From Eukaryota sp. TZLM1-RC (taxonomy: Eukaryota > Protista > Metamonada: BaSk clade), in assembly GCA_040285825.1 (NCBI GenBank), contig JAUPSS010000012.1, forward strand, positions 496,001 through 560,000: a DNA stretch of 64,000 nt. Reading direction: 5' to 3'. The notes below the pieces were generated by a model. The model searched no databases, was not told the DNA's origin, and worked only from the letters and a program-made list of their open reading frames with translations. The position numbers and the translations under genes are program-made. This document shows positions 1 to 64,000 of the stretch, one piece after another. The stretch's first letter is position 1; the number at the start of each line of letters is the position of its first letter.

Positions 1-1996
1 CATTCCAGTTATTAGGGAATAATACAGATAATTCAAACAAGAAATTCTTAATGCCTCCCAAGAACGCAGCATTTGTCAAAATGGATGAACGAGTCAAACC
101 AACACCACCATGCGAATGTGACCTGAAACAGTGAAGTGGAATATCCTTAATGTTCTTAACACTAAGTAAGTCAACCAAAAAGTTGGTTCTTCGAGACAAA
201 AACAATTTGATTTCAGGTGTGATCAAATCCGGTGGAATAGAGCGAATCAGGTGATTTACTTTAGAACTGAAGCATAACCTATCCACATGAAATTTAATAT
301 GTTTTTTCAACGGCAAAGCCTGAATTTCATCCAACTTAGCAGATGCACTTTCAATTTCCTTATGTAATGATCTACTAATGGCTGATTCATTTCCAATGAA
401 AGTACCCAGTAAATCAATACAATCATTTTGATAATCCACAAAAGGAATTTCTTCATCGTTAAGCACAATTGAATGAAACGAACGCCCAAGAACTTGACAC
501 TTGCTAGCGTTAAGTTCTAGACCAATATTCAGTGCAAGTTTACGAAGATAAATAACAGCTTCGTGTACTAAAGAAGCATTACCAATAAGGGAGACATCAT
601 CCATGTAAGCAACAACTTTCAAATCAGGAAACCGAGACTTCAACTTTTCAAACAAAGGATGTAGAGCAACACAAAAGAGAAAAGGACCAATGGGATCACC
701 TTGCTTTACACCTGAGCATGAAGGAATAGAGTCGGTGTCTAATACAAGATTCGAATGTTTGGAATACAAAAACTCGAACAGAGGGGCAACTTCAGCCAGA
801 ACAGGAGACGTTTTCAAAGACTCAAGAATTGCATTGCGCTTAACTGAATTGAAGGCATTTTTAAAATCACAAATTACTGCCATGTTATCAATTGACAAAT
901 TCATGAAAAGATCAACAGCAAGAACAGCGGAATTAGCACCGTCATACGTACCGATATCGAATTGAAAAGAACCTAAAAATTCCTTGGCACAATTTTTTAT
1001 TCTAGAAAACACAAGCAAAGACAATAATCGTGAAACAACTTCACCTATGGCAATAGGTCTAATTCCATTATTTTTCTTACTGAGAGGAATTAAACGTAAC
1101 GCAGACAACTCAGGAGGAAATCCTTGAGGATTGAGCATTATCAAATCAAACAATTGGGTCAACGAAGGAATGATTGTTCCAACAGCTTTTGAAGCAGATT
1201 TCAAATGATCAAAAGTCAAAAGGGATGGGCCAGCAGCTCTACCATAGGGACGAGAAGACAGGGAGCGAGATACTTCTTTTTCTGAAAAAGGATTTGATTT
1301 CCAATAATTAAAGGAATCCACTGGGGAAGCAAAGTCAATGGGATCTTCAAAAGGATGTTGTTTCAGCAAAGTTGAAATGGTCTCAGCATTTTGAGAAGCA
1401 AGTGATTGACTAGATAGAGAAGCCATTGCACCACTAACTTTACCATCAAGAAACATTTTTTCAAACCTTTTGCATTTGGAAGAAACAGTAGAAGCTGGAC
1501 GTGTAAGAGAAGCGTTGGACTGAGAAACTGATAAGGAATCCTTAAAGAAATTCCACAACGGATTTATGTCATACACTTTTCGGAATAAGGAATCTAGAAA
1601 GGACTGAATAGCACAACCTAATTTGAATCCTTGACGAGGATTTGGGATTGGCTTCACTTTTAAAGGACATCTCAAAGGATCAAGAAAATCAGATGAAACA
1701 GAGTTACACAACTGCACCTTCATAGCTACTTCAAAATCAGTAAACGGTTTAAAAAGAAACCCAGAAATATTCTCTTCAACCCAAAACTGTTGAAGTCTGG
1801 ATCTTAATGAGGCAGCATTACCTGAAAGCTTAATTTTAACTCCAACAATTTTATTAAAAAATCGGAGAATTTTTTTCATAACAACAACAGTAGTTCTTTC
1901 AAAGTTATTGTCAATGAAAATATTAAATTGTTCACGAGAGAGAGTTTCAATATCATCTAGAAGAGTATATATGTTATATATATACAAATATTCCAT
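1..1996 (-). mobile_element. CRE-like (RLE clade) non-LTR retrotransposon, RT-encoding ORF open to the left window edge
   Basis: Manual translation of one minus frame (possible ATG 1996 or 1879) gives GRAAGPS, LIPLSKKNNGIRPIAIGE, DFKNAFNSV, SGVKQGDPIGPFLFC, VAYMDDV, LNASKC and HGGVG. Motif anchors share one frame. The ORF track lists nothing in this frame, consistent with no stop before position 1. Confidence 0.9.
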
Positions 1997-2012
1997 ATAT
2001 TATATATTTTTT

Positions 2013-4130
2013 GGTAAATGTACCATAAATGAAATGGTGTACCATACAGCAATGTGTATTATCGATATCTTTTATTTATCTTATCGTGGGACACTTCCGA
2101 TAAGTATATTGTTAACAAAATATCGTATCTTATTTATCGACATATCGAGCCTCAAGACGATAAATATATCGTCGATAATCAAGTGGATAAGTCACAATTT
2201 TGTGCTTAAAAACAGTAGTGTTTATTCCTTAAGCTTAAAATTCCATATTATCATCACCTAAACCTTCATCGTCTTCGCTATCAACTCCAACATCCTCCAA
2301 TTCTTTCCCCGACATTAAACGGCGAACTGTTTCATAATCCCAGAACTGCCTGTTATAAAATAGGAAAAGTTGCTTTTCAAGAGATGCAGGGGTCATGTTT
2401 GGTCGTGTCGTACCATATGTCCTTTTAGCAGCACTAAAAAGCCTTTCGACTTCACAACTTGTTGCAGGAATCCAGTCAAGATCGATATACTTGGATTCTT
2501 TGTTCTTTTTCGCTTGCTGGCGCATTTCCATTCTTTTATCAAAGTCTAGGTCACTGGTCTAGACTAGCAAGTATGCCGTCAATAATATCACAATACTCTT
2601 CAGCACCCAGAAGGGTCGTGGCATCGTCAAAAGGTTGTTGGTCAGTCACTTCAAGTTCAGTTTCAAAGGGAGTAAGTGCAAGAAGGATAGGTTTTTCGAG
2701 ACCTAGACCAACAGCAAAGAAAAAATGCCTTTTATGGTACTACCATAAAAGGCGTTTTTTATAGAATACCCGTAATCAATACAACTTTATTGCCTGAAAC
2801 AAAAGCTCTATAAAACAAGCAATGGAACAGTTATAACTTAGCAGTTTTTACGTGGTCTACCTCGTGGAAGTTTCAAAGGAGGCACTTCAAATGCAGAACG
2901 ATTTCTACGGGTACTTCTAGAACCTAAAGGTCGTCCTCTTGTCTTTTTTACAGAAGGAGCAAAAGGTATGTTCTGTACGGATGTCACGAATTGGTTTATA
3001 GAAGACGTCAGAAATTGACACTGTTCTTCGGATAGCGAAGCGGAAGAAGGAAGCTCTTACGGCGTGGTATCAGTTGGAACAGGAACTTGTGGCTGTGAGG
3101 GAACTTGAATAGGAACATGGGAATGCTCCAAATGCCAGTGAAGATGGCATAAATCGACTGAGAGTTGGTTTCCGCTTTCATACAGTTGATGAAGCTGAGA
3201 TGATGACGGAAGACCAAAGTTGGATGAAAGCTGATCATTGGGAAGAGAGTCGCATTGTGATTGTGATCTTATCAATTCGTCCGCAACCAGGATGCAGATG
3301 AAATTGGGAAGTTTTTTTAAGATAGGTTGAATGAAAGAATTTACGCATTCTGGATAGATCAAGTTAATATCAACGTCTCTAGTCTTTTGAAGTTTGTGTT
3401 CAGCCACTATATTCGACCACATAACAACCGTCTTCTCCGCAATATCTGCCAAATCACCAGTGGATACTTTAAGATATCTTTTCAGAACACTGTGAATTGA
3501 TTCAACTCGAGATGAAGCCCTCTGTCCACGGTTGAAATTATAAGTTGTATGACAAACCAGAAATTTTTCCCAATAATTGTCAACCAAATCATCGAGATAA
3601 TCAATCAACTGGGGAAACATGTGGAACTCCATATCAATTTTGTTCTTTTTCTGCAGCATTGACGCGTGGTCCCCGGCATAGCAAACTGATTTCCATAAAT
3701 TTCGTACTTTGTATTCCAGATCAGTATCTCGTACGAAAGAACGGCTCTTGGTTTCTACATTCTTATTGATATGCCATAAGCATACTCCATGTTTAACATT
3801 TGGAAAAATGATTTCAATGGCTGTCGCCAAGGCTTGCTCTCGATCAGTTAAAATTGTTTCAGTGTACTGCAGAGTAGGATAAACTTTTACCACCTTCGTT
3901 TTTACAACGGGAGTTGCCTCTTTTTTGACAACAGAAAAGACAAGTGTAGTCACATGAATGAGCTACTATCAGAGCATAGCCGAAGGCAAAACAGTGTGCA
4001 TAAAGGGAGGTTTTCATATTGGTGAAACTGTCTGCCTTAAGATCAGAGAAGTTTATATATGAAGTTCAGACGAAACAGAATGTGGTACGTGAATGAAATT
4101 GTGGTACGTTTTCATTATGGTACATTTACC
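2013..4130 (-). mobile_element. Mutator-like (MULE) DNA transposon, internally deleted
   Basis: Inverted termini GGTAAATGTACCATAA at 2013 and TTATGGTACATTTACC ending 4130. ORF 3057..3953 has ILTDREQALATAIEIIFPNVKHGVCLWHINKNV and SSRVESIHSVLK. A frameshifted C-terminus TRGRPLGSRSTRRNRSAFEV lies near 2885-2950. No TSD found. Confidence 0.82.
2047..2719 (-). pseudogene. hAT transposon 3' remnant (C-terminal dimerisation domain) nested in the MULE left end
   Basis: ORF 2235..2531 has WIPATSCEVERLFSAAK...LEKQLFLFYN. TATCG-rich subterminal repeats at 2055-2180. CAG terminus at 2047. Confidence 0.8.
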
Positions 4131-4799
4131 AAAAAAATTATAATTTATGGTGTAATCAATGGTTTGACAACAGCAATGAAGGAGAAGTATGTTTTGCTGT
4201 AAAGTACAATCCTCGCACTCTTACCCGGACTTAGTATTTGTCCTTCACCAATACTCAACATGTGGAAGATGCCAGATGTGTTACCGCTGATAATCTACAG
4301 GAAGTGAACCCTAATCTTTTTGCAGACATCACTGCGTGGAATACATGGGCAGATATGTGTTCAAAACAGCAGGCGGAGGTAACTGTTATTCCAATCCAGC
4401 TGGTCCATTTTTTTGTACGGCTGATCCCCATGACACTGGTCAAGTCGATATGATGCTTCGTAAAAGAATCACGGCATTTGTTCCATCTGAGTTGTTGCAA
4501 CTGGATGTAGAGCTTCAGTCTGTTGTGGCTTCTTTTTGTGACCGATTGTTTAGAAGAATTTAGAACTTGGCACTCGGATGCTTGCAAAGACGTGCATCTC
4601 AAACTACTTGGGGAAGATCATCCGAAGCAAATTATCGAAGAGTTCTTGATGTTGAGTACCCACATGGGCTTCTTAGTACGCCAGATTCAGTCGATGTAAA
4701 TACAGTCGATGTAAACAAATAGCTTTATTAACTGTTGATGTGTAATGCTTATGTACTGTTCTGAACAGTTCTGCGGTACTTTAGGTAAACTCTAAACCT

Positions 4800-5825
4800 C
4801 TACGAGCATTTGATTTTGTATTCCAATAAGGAGACTTATGGAAATGACCATTCCTCCAACCAGCATGGTTCAATAGACTTGAGTAGTCCCTGTCATTGAT
4901 TTCAGTAGTGATTGTACAAGTTCGTAAGGACCGATACCAATCCGTCTGTGGCACTCTGAAGGAACTCTTTTTCTCAAAAGACCAAAGAAAGCTTCAATTG
5001 GGTTTGCTTCTGTGCAATAAGGGGCCAAGAGAAAATACCGTAAACCAGCTTGGCGAACCGATTGCACAAGAGGCTCAGAAATGTGGATTTTGCATCCATC
5101 AAGAACAAGCAAAGAACGAGGACCACCAGAAGTCCAGAAAAGGCCAGAACGAATTAGCGATTTATGGAATAACGCAAAAGAGCATCTACTGAAATGTGCT
5201 TCCTTAATTGTATGGTAAACCTAACCATTTCAGTCAAAAGCAATAATTAGTGAGAAGGCATTGAACCTGGAAGTCTTTGGATCAGACGCAATTGGTTGTC
5301 CCGATAAAGAATATCCAAACTGTCTGTTGAAATGGTCCGGTCTGAAGGAGAGTTCATCAACGAAGAGAAGTTGTCTATGATAAAGAATACCAACAGCTGA
5401 CGCCAGTTTCCATTCGAAGCGGCGAATTAGTGTCACCTTGGCTCTTTGCATAATGGTTGTCACTTTTTCACAATTGAATCCATGCTTAATCAGAATTCGG
5501 TGCACTGTACTAACAGATATCGAAAAATCATCGTATATTTGTACAAGATAAGTCACTCCTCGAAGAAAAGTTAGAGGGTCTTCTTTCACCAAATCGAGAA
5601 TATATTGTTGGATGTGTAAGGGAGTTGCATTAGACCGTGGCGTGGTGGTGTTGGATGTTTCTGGCGAATTTACAAGAGGGTCCAGTCCAGCGAAGTACTG
5701 CTTGACCCACCGACTAACAGTGGATTGATCGACAAGGAAAAACTTAGCCACAGCTTTTTGCGAATCATTCAAAAACAGATAAGTGTACACAGTACGTGTG
5801 ACAGTATCTTCTGAAACATGAGATT
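4800..5825 (-). pseudogene. IS630/Tc1/mariner DD34E transposase, frameshifted
   Basis: HTH (SQKAVAKFFLVDQSTVSRWV; ISVSTVHRIL), then LLFVDE, LVLDGCKIH and LAPYCTEANPIEAFFG. There are 34 residues between D2 and E. Split over ORFs 5230..5790 and 4870..5112. Confidence 0.85.
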
Positions 5826-5835
5826 AAAGCTTTTG

Positions 5836-6560
5836 AACATCAACACCAAGCAGAAGAAGATTGAAATGGAGGGGCATAGGTGTTGCAGGTGGTTGTGACA
5901 TCAAAAAAAGGCGAGGAAAAATCAAGAATCCCAATTATGCACCCAAATTGCGAACCCAGTTCGTAAATTGCTTTTCTTTTTACACTGTTGAAAGAATCGA
6001 TGAAATCTAAATTGAAAATAAAATTGTTTCCTTTGGAGTTAGATAAACAAGTCAGATGTTGAAGCAGCAACTGAAGCTCCATTATTCGTTTGAATCTTAA
6101 ATTGCAATGGCGACAAAAATTAACCAGCCTTTTTCACAATTCCATTCAAATAATTGAGGCAAATAAACGAGAGAAAGATTCACCTTCTGCAATGGGACGA
6201 TTTTTAAATTCACTCCCAGTTTTCACTGAACAATAAGACGTGCAGCAGTAAGCTCAGGTGGAGGAACGATTTTGAAAGAGTCCAATTGCTGAAAAAAGCT
6301 AATTTATCTGCAATTTCAGGTTTTTTATTGCTTGTAGGCAGTTTTTAAAATATCAAACGTAATCCCTGATGGTCCAGCGGCTTTACCTTTCGGTAATTTT
6401 TCAATTAAAGCAAGAACTTTAGAAGCATTAATTGGATTATTAGTCCAAAACTCACAAATATTGGGTTTTGGACAAGTAAAATTTTCAATTTTTCAACTGT
6501 GTCAAGAGTTAATTTAGCAATATCAGAGGAAAATAATCACTGAACTCCGTCACCGTACCT
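5836..6560 (-). mobile_element. degenerate CRE-like non-LTR RT fragment
   Basis: KAAGPSGITFD, KNRPIAEGES and NLDFIDSFNSVKR motifs with frameshifts. Confidence 0.8.
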
Positions 6561-6931
6561 TCCTCGAAGACATAGAATGGATATGATGAGCAAGGTTACG
6601 CGAGAGTGCTGGAGTCCAAAGTATGTCACCATTTCAAATGGAAAATATTACCGCTTTTTTATTGTATCGAATATATAATCTCAGTATTCAAAAACTTATC
6701 AATTTCGCTATCATAAACATTCTAGAATCTTTCCAGAATATAAGATTTGGGTTCCTGTTTTTGAACTAAAAATGTATAAAAGCAGTGAATTTTACTCTGT
6801 CATAATGTTGTAAGTAATAAAAAACCATATAATAAATTATTTAAATATTTGTAGAGATACAAGTGCATGATGACTTTTCCCTTTCTATTCCCAGTATTGC
6901 TTATATTCACTTTATTTGATTGAAAATTCTA

Positions 6932-9900
6932 TTACAAAGAAGTGGGACAGTTGAAACAAACACAGTGGAAAACTTTTAGGTGTCGCAGGAGAAAATATAT
7001 GCCAAAATAAAACACAATGAACAGTATAATTATGCAAAATGATGCATCATCCATTTCCAGTGATTCAATTGATCCACTTGTAAATGCAAGAGCAAGGAAA
7101 AATGTAGTTAAAGCTGTCCACAAACACCACCAATACCCACTTGAATGAACTCGAGCCATGAAATGCACAATAGGTCCTTTTTGAAGTTCAATGTAGACGT
7201 GTAGCGTATAATAACAATTACCAGAAAATGAGTATCCGCTGAAAGTAGAATTATTCTTATAATAAATTGAATCAATGAGCGAATCTGGCCGGTCTTCTCC
7301 GTAGTGGTGAACATTGAGGGCTCTAGAGAAATGATCAAACATAGCATTCTCGTCTCTGCTCACATATCCCCATTTTGATACCTCATTTGCTGGGAAAAGA
7401 TCGACATCATCGCAGAGAATGGAGAGAATGGGGCAATATTGTTCATCAGTGATTTTGAACCGACGAGACGCAGTTCCCAACTGAAGTAACACACGAAAGG
7501 ATAAATCTTCGTCATGTTGAAGGGTAACTTGAATGTTGAGATTGATCAATGCCTGTGCAAGTGAACTTTCAATTTTATCTTGGAAAACGTGTGAAGAAAA
7601 ACGACAATAACAAACATGAATGGGCAAATCCCAAGTTAAAACAATCTCACGTGCTTCTTCAAGAGCCTTACCATTGGGTGAAAGTCTAATTGACAACAGA
7701 GTGATTGAACAACTAACGGTAACATCAGAATGGAAAAACTCCACTTGAAACAAATAGTCACCAATTGATGACACCTTGAAAGGTACAATTGTATTTTGAA
7801 ACAAAGTATTGCTTAGTTCTGTTTTGACAGCTTCTTCTAGCATAATTTCATCAACTACATCCAGGTCATCAAAAACCACAAACTCTATAGAATAGTTTGT
7901 CAGCATTTCCATCGCATTCACCATAAATTCTCCTTCAGCACTCAGAACTAAAATCGGTTCAATTGTTATTGATATCTCCAAGGGACTGAGCATTACAAAA
8001 ACGTGATATCCAGAAGTGGACCTAGTGACAGTTGAAGATTCACCATGCAGTAACTGACTAGATACCTCATTCTTGACTACTCGTAAAATATGACTCGGAT
8101 CTAGGAGACTATCAACAGTGACTGGTGATGTGTGAAAAAGGGATATTAAAGTTTCCTTAGTTTTTCTTAAAGAAAAATGCTGTTCACATCGAAGCACGAC
8201 AACTTCAATTTCAGCTTCCTCAACTGTTCCATTGCGCTTAATGGAAAGGTCTACATGAAAAGTTTGATGATCTGAACTGGTGGCCAGAAGTGTATACTTT
8301 CCTTGAATAGACACTTCATAATGTTTCAAGGAATATAATGATGAAATGATGGTATCCATTTTTGATAAAAATTCATTTCCTGATTCCAAACAAATATTTC
8401 CAGTATCGAAAACATCGAATTCATGGCTTAGCAAAATGCTTGTGGCAAAATGGACCGCACCAAGGTCACTGTGAAAAAATAAGGGGTTCCAGACGAGGAA
8501 TGACCTACTGACATCTTGTCTAGTCAACACTATTGAAAAAGCATCATATTGCTTCTCGAAATTAACCTCAACCGTTATCACACGAGAATTGAATTCCCGC
8601 ATCAAGAGCTCCTGAATGCCGCATGTCTGATTGTTGTGATCATTAATATCAAAAAGGAAAATGGATTCTTTTGCGAGTAGTCGCTTGCAATTCCATTCTG
8701 TTCGTAACAAAATACCGCTATTCGAGAGAAAAAGCCATAGTATGAAGAACAAAAGCAGTGGTAAGCCTATAGAAGGAACTAGAATACGCATTTTGATCTT
8801 TTTTACTTGTAGCAAAAACTGCATTGAAGATTTAAAAAGAGTAAGCAGTTGGTCCCTAATATTTGTTCTGTTAATGTTGCTATCATTTGAGGTGGTGGGA
8901 ATTGAACTTGCTCGGGTATTGTTTGAGGTTGCTGGAATTGATCTTGCAAAAGTACTATTTGCATATGCTCTTTTGTCATTCTGCCCGAGATGATAGGACG
9001 TGACATTGTTTGAGTTAGAATCTGTGACAGTAGTTGAAATAATTGCATCACTTTGTTGTGTAGATATAGGGACTGATGGAGCAGATGGGATTTCGACTTC
9101 GACCAAATTCCCCTTAATAGTGGCAAGAATGTGTTGTGCTGAAGGACGATCCTCAGGATTCAATTGAATCATTGAACAAACAAGTGACTTCCATTTGAAC
9201 GGCAGCGCCTCAGTGGTGATGAGAGCAGCACCTTCTGATTTGAATCGCTGTACTTGTAGCAAAGGAGCACTTTCGGCCATCTGAGAAGGGTCCTGGTTTG
9301 TTAAAACAGCCCAAAACAGAACACCCAAAGCAAAAATGTCAGCTTTTGGACTGGCCTTGGTACATTGTGCAAGTAATACTTCTGGTGCCATATACGCGAC
9401 AGTTCCAAAGACAGACTGAGTAAGAGAAGCATCGTTAGTTCTAGAATCATCTAAATCTGCGATTTTTGCAGCAGTTATCACATTTTGACGAACTCTAAGT
9501 AGGACATTTCCAGCAGAAATGTCTCTATGGACATAACCATTCTCATGGAGGGCAGACAGTCCTGTAACCACATCCTCCATAATGATTTCTGCTTCCTCTG
9601 AGGAGATTGAGCGGTTCAAGTGGAAGAATTCTTGAAGAGAGCATGCGAGTCGCTCCTGGACTAGTCCAGGAGGGTCATGGGTAACACCATAGATAAGCAT
9701 AATTTGCTCAATGTTACTGAGTGCCTTGCAGATTTGGAAGATGCGCACAACTTCGCCTCTTACTACTTCAACATTGTGAGAAGTGAAGTATGGCCGTTTC
9801 CAGACGATTTCTTTTGTTCCGTACTGACCAATGAAGAGTTCCGCCTTAGCAGTACGGGCTAGAAGATCGGTAGAATTTATGTCAGAAGCATCAATTGTTG

Positions 9901-10117
9901 TTGGTTTTAGAACGTCAACCATAAGATCCCTAAGCTGGTAGTTGGCTGTTACATCTTCTTGTGTGGCCGCCTTCCGACAAGATGGACATTTGGGAACTTT
10001 TGCTAGCCATTGGTTAATGCAATCCTGACAAAAGCTGTGACCACAACGGAGTACCACAGGATTCAAAAGAAGCCCTCTATGAATGACACAGAAGAAGCTG
10101 TCAGGGTGGTCGGTCAT
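6932..10117 (-). CDS. RING finger - protein kinase - transmembrane protein (1061 aa)
   Basis: N-terminal RING (CVIH...CGHSFCQDC...CPSCR). Kinase motifs HRDISAGNVL, KIADLD and GTVAYMAPE. S/T/N-rich linker, TM (LPLLLFFILWLFL), large repeat-like region and two C-terminal TMs. Confidence 0.9.
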   Translation of the reverse strand: MTDHPDSFFCVIHRGLLLNPVVLRCGHSFCQDCINQWLAKVPKCPSCRKAATQEDVTANYQLRDLMVDVLKPTTIDASDINSTDLLARTAKAELFIGQYGTKEIVWKRPYFTSHNVEVVRGEVVRIFQICKALSNIEQIMLIYGVTHDPPGLVQERLACSLQEFFHLNRSISSEEAEIIMEDVVTGLSALHENGYVHRDISAGNVLLRVRQNVITAAKIADLDDSRTNDASLTQSVFGTVAYMAPEVLLAQCTKASPKADIFALGVLFWAVLTNQDPSQMAESAPLLQVQRFKSEGAALITTEALPFKWKSLVCSMIQLNPEDRPSAQHILATIKGNLVEVEIPSAPSVPISTQQSDAIISTTVTDSNSNNVTSYHLGQNDKRAYANSTFARSIPATSNNTRASSIPTTSNDSNINRTNIRDQLLTLFKSSMQFLLQVKKIKMRILVPSIGLPLLLFFILWLFLSNSGILLRTEWNCKRLLAKESIFLFDINDHNNQTCGIQELLMREFNSRVITVEVNFEKQYDAFSIVLTRQDVSRSFLVWNPLFFHSDLGAVHFATSILLSHEFDVFDTGNICLESGNEFLSKMDTIISSLYSLKHYEVSIQGKYTLLATSSDHQTFHVDLSIKRNGTVEEAEIEVVVLRCEQHFSLRKTKETLISLFHTSPVTVDSLLDPSHILRVVKNEVSSQLLHGESSTVTRSTSGYHVFVMLSPLEISITIEPILVLSAEGEFMVNAMEMLTNYSIEFVVFDDLDVVDEIMLEEAVKTELSNTLFQNTIVPFKVSSIGDYLFQVEFFHSDVTVSCSITLLSIRLSPNGKALEEAREIVLTWDLPIHVCYCRFSSHVFQDKIESSLAQALINLNIQVTLQHDEDLSFRVLLQLGTASRRFKITDEQYCPILSILCDDVDLFPANEVSKWGYVSRDENAMFDHFSRALNVHHYGEDRPDSLIDSIYYKNNSTFSGYSFSGNCYYTLHVYIELQKGPIVHFMARVHSSGYWWCLWTALTTFFLALAFTSGSIESLEMDDASFCIIILFIVFYFGIYFLLRHLKVFHCVCFNCPTSL

Positions 10118-10608
10118 GACGATTACAACAACTCAATTCTATCTTTTGATTACTGTCAATTCTGATTATAATAATCTAGCTTTAATCTAGCCTTAAAGTA
10201 TTTTGTTGATTTGGATTTCAATAATTTGTTTAGTACAAGGTCTGAATTTTGATGAAACAACAGAATGGTACAATGTTGGTCTCACTGAGATTGTTTTGTG
10301 GCCTGTTTTCTTGATGTATCCTATTTCACGTGCGTTTTCCATAAATCAACAGCTTTCCCATGTTTTTCATGAACTTTGTCATAATTTCATTTCATCCAGT
10401 GTGTTTCATTGTAACATTTAGACAATGTAGGAATTCCTTCTTCTTTGATGACTTATCCTTCATTTTTTGTATATTGATTGTATTTATATAACATCTGCTT
10501 GTACCACCTCAAAGGAGGCCATGAAAAATTCAGAGCCATGTCATAATCTCAAAAAATGGACTTGTACTACCCTTTAGTAATTAAGGAGAATTATTCAACA
10601 TCATTGCT

Positions 10609-11595
10609 TTATGTCATCTCTTCAAAACGTTTCCAATAATCACCTGTGCGTTCTCTTACACAGGAAAACCTAGAATAATGTAGTTGAGGCTTATATTTGT
10701 GATTCAATGCTGGTTTGTTAAGAGCAACAGCCATTTCCTTGATGTGATAAGGCCGAAAACCACAACATCCACCAATAAATTTCACACCCATTTGTTTCGC
10801 ATCTGTAGCATATTTTGCAGCTTGAAATCTATTAATTTGAACAGACTCAAGGGCCAATGGAAACCCTGGGTTAGTTTCCCAGTTGGTGGCATTGTATCCG
10901 ACCGGCATGCAAGCAAGATACATACCAACGGGACGAGGTACTTGCTGCACCTTCTCCATCATCCTGAGCGTCTGTTTCGGGCCATCATAACAGTTCAAGC
11001 CCACTGCTAAAGGCTCTTCACGAACTAAGCTTGCGATGTCAGACTGCAGCGTCTGGACATTGCCTCTGATGGTGACAATTGGCAACATATTCTGGCTTTT
11101 ACATGCTCTTACAGCTATTGTTGCCTCTTGAACCGACATGAAAGTTTCACACACTATAACATCAGCGTCAGTCTGAGCAGAAAGCTGTTCCTTGAATGCT
11201 TCGGCCATAATCTGATCTTGTTTTTCACGCTGGGAAAAGAACGATAAAGGCGAAAGGGCACCTGCAACGAAGATCGGTCTTTCAAATGCTGCACTTGAAC
11301 GCTTCACACCTTCTCTAGCCGACAGAATTGCTTGTTTGTTCAATCTATGTATGTCAATCTCTATTCCCAGCTGCTGAGCTTTTACTTTATGTGAGTAGAA
11401 ATTGATTACCTGTACCACTTCGGCACCACAATCAGCAAAGTCTTTGTGAAGTTGAACAACAGCTTCGGGATTGTCCAAAACCACTTCTGGTATCCATCGT
11501 CCAGCTGCCATAGCTCCCCGATTCTCCATCTCAAACATGGTTCCACCATCAAACAGGATAGTTTCGTGATCATTGCAGTATTGAAGGAATGTCAT
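10609..11595 (-). CDS. BHMT: homocysteine S-methyltransferase, betaine-homocysteine methyltransferase-like
   Basis: Zn ligands GLNC and GGCCG. BHMT-type motifs WIPEVVLDNPEAVVQLH, FPLALE and GGCCGFRPYHI. Confidence 0.85.
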   Translation of the reverse strand: MTFLQYCNDHETILFDGGTMFEMENRGAMAAGRWIPEVVLDNPEAVVQLHKDFADCGAEVVQVINFYSHKVKAQQLGIEIDIHRLNKQAILSAREGVKRSSAAFERPIFVAGALSPLSFFSQREKQDQIMAEAFKEQLSAQTDADVIVCETFMSVQEATIAVRACKSQNMLPIVTIRGNVQTLQSDIASLVREEPLAVGLNCYDGPKQTLRMMEKVQQVPRPVGMYLACMPVGYNATNWETNPGFPLALESVQINRFQAAKYATDAKQMGVKFIGGCCGFRPYHIKEMAVALNKPALNHKYKPQLHYSRFSCVRERTGDYWKRFEEMT

Positions 11596-12282
11596 CAAAG
11601 ATACTTTACAGTGAAATTAGATTCATGTTGAAGGATTTAATCAATAATCATTTAAAAATGATGCATTCCAATGTAAGGTTTAACAATATGGCAACAATTA
11701 ATTAATGTTTTGAAACACTTGCATTGTAATTTCCAATGATTCGTTGGTGAAGAGGTTCCCAAGTTGAAATTAAATTCAACAACTTTATAAGTATTTGATT
11801 CTATACAATGAAACTGCACGTACAATGTTGTTTAAAGTGAAGTCGAACCCCTAGAATCAGTAAAAACTGTTAATGCAAAAGGATCAGCCATTCATCTCAT
11901 TGTGTCTTCAGTAAACGTTTCGCAGTCATTGCTCATAAAGAAGAAACACCATGTTTTAAATAAACCTTTAAACGAATTTAAAAGAACAACTCCACAATAT
12001 TTCTAATACGTTAGCCATTACTGCATCTGTGTCAAAGCATTGATTTTGTTTTTAGCACATGTAGTTATTTTTATACCAAACAAGTGTCATTGTGGTTTGC
12101 GAATTCCGTCCCCATTTGAAGGAATGATTGTGGCATTCCTACAAACGGAGATATTGGCTTGACATATACTTAGAATTTCGAGTTGAGTGACTGACTCTAC
12201 GAATGTTGAACTCCAAAAAATGAAAATCATTCTTCACAGACATCTTTCTCATCTTTAATCTTTTTCTTATCCTTCTCCAATC

Positions 12283-13231
12283 ATGACTATTGGTTTCTCT
12301 TTTGATATAGATGGAGTCCTACTCAAGAGTGGTGTTCTTCTCCCTGGTGTCAAGGAAACCCTTCTCCACATCATTGAGCACAACATCCCTCACATGTTCC
12401 TCACAAACTCAGCTGCTTGTACTGCTGATGAAAAAGCTGCACAACTGAGCAAGCTTTTTGGTGTAGACATCCCTGGAAACAGAGTAATTTTAAGTCATAG
12501 TCCTATAGGATTTCTTCAACAAAAATACCAAAACGATGTAGTAGCTGTAGTGGGAAGACCTAATTGTAAACACATTTTAAAAAGCCATGGATATCAAAAC
12601 GTGTTGTCCTCGCTAGATATTTGTTCACTTATACCAGACATTTATCCATATAAAAAATACACCTCTGATGAAGAACTAGATTCAAGTCTGTTAAAGAGGC
12701 CGATTAAAGCTTTATTTGTAGCAAATGATTGCTTTGATTGGCAACGAGATCTGCAAATTTGCCTGGACATTCTTACTTCTAATGGTATCATTGGAACCTC
12801 CTCCCCAACCCAAGTACGTCTCTCGCTTCTCTTACTCACAATAGGTAATCGACCTTTACTTTTCCAATCCTGATTACGTCTATTCTGCACGGTACCCTCT
12901 CCCCCGCATGACCATGGGGAGCTTTACACTCTGTTTGAAGAGTCTCTATCATCATCAAACCGGGCAAGAGTTGAAGTACACTCAGTTTGGAAAGCCTCAT
13001 GAAGTACAGTTCAATATTGCGGAAAAAGTCTTGAGAAGTCAAGGGGCAACTAAGTTTGTCATGATTGATGATAATCCTTTGTCAGGCATCAAGGGAGCAA
13101 ACATGAGGAGTAATGATTGGACATCGGTGCTGCCATTGACAGGAGTGGCGAAGGGAAATTCTGAGGAAAATCCGGCAGATTTTGTATTTGACGATGTGAA
13201 TGAAGCTGTTGCTTATTTTTTGAAAGAATAG
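12283..13231 (+). CDS. HAD-superfamily class IIA hydrolase (HDHD5/CECR5-like), 2 exons; intron 12814..12844
   Basis: Motifs FDIDGVL, FLTN, DWQRDLQI and FGKP. Removing a 31-nt GTACGT...AATAG intron joins PTQ|VIDLYFSNPDYVYSARYPLPRMTMG in frame (306 codons including stop). Confidence 0.9.
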
Positions 13232-13809
13232 GTTTTTTATTTAGTTTGGATTTATTTAATTTTGTTTTTGTTTTTGTTTCAAAGTAAACTTTTTTATTAA
13301 ATTTTTCTTGTTGTTTGTTATGTTGATGTCATTTATTGTCAAAACCACAAACTAAAATAAGATCCAGCGACATTCCAAACCATCTCAAGGGTGAAAAAGG
13401 TTCATGTCTGCTTGGTTTTCACGGTAATAGGATGGATCAGACACTTCTAGAGGATGGTTACAAGATATATAATATATAAGTATAATATTATATATATGTC
13501 ATACATTAAATTTGTTATGAAAAAGTGAACAAGTGGAGCAGCAAAGCAGCAACAATGCAACAAGAGCGGCATTGTAGGATGTATCAATGGCAGAGCCAAA
13601 CTTAGATACTGAATAAAAATGAACATTTTCAACTTTTCTGGAAACATGTTTCACAAAACCTGTATGATTAGAGTAATAGTATCCTATACAGACGGAGCCG
13701 AACAGATATCGCAGTTTCATAAGTTAGCATATCAGAAACATATTCACCAAGAGAATCAAAGAGTTCATTAGGCAAAAAATGTGTAGGGTATAGCTGAGGA
13801 GGTGTTGAT

Positions 13810-14600
13810 AAAATAATCTTGAGTTTTCCTTTTTATTACATTTAAAACTGGATTCAATCCAGCAATTTGTGATGAACTTGCAGAATATTTTCAAAATCTG
13901 GTTTGACTCAATGCCATTCCTCCGACTGAATTACTAGCTGCTCGATTGATTGCCTTGGTAAAACCTGGAAATGGTGAGAAGCCAGATGGAGTTCGTCCTA
14001 TTGCCTTTGGCGAATCAATTACTCGTCTTTTTACATCAATTGGTTTTAACCGTGTTGGTTCTAAGGCTGCAAAATTTATAGCACTTTTTAATTTGGAAGT
14101 AAAACAATTGATGGTGAATCAGTTGCTGCCTTGACTTCTGATTTATTTTTTTAATTCTAATAATCAAAATTATATTTTCAATTTAGATTTTAAGAATGCT
14201 TTTAATTCTGTACATCGAAGTGCAGTTTATGATTTTATTCAAAAAGATTTTCCAGAATTAACCAGCTATTTTTATTTATTTTACGGTAAAGCTAGTGAAC
14301 TAATTTATGAATCTTATACTCTATTTTCGTCTTCTGGAGTTAAGCAAGGTGATCCCCTCGGGCCATCACTCTTCTGTTCAGCAATTCACAAGTTGTTGGT
14401 TCATTTCAGTGATCTATCCTATGTTGAAGATAGTAGGATACATGGATGATATCTCAATCATTGGTCCATTAAATATTTTAAATGAAATTGCTACTGAAGC
14501 CTCATTGTTTTAAAGAGATATTGGTCTTTTGCTAACGCCGACAAATGTCTCCTCATAAGATAGATTAACCATTGATGGTGTCGAAATTCCTTTATTTTTT
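13810..14600 (+). mobile_element. degenerate CRE-like non-LTR RT fragment
   Basis: LIALVKPG...GVRPIAFGES, DFKNAFNSV, GVKQGDPLGP and GYMDDIS with frameshifts. Confidence 0.85.
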
Positions 14601-15453
14601 TATCATAAAATTCTTGAAAATTGCATTAAAAGCTCCATGATGATTTTCCATTTCAAATTGCTTTAATTCTGAAATACTATCACATTCAAAGTCCTGATTT
14701 ATTCCACGATTATTCAGTGCATCTAAATAAACCAATGAAATATCTTGGAAGAATACGCGGCAGATACATCTAAATCTGTGGCGTTAATAAGACAAATTGC
14801 TGTGTCAAAAATATCTTCCTTACTATTGAAAGCTTTTCAAACATAATAAAACAAAATTTGGGGAATAATAGGGTTTTTGTAACTTGGTTGGTTTATTTGT
14901 TGAGAAAGTCTCATGTTAGATTGATTTTTTTGCCTTTCTCACTCATCATGAATTTTGAAACAACTTGCAACTGTAGTAAACTGAGTATCAATCTGTTCTG
15001 TTGACTGTTGTGGATGAGAGAATAGCTGTTTAAACGGTGACAGCAGCTTGTCAATACAAAAAGAATAACATTAATCTGCAGTAATCAAGATAAACTATAA
15101 ACGTGTCACCAACTACAAAATACAACATTATGTCAAAGGACAATAACATTGTGTTAATGGTCAAAAATGGATTGTTGGTTGTGACAAAAATTTAGGCTAA
15201 TAATTCAAGAGAGTGTCTCATGCAAATATTGTTGTTTTAGAAACTGTTGTTTTGATTCCATAATATTGTATTGTGGTTCCTGGTCCATGTTTCCTAGTGT
15301 TGAAACAAGTATATCTGAATTCTACGGTTCATGATAAGTCTATTGTTTTTGTAAAAAAGGAGTTTAATTTCAAATTTTTCATTGGGGCAATTTAGTTAGA
15401 GTTCGCAGAATTCTCGAAAATTCATCAATCAGCTTTTTGCAACTTCCGTTTAC

Positions 15454-16818
15454 ATGAGCGACAGTGATCTGGATCCTGCAAGTAGGTCAACTCTCACATC
15501 ATTCCCCAGTGATGGCTCTGCTTCTCAGTTGTCCGAATCTGACACGTCATGCCCCGAAATCTATCTTGATACCTCTAGCCAACACTCCCTCGCACTACCT
15601 GATGCCTCTCCATGCTCATCTCCATCCCCTTCATCCCCTGTCTTCATTGTTAAACGTCGTTCTTTGCTCAAATTGAGCTTTATCACATTATCCTTCATTG
15701 CAATGACTCTTCTCATCTTCCCTATTGCTCTTTGGTATATTTACCACAAGATTATAAAAACACTGAAAGAATCGAACAAAGTTTCTCTTCTTTCACGTTC
15801 ACTGACCCTATTTTTTGTTATATTCCTCTTCTTTTCAGCTACATTTCTTCGATTCTTCATTTCTGGAAGTTCCTTTTTCACTTTTGCCTTTTTTGCAATA
15901 AGTGATTTCTCTTTTGGTCTTATCTTTGCCCTTAGTTTTTGCCTATTACTGTCCACAGCTGTCCACTATCTACTACTCCGTTTTTCCACTTTTTCTATTC
16001 AAAAACCTCATTTTTCTGTATTAATTGTTGGATTAATTGGTACTGTTTTATTATTTTTAATAGGAGCTTATTTTGCAACTAACATTAAAACCACAACCTA
16101 CAACATTTCCACACCACATATACAATCACCGTTGAAAATAGGTATAGCCACAGACCTACATTTGAATGGAGTATACTATAAGCAAGGTTTGTTGGACAAG
16201 ATAAGAAAGAAATCATTGAGGGAAGAAGTAGATACCCTTTTCCTTCTTGGTGATATAATTGATATAGCAGATCCACAACAAGTATTTGATAAGCAAGACA
16301 TCTACACATCTACATTATCCACAGTTGCTCCTTATGGTACATTCGCTGTTCTGGGAAATCATGATCGGATATCTGGAACTGAGGAGACATCAACTATATT
16401 GAGAGACGGGGGCATTACACTGCTTTCCAACGAGGCATTTCTGTTTCGCGACGAAGTTCTCTTTTATGGCCTCCATGATTATAGAAGTGGAGAAGAGACG
16501 GTGAAACATTTCCACTACCTTTCACAGCAAAACGCAAGTCTTCCTGTGTCAATTGTACTGGTCCACCAGCCACATGATGAACTTGTGGATGCTCTCAATG
16601 ACCTTAACAACCCAAGCACATTCATTATGCTTGCCGGACATACGCACAATGGGCAGGTATTTCCTGGCAACTTGATAGTACCTTTAGTCTTCACACATAA
16701 CTATGGGCATTATCAATATGGCAACAATCATGTTGTGGTATCTTCAGGCATTGCTACATGGGGTCCTCTTATTAGGTTGTTCACACGAAGTGAATTCGTG
16801 GTCATTAATATTAATTAA
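15454..16818 (+). CDS. transmembrane metallophosphoesterase (TMPPE/YkuE-like)
   Basis: N-terminal TM helices, then DLH, GDIID, GNHD, VHQP, AGHTHNGQVFP and SSGIATWGPLIRL. Confidence 0.9.
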   Translation: MSDSDLDPASRSTLTSFPSDGSASQLSESDTSCPEIYLDTSSQHSLALPDASPCSSPSPSSPVFIVKRRSLLKLSFITLSFIAMTLLIFPIALWYIYHKIIKTLKESNKVSLLSRSLTLFFVIFLFFSATFLRFFISGSSFFTFAFFAISDFSFGLIFALSFCLLLSTAVHYLLLRFSTFSIQKPHFSVLIVGLIGTVLLFLIGAYFATNIKTTTYNISTPHIQSPLKIGIATDLHLNGVYYKQGLLDKIRKKSLREEVDTLFLLGDIIDIADPQQVFDKQDIYTSTLSTVAPYGTFAVLGNHDRISGTEETSTILRDGGITLLSNEAFLFRDEVLFYGLHDYRSGEETVKHFHYLSQQNASLPVSIVLVHQPHDELVDALNDLNNPSTFIMLAGHTHNGQVFPGNLIVPLVFTHNYGHYQYGNNHVVVSSGIATWGPLIRLFTRSEFVVININ

Positions 16819-17469
16819 ATTATAACTTTGTTATTTAATTGTTTTTATAGTTTTAGGGCTCGGTTTTCTTATTTGCAAAGCAAGTGATCACTTAGTACTT
16901 CTTGAGCTAACATGAACATTAGTTTCTGATTTTTTCTTCGACTTTATTTAGGATGTGATTGAATGACATTTGCTTACCTTGTATATATTCGTTGGTTTTT
17001 TGTCTTTTATAATAAACTTTTTGCTCAATTATCGTTTTTGTTTCTGGGTACTTTGTGGTCATATTCATCCGTGCATATGAGAGATGCCAAAAATCTGATT
17101 TATGTGTCTTCTAGGTTGTACAACGTACAATATGAATGACTACAATGCTGGAAAATTGGGTACAAGAACGAAGAAAGAGCTTCGTTCAAAAAATTGAACA
17201 TATTTCTGTGACTTCATTTTGAACAAAATTCGGTTATCGACAGTTGAATAATTAACACATCTTAGTTTAAGCTATTTCATTTATTCTTCACATCAATAAT
17301 ACTATCATACTGGAACATGTAAAATTCATTAATCGGAACAGAGATCAACTCTTAGATCATATATCAATCTCACTGAGGTGAATTCAAGCCTTCATCATGT
17401 AGAGAACAAACCCATTGAAGCTGTTTATTGTGATCTTTACACCTCAATAAAAACTTGATGCAGTTGGAG

Positions 17470-17965
17470 ACAGTAGGAGAAATGGTAGTTTTACTCTTTT
17501 AAATGCCATGTCCAATGACAATTATAATTATTCTGACAAACATTGCATTGACTCAGTTGTCAATAATAATTCTTCTTGTTGACGAAAAATATTAAATTGC
17601 TCAACATGCTAAACCTATTTTCCTGTCAATGAAAATTCTTATGCCCATTATAATTTATCTCTCCTTGCTTTTTACTTGCTCGGATCTTTATGTAAGGCTG
17701 CCATGGCTTTCCTTGAGGATTTTGATGTAGTTGTTAAGGAAAGAACTGGAATAATTTTCAATCGTGTTTACTGGCAAAATAGGATTGTCTTTCCTATTTT
17801 TAAGAGAATGGTAAAACTAATTTTTCATTCACTTTCTTCTTGTGGTAAAATTTCTGAATCTTTAGCAATTAATTGTCTTGATGTAGAGCTGGAAAATTAT
17901 GAGGATGTAGAGCTTTAGTTGTGTATTTGATAATTTTTTTATTCATTATTCGATAAATAAATATT
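17470..17965 (+). mobile_element. non-LTR retrotransposon 3' fragment (RLE end)
   Basis: Close DNA and protein similarity to 30083..30727 (GSLxKAAMAFLEDF...FNRVYWQNRIVF). AATAAA-type tail. Confidence 0.8.
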
Positions 17966-18250
17966 TTCTAAAACAAAATGTTAGAGAAAGTAATCATTAG
18001 TACAGTCTTAACATTATTTTTTCAATCCAAGAACCAGTAACCAGCTAAAAACATGATACAAGATTCAATATCAACATTTTTGAACTTAATTTTATCATCT
18101 ATAAAAGTTGGGTGTTGTGCATCACAGTGTTCGAAAAGATTTTTCGAAAGCTTTTGACAATTTTTGGACCTTAATTACAAAATATTCGATTGCCAGATAC
18201 AATTGTAATCACCTATTCTGTCAATCATTTTCAAGTCGACTACCACAGTG

Positions 18251-18838
18251 ATGTTACAACTTGGTCCCTTTGCTGTGCTGCTGGTTGTACTCGTTTCTGT
18301 TGTTTCCGCACAGTGGATCATCCCTTTGCAGTATCCACACTATGATCAATGGTAACTTTCTTGGAAAACAGAACTTATGCAAACAGGAACGAGTATGCTC
18401 ACCTCATTCATAACTTATCCCTGTCTGTGAACACGGTTCATTACTTACATCTCTTGCAATGGCTCTCAAGGGCAAGGATATTTCTGTTATGGGACAAGAG
18501 GCTGATCAATCTGAGGTTTACATGTTTCTTAAGATCTACGATGGTTATCTAGAAGATAACAAGATGAATTACACTATTGTTCCTCAAATCGATGAGTCAC
18601 GCATATCGTCATTAGTAGCCCTGTGGGAACTGGATCTGTTTGCCAAGCACAACTGTTACAGTCACTCTTGAGTAGAGTCTATGTCATCCTTGCAAAACCT
18701 CACAAAAAGAATTTTATGCTCTTGATTGGATTCAGTAAAGATGTTGAAGATTTTTTGCTACTTAATCCATTAGAAAGATGGGATTATACAGCGGATTATC
18801 ATTCTTTACACGAATTTGTGATCTTTCAAATAAACTAG
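18251..18838 (+). pseudogene. decayed secreted protein gene, possibly C39 peptidase-like
   Basis: Signal peptide MLQLGPFAVLLVVLVSVVSA, then YPHYDQ...WKTELMQTGT and (next frame) PVCEHGSLLTSLAMALKGK. In-frame stop and frameshifts. Confidence 0.4.
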
Positions 18839-19353
18839 TGATGTTATAATGTTGAATTTTTCAGCAGAAAACAACATTCTGTTGAAGTTGGGGAATTGTA
18901 AGTATCTAACTAGTGAGTACATTTATAGTATTTGGTTTCTATAAAATTATCTTTATCCTAAACCCCTTTACTCAACACGTTCTAACATACACCTAGTAGA
19001 TATGCCTTCTGGTAACAAAATATAGGAAAATGGGTTTGTTGATTGTGCTATTTGTCTATGTGCGAATGATTTATGAGGTTGTGGTACTGTTTTGCCAATA
19101 GAAATAAGCAACGTGACCAAAACTGCATCATACAAAATTGAAAATTGTCGTCGATAACTTTTAGCTAAAAATGAATGAGACCAATGCTGCAATCTGCAAA
19201 CAACATTCCAGGAGAAAACACATTTTCAAGATTATATACCGTTTCTCCAAAAGGTCAGAAATAAACTAAAAATACACATTTAATTATTTTTAATATTTTT
19301 TTCACCACAAAGGAATAAATTTGGTCAAAAACGAGATTTATTGTGGTTTTATG

Positions 19354-19716
19354 TAGGGTTGCACAAAATACGTATTCAGCTCCAGAATACGTAACTGTAA
19401 CGGATACGTTACGTCACGTTACAGTTACGGATACATAACAGATTTTTCATTTCCATAAACTACAACTTACTAAAAAATATAATAATAATAAACTTACAAC
19501 TACAACTACAACTATACTTCCTATGTCCACTCCTTGTTTCAGTGCTCTTATAGATTTATGGTCATAAAGTTCGTTTTATTTGTACATGAATGTCGAGATT
19601 AGATTCTGTACCCAGAATTGAAGCAATGTGTTTGTTACGGTGGGATCTCAGAATACGTATCAGTTACGGTTACGTAACGTAACGTAACGGATACCGATAC
19701 GTATCGTGCAACCCTA
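19354..19716. mobile_element. hAT-type MITE (363 bp)
   Basis: 11-bp TIR TAGGGTTGCAC/GTGCAACCCTA. Perfect 8-bp TSD GTTTTATG (19346-19353, 19717-19724). Subterminal CGTAAC/GTTACG/TACGTA repeats. Confidence 0.93.
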
Positions 19717-19949
19717 GTTTTATGTAAGTGTTAATTGATTTTACTGAATTCTGGAATATGGTCTGTGAGTGCAAATCCAAATGCATTTACCAAACCTACA
19801 TTGGAAATCCATTCTTCATTACAACTCCAGACACTATTGAGCTGCCACATCGTTTAAGATGGACTGATATTTTCTTCTACAGAGATCTTCTTGACTAGTC
19901 TCTTCGAAGTTCCTTCCTGTCTTCTTTTAGCACTTGATGAGGATGTGCT

Positions 19950-21620
19950 TGTTTCGGGAAATGTGATGGACAGTTTTTTCTGTTGTGGCCTTCACCGCGA
20001 CATATACCACATCTCGGTTATTTGTCCTTCTCAGCAGTCTTTTTTTTCTGATCTCTCTGTGAAGTATATGGTTTATTTTCGAAATCTTTTGTTTGAGTTC
20101 TTGGCCTCTCGAAAATGGATGGTCTACCTTCATCGTTGATTGCAGATGTTTTGATGGATTATATATTTATGGCAGAGTTGAAGTCTCCATTCCAATACGT
20201 GCTGCACGTCTGACACTTCACTAAACCCCACAGTGTTGATTCTGCTTTTTCTTCTAGTGAATCCTTTTGTTCATCCCATTCTTGTTGAAAATCTCTTTTT
20301 CTAGTAGGATTGTTTTGATTAAATAATTCAATTTCTTGTTTTAACTTTTTTGCTTTTCTTTTTAGTTGCCGTTTGCCCTTAGGACCTAACACTTTACTGC
20401 TAGATTCATTGACACATTTTCCAAAATTTCCCCTTGGAAGCACAACTAGAACAACATTTACTCGTTCCATATTCATCATCTAGGAAAATTAACCAAATCT
20501 TCTTAATAGTTTGCGAATTTCGGTTCTTCTTATGGTTTTCATTTTCCCAAAAGACAAAAGTTGCTTGTATTTCCTTTCGAGCTCCAGTCACCAGAACCAA
20601 TAACTACTTCTTCAGGGGTGCCAAAGGTCGATTTGAGTCTTTCCGACATGTTTTTTTCACCTCTTTGATTATTTACTTTTCGACATTTTCAGCAGACAAG
20701 GAATGTATGTATCGCTTTGGCTACGCTAACGTCTTGGAAGTAAAATTCTTGAAAACATTGCCATTTTCATCAACCAGGTCTTTACGAATTAAGACCACTG
20801 AACAAGGAATCACGTCTGTTATAATTGAGGAGAAACAATTGAAAGCAGCCTTCAGTCTTTTCGTTTGTAAGAATCTAATACCTTATTAGTTAGTATTTCG
20901 GTAAAAACTGATGATCTTATGTTATTTGCTCTACCTTTCAACTTGCTAAATCTTTCATTGAGCCAATGAGTATCGAGTCTTTTATGCTGTGGAATCAATG
21001 TAGTTGTCAATGGAAAAGGATTACTGACCGACAAAGGTTTGCTATCTTGGGAACAAAATGATTGAATTGTTCCGATATTATATATAGCCTGAGAGAGAAA
21101 TTTCAATGGCTTGACTGATTGAGAAAAATCAATGTTTTTACCCTTGATCAAAGTTGGAACTAAACAATGATTCACATAAGCAAAAATTTTCAAATTTAAC
21201 TCTGACTGGCAGAAGGGAAAAACAATGTGATCATTGCTTGGAAGTTGATCAAAGTTTCCACCGGTAATAGCTTCCCTGACGTTGTCGAGTTTAGGCAATA
21301 ATTCGTTCTTCAAATGATTTTCGTGAATTTCTTGTTGTTGGAACTTCATCAAGGTGATAATAACTAAAGAACGCCAAACATATTTATTAACGTGTTTGCT
21401 GAGATTATTTCCATAGCTATTGGAAATTTGTTTTGCCGTGTAATGAGAAACTCGATTCATTGATGTATTATCAGGAAATTGAATCCTTCTTTGACCAAGC
21501 TCATTATCAAGATTTTGTAGAATTGGATAGCAAAAATTCAGGTAATTAAAACTAATTTTCTGTTTCAAAGTGCAATTCGAAATATCCATATCTTTAATTA
21601 CGCTTTTGGCTTTAATTCTT
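19950..21620 (-). pseudogene. Fanzor1 (eukaryotic TnpB-like RNA-guided nuclease) relic A, with C-terminal CCHC knuckle
   Basis: Across frameshifts: YTAKQISNSYGNNL, NPFPLTTTLIPQHKRLDT, FSSIITDVIPCSV, VIGSGDWSSKG, IRKLLRRFG, FLDDEYGTSKCCSSC (RuvC-II/Zn), LWGLVKCQTCSTYWNGDFNSAINI (Zn/RuvC-III) and GRPSIFER. The RuvC-I region appears deleted near 20670. Confidence 0.85.
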
Positions 21621-21809
21621 CATAGTTCCGAATCCAAAATATTTATGTCTGCCTTACAACTAATTTAATTGAAGAATTAAATATAAAATAATTAGACATT
21701 AAGTAATGATTGATCACCTACACAGACACTGAAAATGTCCAATACACTAGCCCAAATTACGAAATTCAAACCACCTCAGCAATTTGAATTATGGTCTAAT
21801 ATGCAACGG

Positions 21810-23580
21810 TATGGTTGAGAATGACCCAGATGTCTTGGTCTTTGAAAAGTAGAATGAATGAAAAACAATGAAGATGGGACCCAAAATGCCGTGGCAGAGC
21901 AAGACAGAAACCAGACAATTGAAAATGCAAACACCGAATTATCCGCATTTGCTCCAATTCAGCAACTTTTATAGACTATTCCCTCTTTTCAGTTGCCAAA
22001 CTTCAGCAAGTTTTTTTGACAATTTACTTTTACAGTTTTGACTTGTGGAGCATTCATAAAATGTAAGCTTTCATTAAAAAGCAAAAGACTGAGAGTTGGT
22101 TGCAAAAAAATCTTGTTCCGCAGTTTGGCAATCCAAAAGACACTTTAATACTAATGGGTGATTATAGTACAAAAGGTTCCAAGAATTTGAAACATCAGAG
22201 ACCTACTCGAGGCATTGGATGGATTTAAGTTCTGAAAAGAAATGGATTTGAGGTATTGATGATTAATGAAGCTTTCATTTCAGCCAAATGTCCTGTTTGT
22301 TTACTTTATTTATTGAATTTGCACACTTGATTAAATTAAATCATAACTAATGGGACGACTATCATTAAACCAAGATTTCCTCTACAAAATCTTGATTTGC
22401 TTGTTGTCTAGCTAAAGCTTCTCTAATTCGATTGAAAAACCGCGGTAATCTATTAATAATGGCAAATTGAATCCGTGAACGCCATAAAAAAATATCAAAT
22501 CTTTTCATTGTTTTTTCTTTCACCATTTTTTGGAAGTCATCCAAAAAAGTTTCTGCTTCAACTGATAATCTTCCATTTATCGAAAATGGGAAAACAATAA
22601 AAACCAGCTGTGTATTTCTATCGACATTTGCATCTTCAATTTCTTTATCATATTTTCTATGTTTTTCTTTTGCTTTAAAATCCAGAGCAGCCACAGGATT
22701 AAGTTTTCTTCTGTGAACCAAAGTATCGTTTGCAACATTACATGAGACAAAGTCAACAATAGCTTCAGAATTATCAATCCAATCACAGTATACATCACCT
22801 CTATCATCAGAACCAAAATTATTCAGAGAAAGTGTTTCTTTCAGCAGGGGCTCTTTGATACACGATATCCTTGCAGTTTGTGCCATATTGAAAACAGTGT
22901 CTCTAACAGCATCATGTAATGAAGAACGATAAGTTATCAATTTAGAGCAATTTAGAGCATGGCGCAAAGTGAGTTGAGGTGAATTCGAACAAATACATTT
23001 TTCTTTTGATAATAATTGGTTAATGGGGATGTTCAAATATAATCTCATTTTTGTTACAAATGCTTCATTAGTGGCACACAATCCAAATCTTCGTGGTACA
23101 ATGGTTACAAAAAGTGAAGAATCTGACGCCTTGTTTTCACAAACACCCTTTTCCAATAACAATGAGTGAAGATCTTGATTTAAAACAGCCGAGCTGCAAA
23201 TATTATTATAAAGATCTTTTTCATACATTCCAGTCAATCTTTTCTGTAATGTTCGAAGAGTGTACTTCAAAATTAAAACATTTTTTTCTGGAATATTGCC
23301 ATTGAATGATTGGGGAAAACATCGACCCCATGACATCCTGTTTGTTTTGAAAATGTTGATAGGTTTGTAAAATAAAAAATCCCAGATGATATAGAGGAGA
23401 AAAGACTCATGTTACTACATGTCATGGTTTATTAGCTTGTAACAGTGAGAGTTGCAAACTCAGTAACAAAGACTCAACAAAGCTTTTCAATAGAAATAAG
23501 CTGGCTTGTCTGAATATGCTTGCAATTGCTGAAGCTAGAATGAGTGGTAATGAAAGCTTTTATTATCTGTGTTGTTGATA
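21810..23580 (+). pseudogene. Fanzor1 relic B, interrupted by a non-LTR insertion
   Basis: 22070-22302 reads FIKKQKTESWLQKNLVPQFGNPKDTLILMGDYSTKG...RPTRGIGWI*VLKRNGFEVLMINEAFISAKCPVC. After the insert, 23336-23580 reads CFENVDRF, then KNPR*YRG...TCHGLLACNSESC...LFNRNKLACLNMLAIA. Confidence 0.85.
22303..23335 (-). mobile_element. 5'-truncated CRE-like non-LTR retrotransposon (CCHC plus restriction-like endonuclease end) with 12-bp TSD
   Basis: ORF 22365..23336 has CIC...HALNC...HDAVRD...KEP...RGDVY. AATAAATAAA tail. TSD TCCTGTTTGTTT at 22291-22302 and 23336-23347. Confidence 0.92.
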
Positions 23581-23683
23581 GCATTGTAATTATTCGGTGT
23601 GAAAATTGATTGTGTATTTATGGGAATTTCTTACAGGTGATTTTTGAGCTTAAATCCGATCTACTTTTCTCTTTCAAACAACT

Positions 23684-23998
23684 ATGGATTTCAGCAACTA
23701 CTCAGCAGAGGATCTTCGTCAAATGGCAACCTTATTGTTTCAACATGTGGAGCTTCTCAACTCCTATATAGATGAACATGGACTTGATCCGATAGAACTT
23801 GATCTTACTACATTTGATACACGACCGCCACCACAAAAGAAGCCCCGTGTTGAAGAACATTCAGATTCCGCATGCTCATCACTTGATATGGAAACAAAAC
23901 TTGCTGAAAAAGACAATCAGTTGGAGAAACTGAAGAAAGCTTTGGAAGAGCAGACCAGGGAACTACATCGGATCAAGAGTTGGCTTGAACAATCGTAA
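23684..23998 (+). CDS. hypothetical small coiled-coil protein
   Basis: Clean 104-aa ATG ORF with an NLS-like PPQKKPR and a C-terminal heptad pattern. No family recognised. Confidence 0.55.
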   Translation: MDFSNYSAEDLRQMATLLFQHVELLNSYIDEHGLDPIELDLTTFDTRPPPQKKPRVEEHSDSACSSLDMETKLAEKDNQLEKLKKALEEQTRELHRIKSWLEQS

Positions 23999-24584
23999 TC
24001 AGCATAGACTTTTCCACGTATTGCCACGTCAGCACTAACAGATGTTGTGTAATTTCTCCATTCTACACTTGAGTTTCTTCTAATTTCTTCGCTTGATGTT
24101 TCACATTCAGTATTTCTTGTATTTTATAAGGTTGTTATTTTTGTTTTTAATGATTAATAATAATTAATAATAAAATTGCCAAAATTGATTTATTGATGTT
24201 TCAGACTACACATTGAGTTGAAGAAAGTGAATATCTTCACAGGAGCAATACATGATTCATATCATGAATACAATGATATTAGAGGAATGATATTGATGGT
24301 GTTGTGATTTAGAAGTTGGTCTCCGACAGGCTACCTGAGTTATACCCTGAAGACCATCATTAAAGCGAATAGAAGCATTGTCCTGGAGAAATTCACTCAA
24401 GGCAAATCAGTATTGTGTAACTCCCAGGATTAATGGATATTTGAAATAACATCATAGTGGCAGCTGGTAGAACACATTGAACGACTACAGCGATGAAGCG
24501 ATGAGGAGGAAATGCGTTGACAACATGGTTTACCCAAACAGGCAAAACGATTCAGTTTCAACAAACTTCGCTTCAACCTCAATA

Positions 24585-25251
24585 ATGTCGCAGTTTAATC
24601 CATATCTTGATAATGGAGGGTTTGTAGTCACTGTCACTATCTCATTTCAGCTCATGTATGGCCATTTGCGGACCTGACTACTGTGTGATTGCTGGGGACA
24701 CACGTCTCTCTTCTGGCTACGATATTGCTTCCCGTAATGTCCCCAAGACTATCAAACTCACAGACCAATCTATTCTCGCCAGTAGCGGCATGCAAGCCGA
24801 CATACGCCAACTTGGCAAAGTTCTTGGCATTCGCATAAGAGAGTACACCACTAAGAATAATCAGACCTTGTCAACTCCTGGTCTTGCGCAGTTACTCTCA
24901 AATACTCTGTATTATAGACGTTTCTTCCCCTACTATGCCTTCAATATTCTTGGTGGTGTGGACAGTCAAGGTAAGGGTGTCTTGTATACTTATGACGCTA
25001 TTGGTTCAATGGAGAGTGTGCGATATACGTCCCAAGGTTCAGGTGTGTCATTAATTCAACCAGTGCTAGATTCACAACTCAAGACTTTACCCCCTGACCA
25101 ATGGCCTCCTCTAAATCGTGCTATTGAAATGGTTAAAGATATTTTCACCTCTTGCTGCGAGAGGGATATTCATACTGGTGATTTTGTAATGATCAACATC
25201 ATTACATCAGAGGGAATACAAGAAGAACGATTTGAATTGAAATTCGACTAG
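24585..25251 (+). CDS. PSMB1: 20S proteasome subunit beta type-1 (beta6/Pre7), 2 exons; intron 24620..24650
   Basis: MSQFNPYLDNGG|SCMAICG after removing a 31-nt GTTTGT...TTCAG intron. Also LSNTLYYRRFFPYY and ERDIHTGD. Confidence 0.95.
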
Positions 25252-25735
25252 TTATACCCTTTTGTACAGCTTATAGTGAACAATAAATACGTGATTGAGT
25301 CTTTATATTTGTTTTGTAAGCTTTTCTATCATTTCTGTATAGTGTCATTTACTTGTCATTCAGTGTTACAAATTTGATTCATGTATTATATAAATGAATG
25401 ATAAGTTGATAAAAGTGGATTTACCAGTTGATGTGTAAAACCAATCTCTGATCTGTCAACAAAAAATGTGAAAACATATTTTAGGGAACTATCCTTCAAT
25501 CTGAAGTTACAATTTCCACATGAAATCTCTTGGAATATTAAACAAAGCATTTTTTCTGGTACCTTCACATTCAATCAATGCATTTCATCTCCCATATTGC
25601 TGACTTTACAATCATATCTACTTGAAATACAATGCAACATACTTGCTCTCGTTACAGTAAAAGATGTCCTTTTTGATCTACAGTCATCCTTGTCTTTGCA
25701 ACACCAAAATAAGCTTTCATTGTCTCTAAAACACA

Positions 25736-26593
25736 ATGGATCTTTACGAAACGCTACTCATCTCAAAGCCAAATAATCAGCCAGCTCTGTTCATCAAGTT
25801 TCGAACATTGCTCATCCGTGCCGCCTTATTCGTGGGCTTTATGGTCTTATGGATTTGGTTGTTCTCAGGAAACCCATGGAAGTCTTGGAAGCAAGCAGAT
25901 TGTGTAGATTTCTTTTGCGAATATTCAGTTGGTGCTGGTAATGTTCAACAACCCTCAAATGCATTCTCTGGTCTTATCTTCATCTGGGTTGCTCTCTGGT
26001 TACTATTCCATGTCGAAATATGTGACGCTGAATTCGCCCAAGCCCAAGGTGCAATCTGGCTCTTACTAGCGTTTGTATTGATACTACGTACAGCGGGTTC
26101 CTTCTTCTACCATGCAACCGAGACGTTGAGTGGTGAGCGTTTGGATTCTGTCTCCGCCGTGCTCTTGGTTGCGTTCCTCTCTACATTCTCCTTTGTGCGG
26201 TTGTACATTGTGCTCTTTGGCCAGGACAAGTTTGAATTGCGTCATTATATTTTCCTAATGATTGTAATCCCCCAATTCATTTTCATTTTCATTCTTCACA
26301 TTTTCCTGAACCATAGCTGCGGTACTTCATGGTTCTTGATTGGAATCTATATCTTTGCTATATTTGCATTTGAGTTCATCCTAGCGTTTAAACAGTGGCA
26401 ATGGCCTTCTTTCAAGTTGAAGTTTGCAGGTGGTGTTTTCCTCCTAGCTTTGGTGTTTTGGATAATTGATAACAAGTATTGGTACTGCAATCCTCTTGGT
26501 TTGTTCCAAGGACATGCTCTTTTCCACATTCTTTCAGCTGTTGCTTTGAGGTTGTTAATAGGGGTGTTTTTGAAGTGGGATAGTGATTGTTAG
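25736..26593 (+). CDS. CREST-superfamily membrane hydrolase (ceramidase-like)
   Basis: FCE, QPSNAFS, SFFYHAT, RLD and HALFH motifs in a ~7-TM protein. Confidence 0.8.
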   Translation: MDLYETLLISKPNNQPALFIKFRTLLIRAALFVGFMVLWIWLFSGNPWKSWKQADCVDFFCEYSVGAGNVQQPSNAFSGLIFIWVALWLLFHVEICDAEFAQAQGAIWLLLAFVLILRTAGSFFYHATETLSGERLDSVSAVLLVAFLSTFSFVRLYIVLFGQDKFELRHYIFLMIVIPQFIFIFILHIFLNHSCGTSWFLIGIYIFAIFAFEFILAFKQWQWPSFKLKFAGGVFLLALVFWIIDNKYWYCNPLGLFQGHALFHILSAVALRLLIGVFLKWDSDC

Positions 26594-27566
26594 ATTTTCT
26601 TCTTTTGTTTGGTGATAAAAGTGCTTGTTTTGTTTCTTGATTTAATTTAATTTTGATGTACATATGTATTTCAAAGAATTCTTGCCATTAATGCAGGCTT
26701 CTCCTTATTACAGTTTTGATCTACAGGTTTAAGTAATTGAAGTGGCTTCAAGAATTGTATTGAGCTCAAGGTTATGTTTTCAAAAGTTTCAACTAAAGAA
26801 TGTCAAATATGAAAGCTTGGTTTTCAGGTTGAAAAAACATTAGATAATTATCCTTTTGTCAAGACTCAATTGTTGTGCTACAATAATCTGCTTTGAGGAT
26901 ATGTTTATCAATGGTGAAACTAATAGTGATGCCGTTAGGCAGGAATATCATAGATGAAAAAAAAAGAAAAAAAAGGCTTTATTATTAAAGATACTTGTTC
27001 TTGAACAAGTGCCACGTCATCATGTGAAATCCTCATCTGTCCACCACCCTAATTTATCAGCAACAACAACAATATAATGTTGGGTGCCGTGAACATGTTG
27101 TGAATTGACATGTTCGATTAGTCTTCAATTTAGGGCACAATTCCCAAATAAGTTTCAAATAGTTGTGAGCATGCTTTTGAAAAATTGCTATCTTTCCATT
27201 TTTGTTTGCAACATAACATGTAATTGTTCTTCAAAAATAACACTTTAACACAAAAAAAGATCAATTTAAATAAAACTAATCATTGAAATGTATATTGAAT
27301 TCACTTATAGTTGTTCAACTAAATAGTTGTTGATTCCAAGGATTGAATTCAAAGCAAAACATTTGTTGCACATTTTACTTTCAACTTTTGCATTTCTTGA
27401 TGCCTTGCAAAGGTTAATTATGGCTAGACAACCTCCAATTGGAATCTTCAGCTTTGTCGATACGATATAGGATAGCGTAATTGAAAGGGTACAAATGATT
27501 AGTAATAACAGTACACGTGATTTTGGAAACTGTAACAAAACAAAACAAAACCAATTTATTTACAAA

Positions 27567-29603
27567 CTAAATCCTTTTACTAGCCCATACAATAGAATTG
27601 GCAAACAACCTGTGACCATCAGTTGAGCTTTGCCAGCCTCCATCACTATTGAAATCACTACTATAACAAAGACAACCAAACTCCACAATTCTACCTTGTC
27701 CTATTTCATTCTTTGCAATTAAAGGACTTCCATTAGACACACTTGCCAACAAGGTTCCATTAACAAGTTGGGCATCTTTACGAGCACTTGGAACAGCAAA
27801 AGAATTGACATTTGTGAAGATTGGGTCATTTGACTTTGTTTTAACAATGTTTTGTTGTGATCCAAGAAGAGTAAAATTACCCCCACTTAAGCAAGAGTAA
27901 TTAAACCCTTTGGATAATGAGAATGGGCCCCACTTGAACAAAACCAAACCTTTACCAGCTTCTAACAGCTGGTTGAGGTATTGGCCTGGACATTGCACAT
28001 TAAAAGCCAGAACCACCACATCAAAGGGTTCAAGTTCGTTGTAATTGTTGATGTTGTTACTACTTGAATTAATAACAACTTCTAAATCCCCCCAATTTTC
28101 AGTAAAACCTTTATTAAGCTTGGTAGTTAGGTCTTTTATGGTAGTTGAATCAACCCAAACCCCAACACTAGTAAAAATCAATTCCCTACCAAATAAATTT
28201 CTGGAAATTTCACCAATATTGTCCCTTGAACAATTCTTTTTAATAACCTTCTCCAACCATTCTTCTTTTCTTTTATTTAAAGAATTTGTTAAAGTAATAT
28301 TTGATAATAAATTACTTGGAATAGTTGGTAATTCTGGAACTAATTCAAATGAATAATTATCAATAACCTTGCTTAATAACAAAGAATTAGAATGTTTAAT
28401 TGCAAAATTAACAATATTAATAAATTCTTGATTGGAAAACCTGCCAAATTCCAATTTAGAAATTACTAAATCAAAATCAATATTAGAAACTAAATTAGAT
28501 TCAAGGTTAAAGAGCCAAATAAAATCTGAAACATTAATTGATTTTGAATTATTGATAAAACTGATAATTAATTTTTGTTTTAATTTCAAGTCAATTTCAA
28601 GAGGAATTAATTCATCAATTTCATCTCTTAAAGGGACACAATCTTGACCAATTTGGGCAGCAAAGACAAGTTCTTGAGCTCTTTTTGAAATATTCAGCTT
28701 GTCAACATCAATCAATTCCTTTCCAAATAATTTGCCTAATAAAGATAGCTTAAAACCCATAGTTTCAGATTCTAAATTATCAAAACAAGAAAATAAAGTA
28801 GTTTGAAATTCATCAACTACATTATAAATTTTTTGAATCTCTTCTTCAGCTCTTTCCTTACCATTGCCATCAAAAGCAAGTGATTCTTCAACAGTTTTCG
28901 ACGACTCTAGCTGCTTAAGCTTTAAACCAGATTGTCTGATCAAATCACCAATCAAATCATGTAAAATTGATTGGGTTTGATTGAGGCTTTCCCTCATAAC
29001 CGATTCTACTCTATCCCCTGATTGAGCCAAGGAGGGGGTAATAGTGGAAACATTAACCTGAAATTCTTCCATTTGTTTGGCAAAAGCTTCCTTGGCTTGT
29101 GAAAATGACACAAGAGCTTCATGGTGTTGAGAGTGGCCATGAAGCAAGCCACAGGAATCACACAAAGCAACCTTACAGTTGGTGCAATAATGCTCGATTT
29201 CCTTGTTCTTGTGGTGAGGACATTTGGGAAGGGAGACGTTGGATCTTTCTGAGAGAGGGACGACGGTGTGAGATTGAAAGGTTTTGGGTCTATGAAGGAA
29301 AGAAGAACAGTCCTGGCAAAAGGAACGTTCACAATCAGCGCAGAAAAGGGTAGCAGGGGCCTGTTCGCATTCAAAGCAGGGTTCAGAAAGAGGAGAGTGT
29401 TGGGAGGAAGCTTCAATGATGTCACGTAGAGTGAAGTTGATGCGGTGACACATCGAGGGAATCTCCTCGCGACATTGAGGACATGTGGAGTTGTGCTTCT
29501 TCGAGGGGAGCAGACAGCGATCACGGCAGAAACTATGGCCACATGGAAGCGTTGTCGGTTGCTCCATGATCTGAAGGCATATCCCGCATTCTAGGTGAGA
29601 CAT
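27567..29603 (-). CDS. TRIM-like RING-Bbox-Bbox-coiled-coil protein with unknown middle module and C-terminal alpha/beta domain
   Basis: RING CGIC...CGHSFC...CPQCR. B-boxes CFEC...CADC...CQDC...H and CPHH...CTNC...CDSC...H. Coiled coil. C-terminus GKGLV...GRIV...LFANSIVW. Confidence 0.9.
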   Translation of the reverse strand: MSHLECGICLQIMEQPTTLPCGHSFCRDRCLLPSKKHNSTCPQCREEIPSMCHRINFTLRDIIEASSQHSPLSEPCFECEQAPATLFCADCERSFCQDCSSFLHRPKTFQSHTVVPLSERSNVSLPKCPHHKNKEIEHYCTNCKVALCDSCGLLHGHSQHHEALVSFSQAKEAFAKQMEEFQVNVSTITPSLAQSGDRVESVMRESLNQTQSILHDLIGDLIRQSGLKLKQLESSKTVEESLAFDGNGKERAEEEIQKIYNVVDEFQTTLFSCFDNLESETMGFKLSLLGKLFGKELIDVDKLNISKRAQELVFAAQIGQDCVPLRDEIDELIPLEIDLKLKQKLIISFINNSKSINVSDFIWLFNLESNLVSNIDFDLVISKLEFGRFSNQEFINIVNFAIKHSNSLLLSKVIDNYSFELVPELPTIPSNLLSNITLTNSLNKRKEEWLEKVIKKNCSRDNIGEISRNLFGRELIFTSVGVWVDSTTIKDLTTKLNKGFTENWGDLEVVINSSSNNINNYNELEPFDVVVLAFNVQCPGQYLNQLLEAGKGLVLFKWGPFSLSKGFNYSCLSGGNFTLLGSQQNIVKTKSNDPIFTNVNSFAVPSARKDAQLVNGTLLASVSNGSPLIAKNEIGQGRIVEFGCLCYSSDFNSDGGWQSSTDGHRLFANSIVWASKRI

Positions 29604-30082
29604 TGGTGGATAGAAGTAAGTTGGGAATGGTGAAATTTCTTTTGAAATTTATTGTTGGACATACATGGAAAATACAAATACACTGTATTTTTGTATTTTG
29701 AGAGTCCTAAAAATGCTTGTATTTCTGTTTTTTGTAGCATTATCTAGAATTGTTAGAGCTTGTAGGTCACCTATTGAAACTTGCGTTATAGTTGCTAACA
29801 ATAACACAATTATCTATTATAATATCTATTATATTATATCTATTATTATATTATTAGTGAATACAAATCCAGTAAATTCAACACTCACAAAAGGTATACC
29901 AACGGCAAAACACACAGTCGTTGTTTGATAAAATAATTTCTAACATAATGTGATGGTTAAGGGTTAAAAGTTGATCATCTAGCTATAATTGTAACTTACA
30001 TCGAAATCACACATTAAAATGGCTTATTAAAGTGATTAATTTCTGGGTGAAATGACTACACTATTTAAATATATAACGTCAG

Positions 30083-30727
30083 GGACCAAATTTATGTAAT
30101 GTGCAAATCATATCGAGTAGATTCCTTTTTAGAACCGCTGTTATCAAAATTAATTCTTGATGATCCCAATATTGATAGTACGCGTTACAACAGAGCTTCT
30201 ATGGGTCTGACTAGAGGTGATCTAGTTGTTCCTGGTTTAAATGGTAGTTTTACTATTTTGGACGCCATGTCTATTGACCCTTGTAATTCCTCTAACGAAC
30301 ATCTCATTAACTCGGATGTAAATAATCCTCTTCTTGCAGGCGAAAAATATAAAATTGCTAAATATGCGAAACCCATTTCCTCGGTTAATGAAAATTCTCA
30401 TGCCCAATATAATTTATGTCCATTTGTTTTTTCTTTGCTTGGATCTCTAGGTAAGGCTGCTATGGCTTTCCTTGAGGATTTTGTTGTAGTTGTAAAGGAA
30501 AGAACTGGAAGAATTTTCAATCGTGTTTACTGGCAAAACAGGATTGTATTTTCTATTTTTAAGGGAATGGTAAAACTAATTTCTGATTCACTATCTTCTT
30601 TTGGGAAATTTTCTGAATCTTTAGCAATTTATTGTTTTGATGTAGGGGAGGCAGGTTTTGAGGATGTGGAGTTTTAATTGTGTATTTCATATTTGTTGTT
30701 GAATAAAAATAAAAAGTTAAAAAAAAG
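30083..30727 (+). mobile_element. 5'-truncated non-LTR retrotransposon (RLE end) with 18-bp TSD
   Basis: ORF 30099..30677 has LEP...TRGDLVV...ILDAMSID. A-rich tail. TSD TTAAATATATAA(C/T)GTCAG at 30065-30082 and 30728-30745. Confidence 0.9.
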
Positions 30728-31989
30728 TTAAATATATAATGTCAGATTTTTCAGTAATCACTTTTCAACTGTAGAATGTATTGGGAGACTAATCAACGAT
30801 AGTGGATGAGCGAATTTAACTACAAGAATGACAAAAGACGGCAAAAGATGAGAGTGCCTGTGAATGGGAAAGGAGTTACCCCGGCTTTTATCGTATTGAC
30901 ACACTAGAATGTTCATTATCAATAACTTGAGTTGATAATTCATGTTGACATTTTTCAATATTGGTTTCATGAATGATTGTGTTAACTTTCAAAGTTGATC
31001 CTATTTCATCAAAGGTTGAAAAGCACTCTTGAGCTCAATATTCATATCAAACATTAAACCGTTTGATTCAATTGGCGCTATAAACAACTGGCAAGCTTTA
31101 ATCTTTCAACCAATTCTATTAATCACCAACACCAGCCAACCCAGTCTCTGTCGTTCAGAATACTTTTTTTTTCGTCATATAAAAAACAATTTTGGTTACA
31201 AAAAAGTTTACTAAAATACATTGAAAAATTAACTAATTAACATCTCTGAAAGTATCCATGGCACTAAAATGGTTGTACAAGTACCTTCCTCTACCATCAC
31301 TGACTACAAAGGCAAACTGTGCAACTAAGAACGTGAGGATGAAGAGAGCAATCACAAAGTAAATGTCCAAGCGAAAGATGGCATGCTTTATGGCACCACT
31401 GATGTTTGGACGCAGGTTGGTAGCAGAGGGAACGTTGTGTTGTTCTTCAGAAGACCTCATCATCTCAACGGGGGAGTCTGTTACGATCAAACCTAAGCCT
31501 TCGTCAACGTTCATATCAAGAGGCCAAAGAGATGATGAACTTGGTGATGATCAACTTAAGAATGAGATCTTTAGTAGATTTCATCAGCATGGAGTTGAAA
31601 GATAGTGTGACCAATGAAGATATACTACAAAGCCAATGCGTTAGTTGGTCCTAGATTATGCCAAGATACTTTGGATAATGCTCGAAAGGTTGTAAATGAT
31701 CATTTGAACAAATACAAATGGTCTTCACAATAAATAATGGAAATAATTCTAATAAAGAAGTAACTCTAAGTTCTACCTATTCAGTTTATCAATTTTTTTC
31801 TTAATTTTGAGTCACAGTCACATAAATTGGATTTGACAAATTTGGTACATCCAAATTGGTCTGGTCAGATTTGGTGTATCGCAAAAAATTGATCAAATGT
31901 TGGTTACTATAAAGATAAATTGATGATAATTGTTGTGAGTATTTCTTGTAGGACAATTGTCAGAAATGGTGGCTGCTCGAAAAGTTATT

Positions 31990-34200
31990 CTATTTATCGA
32001 GTCGTGTTTGTGATGATTCTGTTTTAATGAATATCTAATATTATATAATTAACTTTTCTGCCAAAATTTTCAACTTTAAACTAAATTTACCACCGGTTCT
32101 TCTAATGTAAATTTCAATAATGTTAGTTTTAATTTCACAAATAATGATCATATTATTTCTGATGAACTGTTTTACAAACGGACTAGAAAACTCCATTTGG
32201 ACCCTTGTGTAAATCTTGGTGTTCTTATTCTTATTTATTTTTATTTATTTATTTGTATTGTGAACATTGTGGTTTATTTTAAATAATGTCAATTCCCTTC
32301 AATTCAATATTTATACTTCCATTTTCTCTTTGTTGCAAAAGCATTTTCCTGAGGTTGAGTCTTCTTTCTATTCATTTTATGAAAAATCATCAACATTGGT
32401 CTATGAAAACTTTGACCTGCTTTCTTCTTCAGGTTTTAAACAGGGCGATCCTCTTGGTCCTTTGTTCTTTTGTCTGGCAATTCATCCATTAATGTGCGAA
32501 TTGAAAGAAAAATTCCCAGAGATAGACATTGTAGCATATATGGATGACATTTCTGTCATTGCTCCTATTACAGTTCGCAAAAAAATAGCAACTTTTATTT
32601 AACAGCGTTATGAAGATATAGGTCTCTCATTAAATATCTCCAAATGTTTGATTATTGGTCATGAACCAATTGATTTTTTCATTAATGATGTCAATGTCCC
32701 CTTTATCAATTATGATCAGTCTGGTTTTCGTTTTTTGGGTTGTTATCTCGGAAATATTGATGAAGTCAAAAGCCAACTTTCGATTCTGTTGACTCAATTT
32801 GGAAATGAATTAGAATCACTAGAAAATTTAAATATTGAAAAACATTTGAAATTCTTTTTCCTAAAAATTTGTTATTCTGGAAAATTTACTTATATTTTGA
32901 GATCAACATCACCATCAATTATTTTGGAATGTTGTCGAATTTTTAATGAACAAAGAACCAATTTTTTAGCAAAATTATTGGAAATTGACGCATCTCAGTT
33001 ACGAAGCCACATTTTTTTGTGGTACAAATTTTGGTGGTGTTGATTTTCATAAATCAAGCTGCCTTTATTGGAGGTGGTAAAAATTTTATTTATGAATTTG
33101 TGAATCACTTTCCAGAAAAAATTGATCTCATTGAAAACTGTGGCAGCTCTTATCTTATTTCTTTGCAACAGGAAATTGAAACTCTTTCACCCAATATTTG
33201 GTCTAAATGTTTTCCCTCTAATATCGTGGAGCTTCCTCCAAGAAGCTTGTTCTCCTTACCACTGACTTTTGCAAAATGGCAGAAGAAAATCTTAAAAGTT
33301 TTAGAAAACTTGGATTATATTGTACGTCTTAGCTTGGCTAAAGAAAAAAATCCCGTTTTTGCAAACTTTTTGATTGATCTTGAAGACAGTTGTTCAAGTT
33401 GCCTAATCTTCCAAGTTCCCAACATTTATGGCCTTCTACTTAATGATCACCAATGGACCACTGCAATGAGAATGAGATGTTTCCTTTGGCCTTGTTCGTT
33501 ACCAAATGATTTAATTTGTCGCTGCAAGAGTGTGGTTACGCTTTCCCATATTTTAAACTGCAAATATTTTATAACATATCGATCAATTGTTCATGACTCA
33601 GTCCGTGATGAATTATATGCCATGTGCAAAAGTTTCAATATAGAGGCATTTATTGAACCATTAGTACGTAAGCTGTCTCCAGATCAAACTGATGAGTCCT
33701 TTGGTAAAGAAGGGCAGATTTAGTAGCTCCAGGGATCGATGGTGTTCTCAATGTTGTGGATGTTGTCTCAGTAGATGTCTGCAAAAATTCTGCTGCTCGT
33801 TTGGTGCATTCCGCTGATTCGCCGCTATCTAATGCCGAAAAAAAGAAAATACAAAACTATGAAGAACCATTGGCACAATTAGGTAGAATCGAACATGTGA
33901 AATATCAGTTTGTGCCGTTTGCAATTTCTCTTTTTGGCAATGTTGGACCTTCAGAATTACACTTTTTTGAAAACTTCAACAGAGTTTTACTGAATAGGTC
34001 TGGTAAAACAATGAATTCCACCTTCTGGCTAAATAGAATTGTTTTTTGCATTTTCAAGTCTATTCCAACAATGATTTCTAAGGCTGTTTTAGCTATTGAT
34101 GTAGAATATGAACGAAATGATGTGAGTAGGTTTAGTAATAGTGACGCTTGTTTGGAGGATATTGAATACTAGATAGATTTTTTTTTCAATAAAAATACAG
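31990..34200 (+). mobile_element. frameshifted CRE-like non-LTR retrotransposon (RT, CCHC, RLE)
   Basis: GFKQGDPLGPLFFC, AYMDDIS, CRC...HILNC...HDSVRD...IEP and DVVSVD across ORFs 32267..34172. Confidence 0.9.
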
Positions 34201-35984
34201 TGCTTTAAAAAAATATTTATATTCAAATAAAATCGATCTATGACAGAATTTTCATGTTATTGATGACACCGATAGGTTATAGTTCTGACAACTTTGATCC
34301 TGCGAAGATTTATTCGATTTACAGGGATTTAAATGTTTTAAATAGTTGTTGATAGTTTTGAATCCGCTAATTTCTACTCAATACCACAATTGCTTCAGTT
34401 GGAACTGACAATTTTGTTTGTTATAAAATTTTTCAATTGTTGATTCTACCTTGTTTTGAAGAAAATTTCCTCTGTTTTGAATTAATGTAGTTTTCCGTTT
34501 GAACCATCTCTAACCCTTACTTACATGGTGAAAAATGATACTAATGTTAAACAATTGTGTTAATGAGCAATGCTATAAAATACTATCGATAGTATATGAG
34601 CTGTTCACTGGTGAAGGTTTGGTTAAAGTAAAACAGTAGATTGAATCCCCTCTACGTATGAATAGCCCCCTCGTTATAGTGACCCTGTTATGAAAGAAAC
34701 GTTGACCAATAAGCCCTTTTTGGAAAAAGTAGTTTTATGATGTATCGATTGTAATAAATACTTTATGAGACACTCATACTTTTATAAATAAAAAACTTAA
34801 TTGAAATGTGGAAACTATTGATGAATATGTGGTTCAATAGTAGTTCCATGAACAGAAATCAAGTATAGTGATTTGGTTTATTGTCGAAGGCTTCAATGGG
34901 CCCCTATATGTATTAGTAGCCTCTTCAAAATAATGGCATTGTTTTGCATAGGGGTTCATTATCATGTTTGACGTTACATGGAAATATCTTCTATGATTTT
35001 TCTTAAATGTTCCAGAATTTCAATAAAAGAAAGTTCAGGTAAGGAATTGAACCTGTGTTTCCCACACAATAAAATTATATTTTGTTATGTAAAAGCCAAT
35101 TCAGAAACGATAACCGAAGCATTGTTGAGAAAATGAAAATCGCTTATTCAGAAAATCTGATGATGTTGGTGCGTGTATGGAGGATAAGTTCTAGTTTTGT
35201 GCCAATTGATTTGCTTGTTTATGAAAAACAAAAACCATATCGTCTTTTGGTACTAGTTTTGTTTGTAATAGATAATCAGCATTCCAAGATTTAGGTCATT
35301 CTGCCTGAAAAACAAGCACATCAAAAGTTTCTAAAAAGACAGTTTGCTAAGACAATTATTTACAAAAAACTAATTTGTATGTTAGCAAGCAAAGAAATTA
35401 CGAATACAATTTACCAAAAGAGGAACCTGATCGGTCTGGTAGTTGGATTTTCGCAAGAAATAATGAAAACCCTTAAGGATCATTGAGACGAAAGGTAATT
35501 ATGGAAGCGGGTGGGTTGAAAAAGAATTCGTTAGGCACCATGCCTCCAATTATGAATGGACTACATAATCCTTTGGACAAAATATGAACTCGATTCCATT
35601 TCTTATTTAAAATTGTAAAAACAAATGAAATTTTTCATGCCCCAAATTTGTTCTATTGAAGGAATAACTCATATAATTTAATGCACCAATCTTTCACGAT
35701 GTAATATTTTGAAACATTGTTTATGGTTAATCTTTCGCAGTGATTACAAGATATGGTATCACTTTGATGGGATAGTGTTTGTAAAAAAGGACAAATACAT
35801 TATACTCATTGTTTCCATCTTTTCAATTTTTGTTTGTTTACTATTAGTAACTCAGGTGTATTGGAAGCCAAAGTGAGAAGTTTGTCCACTCCAATAATAC
35901 CGTTAGCTCAACTTCGATTGTAAGGACCTTTTATATGTTCCTGAAAACACTAAAGTTGAAAATATATAGCCAATTTCCTTTTTT

Positions 35985-36335
35985 TAATGCCGAGTCCCAT
36001 ACTCATTATGTCCATTGTTAATTTGGTTTTTCCCTACATGGCTGCCTAGGACCAATTGCTTCATTTTTTTGGATTATTTTGTTAAAATTGTAAAAATGCG
36101 TACAGGAAGAATTCTTGACAAGACGTTTTGGCAGAACAAAATTGCATTTTCAATTTATAAGGGAATTGTCCCCTTTTTGTCATCTGCTTTGTTAGCTCTT
36201 GGTCGATTTTATGAAAAAAAACTTCCAGTCAATTCGTTTTGGCTTATTTGGGATACGAAGATTTAAAATTTAAGTTTTATTGTTTAGTCTTATATTGGAA
36301 TAGATTATTTTATAACCAAAATTCAAATAATAAAT
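35985..36335 (+). mobile_element. non-LTR retrotransposon 3' fragment
   Basis: RTGRILDKTFWQNKIAFS. Same subfamily as 55150..55808. Confidence 0.75.
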
Positions 36336-36861
36336 AATTTATCTACAATAATATAAATTATTCTAAAAGAGTATCGATCTTTATAAAAAGATTGCACATC
36401 AACTAGTGTCTTGCCTTGAAACCACTTATGGCCTCATTCAAAGTGAAAAATTCAAGAAGTATTATGATAAGCTGTGTAGTGCACAATGTAAGTTATTACA
36501 GCAACTATCCATCAATTGGAGTGAAATTGAAGGTTTAATTGACGTTGGACGTATGTCATTAGTTGAAATGTAATGAAATAATTAAAAAATTAACGCTGAA
36601 ATCAACGTTACAACATTTTATTGTAATTTGAGGCATTTTGACACCCCATTGACTTCAATGCTGTGCAGTTTCTTGAAGTTCCAAAAACCGCAACCAAACA
36701 GCAAAGCTACCATATTATTCAAAAACAAGTGTATTCACCTTAAACATAATTGTTGTGCATATGAAAACTGTTTGGGTAAAAAATAAATTCGAAAATAAAA
36801 TAAATATATTGAATTTGCTGAACTAATATTCAATCACCACAATTAAGATCAATCCCAATGG

Positions 36862-39605
36862 CTAAACATCTACAATTGAGTATTCACTACCCTTATATTT
36901 AGTCCATATGCCAAATACAGTATCAGATGGAATTGGTTTGGTATCACTACTTCCATTTAAGCTAAAAGTAGCTTGATTGTTTTCAATATTGACGTAAAGA
37001 ATGTCTCCTTGGTTCATTCGAGGGAGGGCAAAGTGACCACCATCATCGGTCAGATACTTAGTACAGTTGCCTTGACTATTTTTTTGAATGTTATCCATTG
37101 TCCAAAACCCTATACGATCCCAATCAAACACTTTCCTAATCCTTTTAATTGCAATTTTAAACTTGATAGGATTGAAATCTATTGTTGCAAAATTACAATG
37201 TTTAAAACCATCGCAACAATCATTTAAAACCCTTCTATTACCTTCTGAGAACACCATCCCAGAACCACTTTGATTTGTATTAAACTTGATTTTAGGTTCT
37301 CTACCCAATAACTTTTGACATAGTTGATTACTAATGTCAAATGAACAATTACCAACAATAACCCCTTCCAACCATTCTTCCTTGTTTTTATTAATTGAAT
37401 TAGAAAGATTTAAGTTTAATAATAAATCACTTGAAATTGTAAAGACTTCTGGAATCGAACCAAATTCATAATGATCAATAGCCTTGCCTATTAACCATGA
37501 AGTTGAATATTTAATTGAGTAATTTACCAAAGTTTTGAATTCAATTTCAGATTGGGTATTGAATTCTACTTTAGTAATAATTGATTCAAAGTCAATTTGA
37601 GAAGAAAATTCATTACCAAGATTCAAAATCCAAATAAAATCTTGAACATTAATTGAATTAATATTAGAAACAAAATAAATAAAGAATTTTTGTTTTAATT
37701 CTTGGTTAACTTCCAAATGAAAATCTTTTCCAATTGGTCCTTTGAAATTGGTTCTGTTAACTGAACTGTAAAAGCTTCAATAAGTTTTTCTTTCAACTGA
37801 TTGGAATTTAAACGCTGAATAAACGAAATAATTGCTGATAAATTCTTTGAATTGTTAAATCCGCGAAGGAAATCATCAACTAAAGATGGTTCAATATTTG
37901 TATCGCTAAAATCAATCACGTCATCAATCATAATTGATTGGAAAAGATGACGTAATTTAAGACTCACCATTTTGGTTATCTCAGAACTTTTCATTTTAAA
38001 AGTTACTTTTTCAAAAGAATTTTCATGTATCTTTTCTAGTTGATACGTTTTGAATACTTTACAATGCATAACATTAACAGAAAAAGTCAACAAAATAGAA
38101 TGAATTTCGACAAAGTTTTGCAAAGGAATCATAATTATTTCATTTAAATCAGCAAAAGTAAATTGATCAAAATCAAATGAATAAAGACAATCTTCAAAAA
38201 TTTCAACATTCCAATCAGATTTACCTTGGCTTTGATTGACTTGGCTTGAATATGACGTGATCAGGGTGTTGAGTAACCAGTAATTAACTTCACAATCATT
38301 TTGATTGTCAGATTTCAATTTTTTAAAAGTTCGAGGCTTGATTGAGATGGGATCAGCATTGATGATGCTAAATTTTGCCATAAATGATTCCAAATTTCCA
38401 CTATTGAAATTTTCACGATCGGCAAGCTCAATCGTTTCAACCAACCAATTTGGATTTTTATTTGAATCTTTAACATTTCCAAAACAATTATTAGAAAGTT
38501 CAATTAAAATAGTGGATAAAGAATTATCCATTTTCAAGGGTGAAAAAAGTTCAAAATAGAGAAAGTCAAATGGAATATCCTTGACTTCTAACAAAGTCAA
38601 CACATTTTTGACCTCTTCCACTGTAAAAATTTGGTCACTTGACCAGGACTTTACGAAACTTTGAATCACCCACATCACGTGACTGATTGACTGTAATTGA
38701 CCGGAAAGTTTGATTAAAGTGATTGGTTTAAGCTCGACATGTTCACGTTCGCCAAGGTCAAAAACACCAGGAATTTGATTGACCACTTCCTCAATCAAAT
38801 GTGAATCAAATTGATTGGCAGTTATTAACAACCAGAATAACCAATCATTTTTAGTTTTGCAAGGTTCAATATTTGGTAATAAATTGACTGAAAATTCCAA
38901 CGAGACATCAATTAATTCTTCAAATTTACCAAAAACTTTTACAACTTTCGCCCAAATAAATTCAATTTCAATTTGTTTAATCAATTCAAAACAATTTTTC
39001 AAAACTTGATCAACATCTTCAACAGAAATGCTACCCTTGACATAGGATTCTACCATAGAAAGAAGCATCCATTTAATAGAACCAGTAGTGGTTAGATTCA
39101 TAGAAAGAACTTCAAAAGATTCTTCCTTCAAAACTAGCGGTCGGTCTAGTAGAAGCTTATCAAGCAAAGGACAGCACTTCTTAATGAAAGAATAATAAAC
39201 ACATTCATCGGCTCTTTGGATGACGTCCAAAAGATGAGAAGAGGAAAGGTGTTGAACGAATGTGAAAGCTCTCTCTACTATTTCGGCAGCCTTGAAGTAT
39301 TCAGCAGTGTAGTAGATATCGAAAACATTCTCGTTAGTTATCTCCAAAGGCTGGCAATAGAGAGCATTGATGAAGTCTTGGAAAATGGTAACATCAATGG
39401 GAAGATCGTCGAGTTCTATGCGTTGTAGATCTCGGTCAGTGGTGGGGACAGTGAACATTTGGTGAAGGGTTCGGGAAAAAACAGAGAGAATGTTGCGATG
39501 AAGAGTAAATTCATGTTGAAGATAGACAAGAGTCACATCGGAGAAGTCAGTGGTGTGGAAGAGCTTTTCGGCAAAAGTAGAGGAGAGATACTGAAAAGTG
39601 GTCAT
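36862..39605 (-). CDS. BTB/POZ protein with shared middle module and C-terminal SPRY-like domain; one gene with a 1-nt frameshift near 37720
   Basis: FSDVTLV...LHRNILSVFS...ITNENVFDIYYTAEYF (BTB). ORFs 37695..39605 and 36862..37716 join as EKIFHLEV if one T is added to the minus-strand TTTT run. Confidence 0.8.
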
Positions 39606-39724
39606 TGAGATTGGGGTTGATTTTGAAAAATTGAATTCTATTGGTCAAATTCAGCTGGTGCAAATAATTATTGTTCAATTTCTTTGCAACAGAACTTTGT
39701 CACTGGAAAATGAAATTGATGTTT

Positions 39725-40810
39725 TCCACAATCATTCAATGGCAATATTCCTGAAAAACATTACTTGTATTTAAAAGACACGGTTCGAACAATACAAAGA
39801 CGAAGAACTAAAATGTATGAAGATAAATTGTTCAAAAAATCCTAATAGACCCCTATTTGACACATCATGCCACGTCATCACTGGTTTAGAAAGTGATCTT
39901 ATGTCTTATATTTCACTGACTGGAATGTATGAAAATGATTATTATAATAATTTATGCAGCTCGGTTGTTTTTGAACAGGATCTCCATTCATTGTTATTGG
40001 AAAAAGGTCTGTGCAACAATCAGTTATCAGAATCATCACTATTTGCAACCATTGTACCACGAAGGTTTGGGATATGTGTCTATAATGAGCCGTTTGTGAC
40101 AAAAATGAAATTATGTCTGATCTACCCAATGAGCCAACTTCTATTAAAAGAAAAACCGTATCTGTTGAAATTGATCACATCTTACCAGACACCATGCTTT
40201 AAATTGTCCCAAGTTGATAACGTATAGCTTTTCAATACATGATTCTGTTAGAGACACTGTTTTTAATATGGCAAGAAATGCCAAAATCTTATGTATTATG
40301 GAGCTTTTGGGTTGAGAAACACTGTCATTGAATTAGTTTGGTTCCAATGATAGAGGTGATATTATTATGATTGTATTGATCACCATGCAGTTATTGTTGA
40401 CTTTTTCTCCTCGAGTGTTGCAAATGACAATTTGGTTTGAAGGAAAAAACTTCATCCTGCTGAAGCAGTTGAATTAAAAGTGAATGACAAACATAAAAAA
40501 ACGACAAAGCTATCGAAGAAGCTAATGTTAATAGCAATAGACCACTTGTTATTCATTACTTCTCCATTTTCCGAAAACGAAAGTCTATCAGTAGCTGCAT
40601 GAGTTTTTGTGAATGATTTCCAAGAAGTGGTTGAAGAAATAACCATGAAATGATTTGATATCTTTTTCGTGGTGTAGGTTAAGTCAATTTACTCAGGTTC
40701 AATTGATTTATTTAAATTGTTTCGGTTATTACATCGAGTAAGTGCAGCAATGGTGAGAAAACAAGCAGATCAGAATTGTAGAGGAATTGTTTTTTTCACT
40801 GAATGTTGTC
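39725..40810 (+). mobile_element. old degenerate non-LTR retrotransposon 3' fragment
   Basis: Diverged copy of the 22303..23335 family (LTGMYE...LHSLLLEKG...IVPRRFG). Carries a ~110-bp insertion at ~39804-39916. Confidence 0.8.
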
Positions 40811-40978
40811 CCAAAAGTTTAATTTTAATGGGTGTTGTAGTTCCATGGAAAATTATACTTTAGAAATCGCAAAAATTGTTACCTGAAAGCCACTTCAAAA
40901 ATAATAATCAAACCAATGTTTAAATTGTTGTAAAAAAATCCATAGTTCGTTTCAAAAATTTCATGCTGGATGTTTGTA

Positions 40979-41445
40979 TTCTGATGCTATTGTTGACTTT
41001 GTCTCATGTAATGTTGCAAATGATACTTTGGTTCACAGAAGAAAACTTAATCCTGTGGCTGCTCTGGATTTTAAAGCAAAAGAGAAACATAGAAAATATG
41101 ATAAAGATATTGAAGAGGCCAATGTCGATAGAAATACACAGCTGGTATTTATTGCTTTCCCATTTTCGATAAATGGAAGATTATCAGATGAAGCAAGAAC
41201 TTTTTTGAATGACTTCCAAAAATTGGTGCAAGAAAAAACAATGAAAAGATTTGATATTTTTTTATGGCGTTCACGGATTCAATTTGCCATTATTAATAGA
41301 TAACCTCGGTTTTTCAATCGAATAAGAGAAGCTTTAGCTAGACAGCAAGCAAATAAAGATTTTGTAGAGGACATCTTGATTCAATGATAGTCGTCTTATT
41401 AGTTATGAGTTAATTTAATTAAGTGTGCAAATTCAATAAATAAAA
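40979..41445 (+). mobile_element. 5'-truncated non-LTR retrotransposon 3' end
   Basis: Near-identical to the 3' end of 22303..23335 (DFVSCNVANDTLVHRRKLNP). Ends in AATAAATAAAA. Confidence 0.9.
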
Positions 41446-41779
41446 TATTTAATTTTGGATATTGAGTTCTAAAATTGTATCATTTTTTAGGAGCAAAAGG
41501 TTTATTATTGCGAAGTTGTCAAAAATAGAAATAAATTATTTGTATTACAATTATCTGCCTTAACTATTTCGATTTTCTTCAATGCTTTTGATTATGATCA
41601 ATAGTCATGACTGAAAAGCAAGTACAGTACAGATTCTGAAAATAAAAAACAAATTAAAGACAATTGTGAACAAAAAACAAATTGAATAATGTCAAGACAA
41701 CTAAAAAATAAAAAGACGACGAATACAATAAAAAATGAATTATTTTTATTTTTTTATTTTTTTATTTTTTGATAACAAC

Positions 41780-43972
41780 TTACTGCAAGATTTCCTTGTC
41801 TTCACGAACAAATCCACGGAAAACACCAAACATTTCCCTTTCAGCTGAATACTGAATCCACCATGGAAAACAAGATAACTCAACTAAATATTCATTTTTG
41901 ATTAACTGAACAGATTCAATTATACCTTGATTAATAAGTTTTGTTGGAGATAAGGTAGAATTTGACAGACTGTCTTCATCAGGTCTAATCAATTTCACAA
42001 ATTTCAAAGAAGGAAAATTTTGTTCAGTGATATTACCAGGAACACCGCTTTCAAATACCAATTCCTTCAAATTTGGTAACTGTACTTTAAAATGAATAGG
42101 AGAGGTGATGTGTAATTCAAGTCTAACAATGCATTGTGGTAAAGGTAATTCCCCTTTAGGTATTTTCTCTGAAACCCAAAGATCCATAATTTCCATAACT
42201 TGTAATGAGGCAAGATAGCTAAAATCAGTTACTTTCATGAAAAAGTAAGAAATCACTAACTTCACTAGTGAAGTGGGTAATTGTTCTATATTGAATGGAC
42301 AACTCAGCTCTAGACATTTCAGATTTGATAAATGTGCAAAGTTTAAGGACCTTGCACCAGATCCTTCCCATCCACCAAGCTTAACAACCTCAACATTTGG
42401 GAAAAATGTCAATAATTCTGGATCATAATCAACTTCATTATAGTAAACATCAAGTTTTTTAATTCTAGTATTAATTACTCTGGGACCTTTATAATCAGTA
42501 GAAAATCGCAATTGTAAATCACAAATGTTTTCGTTTAAATCTAAATCTTGAGGATCTTCCAGAAACGTTAAGCCATTGATCACTTCTTTAGCAAATTCAA
42601 TGACTCTCTTGCTTATTGAACTTTTGGTATGGAATCTTGCTTTTGTATAAGGACGGTTACTAGAAAGGTTTTTCAACAATTGTAAATATTCAAAATAAAT
42701 TAATTTGACCAAGGTGCTAAACATTGTATTCATGGGTTTGTTTGGATAATCAAAGGACCCAAGTATTTCAGATCCAAATACTTTAACAGGTTGTGGTCGA
42801 TCAATCAAATCACCTGTACCTAATTGACCTCTATCATTCCTTCCCCAAGCCCAAACAGTGTTTTTGTTGTAGGCAAAAAGGAAATCATGACCTACTGAAA
42901 TTCCTCCTACATTAGTGAAAGCTGTGACAGACATTGGTTCATTGAAATCCTTATAAACTCCACATAGTGTTTGCAAATCACCCCAGACAAAAACTTGACC
43001 ATCATAGTCAATGGCAGCATAAATACCAAAAGAACCACTAATAGAAACAATGTTGGATAAACCTTCAACTTTAATGGGTTCCACATCGAAAGGAACATCG
43101 CCGCAAACACCACTCGTATCAAACAACCAAACATCTGTATAAAAATCCTCAAGGTAAAGCTGATCACCATTAAATGCAAAAGAACACTGGAGAGGATCAA
43201 TGATAGAAACGTGTTGGGATATTGGTAGCTTGGTTGTGATTGCGCCCTCGTCAATATCATGGTGGATCATGTAGAATTGACAGTTTTCATCAATTGCAAT
43301 AAAACAAAAGCCATTGACAAAAATAAAAACAATGTTATTTAATTCTTCAATAAACTGAATTGTTTTATGATTTCCCCAAAAAATGACCTTGCCTTCACAA
43401 GTTAACGCAACGGAGTGGACGATGGCGCCGTAGATTTCCTTAATATTGTAGGGAATGTGTATTCTGGTAACTGGTAGATAGTGGTCTATTGACATGATAA
43501 TTTGATTAAATTGATTACTGCCCCAACCAAATAACTTTCCTTCAGAAGTTAGGGCAAGTGAAAATTCATGACCAGCGGATATAGTAACAATATTATATAA
43601 GGGTAATTTGACGGGTGACGTGATAGAACGAGGCCCACTATATAAGACTTGGCCCCAACAGTTATCTCCCCAACCATAAACTTCACCAGAATAGGTGACG
43701 AGAAGACAATGACGAGAACCAATAGCAATAGACCGAACTCCTACCTTGGAATCCTGCTGATCAGGAATTGGATTGGCTGATCTATCATCAAAATTGAGTG
43801 ACATTAAACGTTGCTCGATTGATGACACTTTCATCGATGAACATGAATCAGCAAAGGACAAGTGTGATGTACAATGGGAATTGAGAGGATTGTGACAGGA
43901 CCATCGTGAAGAATCTATTTCATCCGTAGTTTTTGAAAAGGGAATACGACAATCATCTGAAGAGGTGTGCAT
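41780..43972 (-). CDS. RCC1-repeat protein with LRR-like C-terminal region
   Basis: RCC1 blades (GEVYGWGDNCWGQ, ISAGHEFSLAL, VWAWGRNDRGQLG). LxxLxL repeats. C-terminal LVELSCFPWWIQY. Confidence 0.88.
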   Translation of the reverse strand: MHTSSDDCRIPFSKTTDEIDSSRWSCHNPLNSHCTSHLSFADSCSSMKVSSIEQRLMSLNFDDRSANPIPDQQDSKVGVRSIAIGSRHCLLVTYSGEVYGWGDNCWGQVLYSGPRSITSPVKLPLYNIVTISAGHEFSLALTSEGKLFGWGSNQFNQIIMSIDHYLPVTRIHIPYNIKEIYGAIVHSVALTCEGKVIFWGNHKTIQFIEELNNIVFIFVNGFCFIAIDENCQFYMIHHDIDEGAITTKLPISQHVSIIDPLQCSFAFNGDQLYLEDFYTDVWLFDTSGVCGDVPFDVEPIKVEGLSNIVSISGSFGIYAAIDYDGQVFVWGDLQTLCGVYKDFNEPMSVTAFTNVGGISVGHDFLFAYNKNTVWAWGRNDRGQLGTGDLIDRPQPVKVFGSEILGSFDYPNKPMNTMFSTLVKLIYFEYLQLLKNLSSNRPYTKARFHTKSSISKRVIEFAKEVINGLTFLEDPQDLDLNENICDLQLRFSTDYKGPRVINTRIKKLDVYYNEVDYDPELLTFFPNVEVVKLGGWEGSGARSLNFAHLSNLKCLELSCPFNIEQLPTSLVKLVISYFFMKVTDFSYLASLQVMEIMDLWVSEKIPKGELPLPQCIVRLELHITSPIHFKVQLPNLKELVFESGVPGNITEQNFPSLKFVKLIRPDEDSLSNSTLSPTKLINQGIIESVQLIKNEYLVELSCFPWWIQYSAEREMFGVFRGFVREDKEILQ

Positions 43973-45123
43973 GGAAGTATTATGACATATGCCAACTACA
44001 ACAAGATTTTACTGGTAGACAAAACTAATCTTCAAGATAAACAGGTCTTCCCTCTTAACTCAACCAGTGATCAAATACATTCAATGTATTCAAACAAGCC
44101 AGCTTGTTCATGTTCTCATACCTTGCTTTGATTACTTCTCTATTTTCGGGTTTTTACATCGTGCTTTCGATACAACGATCACTTCTACAATCCAACAGCC
44201 AATGTGGAGACTGGAGCGTTGTTAGTTCAGCACTATTAGGTATTGGATCTTTTGTTTTAATCGTCGTTCCAAATACTTTTTCAAAGCACGGAGGACAGTC
44301 TGAAGAAGTATTGCTTTCGTCAAAACAACAGTTTGGAAAACTCGTATAATAAGACAGCTAATCTATCTATTGGAGGGTGTTGGGGGACTTATTATTGAGA
44401 TTACTAATTGGTTTTCGACCAAAGTCCGCAATACACAAACCTAACTACATCCCAAAAATGACTTTTTGCAAAAAAATATAAATTAGATGTGTAATCAGAA
44501 TTTTCAGAATTTTGCAAGTAATTGATTAATTCATTTCGATCCCCACCAGTCGTCAAATCCTTAATTATTGTCAAACGAAATCTTCAATAACTGAAAAATC
44601 TTTGGTATTGTAGATAATGAGTAGTGGTGGGCGTGGCGGAAGTGGGGCTGGTAATTGGGGATGGAGATGCGAATTGTTGGGGAAAGAAAGATCAACATGT
44701 GAAGCGATCGACATAAGCATTGGAAAAAATGGGGGTAGCATATTACCTAATTGCCTGTCAAAAATCATCTTGAATTTCAAAACTTAAAACACTTTTAACC
44801 ACCGCTTAAGCTGTCTTTCTATTAATCTACTACATCAGACAACCATATACAATATTTTCTAGGAGAAGTGACGTGGTATGAGAAATTTGATGCCTTGGCT
44901 CGGAATTCTGATTCCTTACAAATGTTTTTATTTTCAGCTTTCGAATGAGTAATTTATTAGTCAATTGACATGCAGCTAGGAGCAAATAATTATCTAGAAT
45001 TCAAAACGAAATCATTCAAATAAAGAATATAAATATGACAACATCACCATCACACGTTAATCTAATATTCTGATCAGTGGAGGGGGTGTAGATTATGGAC
45101 GTTGGAGTCATTTTCTCCAATAT

Positions 45124-46514
45124 TGTTGGCGCCCTAAGGCTTATATGTTATGATTAGAAAATAAATCAACTTTTCCTCATTGACTTTTCTTTACTACAAT
45201 AGACTTTAGGCAACAATAATTATTGGCCATTTTAAAGTCAAAAGGTATGCCATAACTTCAGCATCAGTGAACACCCCCAGCAATTTTTACAGCATGTCAG
45301 ACATCTGTCAGCCAGATGTCTCTGACCCTAATCCCCCATCTAACATGCAGCAGGTACCAGCGACACATATACATAATATAGAGGGTAACGAGGCAACGGA
45401 CCCGGATCCCACCTCCCCCTCCCTAAAAGTAGAAGAAGATGAAAGAGTGGAAGAGGTCCCTCCATCTTCAGCAATGAAAGAGGTAACGAGAACGGACCCG
45501 GCTCCCTCTCCCCTCAGAAAAAAAGAAACAGATGAGGTTACAAGAACGGAGAACCCTCACAAAAGAAGTACAACCTAGAAGAGTTAGAGGAGGCCACGAG
45601 AACGGACCAGTTCCCTCTCCCCTCCCTAATGTAGCACCTAGTAAAGAAACGGATGGAAATCCCACTTTACATAATCTAACCCTTCAGGAGAGTACATACC
45701 ACAGAAGGGGAAGATGACTCCAGTGATGGATCCTCCTAACAAGGACACAGAGCCTTACCTCGAATCAATGGACTTTTATTCATTCGAGCAGCTCTCTTCC
45801 TTATGGAGCCAAACACAAGAGAAGTCGGCCAAAAACGAGGTTACGAGTAGAAACTCCACCTCCACTGTTATTGTACTAAAATGCAAAGATACGGTCTTTG
45901 TTCCTCTGATATTTTTAGTCGTAAAGCCAGTACTTTAACAACAAAAGACGCCGCCTTCAAATTTCTGAAGTTTGTTACTTCGTTTACTGTTGCTTTGATC
46001 CAACATAGACCCTGCATGATCATTAGCGAATCCATTCTTCGATTCCATGATACCTTTACTAAACGACACTACCACGTAACTCGTTTACGAAAAAGGGAAG
46101 AAGCAGAGCGCTTTATGTAGCGATTAAAACATACACAACAAAGTATTCAAACACACAGATCTTGGAACGAGGCCCTTTTCAGTTATTGCTTACTATCTTA
46201 TACTAACATTATTGTAGGAGAGTCATAGTACATCAATTGTCGATCTTAAAAATGTAAAACCAGTGTTTGTGCGAATCCCAATCACTACAGAGATAATTGT
46301 AGACAATAGAAAACATTAGAATTTAGTATTTAGTTCTTAGTTTTTATAGTTATTTAGTTATTTGTTATAGTTTTGTTTCATATTCATATAAGCTGATTTA
46401 TTTTGAAAAAGGGAAGAAGCAGTGTTGGCGCCCTAAGGCTTATATGTTATGATTAGAAAATAAATCAACTTTTCCTCATTGACTTTTCTTTACTACAATA
46501 GACTTTAGGCAACA
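45124..46514 (+). mobile_element. non-autonomous LTR retroelement (TRIM-like) with identical 92-bp LTRs
   Basis: LTRs 45124-45215 and 46423-46514 (TGTTG...CAACA). 4-bp TSD ATAT. Polypurine tract GAAAAAGGGAAGAAGCAG abuts the 3' LTR. Internal decayed Pro/Glu-rich gag-like frame. Confidence 0.92.
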
Positions 46515-47289
46515 ATATTGTGTTATAGCAGCTTCAACAATGAAGATTGCCACTGCTTCTTCCATGGTAAAGACAAATATTGATATAATAATTGAAATAA
46601 GCAAAGCTGTGTATTTATTGAATTTGCACACTTAATTAACTTAACTCATAACTAATGGCAATATCAGCAAAGCACAAGACATTTGAAGTCCAAGAATTTT
46701 CAATTTCCTGAAAAATATTAAAACATAAACCAAATAATTAGTAACCAAAATCGTAATTGTTTTCTCGTTACAGCTTTTGGTAACATAACTGATGATTCTG
46801 ATGATTCCATCATTTAGCTCCGAGTTGCATTTTGATTCACAAACTTGTCCAACTAGAAACAAATGTTGAACTATGAAGAATGTCATTATTTTACAGAGCA
46901 ATACCAAAAGAAATCACGCCATTTAAACCACTGGAACAACATAGAAAAACCATTTTTTGAAGTCCAGAGAGACTTCAATTGGATACTATGTTTTTCATGC
47001 ACATTGAAAATTTCCAAACATTTTTTTTACTGAAATGTAGATGATATCTTCATTTTTAACTGAAAAGCAACCACATGTGGAATATAGTAGATTTATTTGA
47101 AAAAGCAATATGATATTAATAGAAACAATGAAATTTGAAATTAAACAAATAAAAACAACAAATACAAATACCAAGTCAAAATCAACAATGATTAAGTACC
47201 CAACCATTCAATTAGAGAATTGTCCCACCAGCTTTGAAAAGACCTTGGACGCAATAGGTGAGTTTCAAGTGAACTAGCAGAGTATTTAT

Positions 47290-49326
47290 TCATGTTGACT
47301 TCATTATGACATCAACATCCTCACAAATGGGATATTGAACCCACCAAGGGAAACATGATAACTCTACCAAAAGAGATCGACCCCACACAACAGAGGACTT
47401 GATGACACCATTTTTATTAAATTGATTGGGGCATAGATCAGAACCTATTAAGACAGCAAAATTGTTCTGAATTTCAACAAATTTCAGCAAAGGAAAATAA
47501 AAAGCATTTAAATTGGAAAAAACACCTTCCCGAGTTACTAATTCACGCAATTTTGACAACTTACACCTATTTAAACATTCTTCACTAAAAACTGAAACTT
47601 CAAGTTTTAAAATCGAATCTGGAAGGCCAATACCAGAACACAAAACTTTTTCACAAACTTCACCTGAATAAATTGCCAAATGTTGTAAATCTTCAAGATA
47701 AGAAACATCAAAATTTTGAACAGGACCATGGATCACCAATTTCCTAATGGATTTAGGTAGAAAATACAAACCATTGACAACACAACCAATTTCCAAGAAT
47801 TTCAAGCTATTCAAACCAGAAGAGTCTAGGGAACAAGGAAGAAATTCTGGGCCATTCTTGAAAATTTTCAAGGAAATGACATTTGGAAATAAAGAAAGTA
47901 AATTTAAATCACGAAAAAGATCATCTGTGAGAAGACAAAGACTCAAAATGTTGATGTTGCGATCCATTCCATGATAAAGAGAACTCATCCTTAATTGTAA
48001 TGATTTACATTTATTAATTGAACCAATTTGAGTAGGATTAGTTACTTGTTTAACAAAATCATAACTTTCTAATACTGTTTTAGCAAGAGAATAGAAGTTT
48101 TTGCTTAAAACAAGTTTAGAAAGAAATCTATACAAAAGATAATAATGTCCAATGAAAAAACCTTCAAGATATTCAAGATAATAATGAAAAATAAGTTTGA
48201 TTAGGTTTGGAAATAAAATAGTTTCAGTACTATAATCAATCTGATCATCAAACGATCTAGAACCACAGCAACCATTGATTTCACTGCCAAAGACCTTCAA
48301 TGGACTAGGAAGAATGTTATCAGTGGCTTTTATGATATGAGGTCTATTGGTCATTTGATTAAGTTCATAATGGCCACAGTAAAAAGTGAAATGATTACTC
48401 ACAGCAAAGAAAAACGAATCACCAGCAGCGACAAACTTAACATTATCAAATTCTTTCACCAAATAAACTTCACTTTGATCAATTGGCTCGTAAATTGGGA
48501 AAATACGTTGAAGATCACCAAATAAATAAACTTTACCATCGGTTCCGAGTGCACCATAGAAATCATTTCCAGCTACAATTGATTTGATGCTACTTAAACC
48601 TTGAACTTTGGTTGGAAAAGAAGTTCTTTGCTCAATATCAAACTGCCAAACCAGATGATCTTGGTCGACAATAAACATCTTTGGAAAACAAGTGGCCACA
48701 TTAAGAGGGAGTAGGGGTTTTGGAAGAGAAGAATGACTTAGATTGATGATGTGAATGGTAAAATTGAAAAAATTGGAATCAAATTTAATCAGCTTAAGAC
48801 ATCCAGATTTACCTAAAGCCACAAAGTATTGCCAATCTAATTTGATTGAATAAATGTCAATCAAACCATGAATGAACATTGGAGCATGATTAAGTTTCCA
48901 CATAACAACTGCACCATCAACAGTGAGTCCCAAAGAATAGTAGTTACTGGCATAGACATTGGTGATATCAACGTTGAGAGTGATCTTGGTGAATGGTAAT
49001 ACTTCCATAGAAGATTGATTGATTTGGTGGAACTGGTTACCTCCCCATCCATAAACAGCTCCGTCCTTTGCAACTGCAAGGGAGTGGTTCATTCCAGCTG
49101 ATATTGAGACAATGTTACTGAGAGGAAGTTTGACAGGAATGTGAATAAAATCAGAGTCATCATTAGCAGGTGGACCAGTTAGATGAGGAAAGACTTGATT
49201 GAAGTGATTGTTGCCCCATCCATAGACATCACCTGTGGCTGTGAGAAGAAGTGTATGAGATTGAAATTCCTTGAAAGATGATATAGTGACAATACCACCA
49301 TGGCTTGTGAGCCAAGAAGATTGCAT
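47290..49326 (-). CDS. RCC1-repeat protein with LRR-like C-terminal region (paralog of 41780..43972)
   Basis: GDVYGWGNNHFNQ, ISAGMNHSLA, PLKVFGSEI and LVELSCFPWWVQY. Confidence 0.88.
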   Translation of the reverse strand: MQSSWLTSHGGIVTISSFKEFQSHTLLLTATGDVYGWGNNHFNQVFPHLTGPPANDDSDFIHIPVKLPLSNIVSISAGMNHSLAVAKDGAVYGWGGNQFHQINQSSMEVLPFTKITLNVDITNVYASNYYSLGLTVDGAVVMWKLNHAPMFIHGLIDIYSIKLDWQYFVALGKSGCLKLIKFDSNFFNFTIHIINLSHSSLPKPLLPLNVATCFPKMFIVDQDHLVWQFDIEQRTSFPTKVQGLSSIKSIVAGNDFYGALGTDGKVYLFGDLQRIFPIYEPIDQSEVYLVKEFDNVKFVAAGDSFFFAVSNHFTFYCGHYELNQMTNRPHIIKATDNILPSPLKVFGSEINGCCGSRSFDDQIDYSTETILFPNLIKLIFHYYLEYLEGFFIGHYYLLYRFLSKLVLSKNFYSLAKTVLESYDFVKQVTNPTQIGSINKCKSLQLRMSSLYHGMDRNINILSLCLLTDDLFRDLNLLSLFPNVISLKIFKNGPEFLPCSLDSSGLNSLKFLEIGCVVNGLYFLPKSIRKLVIHGPVQNFDVSYLEDLQHLAIYSGEVCEKVLCSGIGLPDSILKLEVSVFSEECLNRCKLSKLRELVTREGVFSNLNAFYFPLLKFVEIQNNFAVLIGSDLCPNQFNKNGVIKSSVVWGRSLLVELSCFPWWVQYPICEDVDVIMKST

Positions 49327-49409
49327 TTGATGAGTGATTTGATTGCTTAAATTGAAATTAATATCAACATGCGATCAGTAGCTAAAGTTTCCCTTCACAT
49401 GTTGTACAA

Positions 49410-49570
49410 GAAACAATTATTTATTAGGTCAGTTCTTCATAATGCCGTTCGTGATGTGACATATGAGATTTTTAAGTGTTACAATTTTAGTTTTAAAGTA
49501 GAACCGTTGTTGAAGCATTATAGCGATAATAATCTGTTTAATTCGCGTCGAGGTGATTTAATTGCTTTCT
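49410..49570 (+). mobile_element. tiny non-LTR fragment (HxxVRD...EP...RGD region)
   Basis: KQLFIRSVLHNAVRD...VEPLL...RRGDLI. Confidence 0.7.
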
Positions 49571-49593
49571 GAAATTTGCACATTCTCCAATCA

Positions 49594-50424
49594 ATGTTCT
49601 CCACAACCAAAGTCAAGGATCTACACATAAACTACAGGTTCTATGGTGCAGACAATGACCCTCTTTGTATCATCATACATGGTATCACCTCTTGTTCATC
49701 CACAATGATTCCAATTGCTGAACATCTCTCTTCTCAAGGACTAAGAGTGCTCATCTTTGATCTCATAGGGCATGGTGCTTCTACCGCAACTTCCACTCCC
49801 ATCACCACTTCCTACTTTCTCTCCTTCTTCTCTTCCTTCCTTACCAGTCTCAACTTAGACACAACCCCCTTCCACCTCATCGGTCACTCTATGGGTGGTT
49901 GTCTGGCCGTCTGTGTTGCTACTTCGTCCACGCACAACATTCTTTCTCTTTTTCTCATGGCTCCGTTCATCAAACCAGATAACGAACCCTTCTCTGCCAA
50001 ACTTATCCGTCTACCCCTCATCAATAAGGCTTTAATTAAGCTCATTGGAGAGCGCAAACTCATTCAACACTTGGCTGAGACCAACTCCGATCCCGAAATT
50101 GTCCAGATATTACGCAAATCCCTGTCTGAATTGTTCTCATCTAGGCCTGAATATTTGTCAGTCACGTTTACCAATTATTTCCGAAACATTTTGTCCCTTG
50201 ATTATTCTCCCTTGTATTCACAATGCGAAGATTTAAATATTCCAGTTGGGTACTTGTGGGGTGATAACGACTTGGTTATACCGGCTAGCTCAAAGGATTT
50301 AGCTTTAGAATGCCTTGGTGGTGGAGCTGAGGTCTTTATACTATCTGGAAATGGACATGAGTTGCAGATTGAATGTAGTGAGGTGGTAGGTAGCAAAGTG
50401 ATTGAATTTATAAGGGGTATCTGA
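49594..50424 (+). CDS. alpha/beta hydrolase fold protein
   Basis: IIHG, FDLIGHGAS, nucleophile elbow GHSMGG, WGDND and NGHE. Confidence 0.9.
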   Translation: MFSTTKVKDLHINYRFYGADNDPLCIIIHGITSCSSTMIPIAEHLSSQGLRVLIFDLIGHGASTATSTPITTSYFLSFFSSFLTSLNLDTTPFHLIGHSMGGCLAVCVATSSTHNILSLFLMAPFIKPDNEPFSAKLIRLPLINKALIKLIGERKLIQHLAETNSDPEIVQILRKSLSELFSSRPEYLSVTFTNYFRNILSLDYSPLYSQCEDLNIPVGYLWGDNDLVIPASSKDLALECLGGGAEVFILSGNGHELQIECSEVVGSKVIEFIRGI

Positions 50425-52126
50425 AATTAGTTCTCATTCTAATTATACTTTTAGTTGTAAATGTTTTTTTCTTTTTTTAGTTGATCTTGTAAATATCTTT
50501 ATTTTGTCCTTTATGGAGTTGATAGTTTTCATGGTTTTTAGAACCATTTCATTGGTTTTGTGAATCCCTTTCTTTCAATGTTATAAATTGATTTTTGATA
50601 TCTTTACATTGTGTTTTGTTTATATCAACTAACAGAATGTGTTTACGATGGGGAGTACAATGTGGCACTTTTTGACAACAAAGCCACCCTTCTTGTGTTA
50701 AGAAAATATCTCTGAATTCAATCAACAAACCCCTCGACTGACTGCCAACTGCAATCAAATGCCATTAGTAATCAATTTTATGCACATTTCTGTCTTAGAA
50801 CACCCAACAACAGATGAAATGACCAACCTGTAAGTAAGGAAGCTATTTGTTTCTACTAGTAACCAAATGATGGAGATAGTGTTCAATGATTGACTATTTT
50901 CTGATTGACGAGGACTCACTTAATGAAGTATAATCAGAACATTGTCCTTTCAATCAGAAAGCATATCACAACGTTACCACGAAAAACTAAAAGAAACAAC
51001 GTACTTTGGCACAAATTTTCCATGTTTGGAGCAAAGACGTTTCACAATTTCAGTGAATGGCAATTTTTGTCGGTTTCATTTCAGAAAACGTCTACAGATT
51101 TTATAGACAAACCATTGTTAGAGTAGGTTGCTCCCACCTCCCATTTCAAATGTTCAGTTCTTCTTCTCGGTCTCTGCTGACCTTAATTTTGGAAAAACCT
51201 CTCTACAACAGGTTTAGCTTCACAATAGTCTCAACCAATCATAAAAATTGATCATTAATGTTGTTAATAAAAATCAAATATATTAAAGACAAAAAGATTC
51301 ATCACTATTGTTGGCTTATGTGCACGTTGGTTTTCCATTAACTAAAATAACAGACGTCTAAGGAACAGAATTAAGAAAATCAAAATAAGAAAACAAACAA
51401 TGAAATTAAACTAATGATGACGTGATGTCACGTCAACTTTCTAAATCGGGATAATTACGTTTAGCCTAAGCTAACACTATTGTCAATTTTTGCATTACCG
51501 AGAAGAATTTCATCTTTGAAATGCAGATGGGTTATGCTACACGATGGAGAACATAACATTATCTCACGTTTATCCTCTTTAATATCCAATAATTTATAAG
51601 AAAGTATGAATCTCTTGGGCAAGATGTCTGAGAAGCTGATAATAAAATGTTGAAAATTTCTCAATTCTTGCCAATATCTGAGATTCTACTGTATTTCATG
51701 CCGATCCTTTGTGCAACAATGGTAAGACACAGCACTAGAATTCGTGAGTCAATCATGCCCTTTCTTGGTGATACAAGGTATAATGAATTTTAGATGAAAT
51801 AGATGGAGAAATGCTGTTACAAGTATTGCAATGTGTAAAATTTCTTGCACATGACTGACAAACTGTATGATGCAGATAAGCAATAATTGACATGCAGTCG
51901 ATCCATCAGTTTCTCTACAAACAATGAAGTTCATTCTTGGCTTGATTGTTTTTAATGGAATTTCGAGTTTTTTCAATCGACTAAAAACGGAGTTAAAATT
52001 CTATATCTTCAGATTCCAAATCAGCCAAAAAATGACTAGAGAGATACGATTGTTTTGAAGTAATTGCAATAGAAAAAAGAAACATCATTGAAAACACAAT
52101 ATATTATTAACAACATATATACAGAA

Positions 52127-52639
52127 TTAGATTGGTCTACAAGGATCCATGTTGCCACAAGCAGAACAACCACCTCTTGAATGCCAGCCTTGTGGGAAGT
52201 AATTCAAAGTATAGTCACCAAGGAAAAAACTGGCTTTAGTCTGAGCCCAACGAGAGCACTGTGCATAAGATCCAGAATATCCTAATCCACATTCATTTGG
52301 ACAAACGCAACGCTCAATCGGAAAGACACGACGGGAATTTGCATCAATGATGGGAAGAACGGAATCATCTGGAGAGTCCTCATAAAGTGATTCAGGAGAA
52401 CTATCAACAGAATTGATACTTGAGGCACAGAGGGAACATCCTCCCGTGCTGAAAGTACTAGAGGGAAAATAGCTACAACGAGCATCATTGGAAGCAGCTA
52501 ATCTATTGGCGGTATTTTGACACCAACAGAAGCATTCACTCTGAGAGCGGTGGTATCCACCACCACAAACTGTTGGACAAATACAACCAGCAGAAGCTGC
52601 AGTAATAAAGAGAACAGCGAGAAAAAGGATTGGATGCAT
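52127..52639 (-). CDS. secreted cysteine-rich two-domain protein (paralog A)
   Basis: Signal peptide MHPILFLAVLFITAASA. Two CxCxxxCGxGY...C...FP...GGCxxC repeats separated by an acidic linker. Confidence 0.8.
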   Translation of the reverse strand: MHPILFLAVLFITAASAGCICPTVCGGGYHRSQSECFCWCQNTANRLAASNDARCSYFPSSTFSTGGCSLCASSINSVDSSPESLYEDSPDDSVLPIIDANSRRVFPIERCVCPNECGLGYSGSYAQCSRWAQTKASFFLGDYTLNYFPQGWHSRGGCSACGNMDPCRPI

Positions 52640-52704
52640 GAAAAGAAAAGTGAAAGAATGGATGTGGAAGACACTCAATCAACAAGGCTATTATCCTAGT
52701 CAAA

Positions 52705-53214
52705 ATGCAACTTCCATTCGTCATCTTGCTGCTTGCAGCACTTGTTTCTGCAGGATGTAATTGTCCAGGTAGGTGTGGTAATGGTTATCGAGGTACACAA
52801 GCCCAGTGTTACTGTTATTGCTCAGAGCAAGCAACCAAGCTCCAGCTTCCCTCTGATGCTACATGTTCATTCTTTCCCTATATCGTTGGACGATCCACTG
52901 GTGGATGTAGCCTTTGCTCTAGTGCCATCATGAGCACTGAGGAGGATCTTCGCGATAACCATGTTGCACAACCTGCAACCAGTATTGTTACATCAAATAG
53001 AGAGATTGTCTTCCCTCTTCCCTTTTCCAAATGTTATGTTCACAACTGTGGAGCTTTCATTGGTACTAAAGGAAGGTGCTTCAACTGGGCTAAGGAGTAT
53101 GGTCAGCAGTTCCTAAACCAGGATTATAGAATCAGTTTCATGCCCCATACCACACGATCCAAAGGCATTTGTACTGTTTCTGGTCATGTCCATCCTTGTA
53201 ATCCTCCTAGTTAA
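52705..53214 (+). CDS. secreted cysteine-rich two-domain protein (paralog B)
   Basis: Signal peptide MQLPFVILLLAALVSA. Same Cys framework as 52127..52639. Confidence 0.82.
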   Translation: MQLPFVILLLAALVSAGCNCPGRCGNGYRGTQAQCYCYCSEQATKLQLPSDATCSFFPYIVGRSTGGCSLCSSAIMSTEEDLRDNHVAQPATSIVTSNREIVFPLPFSKCYVHNCGAFIGTKGRCFNWAKEYGQQFLNQDYRISFMPHTTRSKGICTVSGHVHPCNPPS

Positions 53215-53933
53215 ATTAGTTTCTGTCGTTTCAGAACTATCTTGCTTGAAATTGTTTATAAATTATTGTGTTTATTCATTTAGTATATATATAATTGGAC
53301 ATAATGGCACTACACCTTCAATTAATAGTATAACATTCTTTTTCACTTTGAGTATTGAAAAAAAGTTCAATATAAACTGAATCTTATTCCATATATACAT
53401 AATCAATTCTCGTGAATAATCACAAATACTAACTACTGCACAGATATGGAGGTCGCTCGTAACCACTCATACTGGCTTCAGCAATTGTGAAAATAATCAG
53501 ACAAACCAGCTCATTTCTATTGAAAAGCGTTGGTGAACCATTGTGACTGAATTTACAACTCTCACTATCACAATCTGTTAAACCATGACAGGTAGTAAGT
53601 AGAAACTTCTCTCTTATCAAATGTGGGATTTGCTACTCTCAAAAACGTATCAACCTTTCAAAACAAACAGAACATTTTGCAGACATTGAAACCATCCAAT
53701 TGTTTGAGTAGGTCGTTGATGTTTCAAAATTTTAATGGCGTTGAAATTGTGAGTATACAATACTTTTGTTATTTGCTCTTCTATTTATCAAACAAATTTT
53801 GATGTAGTATCCAATTCAAATCTTTGGTGGATAGTTGGTTTTCTTTACGTTATCAACATTGTGCCAAATCCCAATGTTGAATTTTGTTTTTGTTGCCATT
53901 TACACACCCATTTACTCATCTACTGTGCAGACT

Positions 53934-54575
53934 CTGTATACATTGGGTAACACAGTTCAGCATTGTCGTTCACATTGTTTTAACATGGGCCTCCTTGTAT
54001 CATCATACATGTAATTGGTCGTTTTCATCTTTAATTTTTTCTGATCGCTGAACAGGATACTGAACAGTGTAAGGGATTAAGAATGCTCTTCATTAATTGG
54101 GATATCTTCTTTGTCCTTTTGCTTTTTCCTTATTTGGAACTTTGAATAAAATTGTCTTATCTTTTTTGGACGAATTTTCATCTATTGTCAAAAACAGAAT
54201 CGGAAGATTATTTGGTTGAACTCTTTGGCCAAACAGAATTGTATTTTCTATTTTCTGTATACATTGGGTAACACAGTTCAGCATTGTCTTTCACATTGTT
54301 TTAACATGGGCCTCCTTGTATCATCATACATGTAATTGGTCGTTTTCATCTTTAATTTTTTCTGATCGCTGAACAGGATACTGAACAGTGTAAGGGATTA
54401 AGAATGCTCTTCATTAATTGGGATATCTTCTTTGTCCTTTTGCTTTTTCCTTATTTGGAACTTTGAATAAAATTGTCTTATCTTTTTTGGACGAATTTTC
54501 ATCTATTGTCAAAAACAGAATCGGAAGATTATTTGGTTGAACTCTTTGGCCAAACAGAATTGTATTTTCTATTTT
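53934..54575. repeat. near-perfect tandem duplication, 2 x 321 bp
   Basis: Units 53934-54254 and 54255-54575. One substitution noticed (tgtcgttcac vs tgtctttcac). The unit end includes a non-LTR 3' fragment (WPNRIVFSIF) that continues to ~54700. Confidence 0.92.
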
Positions 54576-55149
54576 TAAAGGAATGCATAGCTTTGTTCCT
54601 AGCTCGTTGTTATTACTAGGAGATTTTATGAAGAAAATGTTCTAGGTAAATTTTCAGTTATAGTTGAGGAGTTTGAGGAAATAGACTCTTAGTAAAAGTG
54701 GTTTAACTGTAGCAGTTAAACAGCCAAAATAACCTCATTTATGACAGAATTTCAATTTATTTTTGGAAAAATAAAAATAAAATTGTAACTCTGCTGGTTC
54801 CTACTGATGAAACCTGCTATTGGATGTTCAAAGGAGCATCATTACTGCAAAATTTTCGAATGAAATCATACGGTTAAAGATTCAGAAAAAAATCTTTGTT
54901 AAATAACATGGTTCAGAATTCAGCAGCTTACGAACTGTTAATTGATAGGTTTGCAGCATCCAGAAAAATATAAAAATTATAAATATAATAATAATAAAAT
55001 AAAAATACATAAAATTGTTCAATGTTGCTGATACTTGGGAATTTACACCAAAATAACCACTCAACATAAACTTACCACAAGGAAGTCATCGTTCAATTAA
55101 TTCCCTTAAATTTATGCTCAGCTATATTGTGAATTGTTTTTTGAAGTAA

Positions 55150-55808
55150 ATTTTATTTATTCCAATAAAAAACAAACTATTCGATCAACGTTTAAATTCT
55201 ACATTATCATAACCCAAATCAGCCAAAAAGAATTGACTGGAAGTTTTTCTTTCATAAACGCGTCCAGGAGATAATAAAGCTGAAAATAATAAGGGAACAA
55301 CACCATTGAAAACTGAAAATACAATTCTGTTTTGCCAAAAACCCTTGTCAAAAACTCTTCCAGTACGTTGTTGCACAATTTCAACAAAATCATCCAGAAA
55401 AGACAAAGCAAGAGGTCCAAGCGTGCCATGAAGGAAAACGTCAAATGGACAAAGGACATAATGAGTATGCGATTCTACATTCACGGATAACAATTTTGTT
55501 TTGTATATGTCAATTTTGGCTTTTTCGGAAACAGTTAAGGGGTTCCTATATTTTGATTGAGCCATTGGAATAAAAGAATCATTACATACATCAGTGGATC
55601 TCACATCTGTAATAATGGTAGTACCTTCAAGACCTTCAAGCATTAAATCACCTCTATTCAGACCAAACGAAGTCAAAGTATCTTCATCAACCAAACGGAA
55701 AAGTAATGGTTCTAAATAGGAAACAATCGTATGTAATTTTGACATACAATAGAGTTGATCATGAACTTTTGAACGGAAAGTAATTAAATGTTTACAATTG
55801 AATAAATT
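55150..55808 (-). mobile_element. 5'-truncated non-LTR retrotransposon (RLE end)
   Basis: FNCKHLITFRSKVHD...LEP...NRGDLM...ITDVRSTD...FWQNRIVF. Confidence 0.88.
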
Positions 55809-55809
55809 T

Positions 55810-56225
55810 CTTTGGTTCACAGAAGAAAACTTAATCCTGTGGCTGCTCTGGATTTTAATGCAAAAGAGAAACATAGAAAATATGATAAAGATATTGAAGA
55901 GGCTTATGTCGATAGAAATACACAGCTGGTTTTTATTGCTTTCCTATTTTCGATAAATGGAAGATTATCAGTTGAAGCAGAAACTTTTTTGGATGACTTC
56001 CAAAAAATGGTGCAAGAAAAAACAATGAAAAGATTTGATATTTTTTTATGGCGTTCACGGATTCAATTTGCCATTATGAATAGATTACCGCGGTTTTTCA
56101 ATCGAATTAGAGAAGCTTTAGCTAGACAGCAAGCAAATCAAGATTTTGTAGAGGAAATCTTGGTTCAATGATAGTCGTCCCATTAGTTATGAGTTATTTT
56201 AATTAAGTGTGCAAATTCAATAAAT
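55810..56225 (+). mobile_element. 5'-truncated non-LTR retrotransposon 3' end (same young subfamily as 22303..23335)
   Basis: LVHRRKLNPVAALDF...QDFVEEILV. Tail AATTCAATAAAT. Confidence 0.9.
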
Positions 56226-56787
56226 ATTGTTGAATAAATGATTTGGAGAAATTTTTGATCCACATTTACAAATCAAATTATGAGGCACGTTATCAGGCCA
56301 AAATCAACAACGAAGGCGCATTGTACAAGAAAATTCGGAATCATTCAAAAGAAGACCATAAATTTGAGGAATCTGAATAATTTTTTTGGCCGAGCCAAGC
56401 CGAAAATTAAAATACAAGCCCAAAAAATATATTATAAGCCTAAATTGTTAATTGTTGCCGTAATTGTTGGGGTACGTTGTGGAGCAGACTAGGTAAACAG
56501 TCTGACAAAGTTGATCGACATCGTCAGAATTGAACATCCAACATGTGCTTAGTACGGCGACATTTACATAAATTTCAGCTCTTTGTTGATTGAAACGATG
56601 ATTGTTACAAACCAATTGCCATGTTAATGAGAATGGCAATATCAGCCGCAGTTTTGAGTGAATCAACATGTATACTTTGTATTAAAAAATAAAAATCAAA
56701 TCCAACTGCAACATTTACATTTGAGAAAACAATTGAACAAAAATGAATAAAGACCAAAGAGTTAAACAATACTAGAAACAAAAACAC

Positions 56788-58095
56788 CTATTGTTTGGGT
56801 GATAGGTGATTGACACCGGGAAGGTCTTCTCCAGACAAAAGACTAAGACTAGCGCCACCACCAGTACTCATATGGCTCACCTTATCAGCAAATCCAAACT
56901 TTTCAGTAGCAGAAGCAGTATCACCACCACCAATGACAGAGTAGGCTCCTTGTTCAGTGGCACCGGCAACAGCTTCAACTAGGCTAGTGGTTCCTTGGGC
57001 AAAGGTTGGGAATTCAAAAACTCCAGCTGGACCATTGAAAACAATGGACTTACATTCCATAACTTGTTCCTTGAACAATTCCCTGGTTTCAGGTCCGATA
57101 TCGAGTCCTTCCCATCCTTGGGGAATACCTTCTGATGCCTTGACAACTTTGGTGTTGGCGTCATTGGAGAAATCATCAGCAATTACGAAATCAACAGGAA
57201 GAAGGATTTCTACACCAAGTTGCTTGGCCTTGTCCATGATTTCAGGTACAATTTTGGCACCTTCAGCATCATAAAGACTTTGTCCAATTTCCATATTGTT
57301 TAAAACCTTCAAGAAAGTGTAAGCCATTCCTCCAGCAACGATCATCTTGTTGACCTTTTCCAACAAATTCATGATTAATTGAATTTTGTCTGCCACTTTA
57401 GCACCTCCCATACTGAGATTAAATCATTAATAACCACATACATAGCCATGAATGGTCTTTCGGGATTGATTAAAACACGAGCGAAAGAATCCAATTCTTT
57501 CTTAAGGAGGAAACCAGCAGCACGAGTTTCAAAAGGAAGAACCATCGAACTATGAGCTCTGTGAGCAGTTCCAAAAGCATCATTAACATAAACATCTGCA
57601 AGACGGGTCAAAGAAGCACGGAATGATTCAACAGCGGCAGGGTCGGCCTTCTCCTTTTTTCCATCAACCTTGCGTGAACCTTCTTCTTCGATGTGGAAAC
57701 GGAGGTTTTCGAGTAAGAAGACGGTACCAGGGGCAGGATTGGCACATTTTTGTTCAACATCAGAGCCAACACAATCGGTGAGGAATTCCACTGGTTGACC
57801 AAGGAGCTTTTCAAACTCAGCGGCTACTGGTCTGAGAGAATACTTTTCAGTTCTTTCACCATTAGGTCTGCCGAGCTAGGGTGAATCGGTGAGAAGTACT
57901 TACATGTGATGCACAGACAACAGATTTGGCACCATTATCGAGAAGATGACGAATAGTTGGGAGAGCAGCGACGATTCTACTGTTGCTTGTAACAGCACCA
58001 GTCTTTTTGTCTTGAGGAACATTGAAGTCAACGCGTACAAAGACGCGCTTGTCGTTTACATCGATGTCTTCGATTGAGAGGCGAGGAACGTCCAT
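56788..58095 (-). CDS. PGK: phosphoglycerate kinase, 3 exons; introns 57876..57903 and 57413..57441
   Basis: RVDFNVP, SH|[38 protein letters not shown] and STGGGASL. Spliced CDS is 1251 nt. Confidence 0.97.
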
Positions 58096-58549
58096 TTTTG
58101 AAAAGTAAAGAAATTCTTGATTATTCAAGAAATTGTGTAAATTGACCATTTGATTGAAAGTTCAAAATAAAATGATTCTTAACAAGCATTAGATCATGTG
58201 TTGAGAATCTACAGAGATAACGGCTGTGAATTACGATTATTGCCCCAAAGATATAATTTTTAAGACTCAAAAACAGTCAAATTTTTGCACATTACGAAGA
58301 GATTGGTGTTGTACGGTTTGATGGTGTGTGAGCTTGTTTTGAAGATATTGACCACTAGATTGCACATTTGTAAAATCAAATAATGAGTAAATATTATTTA
58401 GTAAACATGAATGGTCTCATTTACAGACTTGGTTCCCATCTACAACTCCATTCAACAGCAATCAACTTCCGGTTCCGAAGTGCAGCCTCAGCCTGTTGAT
58501 CATTTGTCAATTAAATTAAAGATCATTTGTCAGAATTAAAGTGAAAAAT

Positions 58550-58623
58550 TGCTCCCTACAGGGATCGAACCTGTGACCTTCGCGTTATTAGCACGACGCT
58601 CTAACCAACTGAGCTAAGAGAGC
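58550..58623 (-). tRNA. tRNA-Ile (anticodon AAT)
   Basis: GCTCTCTTAGCTCAGTTGGTTAGAGCGTCGTGCT-AAT-AACGCGAAGGTCACAGGTTCGATCCCTGTAGGGAGCA folds as a cloverleaf. A T5 Pol III terminator follows. Confidence 0.95.
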
Positions 58624-59047
58624 TGCCCAAGTGTTGAGAAGCAGGTGGCCTTGAGTAAATGAGTATAGCAAATACTTGAATCGTTAATTTAAGGGTTAAG
58701 GGTTACTTGGTGCAAAACAATACGACACAAAATTGTCCAATTTTCCCGTCACCAGCTATGGTTCCATGATTTGTCGGAATACGGTATTACTGTTGTGCCT
58801 AACCCAATTGCATTTCGCATATTTCCAAAAAAGTCCAACTTCAGAACCACTTTAGAATATTCAAATAAAAACTGTTCGTTAGTAAACCGCCGTTTGCTAT
58901 TTACGGTCGTTTTTTTTGAATTTTGAACAGATATGACGGTTCTGTTGTTTCTGCCTTGTCAACTGTCAAATTCCACATACAATTACACCTCAAAAGAGGC
59001 ACATTGCTTTCACGAGATTCAATGGTCCCAATACAATTAATCACATG

Positions 59048-59427
59048 TGATGGTGTTGCTTGCTGCTGCTGTTCTTTATGTGAAGTTACAACACAGTGAA
59101 TCCAAATCACACCAAAAAAGTAATTAAACTGGGTCATTTGCTAGAGCTGGCTGAAGTGAATCCTGAATTCACTCGAGCCCACTTGTTCCCATCTTCACAA
59201 TTTGGTCTTCACTTTATTTTCTTCCCCTCATACCTCACCATTCAACTTCGTATCTATCTCTGTTTCTTTCTTATGTTAGTCTTGAATAGTATTTATAGTT
59301 AATAGTTTAGTTATTAGTATTCCGCCTGTTAGCTTAAGAAGAGAGAATACAATTCCTCTTCCTAATAAATTACACTTCTGTTATACTACACTGTATGAAT
59401 TCTAACTCACAACAGCCAAGACCATCA
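59048..59427 (+). repeat. candidate 5' LTR of the Ty3/Gypsy element
   Basis: TG...CA ends with a 10/11 inverted repeat TGATGGTGTTG/CAAGACCATCA. Internal AATAAA. The second LTR is outside the window, so the boundary is unverified. Confidence 0.45.
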
Positions 59428-62400
59428 ATACGTATTGGGTCGTCCCCGGCTCAGCGTAGGATCCTTGAGGAAGAGACTGGTCCCTCTTCCTCACCACTAA
59501 CCACAGACCCTGCTTCCGTGCCTCCTTCTTCGGTTGAAGCTTCTGCGCTTCCTGAAGCAACTCTTCCCGAGGGTTCTACCCCAAAGGAAGATAGTTCCCT
59601 TCCTGAGGATTCCGTTCCAATGGAAGGAAGTTCCTCTCCTCGGGATTCCGTTCCTGCGGAAGGAGACAACCCTTCTAAGGATTCTATTCCTTCTGAAGGA
59701 AGAAGTCCTTCATTAGTCTCCTACGACGATGAAGATGTTGAGGATTCCGTTGCTCCTCTTCCCCCTTCGCAATTGAGGGCATCCGAAGTCCCACCTTCTC
59801 CCCTCCCTGGAAGAAGTTCTGAAGTACCATCTTCACCTTCTACTCAGAGCAGAGAGACTGTTCAACCTTCTCTCACTGCAAAAGAAGGATTGGAAGACCA
59901 ACTCTCTTCCCCCTCTAAGAAGGCCATTGAAGTACCATCTTCATCCCTCTCATCTAGTTCTGAGGTTCCACCCTCTCACTCTCAACAGCTTCTTCCTCCA
60001 GTTCCAACTGTTAGGAGGAACATTCAAAATCCTGCTGTTCCAGCTTCAGGATCTCCTCTGACTTCAACAGTTAGTGGAGTTAATAATCTGTCTGTTTCCC
60101 CTCACCAAGCTAGTGATTCCATTCCTAGCCTTTCGAACCTTCCTTCGTATCTTTCCGAAGAGCAAAGGAAAAGGTACGAACAAATCTTTTCAGATTTGGT
60201 TGAGTACGAGGAACCTCCCAAGGAATTCTCCCCTCTACCTCAACATCAGGTCCCTCCCACGGCACCTTCTTCTGAAATTGACAGAATTCCTGGTGAGGTC
60301 CCTAAAGAATATATAAAGCGTTTTCTTCAAGAAGAACGAAACTGGGAACACAGAAAAAGACTGGATAGAGAGATTGAAGCTAGAAGAGGAACATCCTCTA
60401 CACAGGCTCAACCTACCCCTTCTCAAACTAGCTCCCACGCTAGCTCAAGTGTTCATCATGGTGCTTCCCGTCAGCACAACCCTTACGCTAGATATAGGGA
60501 CACACGAGTCATTCCAGAGGACCCAGAGGCCATCCCTCCCACGGAGATGAGCAACAAGCGTCCTCCTTTCTACGGTCCCAAAGTCGAGAACGACTTAGGA
60601 ATATGGATCTCTCCCAGAATTGGTCCATTTCTTTCCGATGAAAGGATCACCCCAGAAACCTCCAGGAATGACCCTGAACCAACTTATGAACCAAGACCCG
60701 GAGTTAGGTTCATGAGAACTACTCGAGAAGGAGTATTCAGACGCTTCGCTGGAGATGAAGACAACCTCTTCTTAAATGTTTACAACCCTTGCCCATACCC
60801 TAGGTTCAGCCCTGGGTACAACGCATCTCTCGATATCCTTATCGACAGAGATTATAGAACAGGGTGGTGGTTTACCGAAACCACATATGGCGAAAGACTC
60901 TTTCTATATGATAGACGTCCCGATCATATAGCTTCATATTGTGGTCCTGACCACAGAAGATCTGGTAATCTTCAAAGAGCCCTCCAGCTCGTCACCGTTT
61001 TCCCTGGATGCATAGAATCCAGGATGTTAAAGTGGGTAATGGTAGAAGGTCGTATAGAGAAAACACGCTTGGTTCAACCAGCGATCTCTTCTTATCAGGT
61101 TCCAGCCCAGATTGAAGAGATAGAACCTTCTCCTGAACCCCACCAACGCGAAGTTCCACCTTCCACAGATCAACCTATGGAAACTTCTACAGAACCCTCG
61201 CATAATCCTCCCATGGAACAAACTGAAGAGGATGTGGTAGTAGAAGTCAGTGATGAGTCCCCAACTCCAGACTCAATTCCAACTGTGCTAGCACCAATGG
61301 AACAAACTCCAGCACCTGCACAGCCTATGGAACAATCAGTGGTTCCACCCACACCTCCCTCCACTAGTTCTACAAGTTCTCAGCCCCCGGTTCAACCAAC
61401 ACCTTCCACAGTAAGTTCTTCTCGTTCTACATTCTCGAATACTTACGACAGCAACCTTCTCCTATCTTCCATGGTGGGATCAAGAGACAGGGACAATAGA
61501 CGTAGGGACCGTCCCAAACGTCCAACTCTCGATGCTTCAGACTTAAGAGATGTTGATAAACTCCTAAAGTTTGTTAACAAATTCATTCTCTGGAGTCGCA
61601 CCGACAGAATAGTCGATGAGGCTCGAGGTAATATCGAAGACCCTGCTCAAGTTGCTTTGGCCAGCGAAGTTGCCAGACTTCGCGAAGAACTCGAACTAGC
61701 CAGATCAGCAGAATTGGCATCTGACCAACGGTTCGACAGCGAACCAGTTCACGAATGGGATCTCTTCCGATCCGCCATGCGCATTAGTCCCAGAGGTTTA
61801 GCTGAATGCGTAACACCTGAAGCTCTCAACGCTTTAAGGTATCAAGGCACTGGCCTTTCAATTTCCTCTGCGATGGTCCCAACCAGCAGAGACGAACGCA
61901 ACATTTGGGAACAGATCCTAAGGAGAACCCAATTCAGTAGACTGGATCAAGCCCTGGACGCACTTCATGCTGTAAACATGGACTGGTCAGAGAGAGATTA
62001 TGGTAACCGATGGATTGACTTCATGCTCAACATTGGCAGAGTTTTAACGCGTTCCACCGCTATCCAAGATGTTCGTGGTCTGACTCAACAGATGAGGCAC
62101 ATCACCATCCATGGTAATCCCATCGACCGACTTCCCGAATGGGAAATTGCTTCTCACGTTATTGAGAGCATAGGTATTACAGTTATCAGGGACAGACTCC
62201 TCAGGATCTGGTCCAATCCCTCCCATTACTACTCAGATGGCCACATTCTAGGAGAATTTTTCAGTGTTCTCCAAATAGAATACGAAAATTTCTGTAATGC
62301 TAGATCTTTTAAGGAGCAGATCAATCACGTGGACTTCTTGTATCAAAACAGAATCTCGTTTCAGACTGAGAACCGTCGCAGACAGACGGTACCTTCTCCC

Positions 62401-64000
62401 CCTGCTATCCCCAAACCAAGAGGTTCCAGCTCTGGCAGGCGCCCAAAACAACAACGACGAGAAGGAAGCTCTACTCAACCGTCTTCCACTCAGTCTGACG
62501 CCAACGTCCAATGCAATTTCTGTAAACAAATGGGTCATCCGACTGAAAGGTGCCCTAGTGAGGACTGCCAAAGAAGCAAAAAGTGGAGAGAGCAACAAGC
62601 TCAACACAAAGCTCGAGGCAGAAGTTCTAGAGGTTCTGGTTTCCGTAGTCGAAGAGGCACTCGCGGCAGAGGCAGAGGCTCTTCATCATATAATAAACGT
62701 TCCCGTCACTATTTACACAGTTTTGAAACCATACCCCCTACAACTACAATGCATTCCCACACAGAAAACACAACATGGAAAGATTCCCTAATCAATCCTT
62801 TGGCCAACTTGGAACATACCAAGACGCATAACATTCAAGCTAATTTCTTCTCAGAACAAGCCGAATATGATTCTGACACAATATTCATGGTACAATCCAT
62901 AAAGTCCACAACCAACTGCCTTCAATTAAACTTCTTGATCAACAATGTCGAGGTTAAAGGCATAATCGACTCTGGCGCAACATGCTCAGTAGTCACGGAA
63001 GACGTCATCAGCAATTGTAACATGGCACGTTCCAACGAAACCATATCATACAAGATTGCTGATGGAACCACCTCACAGTCCCTCGGTACTGCTTCTGGAA
63101 CCCTTAGCATTAGACTAGGCAGTGTTACCCAGATTGTACACGTGAAACACAAGTTCAGCATCGTTCCTGGACATGAGACCATTCTCATTGGTGCTGACTT
63201 ATTGAGTCACCTTGGGCTGATGAACAACAAGGGCATTTATATTAGAATGGACGACGCCTGTCGCACATTACTATTACCTGAAGCTGAATTCGATCATCGA
63301 ATATCACAAGCTTCGGAAGTCGTCAACGTTTCCACACGTTGGTTGGAACACATCAACTCATCTGGTTGTACCATCAACCTCGACAACGACCATTTCAAGA
63401 AGTCCCTACTTCAAACTTTGAAAGAGTTCGAAGACGTATTTACCCTCAAGCCTCATGCTGAAGGTATTGATTGCCCTCCCATGGAAATCAACTTCTACAA
63501 CGAAGACGTCAGAGTTAGAAGACCCCCCAGGACCCTGAATCCAGCCAGGCTAGAGGTCGCTAACCAAATTTTCGACGAACTCGTAGACTCAGGATTTGCT
63601 GTCCCATCGAACCATGAGTTCAGCTCCCCTGTCTGCCTAGTGGTCTACCCAGATCACCGTAAGCCCCGCCTTACCGGTGACTATAGTGGCAAGGACGGAG
63701 TCAACGCCAACACCATCCCTGTTGAGCCCAACCTTCCAAGGATCTCCGATGTGCTGGTATTTCTCTCCCAAGCGAACTACATAGGCACCCTTGACCTCCC
63801 CAAAGCCTTTTGGCAACTCAAGATTGCCGAAAAGGATTGGCAGAAAACAGCCCTGAGCATTCCTGGCAAAAGCATCATGTTCAAACGTGCAGCTTTTGGC
63901 CTAAAGAATGTCCCAGCCGTTTTCCAAAACGTCATGGCTGACATCTTCTCGGGAGACGGTGTCTTCATTTACATAGACGACATCATAATCATAGGTTCAA
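59395..64000 (+). mobile_element. Ty3/Gypsy LTR retrotransposon, single Gag-PR-RT ORF (>1535 codons, open at the window edge)
   Basis: Frame 1 read codon by codon with no stop from ATG 59395. CNFCKQMGHPTERC knuckle (62512-62553), protease GIIDSGA (~62968) and ILIGAD, RT motifs LDLPKAFWQ, AFGLKNVPAVFQ and YIDD (63970). PR-then-RT order indicates Ty3/Gypsy. Confidence 0.95.

Follow-up and report, generated by a model that had tools for sequence, protein, structure and literature searches.

Fanzor1 proteins are eukaryotic, TnpB-like RuvC nucleases that are guided by an omegaRNA. Members with solved structures include GtFz1 of Guillardia theta (PDB entry 9cer), SpuFz1 of Spizellomyces punctatus (8gkh) and the Fanzor1 of Parasitella parasitica (9cf0). 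Also comparable are IS200/IS605 TnpB and its non-autonomous, tnpB-only derivatives, where a short mobile unit carries no gene except that of an RNA-guided nuclease with a RuvC domain and a zinc ribbon, and where copies outlast the death of the nuclease gene. In Fanzor1, the RuvC-II glutamate is found at an "alternative" site, which precedes the first CxxC of the zinc ribbon by six residues (PMC10711439).

In this report, we analyze two Fanzor1-like relics, A and B, found in a stretch of 64,000 nucleotides (the window) from the nuclear genome of TZLM1-RC, the type strain of the free-living anaerobic metamonad Skoliomonas litria. We are highly confident that they are two independently decayed Fanzor1 pseudogenes from divergent repeat families. 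They are ordinary decayed repeats and new members of the known Fanzor1 class; although inert themselves, they have value as markers. They extend the host range of Fanzor1, which has colonised Metamonada (Skoliomonas), a little-studied group where it is dense and belongs to several lineages. No report of a Fanzor from Metamonada was found in the searchable literature.

The relics and their relatives have the same domain order as the three solved Fanzor1 proteins, which are matched end to end by a profile of the relatives. The shared blocks are FPL..IP.H.RLDT, TDG..CS, the RuvC-I motif (D)PN/G (in paralogs of the relics), GDW/Y, the glutamate six residues before CxxC, NPRP...HGLL.C...C and NRD..N..NI. 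However, unlike the solved proteins, both copies in the window are pseudogenes that lack RuvC-I, the family of relic B (family B) has Asn at the position of the RuvC-III Asp, and the family of relic A (family A) has a C-terminal CCHC knuckle that is restricted to Skoliomonas among the relatives that we fetched. Sequence identity with the solved proteins is low (E-values of 0.004-0.13 for single pieces), and the host is a metamonad. The relics resemble TnpB and the tnpB-only derivatives in both of the respects mentioned above, but their host is eukaryotic, their Glu position and N-terminal domains are of the Fanzor1 type, and neither a TnpA nor defined left and right ends nor a TAM was identified for them.

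Table 1. Positions in the window of relics A, B and B2, their parts and the insertion in relic B
Feature	Position	Strand	Evidence or remark
Relic A, whole repeat unit, Fanzor1 family A	19764..21660	-	DNA identity to two S. litria paralogs
A piece 1, N-terminal REC/WED-like, motif NPFPLTTTLIPQHKRLDT	20855..21619	-	profile positions 118-294, E 2.2e-15
A piece 2, shifted frame, S.I.TD...SV block (SSIITDVIPCSVV), TAG stop at end	20724..20882	-	profile positions 332-357, E 1e-3
A internal-deletion breakpoint	20675..20690	-	paralog comparison; profile positions 358-497 missing
A piece 3, GDWS..K block (GSGDWSSKG)	20542..20688	-	profile positions 498-534, E 3.2e-10
A piece 4, RuvC-II Glu and first zinc-ribbon CxxC (DDEYGTSKCCSSC)	20409..20603	-	profile positions 554-576, E 0.025
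A piece 5, second CxxC and RuvC-III (CQTCSTYWNGDFNSAINI; reads ...WGLVKCQTCSTYWNGDFNSAINI)	20162..20479	-	profile positions 580-618, E 8e-9
A C-terminal extension, CCHC zinc knuckle (CGICRGEGHNRKNC), two frames	19854..20158	-	kept in L001 and L002
Relic B, 5'-truncated	21740..23636	+	paralog DNA identity and profile
B most upstream remnant	21740..21800	+	79-87% identity to L005:3919-3979 and L007:3248-3286
B body part 1, GDYS..K and RuvC-II Glu/first CxxC (MINEAFISAKCPVC)	21811..22302	+	81-88% DNA identity to L005, L006 and L007
B body part 2, NPR..CHGLLACNSESC zinc-ribbon half and RuvC-III	23336..23636	+	profile positions 589-636, E 1.4e-6
LINE-like retrotransposon fragment, 5'-truncated, 1,033 bp	22303..23335	-	splits relic B
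Target-site duplication, left copy, 12 bp (TCCTGTTTGTTT)	22291..22302	.	repeated at right junction
Target-site duplication, right copy, 12 bp	23336..23347	.	three paralogs uninterrupted here
Relic B2, uninterrupted family B C-terminal fragment, reads NRN	53389..53790	-	profile E 2.9e-4 (53432-53632)

Assignment of the relics to Fanzor1

A Fanzor1 profile of 659 positions was made from 51 full-length relatives, and each stop-free segment of the relics was searched on its own, with no joined translations. In the PDB, the profile found Fanzor1 entries only (9cf0, E 8e-106; 8gkh, E 1e-105; 9cer, E 4e-66), and PF07282 was detected in 33 of the 51 relatives. When the profile was run against all stop-free segments in the six frames of the window (2,634 segments), its only matches were to relics A and B and to another, small relic, B2. 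The pieces of relic A (Table 1) and of relic B (E 1.5e-11, 0.019 and 1.4e-6, in order) fall on the profile positions expected from the order of the pieces. Therefore, given these E-values and this collinearity, the motifs of the relics are far beyond chance. A first-pass annotation had proposed that both relics are Fanzor1-type on the basis of ordered motifs, and had suggested a profile search; all of the motifs are present where it placed them, the pieces of both relics match collinearly (E 2e-15 to 1e-6 for the better pieces), and the restriction of PDB matches to Fanzor1 entries upholds the proposed type.

When the short pieces are searched singly against Pfam and the PDB, they give weak matches (E 0.0003-0.13), and the strong evidence hangs on the profile built in this analysis. 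For example, the N-terminal piece of relic A alone matched 9cer (Guillardia theta Fanzor1) with an E-value of 0.0038, and the top two PDB matches of the C-terminal piece of relic B were 9cf0 (Parasitella, E 0.037) and 8gkh (Spizellomyces, E 0.13). PDB searches with the C-terminal piece of relic A and with L001:7446-8084 returned nothing relevant, and Pfam searches of single pieces gave only sub-threshold matches to PF07282 (E 3e-4, 0.02 and 0.1).

The RuvC-II Glu of both relics is six residues before CxxC (A, DDEYGTSKCCSSC; B, INEAFISAKCPVC), and a zinc ribbon CxxC...CxxC lies between RuvC-II and RuvC-III (A, CSSC...CQTC; B, CPVC...C(NSES)C). The segment with the RuvC-I Asp (DPG-type motif) is deleted from both window copies and is kept in paralogs, as AIDPNE in family A and VVCDPGKRD in family B (protein P0269). 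At the RuvC-III Asp position, relic A reads NGDFNSAINI, with the Asp, and relic B reads NRNKLACLNM, with Asn; all 50 motif-bearing proteins of the fetched relative set have NRD.

It is exceedingly improbable that the relics are not host-resident Fanzor1 but belong to another zinc-ribbon/RuvC family, such as a contaminating prokaryotic TnpB, a giant-virus gene or a Fanzor2. Giant viruses do also have Fanzors, and Pfam detects only a generic Cas12f1-like TNB domain. However, the profile matches only Fanzor1 structures, the N-terminal FPL..IP.H.RLDT block matches the Fanzor1 of Guillardia theta, and the families were found in three Skoliomonas genomes. Moreover, the region is flanked by normal eukaryotic genes, among which the relics are equally AT-rich.

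Relic A

The unit of relic A consists of a 5' leader of ~70 nt, the decayed ORF and a 3' tail of ~90 nt that ends in ...GCACTCACAGA. Its DNA is 85-87% identical to L001:6115-8233 and L002:6124-8343, which are two other dead copies in S. litria TZLM1-RC. Homology stops at the identical 3' base in all three copies; the boundaries of family A are defined by these three, and the 5' end by only two of them.

The stop-free pieces of relic A are spread over three frames. Piece 2 has +1 and -2 indels relative to both paralogs, and the internal deletion that follows it (356 bp in comparison with L002, 546 bp with L001) takes out RuvC-I, which reads RIVAIDPNE in the paralogs. Piece 4 matches PF07282 with an E-value of 0.02. 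Piece 5, which retains the RuvC-III Asp (PF07282, E 2.9e-4), stops at a TAA where the paralogs have TAT, and the family stop codon is at ~19854. The CCHC knuckle of the C-terminal extension, to which Pfam zinc-knuckle families match weakly, is also present in protein P0007 of Skoliomonas sp. GEM-RC and is absent from other fetched relatives.

Lesions of the family A paralogs differ in kind and place, and one TAA is common to all copies; a majority consensus of the three still lacks an open frame. Because at least one stop of relic A is common to two paralogs, the family was still copied after the death of its gene, presumably in trans or by duplication. In the history that we propose for relic A, an internal deletion would have removed the RuvC-I segment, and frameshifts and stops would have come later.

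Relic B and its family

Relic B has lost ~335 bp, with RuvC-I, after its most upstream remnant, and homology picks up at L005:4315. Stops and frameshifts interrupt the first part of the body, to which residues 106-261 of P0269 are 68% identical in a tblastn search. Within relic B, the piece at 22067-22225 reads MGDYSTKGSK (E 1.5e-11), that at 22229-22327 carries MINEAFISAKCPVC (E 0.019), and that at 23390-23575 reads ...TTCHGLLACNSESC...FNRNKLACLNM, in which Asn replaces the RuvC-III Asp. The second part of the body has a stop at 23576-23578, followed by ~55 nt of the family 3' tail; at the DNA level, three paralogs match this part with 85-87% identity and have a common 3' end point with it.

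Relic B2 is 76% DNA-identical to 23338-23623. Family B has at least 14 copies in total, and the RuvC-III position is Asn in 12 of 14 gene models, with NRD in one and DRN in one.

Insertion of a LINE-like element in relic B

In R2/NeSL-type non-LTR retrotransposons, the reverse transcriptase precedes a C-terminal CCHC motif and a PD-(D/E)xK-like endonuclease, and the insertions show variable 5' truncation and target-site duplication. The two parts of the body of relic B are separated by a 5'-truncated LINE fragment, flanked by a 12-bp duplication, and three family B paralogs run through the insertion site uninterrupted. The fragment has an intact minus-strand ORF of 323 aa (22365-23336), whose ATG lies across the junction. 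The first-pass annotation had remarked that relic B is absent from the ORF track, which in fact displays this ORF at that place; the insertion had been missed.

Since the 323-aa ORF itself has no Pfam or PDB sequence match, it was identified via its paralogs. More than 150 protein clusters of S. litria resemble it, with identities of up to 99%, and their longer members have PF00078 (RVT_1). Copies have a common 3' end and differing 5' ends. Contig depth is in the hundreds over the LINE and in single or double digits in the flanks (these are short contigs, of unknown library type), and one short contig comes from an uninterrupted B paralog. The insert is a fragment of a very abundant, young LINE-like retrotransposon. 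The endonuclease of this element may be of the R2/NeSL (restriction-like) type, a candidate reading taken from the motifs C.C..H...C, RGD and K..KY.

Decay and arrangement of the two copies

Relics A and B are 33% identical over the GD[WY]S block, their C-termini are unalignable by BLASTP, and their paralogs in the genome form two separate families. This agrees with the first-pass proposal of two different Fanzor lineages. The proposed arrangement was wrong in two details: the relics are not back to back but head to head, and their 5' ends are ~80-150 bp apart, instead of ~200 bp. Its view that both copies are dead is correct, as neither has an intact nuclease ORF. Each is damaged by several stops, frameshifts and large deletions, with the LINE in addition in B, and internal deletions have removed RuvC-I from both. 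A working nuclease from either window copy is impossible, and both are only repeat DNA today.

Could the frame changes instead be short introns, programmed frameshifts, effects of a variant genetic code or assembly errors, so that at least one of the copies is live? Introns do occur in this eukaryotic host, NCBI gene models cover parts of the paralogs, and the genome assembly is Nanopore-based. However, neighbouring stop-free pieces overlap, with no GT..AG gaps between them, the RuvC-I segments are physically missing, relic B is split by a LINE with its target-site duplication, and the lesions of the paralogs differ in kind and place. A variant genetic code is ruled out because TAA, TAG and TGA each terminate host ORFs in the window; therefore, the stops in the relics are real. 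Errors of the Nanopore-based assembly may explain some single-base frameshifts, but they cannot explain the stops made by substitution, the deletions or the LINE insertion. We judge it highly improbable that either copy is live.

For relic B, which has Asn at the RuvC-III Asp like most of its family, decay would have involved 5' truncation and loss of RuvC-I, with the young LINE inserting later and creating the 12-bp duplication.

The short distance between the facing 5' ends raises the question of whether the adjacency of A and B arose by insertion of one into the other, or by mutual homing, and not by chance in a repeat-rich region. Every 9-13-kb paralog locus that we fetched has two to three Fanzor relics, and four relics lie within the window. 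However, the S. litria genome is 55% repeats, and clustering in repeat islands is therefore expected. Also, no target-site duplication was seen around A, and B-family sequence is not resumed beyond the far side of A, which leaves nested insertion unsupported. We regard an origin by insertion or homing as unlikely.

Repeat units and intact relatives

The unit of each family is essentially the Fanzor gene alone, with a short leader, the ORF and a tail of 55-90 nt. No terminal inverted repeats or transposase were found within the units of either family, and no terminal inverted repeats were seen around family A. Inverted repeats and a transposase are likewise lacking at the Fanzor1 locus of Guillardia theta (PMC10432273). 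By analogy with the family, an active element would cut DNA under the guidance of an RNA that is transcribed from the 3' end of the unit. The 3' region of relic A folds no better than shuffled sequences (z = -0.40), alignment folds of three A and five B copies gave positive (penalising) covariation terms with only one or two compensatory pairs, and an Rfam search for an omegaRNA found no family apart from a distant tRNA.

The first-pass annotation had also suggested that intact copies may exist elsewhere, and this was borne out in the sister species Skoliomonas sp. TZLM3-RCL only. There, the closest intact relatives of family A are KAL0225525.1 and KAL0227451.1 (P0019 and P0102), single ORFs of 1,473 and 1,479 aa in which an N-terminal PolB-type 3'-5' exonuclease domain (PF03104, 51.8 bits) is fused to Fanzor1. 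Pieces of relic A match P0019 with E-values of 4e-8, 9e-9 and 6e-11. Both proteins have the C-terminal motif WGL.RC..C..WNRD.NSAINIY in common with family A, but unlike family A they have no CCHC knuckle. Their units, of 4.6 kb and at two unrelated loci, have 94% identity to each other, and the dN/dS of 0.20 indicates that the exonuclease-Fanzor1 fusions are under purifying selection. This architecture can be tested directly for RNA-guided cutting.

Family B spread while a catalytic position was occupied by Asn, and one may therefore ask if such units need an active nuclease in order to persist. One speculative and unlikely reading is that family B is not only debris, and that its recent burst came from a master copy with the RuvC-III Asn and an N-terminal PolB-type proofreading exonuclease. 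Such a copy would represent an RNA-guided Fanzor lineage with altered or dead nuclease that is under coding constraint in Skoliomonas, and the exonuclease would supply or replace DNA processing. If true, it would be a eukaryotic counterpart of the bacterial nuclease-dead TnpB derivatives.

With regard to annotation, the numerous short "hypothetical protein" models of the S. litria assembly that lie over these repeats are fragments of Fanzors and LINEs.

Identification of two Fanzor1 lineages

Relic A (minus strand, 19764-21660) and relic B (plus strand, 21740-23636) are two genuine dead copies of Fanzor1, a well-established RNA-guided nuclease (PMC10432273, PMC10530073, PMC11423790), and belong to two lineages, as the first-pass annotation had interpreted them. 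The motifs listed in that annotation were all found by translating 19.8-21.7 kb (-) and 21.7-23.7 kb (+), where they are spread over several frames. Three separate relic pieces, searched singly in Pfam, weakly matched PF07282 (Cas12f1-like TNB). In the PDB, the best match of an N-terminal piece of relic A was the Guillardia theta Fanzor1 (E 0.0038), aligned exactly over NPFPLTTTLIPQHKRLDT, and the top two matches of a C-terminal piece of relic B, both weak, were the Parasitella and Spizellomyces Fanzor1 proteins (E 0.037 and 0.13).

With a stop-free stretch of an A-family paralog (L001:5983-6975) as the query, we obtained 99 matches among 1.84 billion representative proteins. Of these, 51 full-length proteins were aligned to give a Fanzor1 profile; 33 of the 51 carry PF07282. 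Their consensus (N.FPLR.S.IPKYI..DT, I.TDGV.CSIL, VGIDPNK.DLIYC, GDW, YLVDE..TSK.C..C, PRP...HGLLRCK.C and NRD.N.S.NI) bears the motifs previously called Fanzor1-type. When compared with the PDB, the profile matched the three solved Fanzor1 proteins (E 8e-106, 1e-105 and 4e-66) and no protein other than Fanzor1. A DPG motif and an alternative Glu are described as diagnostic of Fanzor1 (PMC10711439).

All stop-free segments in the six frames of the window, 2,634 in total, were then scanned with the profile, each piece being searched singly and none joined. Pieces of both relics matched in order, one piece of B2, a C-terminal fragment of the B family, also matched, and no other segment gave a significant match. 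Fanzor and metamonads are not mentioned jointly in the searchable literature, and the Skoliomonas genome paper touches on transposon homologs only in passing (PMC11316075).

Profile matches and associated features. Strand is given in parentheses; L001 and L002 are S. litria loci, and L003 and L004 are loci of Skoliomonas sp. TZLM3-RCL.
Feature	Location	Profile positions or context	E value
Relic A	20855-21619 (-)	118-294	2e-15
Relic A	20724-20882 (-)	332-357	1e-3
Relic A	20542-20688 (-)	498-534	3e-10
Relic A	20409-20603 (-)	554-576	0.025
Relic A	20162-20479 (-)	580-618	8e-9
Relic B	22067-22225 (+)	497-544	1.5e-11
Relic B	22229-22327 (+)	549-571	0.019
Relic B	23390-23575 (+)	589-636	1.4e-6
Relic B2	53432-53632 (-)	593-637	3e-4
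CCHC zinc knuckle	19898-20017 (-); L001:7796-8125; L002:7982-8245; P0007	after RuvC-III, family A	
Intact exonuclease-Fanzor1 units	L003:2915-7489; L004:2915-7507	TZLM3-RCL; end 67 nt past stop codon	

Arrangement and divergence of the relics

The proposed divergence of the two relics is confirmed: they are 33% identical over the GD[WY]S block, their C-termini could not be aligned by BLASTP, and each has a separate paralog family. They had been described as back to back and about 200 bp apart. Adjacency holds, and the actual arrangement is head to head, with 5' ends 80-150 bp apart. Nested insertion of one element into the other was considered and is unsupported, because no B sequence continues past A on its far side.

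Fanzor relics are dense in the S. litria genome. Four occur in the window (A, B, B2 at 53.4-53.8 kb and a more decayed one at 44.03-44.44 kb), and paralog loci of 9-13 kb hold two or three each.

The fourth relic, at 44034-44440 (-), is a heavily decayed Fanzor-like fragment (DE..TS..CPPC ... HWLLDC...C ... ENMNKLACLN) that aligns with B-family proteins at 31-37% identity (tblastn E 1e-8 to 1e-9).

Relic A

Relic A DNA is 85-87% identical to two S. litria copies (L001:6115-8233 and L002:6124-8343). All three share a 3' end, at window position 19764 (...GCACTCACAGA), ~90 nt past the family stop codon; the 5' end of relic A, near 21660, is shared only with L002. The three-way alignment of copies revealed neither terminal inverted repeats nor a target-site duplication. 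The unit is therefore little more than the gene, as is likewise reported for the GtFz1, NlovFz2 and MmeFz2 loci (PMC10432273).

Deletions, stops and frameshifts are found in both relics, in agreement with the earlier reading that both are dead, with RuvC-I lost or degenerate. Relic A lacks 356-546 bp at ~20675-20690, a segment that encodes RuvC-I (RIVAIDPNE) in its paralogs. Its other lesions are +1 and -2 indels near 20850, a TAG following ...SKTLA, additional changes of frame, and, immediately past RuvC-III, a TAA in place of the paralogs' TAT. The RuvC-II Glu (DDEYGTSKCCSSC) and RuvC-III Asp (NGDFNSAINI) are retained. Another TAA, after ...GKGQP, is common to all three copies, and their majority consensus is not open (longest stop-free stretch, 337 codons), which indicates that at least part of the copying came after gene death.

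Past RuvC-III, the C-terminal extension of family A contains a CCHC knuckle (CGICRGEGHNRKNC), found among the 99 relatives only in Skoliomonas (S. litria and the GEM-RC protein P0007). Better-preserved Fanzor genes of other lineages adjoin the A paralogs: L002:3122-4250 (-) matches profile positions 366-653 (E down to 3.5e-59), and at L001:2243-4109 (+) a gene model of 614 aa contains AIDPN, GDEFMTS and SRDISASRN.

Relic B and its family

For family B, an alignment of relic B pieces and their best relatives served as the query of a second search. It found 14 family-B gene models in S. litria (115-339 aa), and the five listed are 56-79% identical to relic B (tblastn). DNA of three S. litria loci (L005, L006 and L007) is 81-88% identical to 21811-22302 and 23336-23636. 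Upstream, homology ends at 21811 and 60 bp more, at 21740-21800, correspond to L005:3919-3979; this gap reflects a deletion of ~335 bp, in a segment that holds RuvC-I in the paralogs. Nothing is left of the region N-terminal to profile position ~309, and the remainder has in-frame stops (GIGWI*, VK*K, NPR*) and one frameshift.

Relic B retains the RuvC-II Glu (MINEAFISAKCPVC). Its RuvC-III sequence is FNRNKLACLNM, in which Asn stands at the position occupied by Asp in all 50 motif-bearing relatives among the 99 matches. Within the family (P0268-P0300), 12 of 14 models have NRN, one has DRN (L005) and one the canonical NRD (L007). Among three copies, dN/dS is 0.40-0.63 (C-terminal ~125-200 codons), which is consistent with some coding constraint during diversification and does not imply function of the Asn form.

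Relic B2 (53389-53790, minus strand) is 76% identical to B in DNA and has NRN at RuvC-III. Directly upstream, at 53933-54575, a 321-bp unit occurs twice in tandem (99% identity).

A LINE-type insertion in relic B

The sequence TCCTGTTTGTTT at 22291-22302 is repeated at 23336-23347, and in all three paralog loci the two halves of B are contiguous, overlapping by 10-12 bp. An insertion of 1,033 bp (22303-23335), flanked by a target-site duplication of 12 bp, therefore separates the two parts of relic B. Public reads yielded a contig from an uninterrupted B paralog, joining 22302 to 23373. The insert has an intact minus-strand ORF of 323 aa, which is the ORF-track entry at relic B; its ATG straddles the junction, so this start is fortuitous.

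This ORF, a C-terminal part of the element's coding sequence, matches more than 150 protein clusters of S. litria at up to 99% identity; some of these clusters have 50-138 members, and longer family members contain a reverse-transcriptase domain. Further copies, at 41447-40978, 56226-55810 and 46612-46658 in the window, share the 3' end and differ at their 5' ends. The insert belongs to a LINE-type element that is young and very abundant; a restriction-like endonuclease domain is predicted from motifs.

An older copy lies at 39718-40819, and the copy at 55808-56229 is inside another related element, with ~10 bp duplicated. The LINE site is uninterrupted in B2. Elsewhere in S. litria, P0313 is a chimeric gene model joining the ORF of this LINE to a B-family C-terminus; its locus is a second case of this LINE within a Fanzor of family B, where both the site and the orientation differ.

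Intact relatives and omegaRNA

The relics are of less interest in themselves than for the Skoliomonas Fanzor repertoire they indicate. The closest intact family-A relatives, P0019 and P0102, occur in the sister species TZLM3-RCL. Both are single ORFs (1,473 and 1,479 aa) in which an N-terminal PolB-type 3'-5' exonuclease (PF03104, 51.8 bits) is joined to Fanzor1. Their 4.6-kb units are 94% identical, reside at two unrelated loci and have a dN/dS of 0.20 in both halves. In S. litria, a B-type Fanzor at L006:2668-5276 is immediately preceded, on the same strand, by a PolB-exonuclease ORF (PF03104, 29.7 bits), so the B lineage probably has the fusion as well.

An omegaRNA would be expected in the conserved 3' tails. 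Folding of the relic A 3' region was no better than that of shuffles (z = -0.40), alignment folds (three A copies, five B copies) gave 1-2 compensatory pairs with a penalising covariation term, and the tails had no Rfam match. An omegaRNA in the A and B tails is thus not supported. Of the earlier suggestion that intact copies with omegaRNAs may exist elsewhere, the part concerning intact copies stands, in the sister species.

Host and genomic setting

The type strain of Skoliomonas litria, TZLM1-RC, is a free-living anaerobic metamonad (PMC11603281) with a 31.9-Mb genome of 35.8% GC and 55% repeats (PMC11316075). The window is likewise AT-rich (~35% GC) and carries ordinary eukaryotic genes for RING-kinase, B-box/RING, BTB and RCC1-repeat proteins and a homocysteine methyltransferase. 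Its encoded proteins match annotated TZLM1-RC proteins at near identity. Because its long host ORFs terminate at TAA, TAG and TGA alike, the standard code applies and the relic stops are real. Also present in the window are an ORF of 298 aa that includes part of a MULE transposase domain (3057-3953, minus strand; PF10551, E 9e-10) and a tRNA gene (58550-58623, minus strand; Rfam, 67 bits). At its right end (60000-64000), GC rises to 0.46-0.47 and GC skew is strongly negative.
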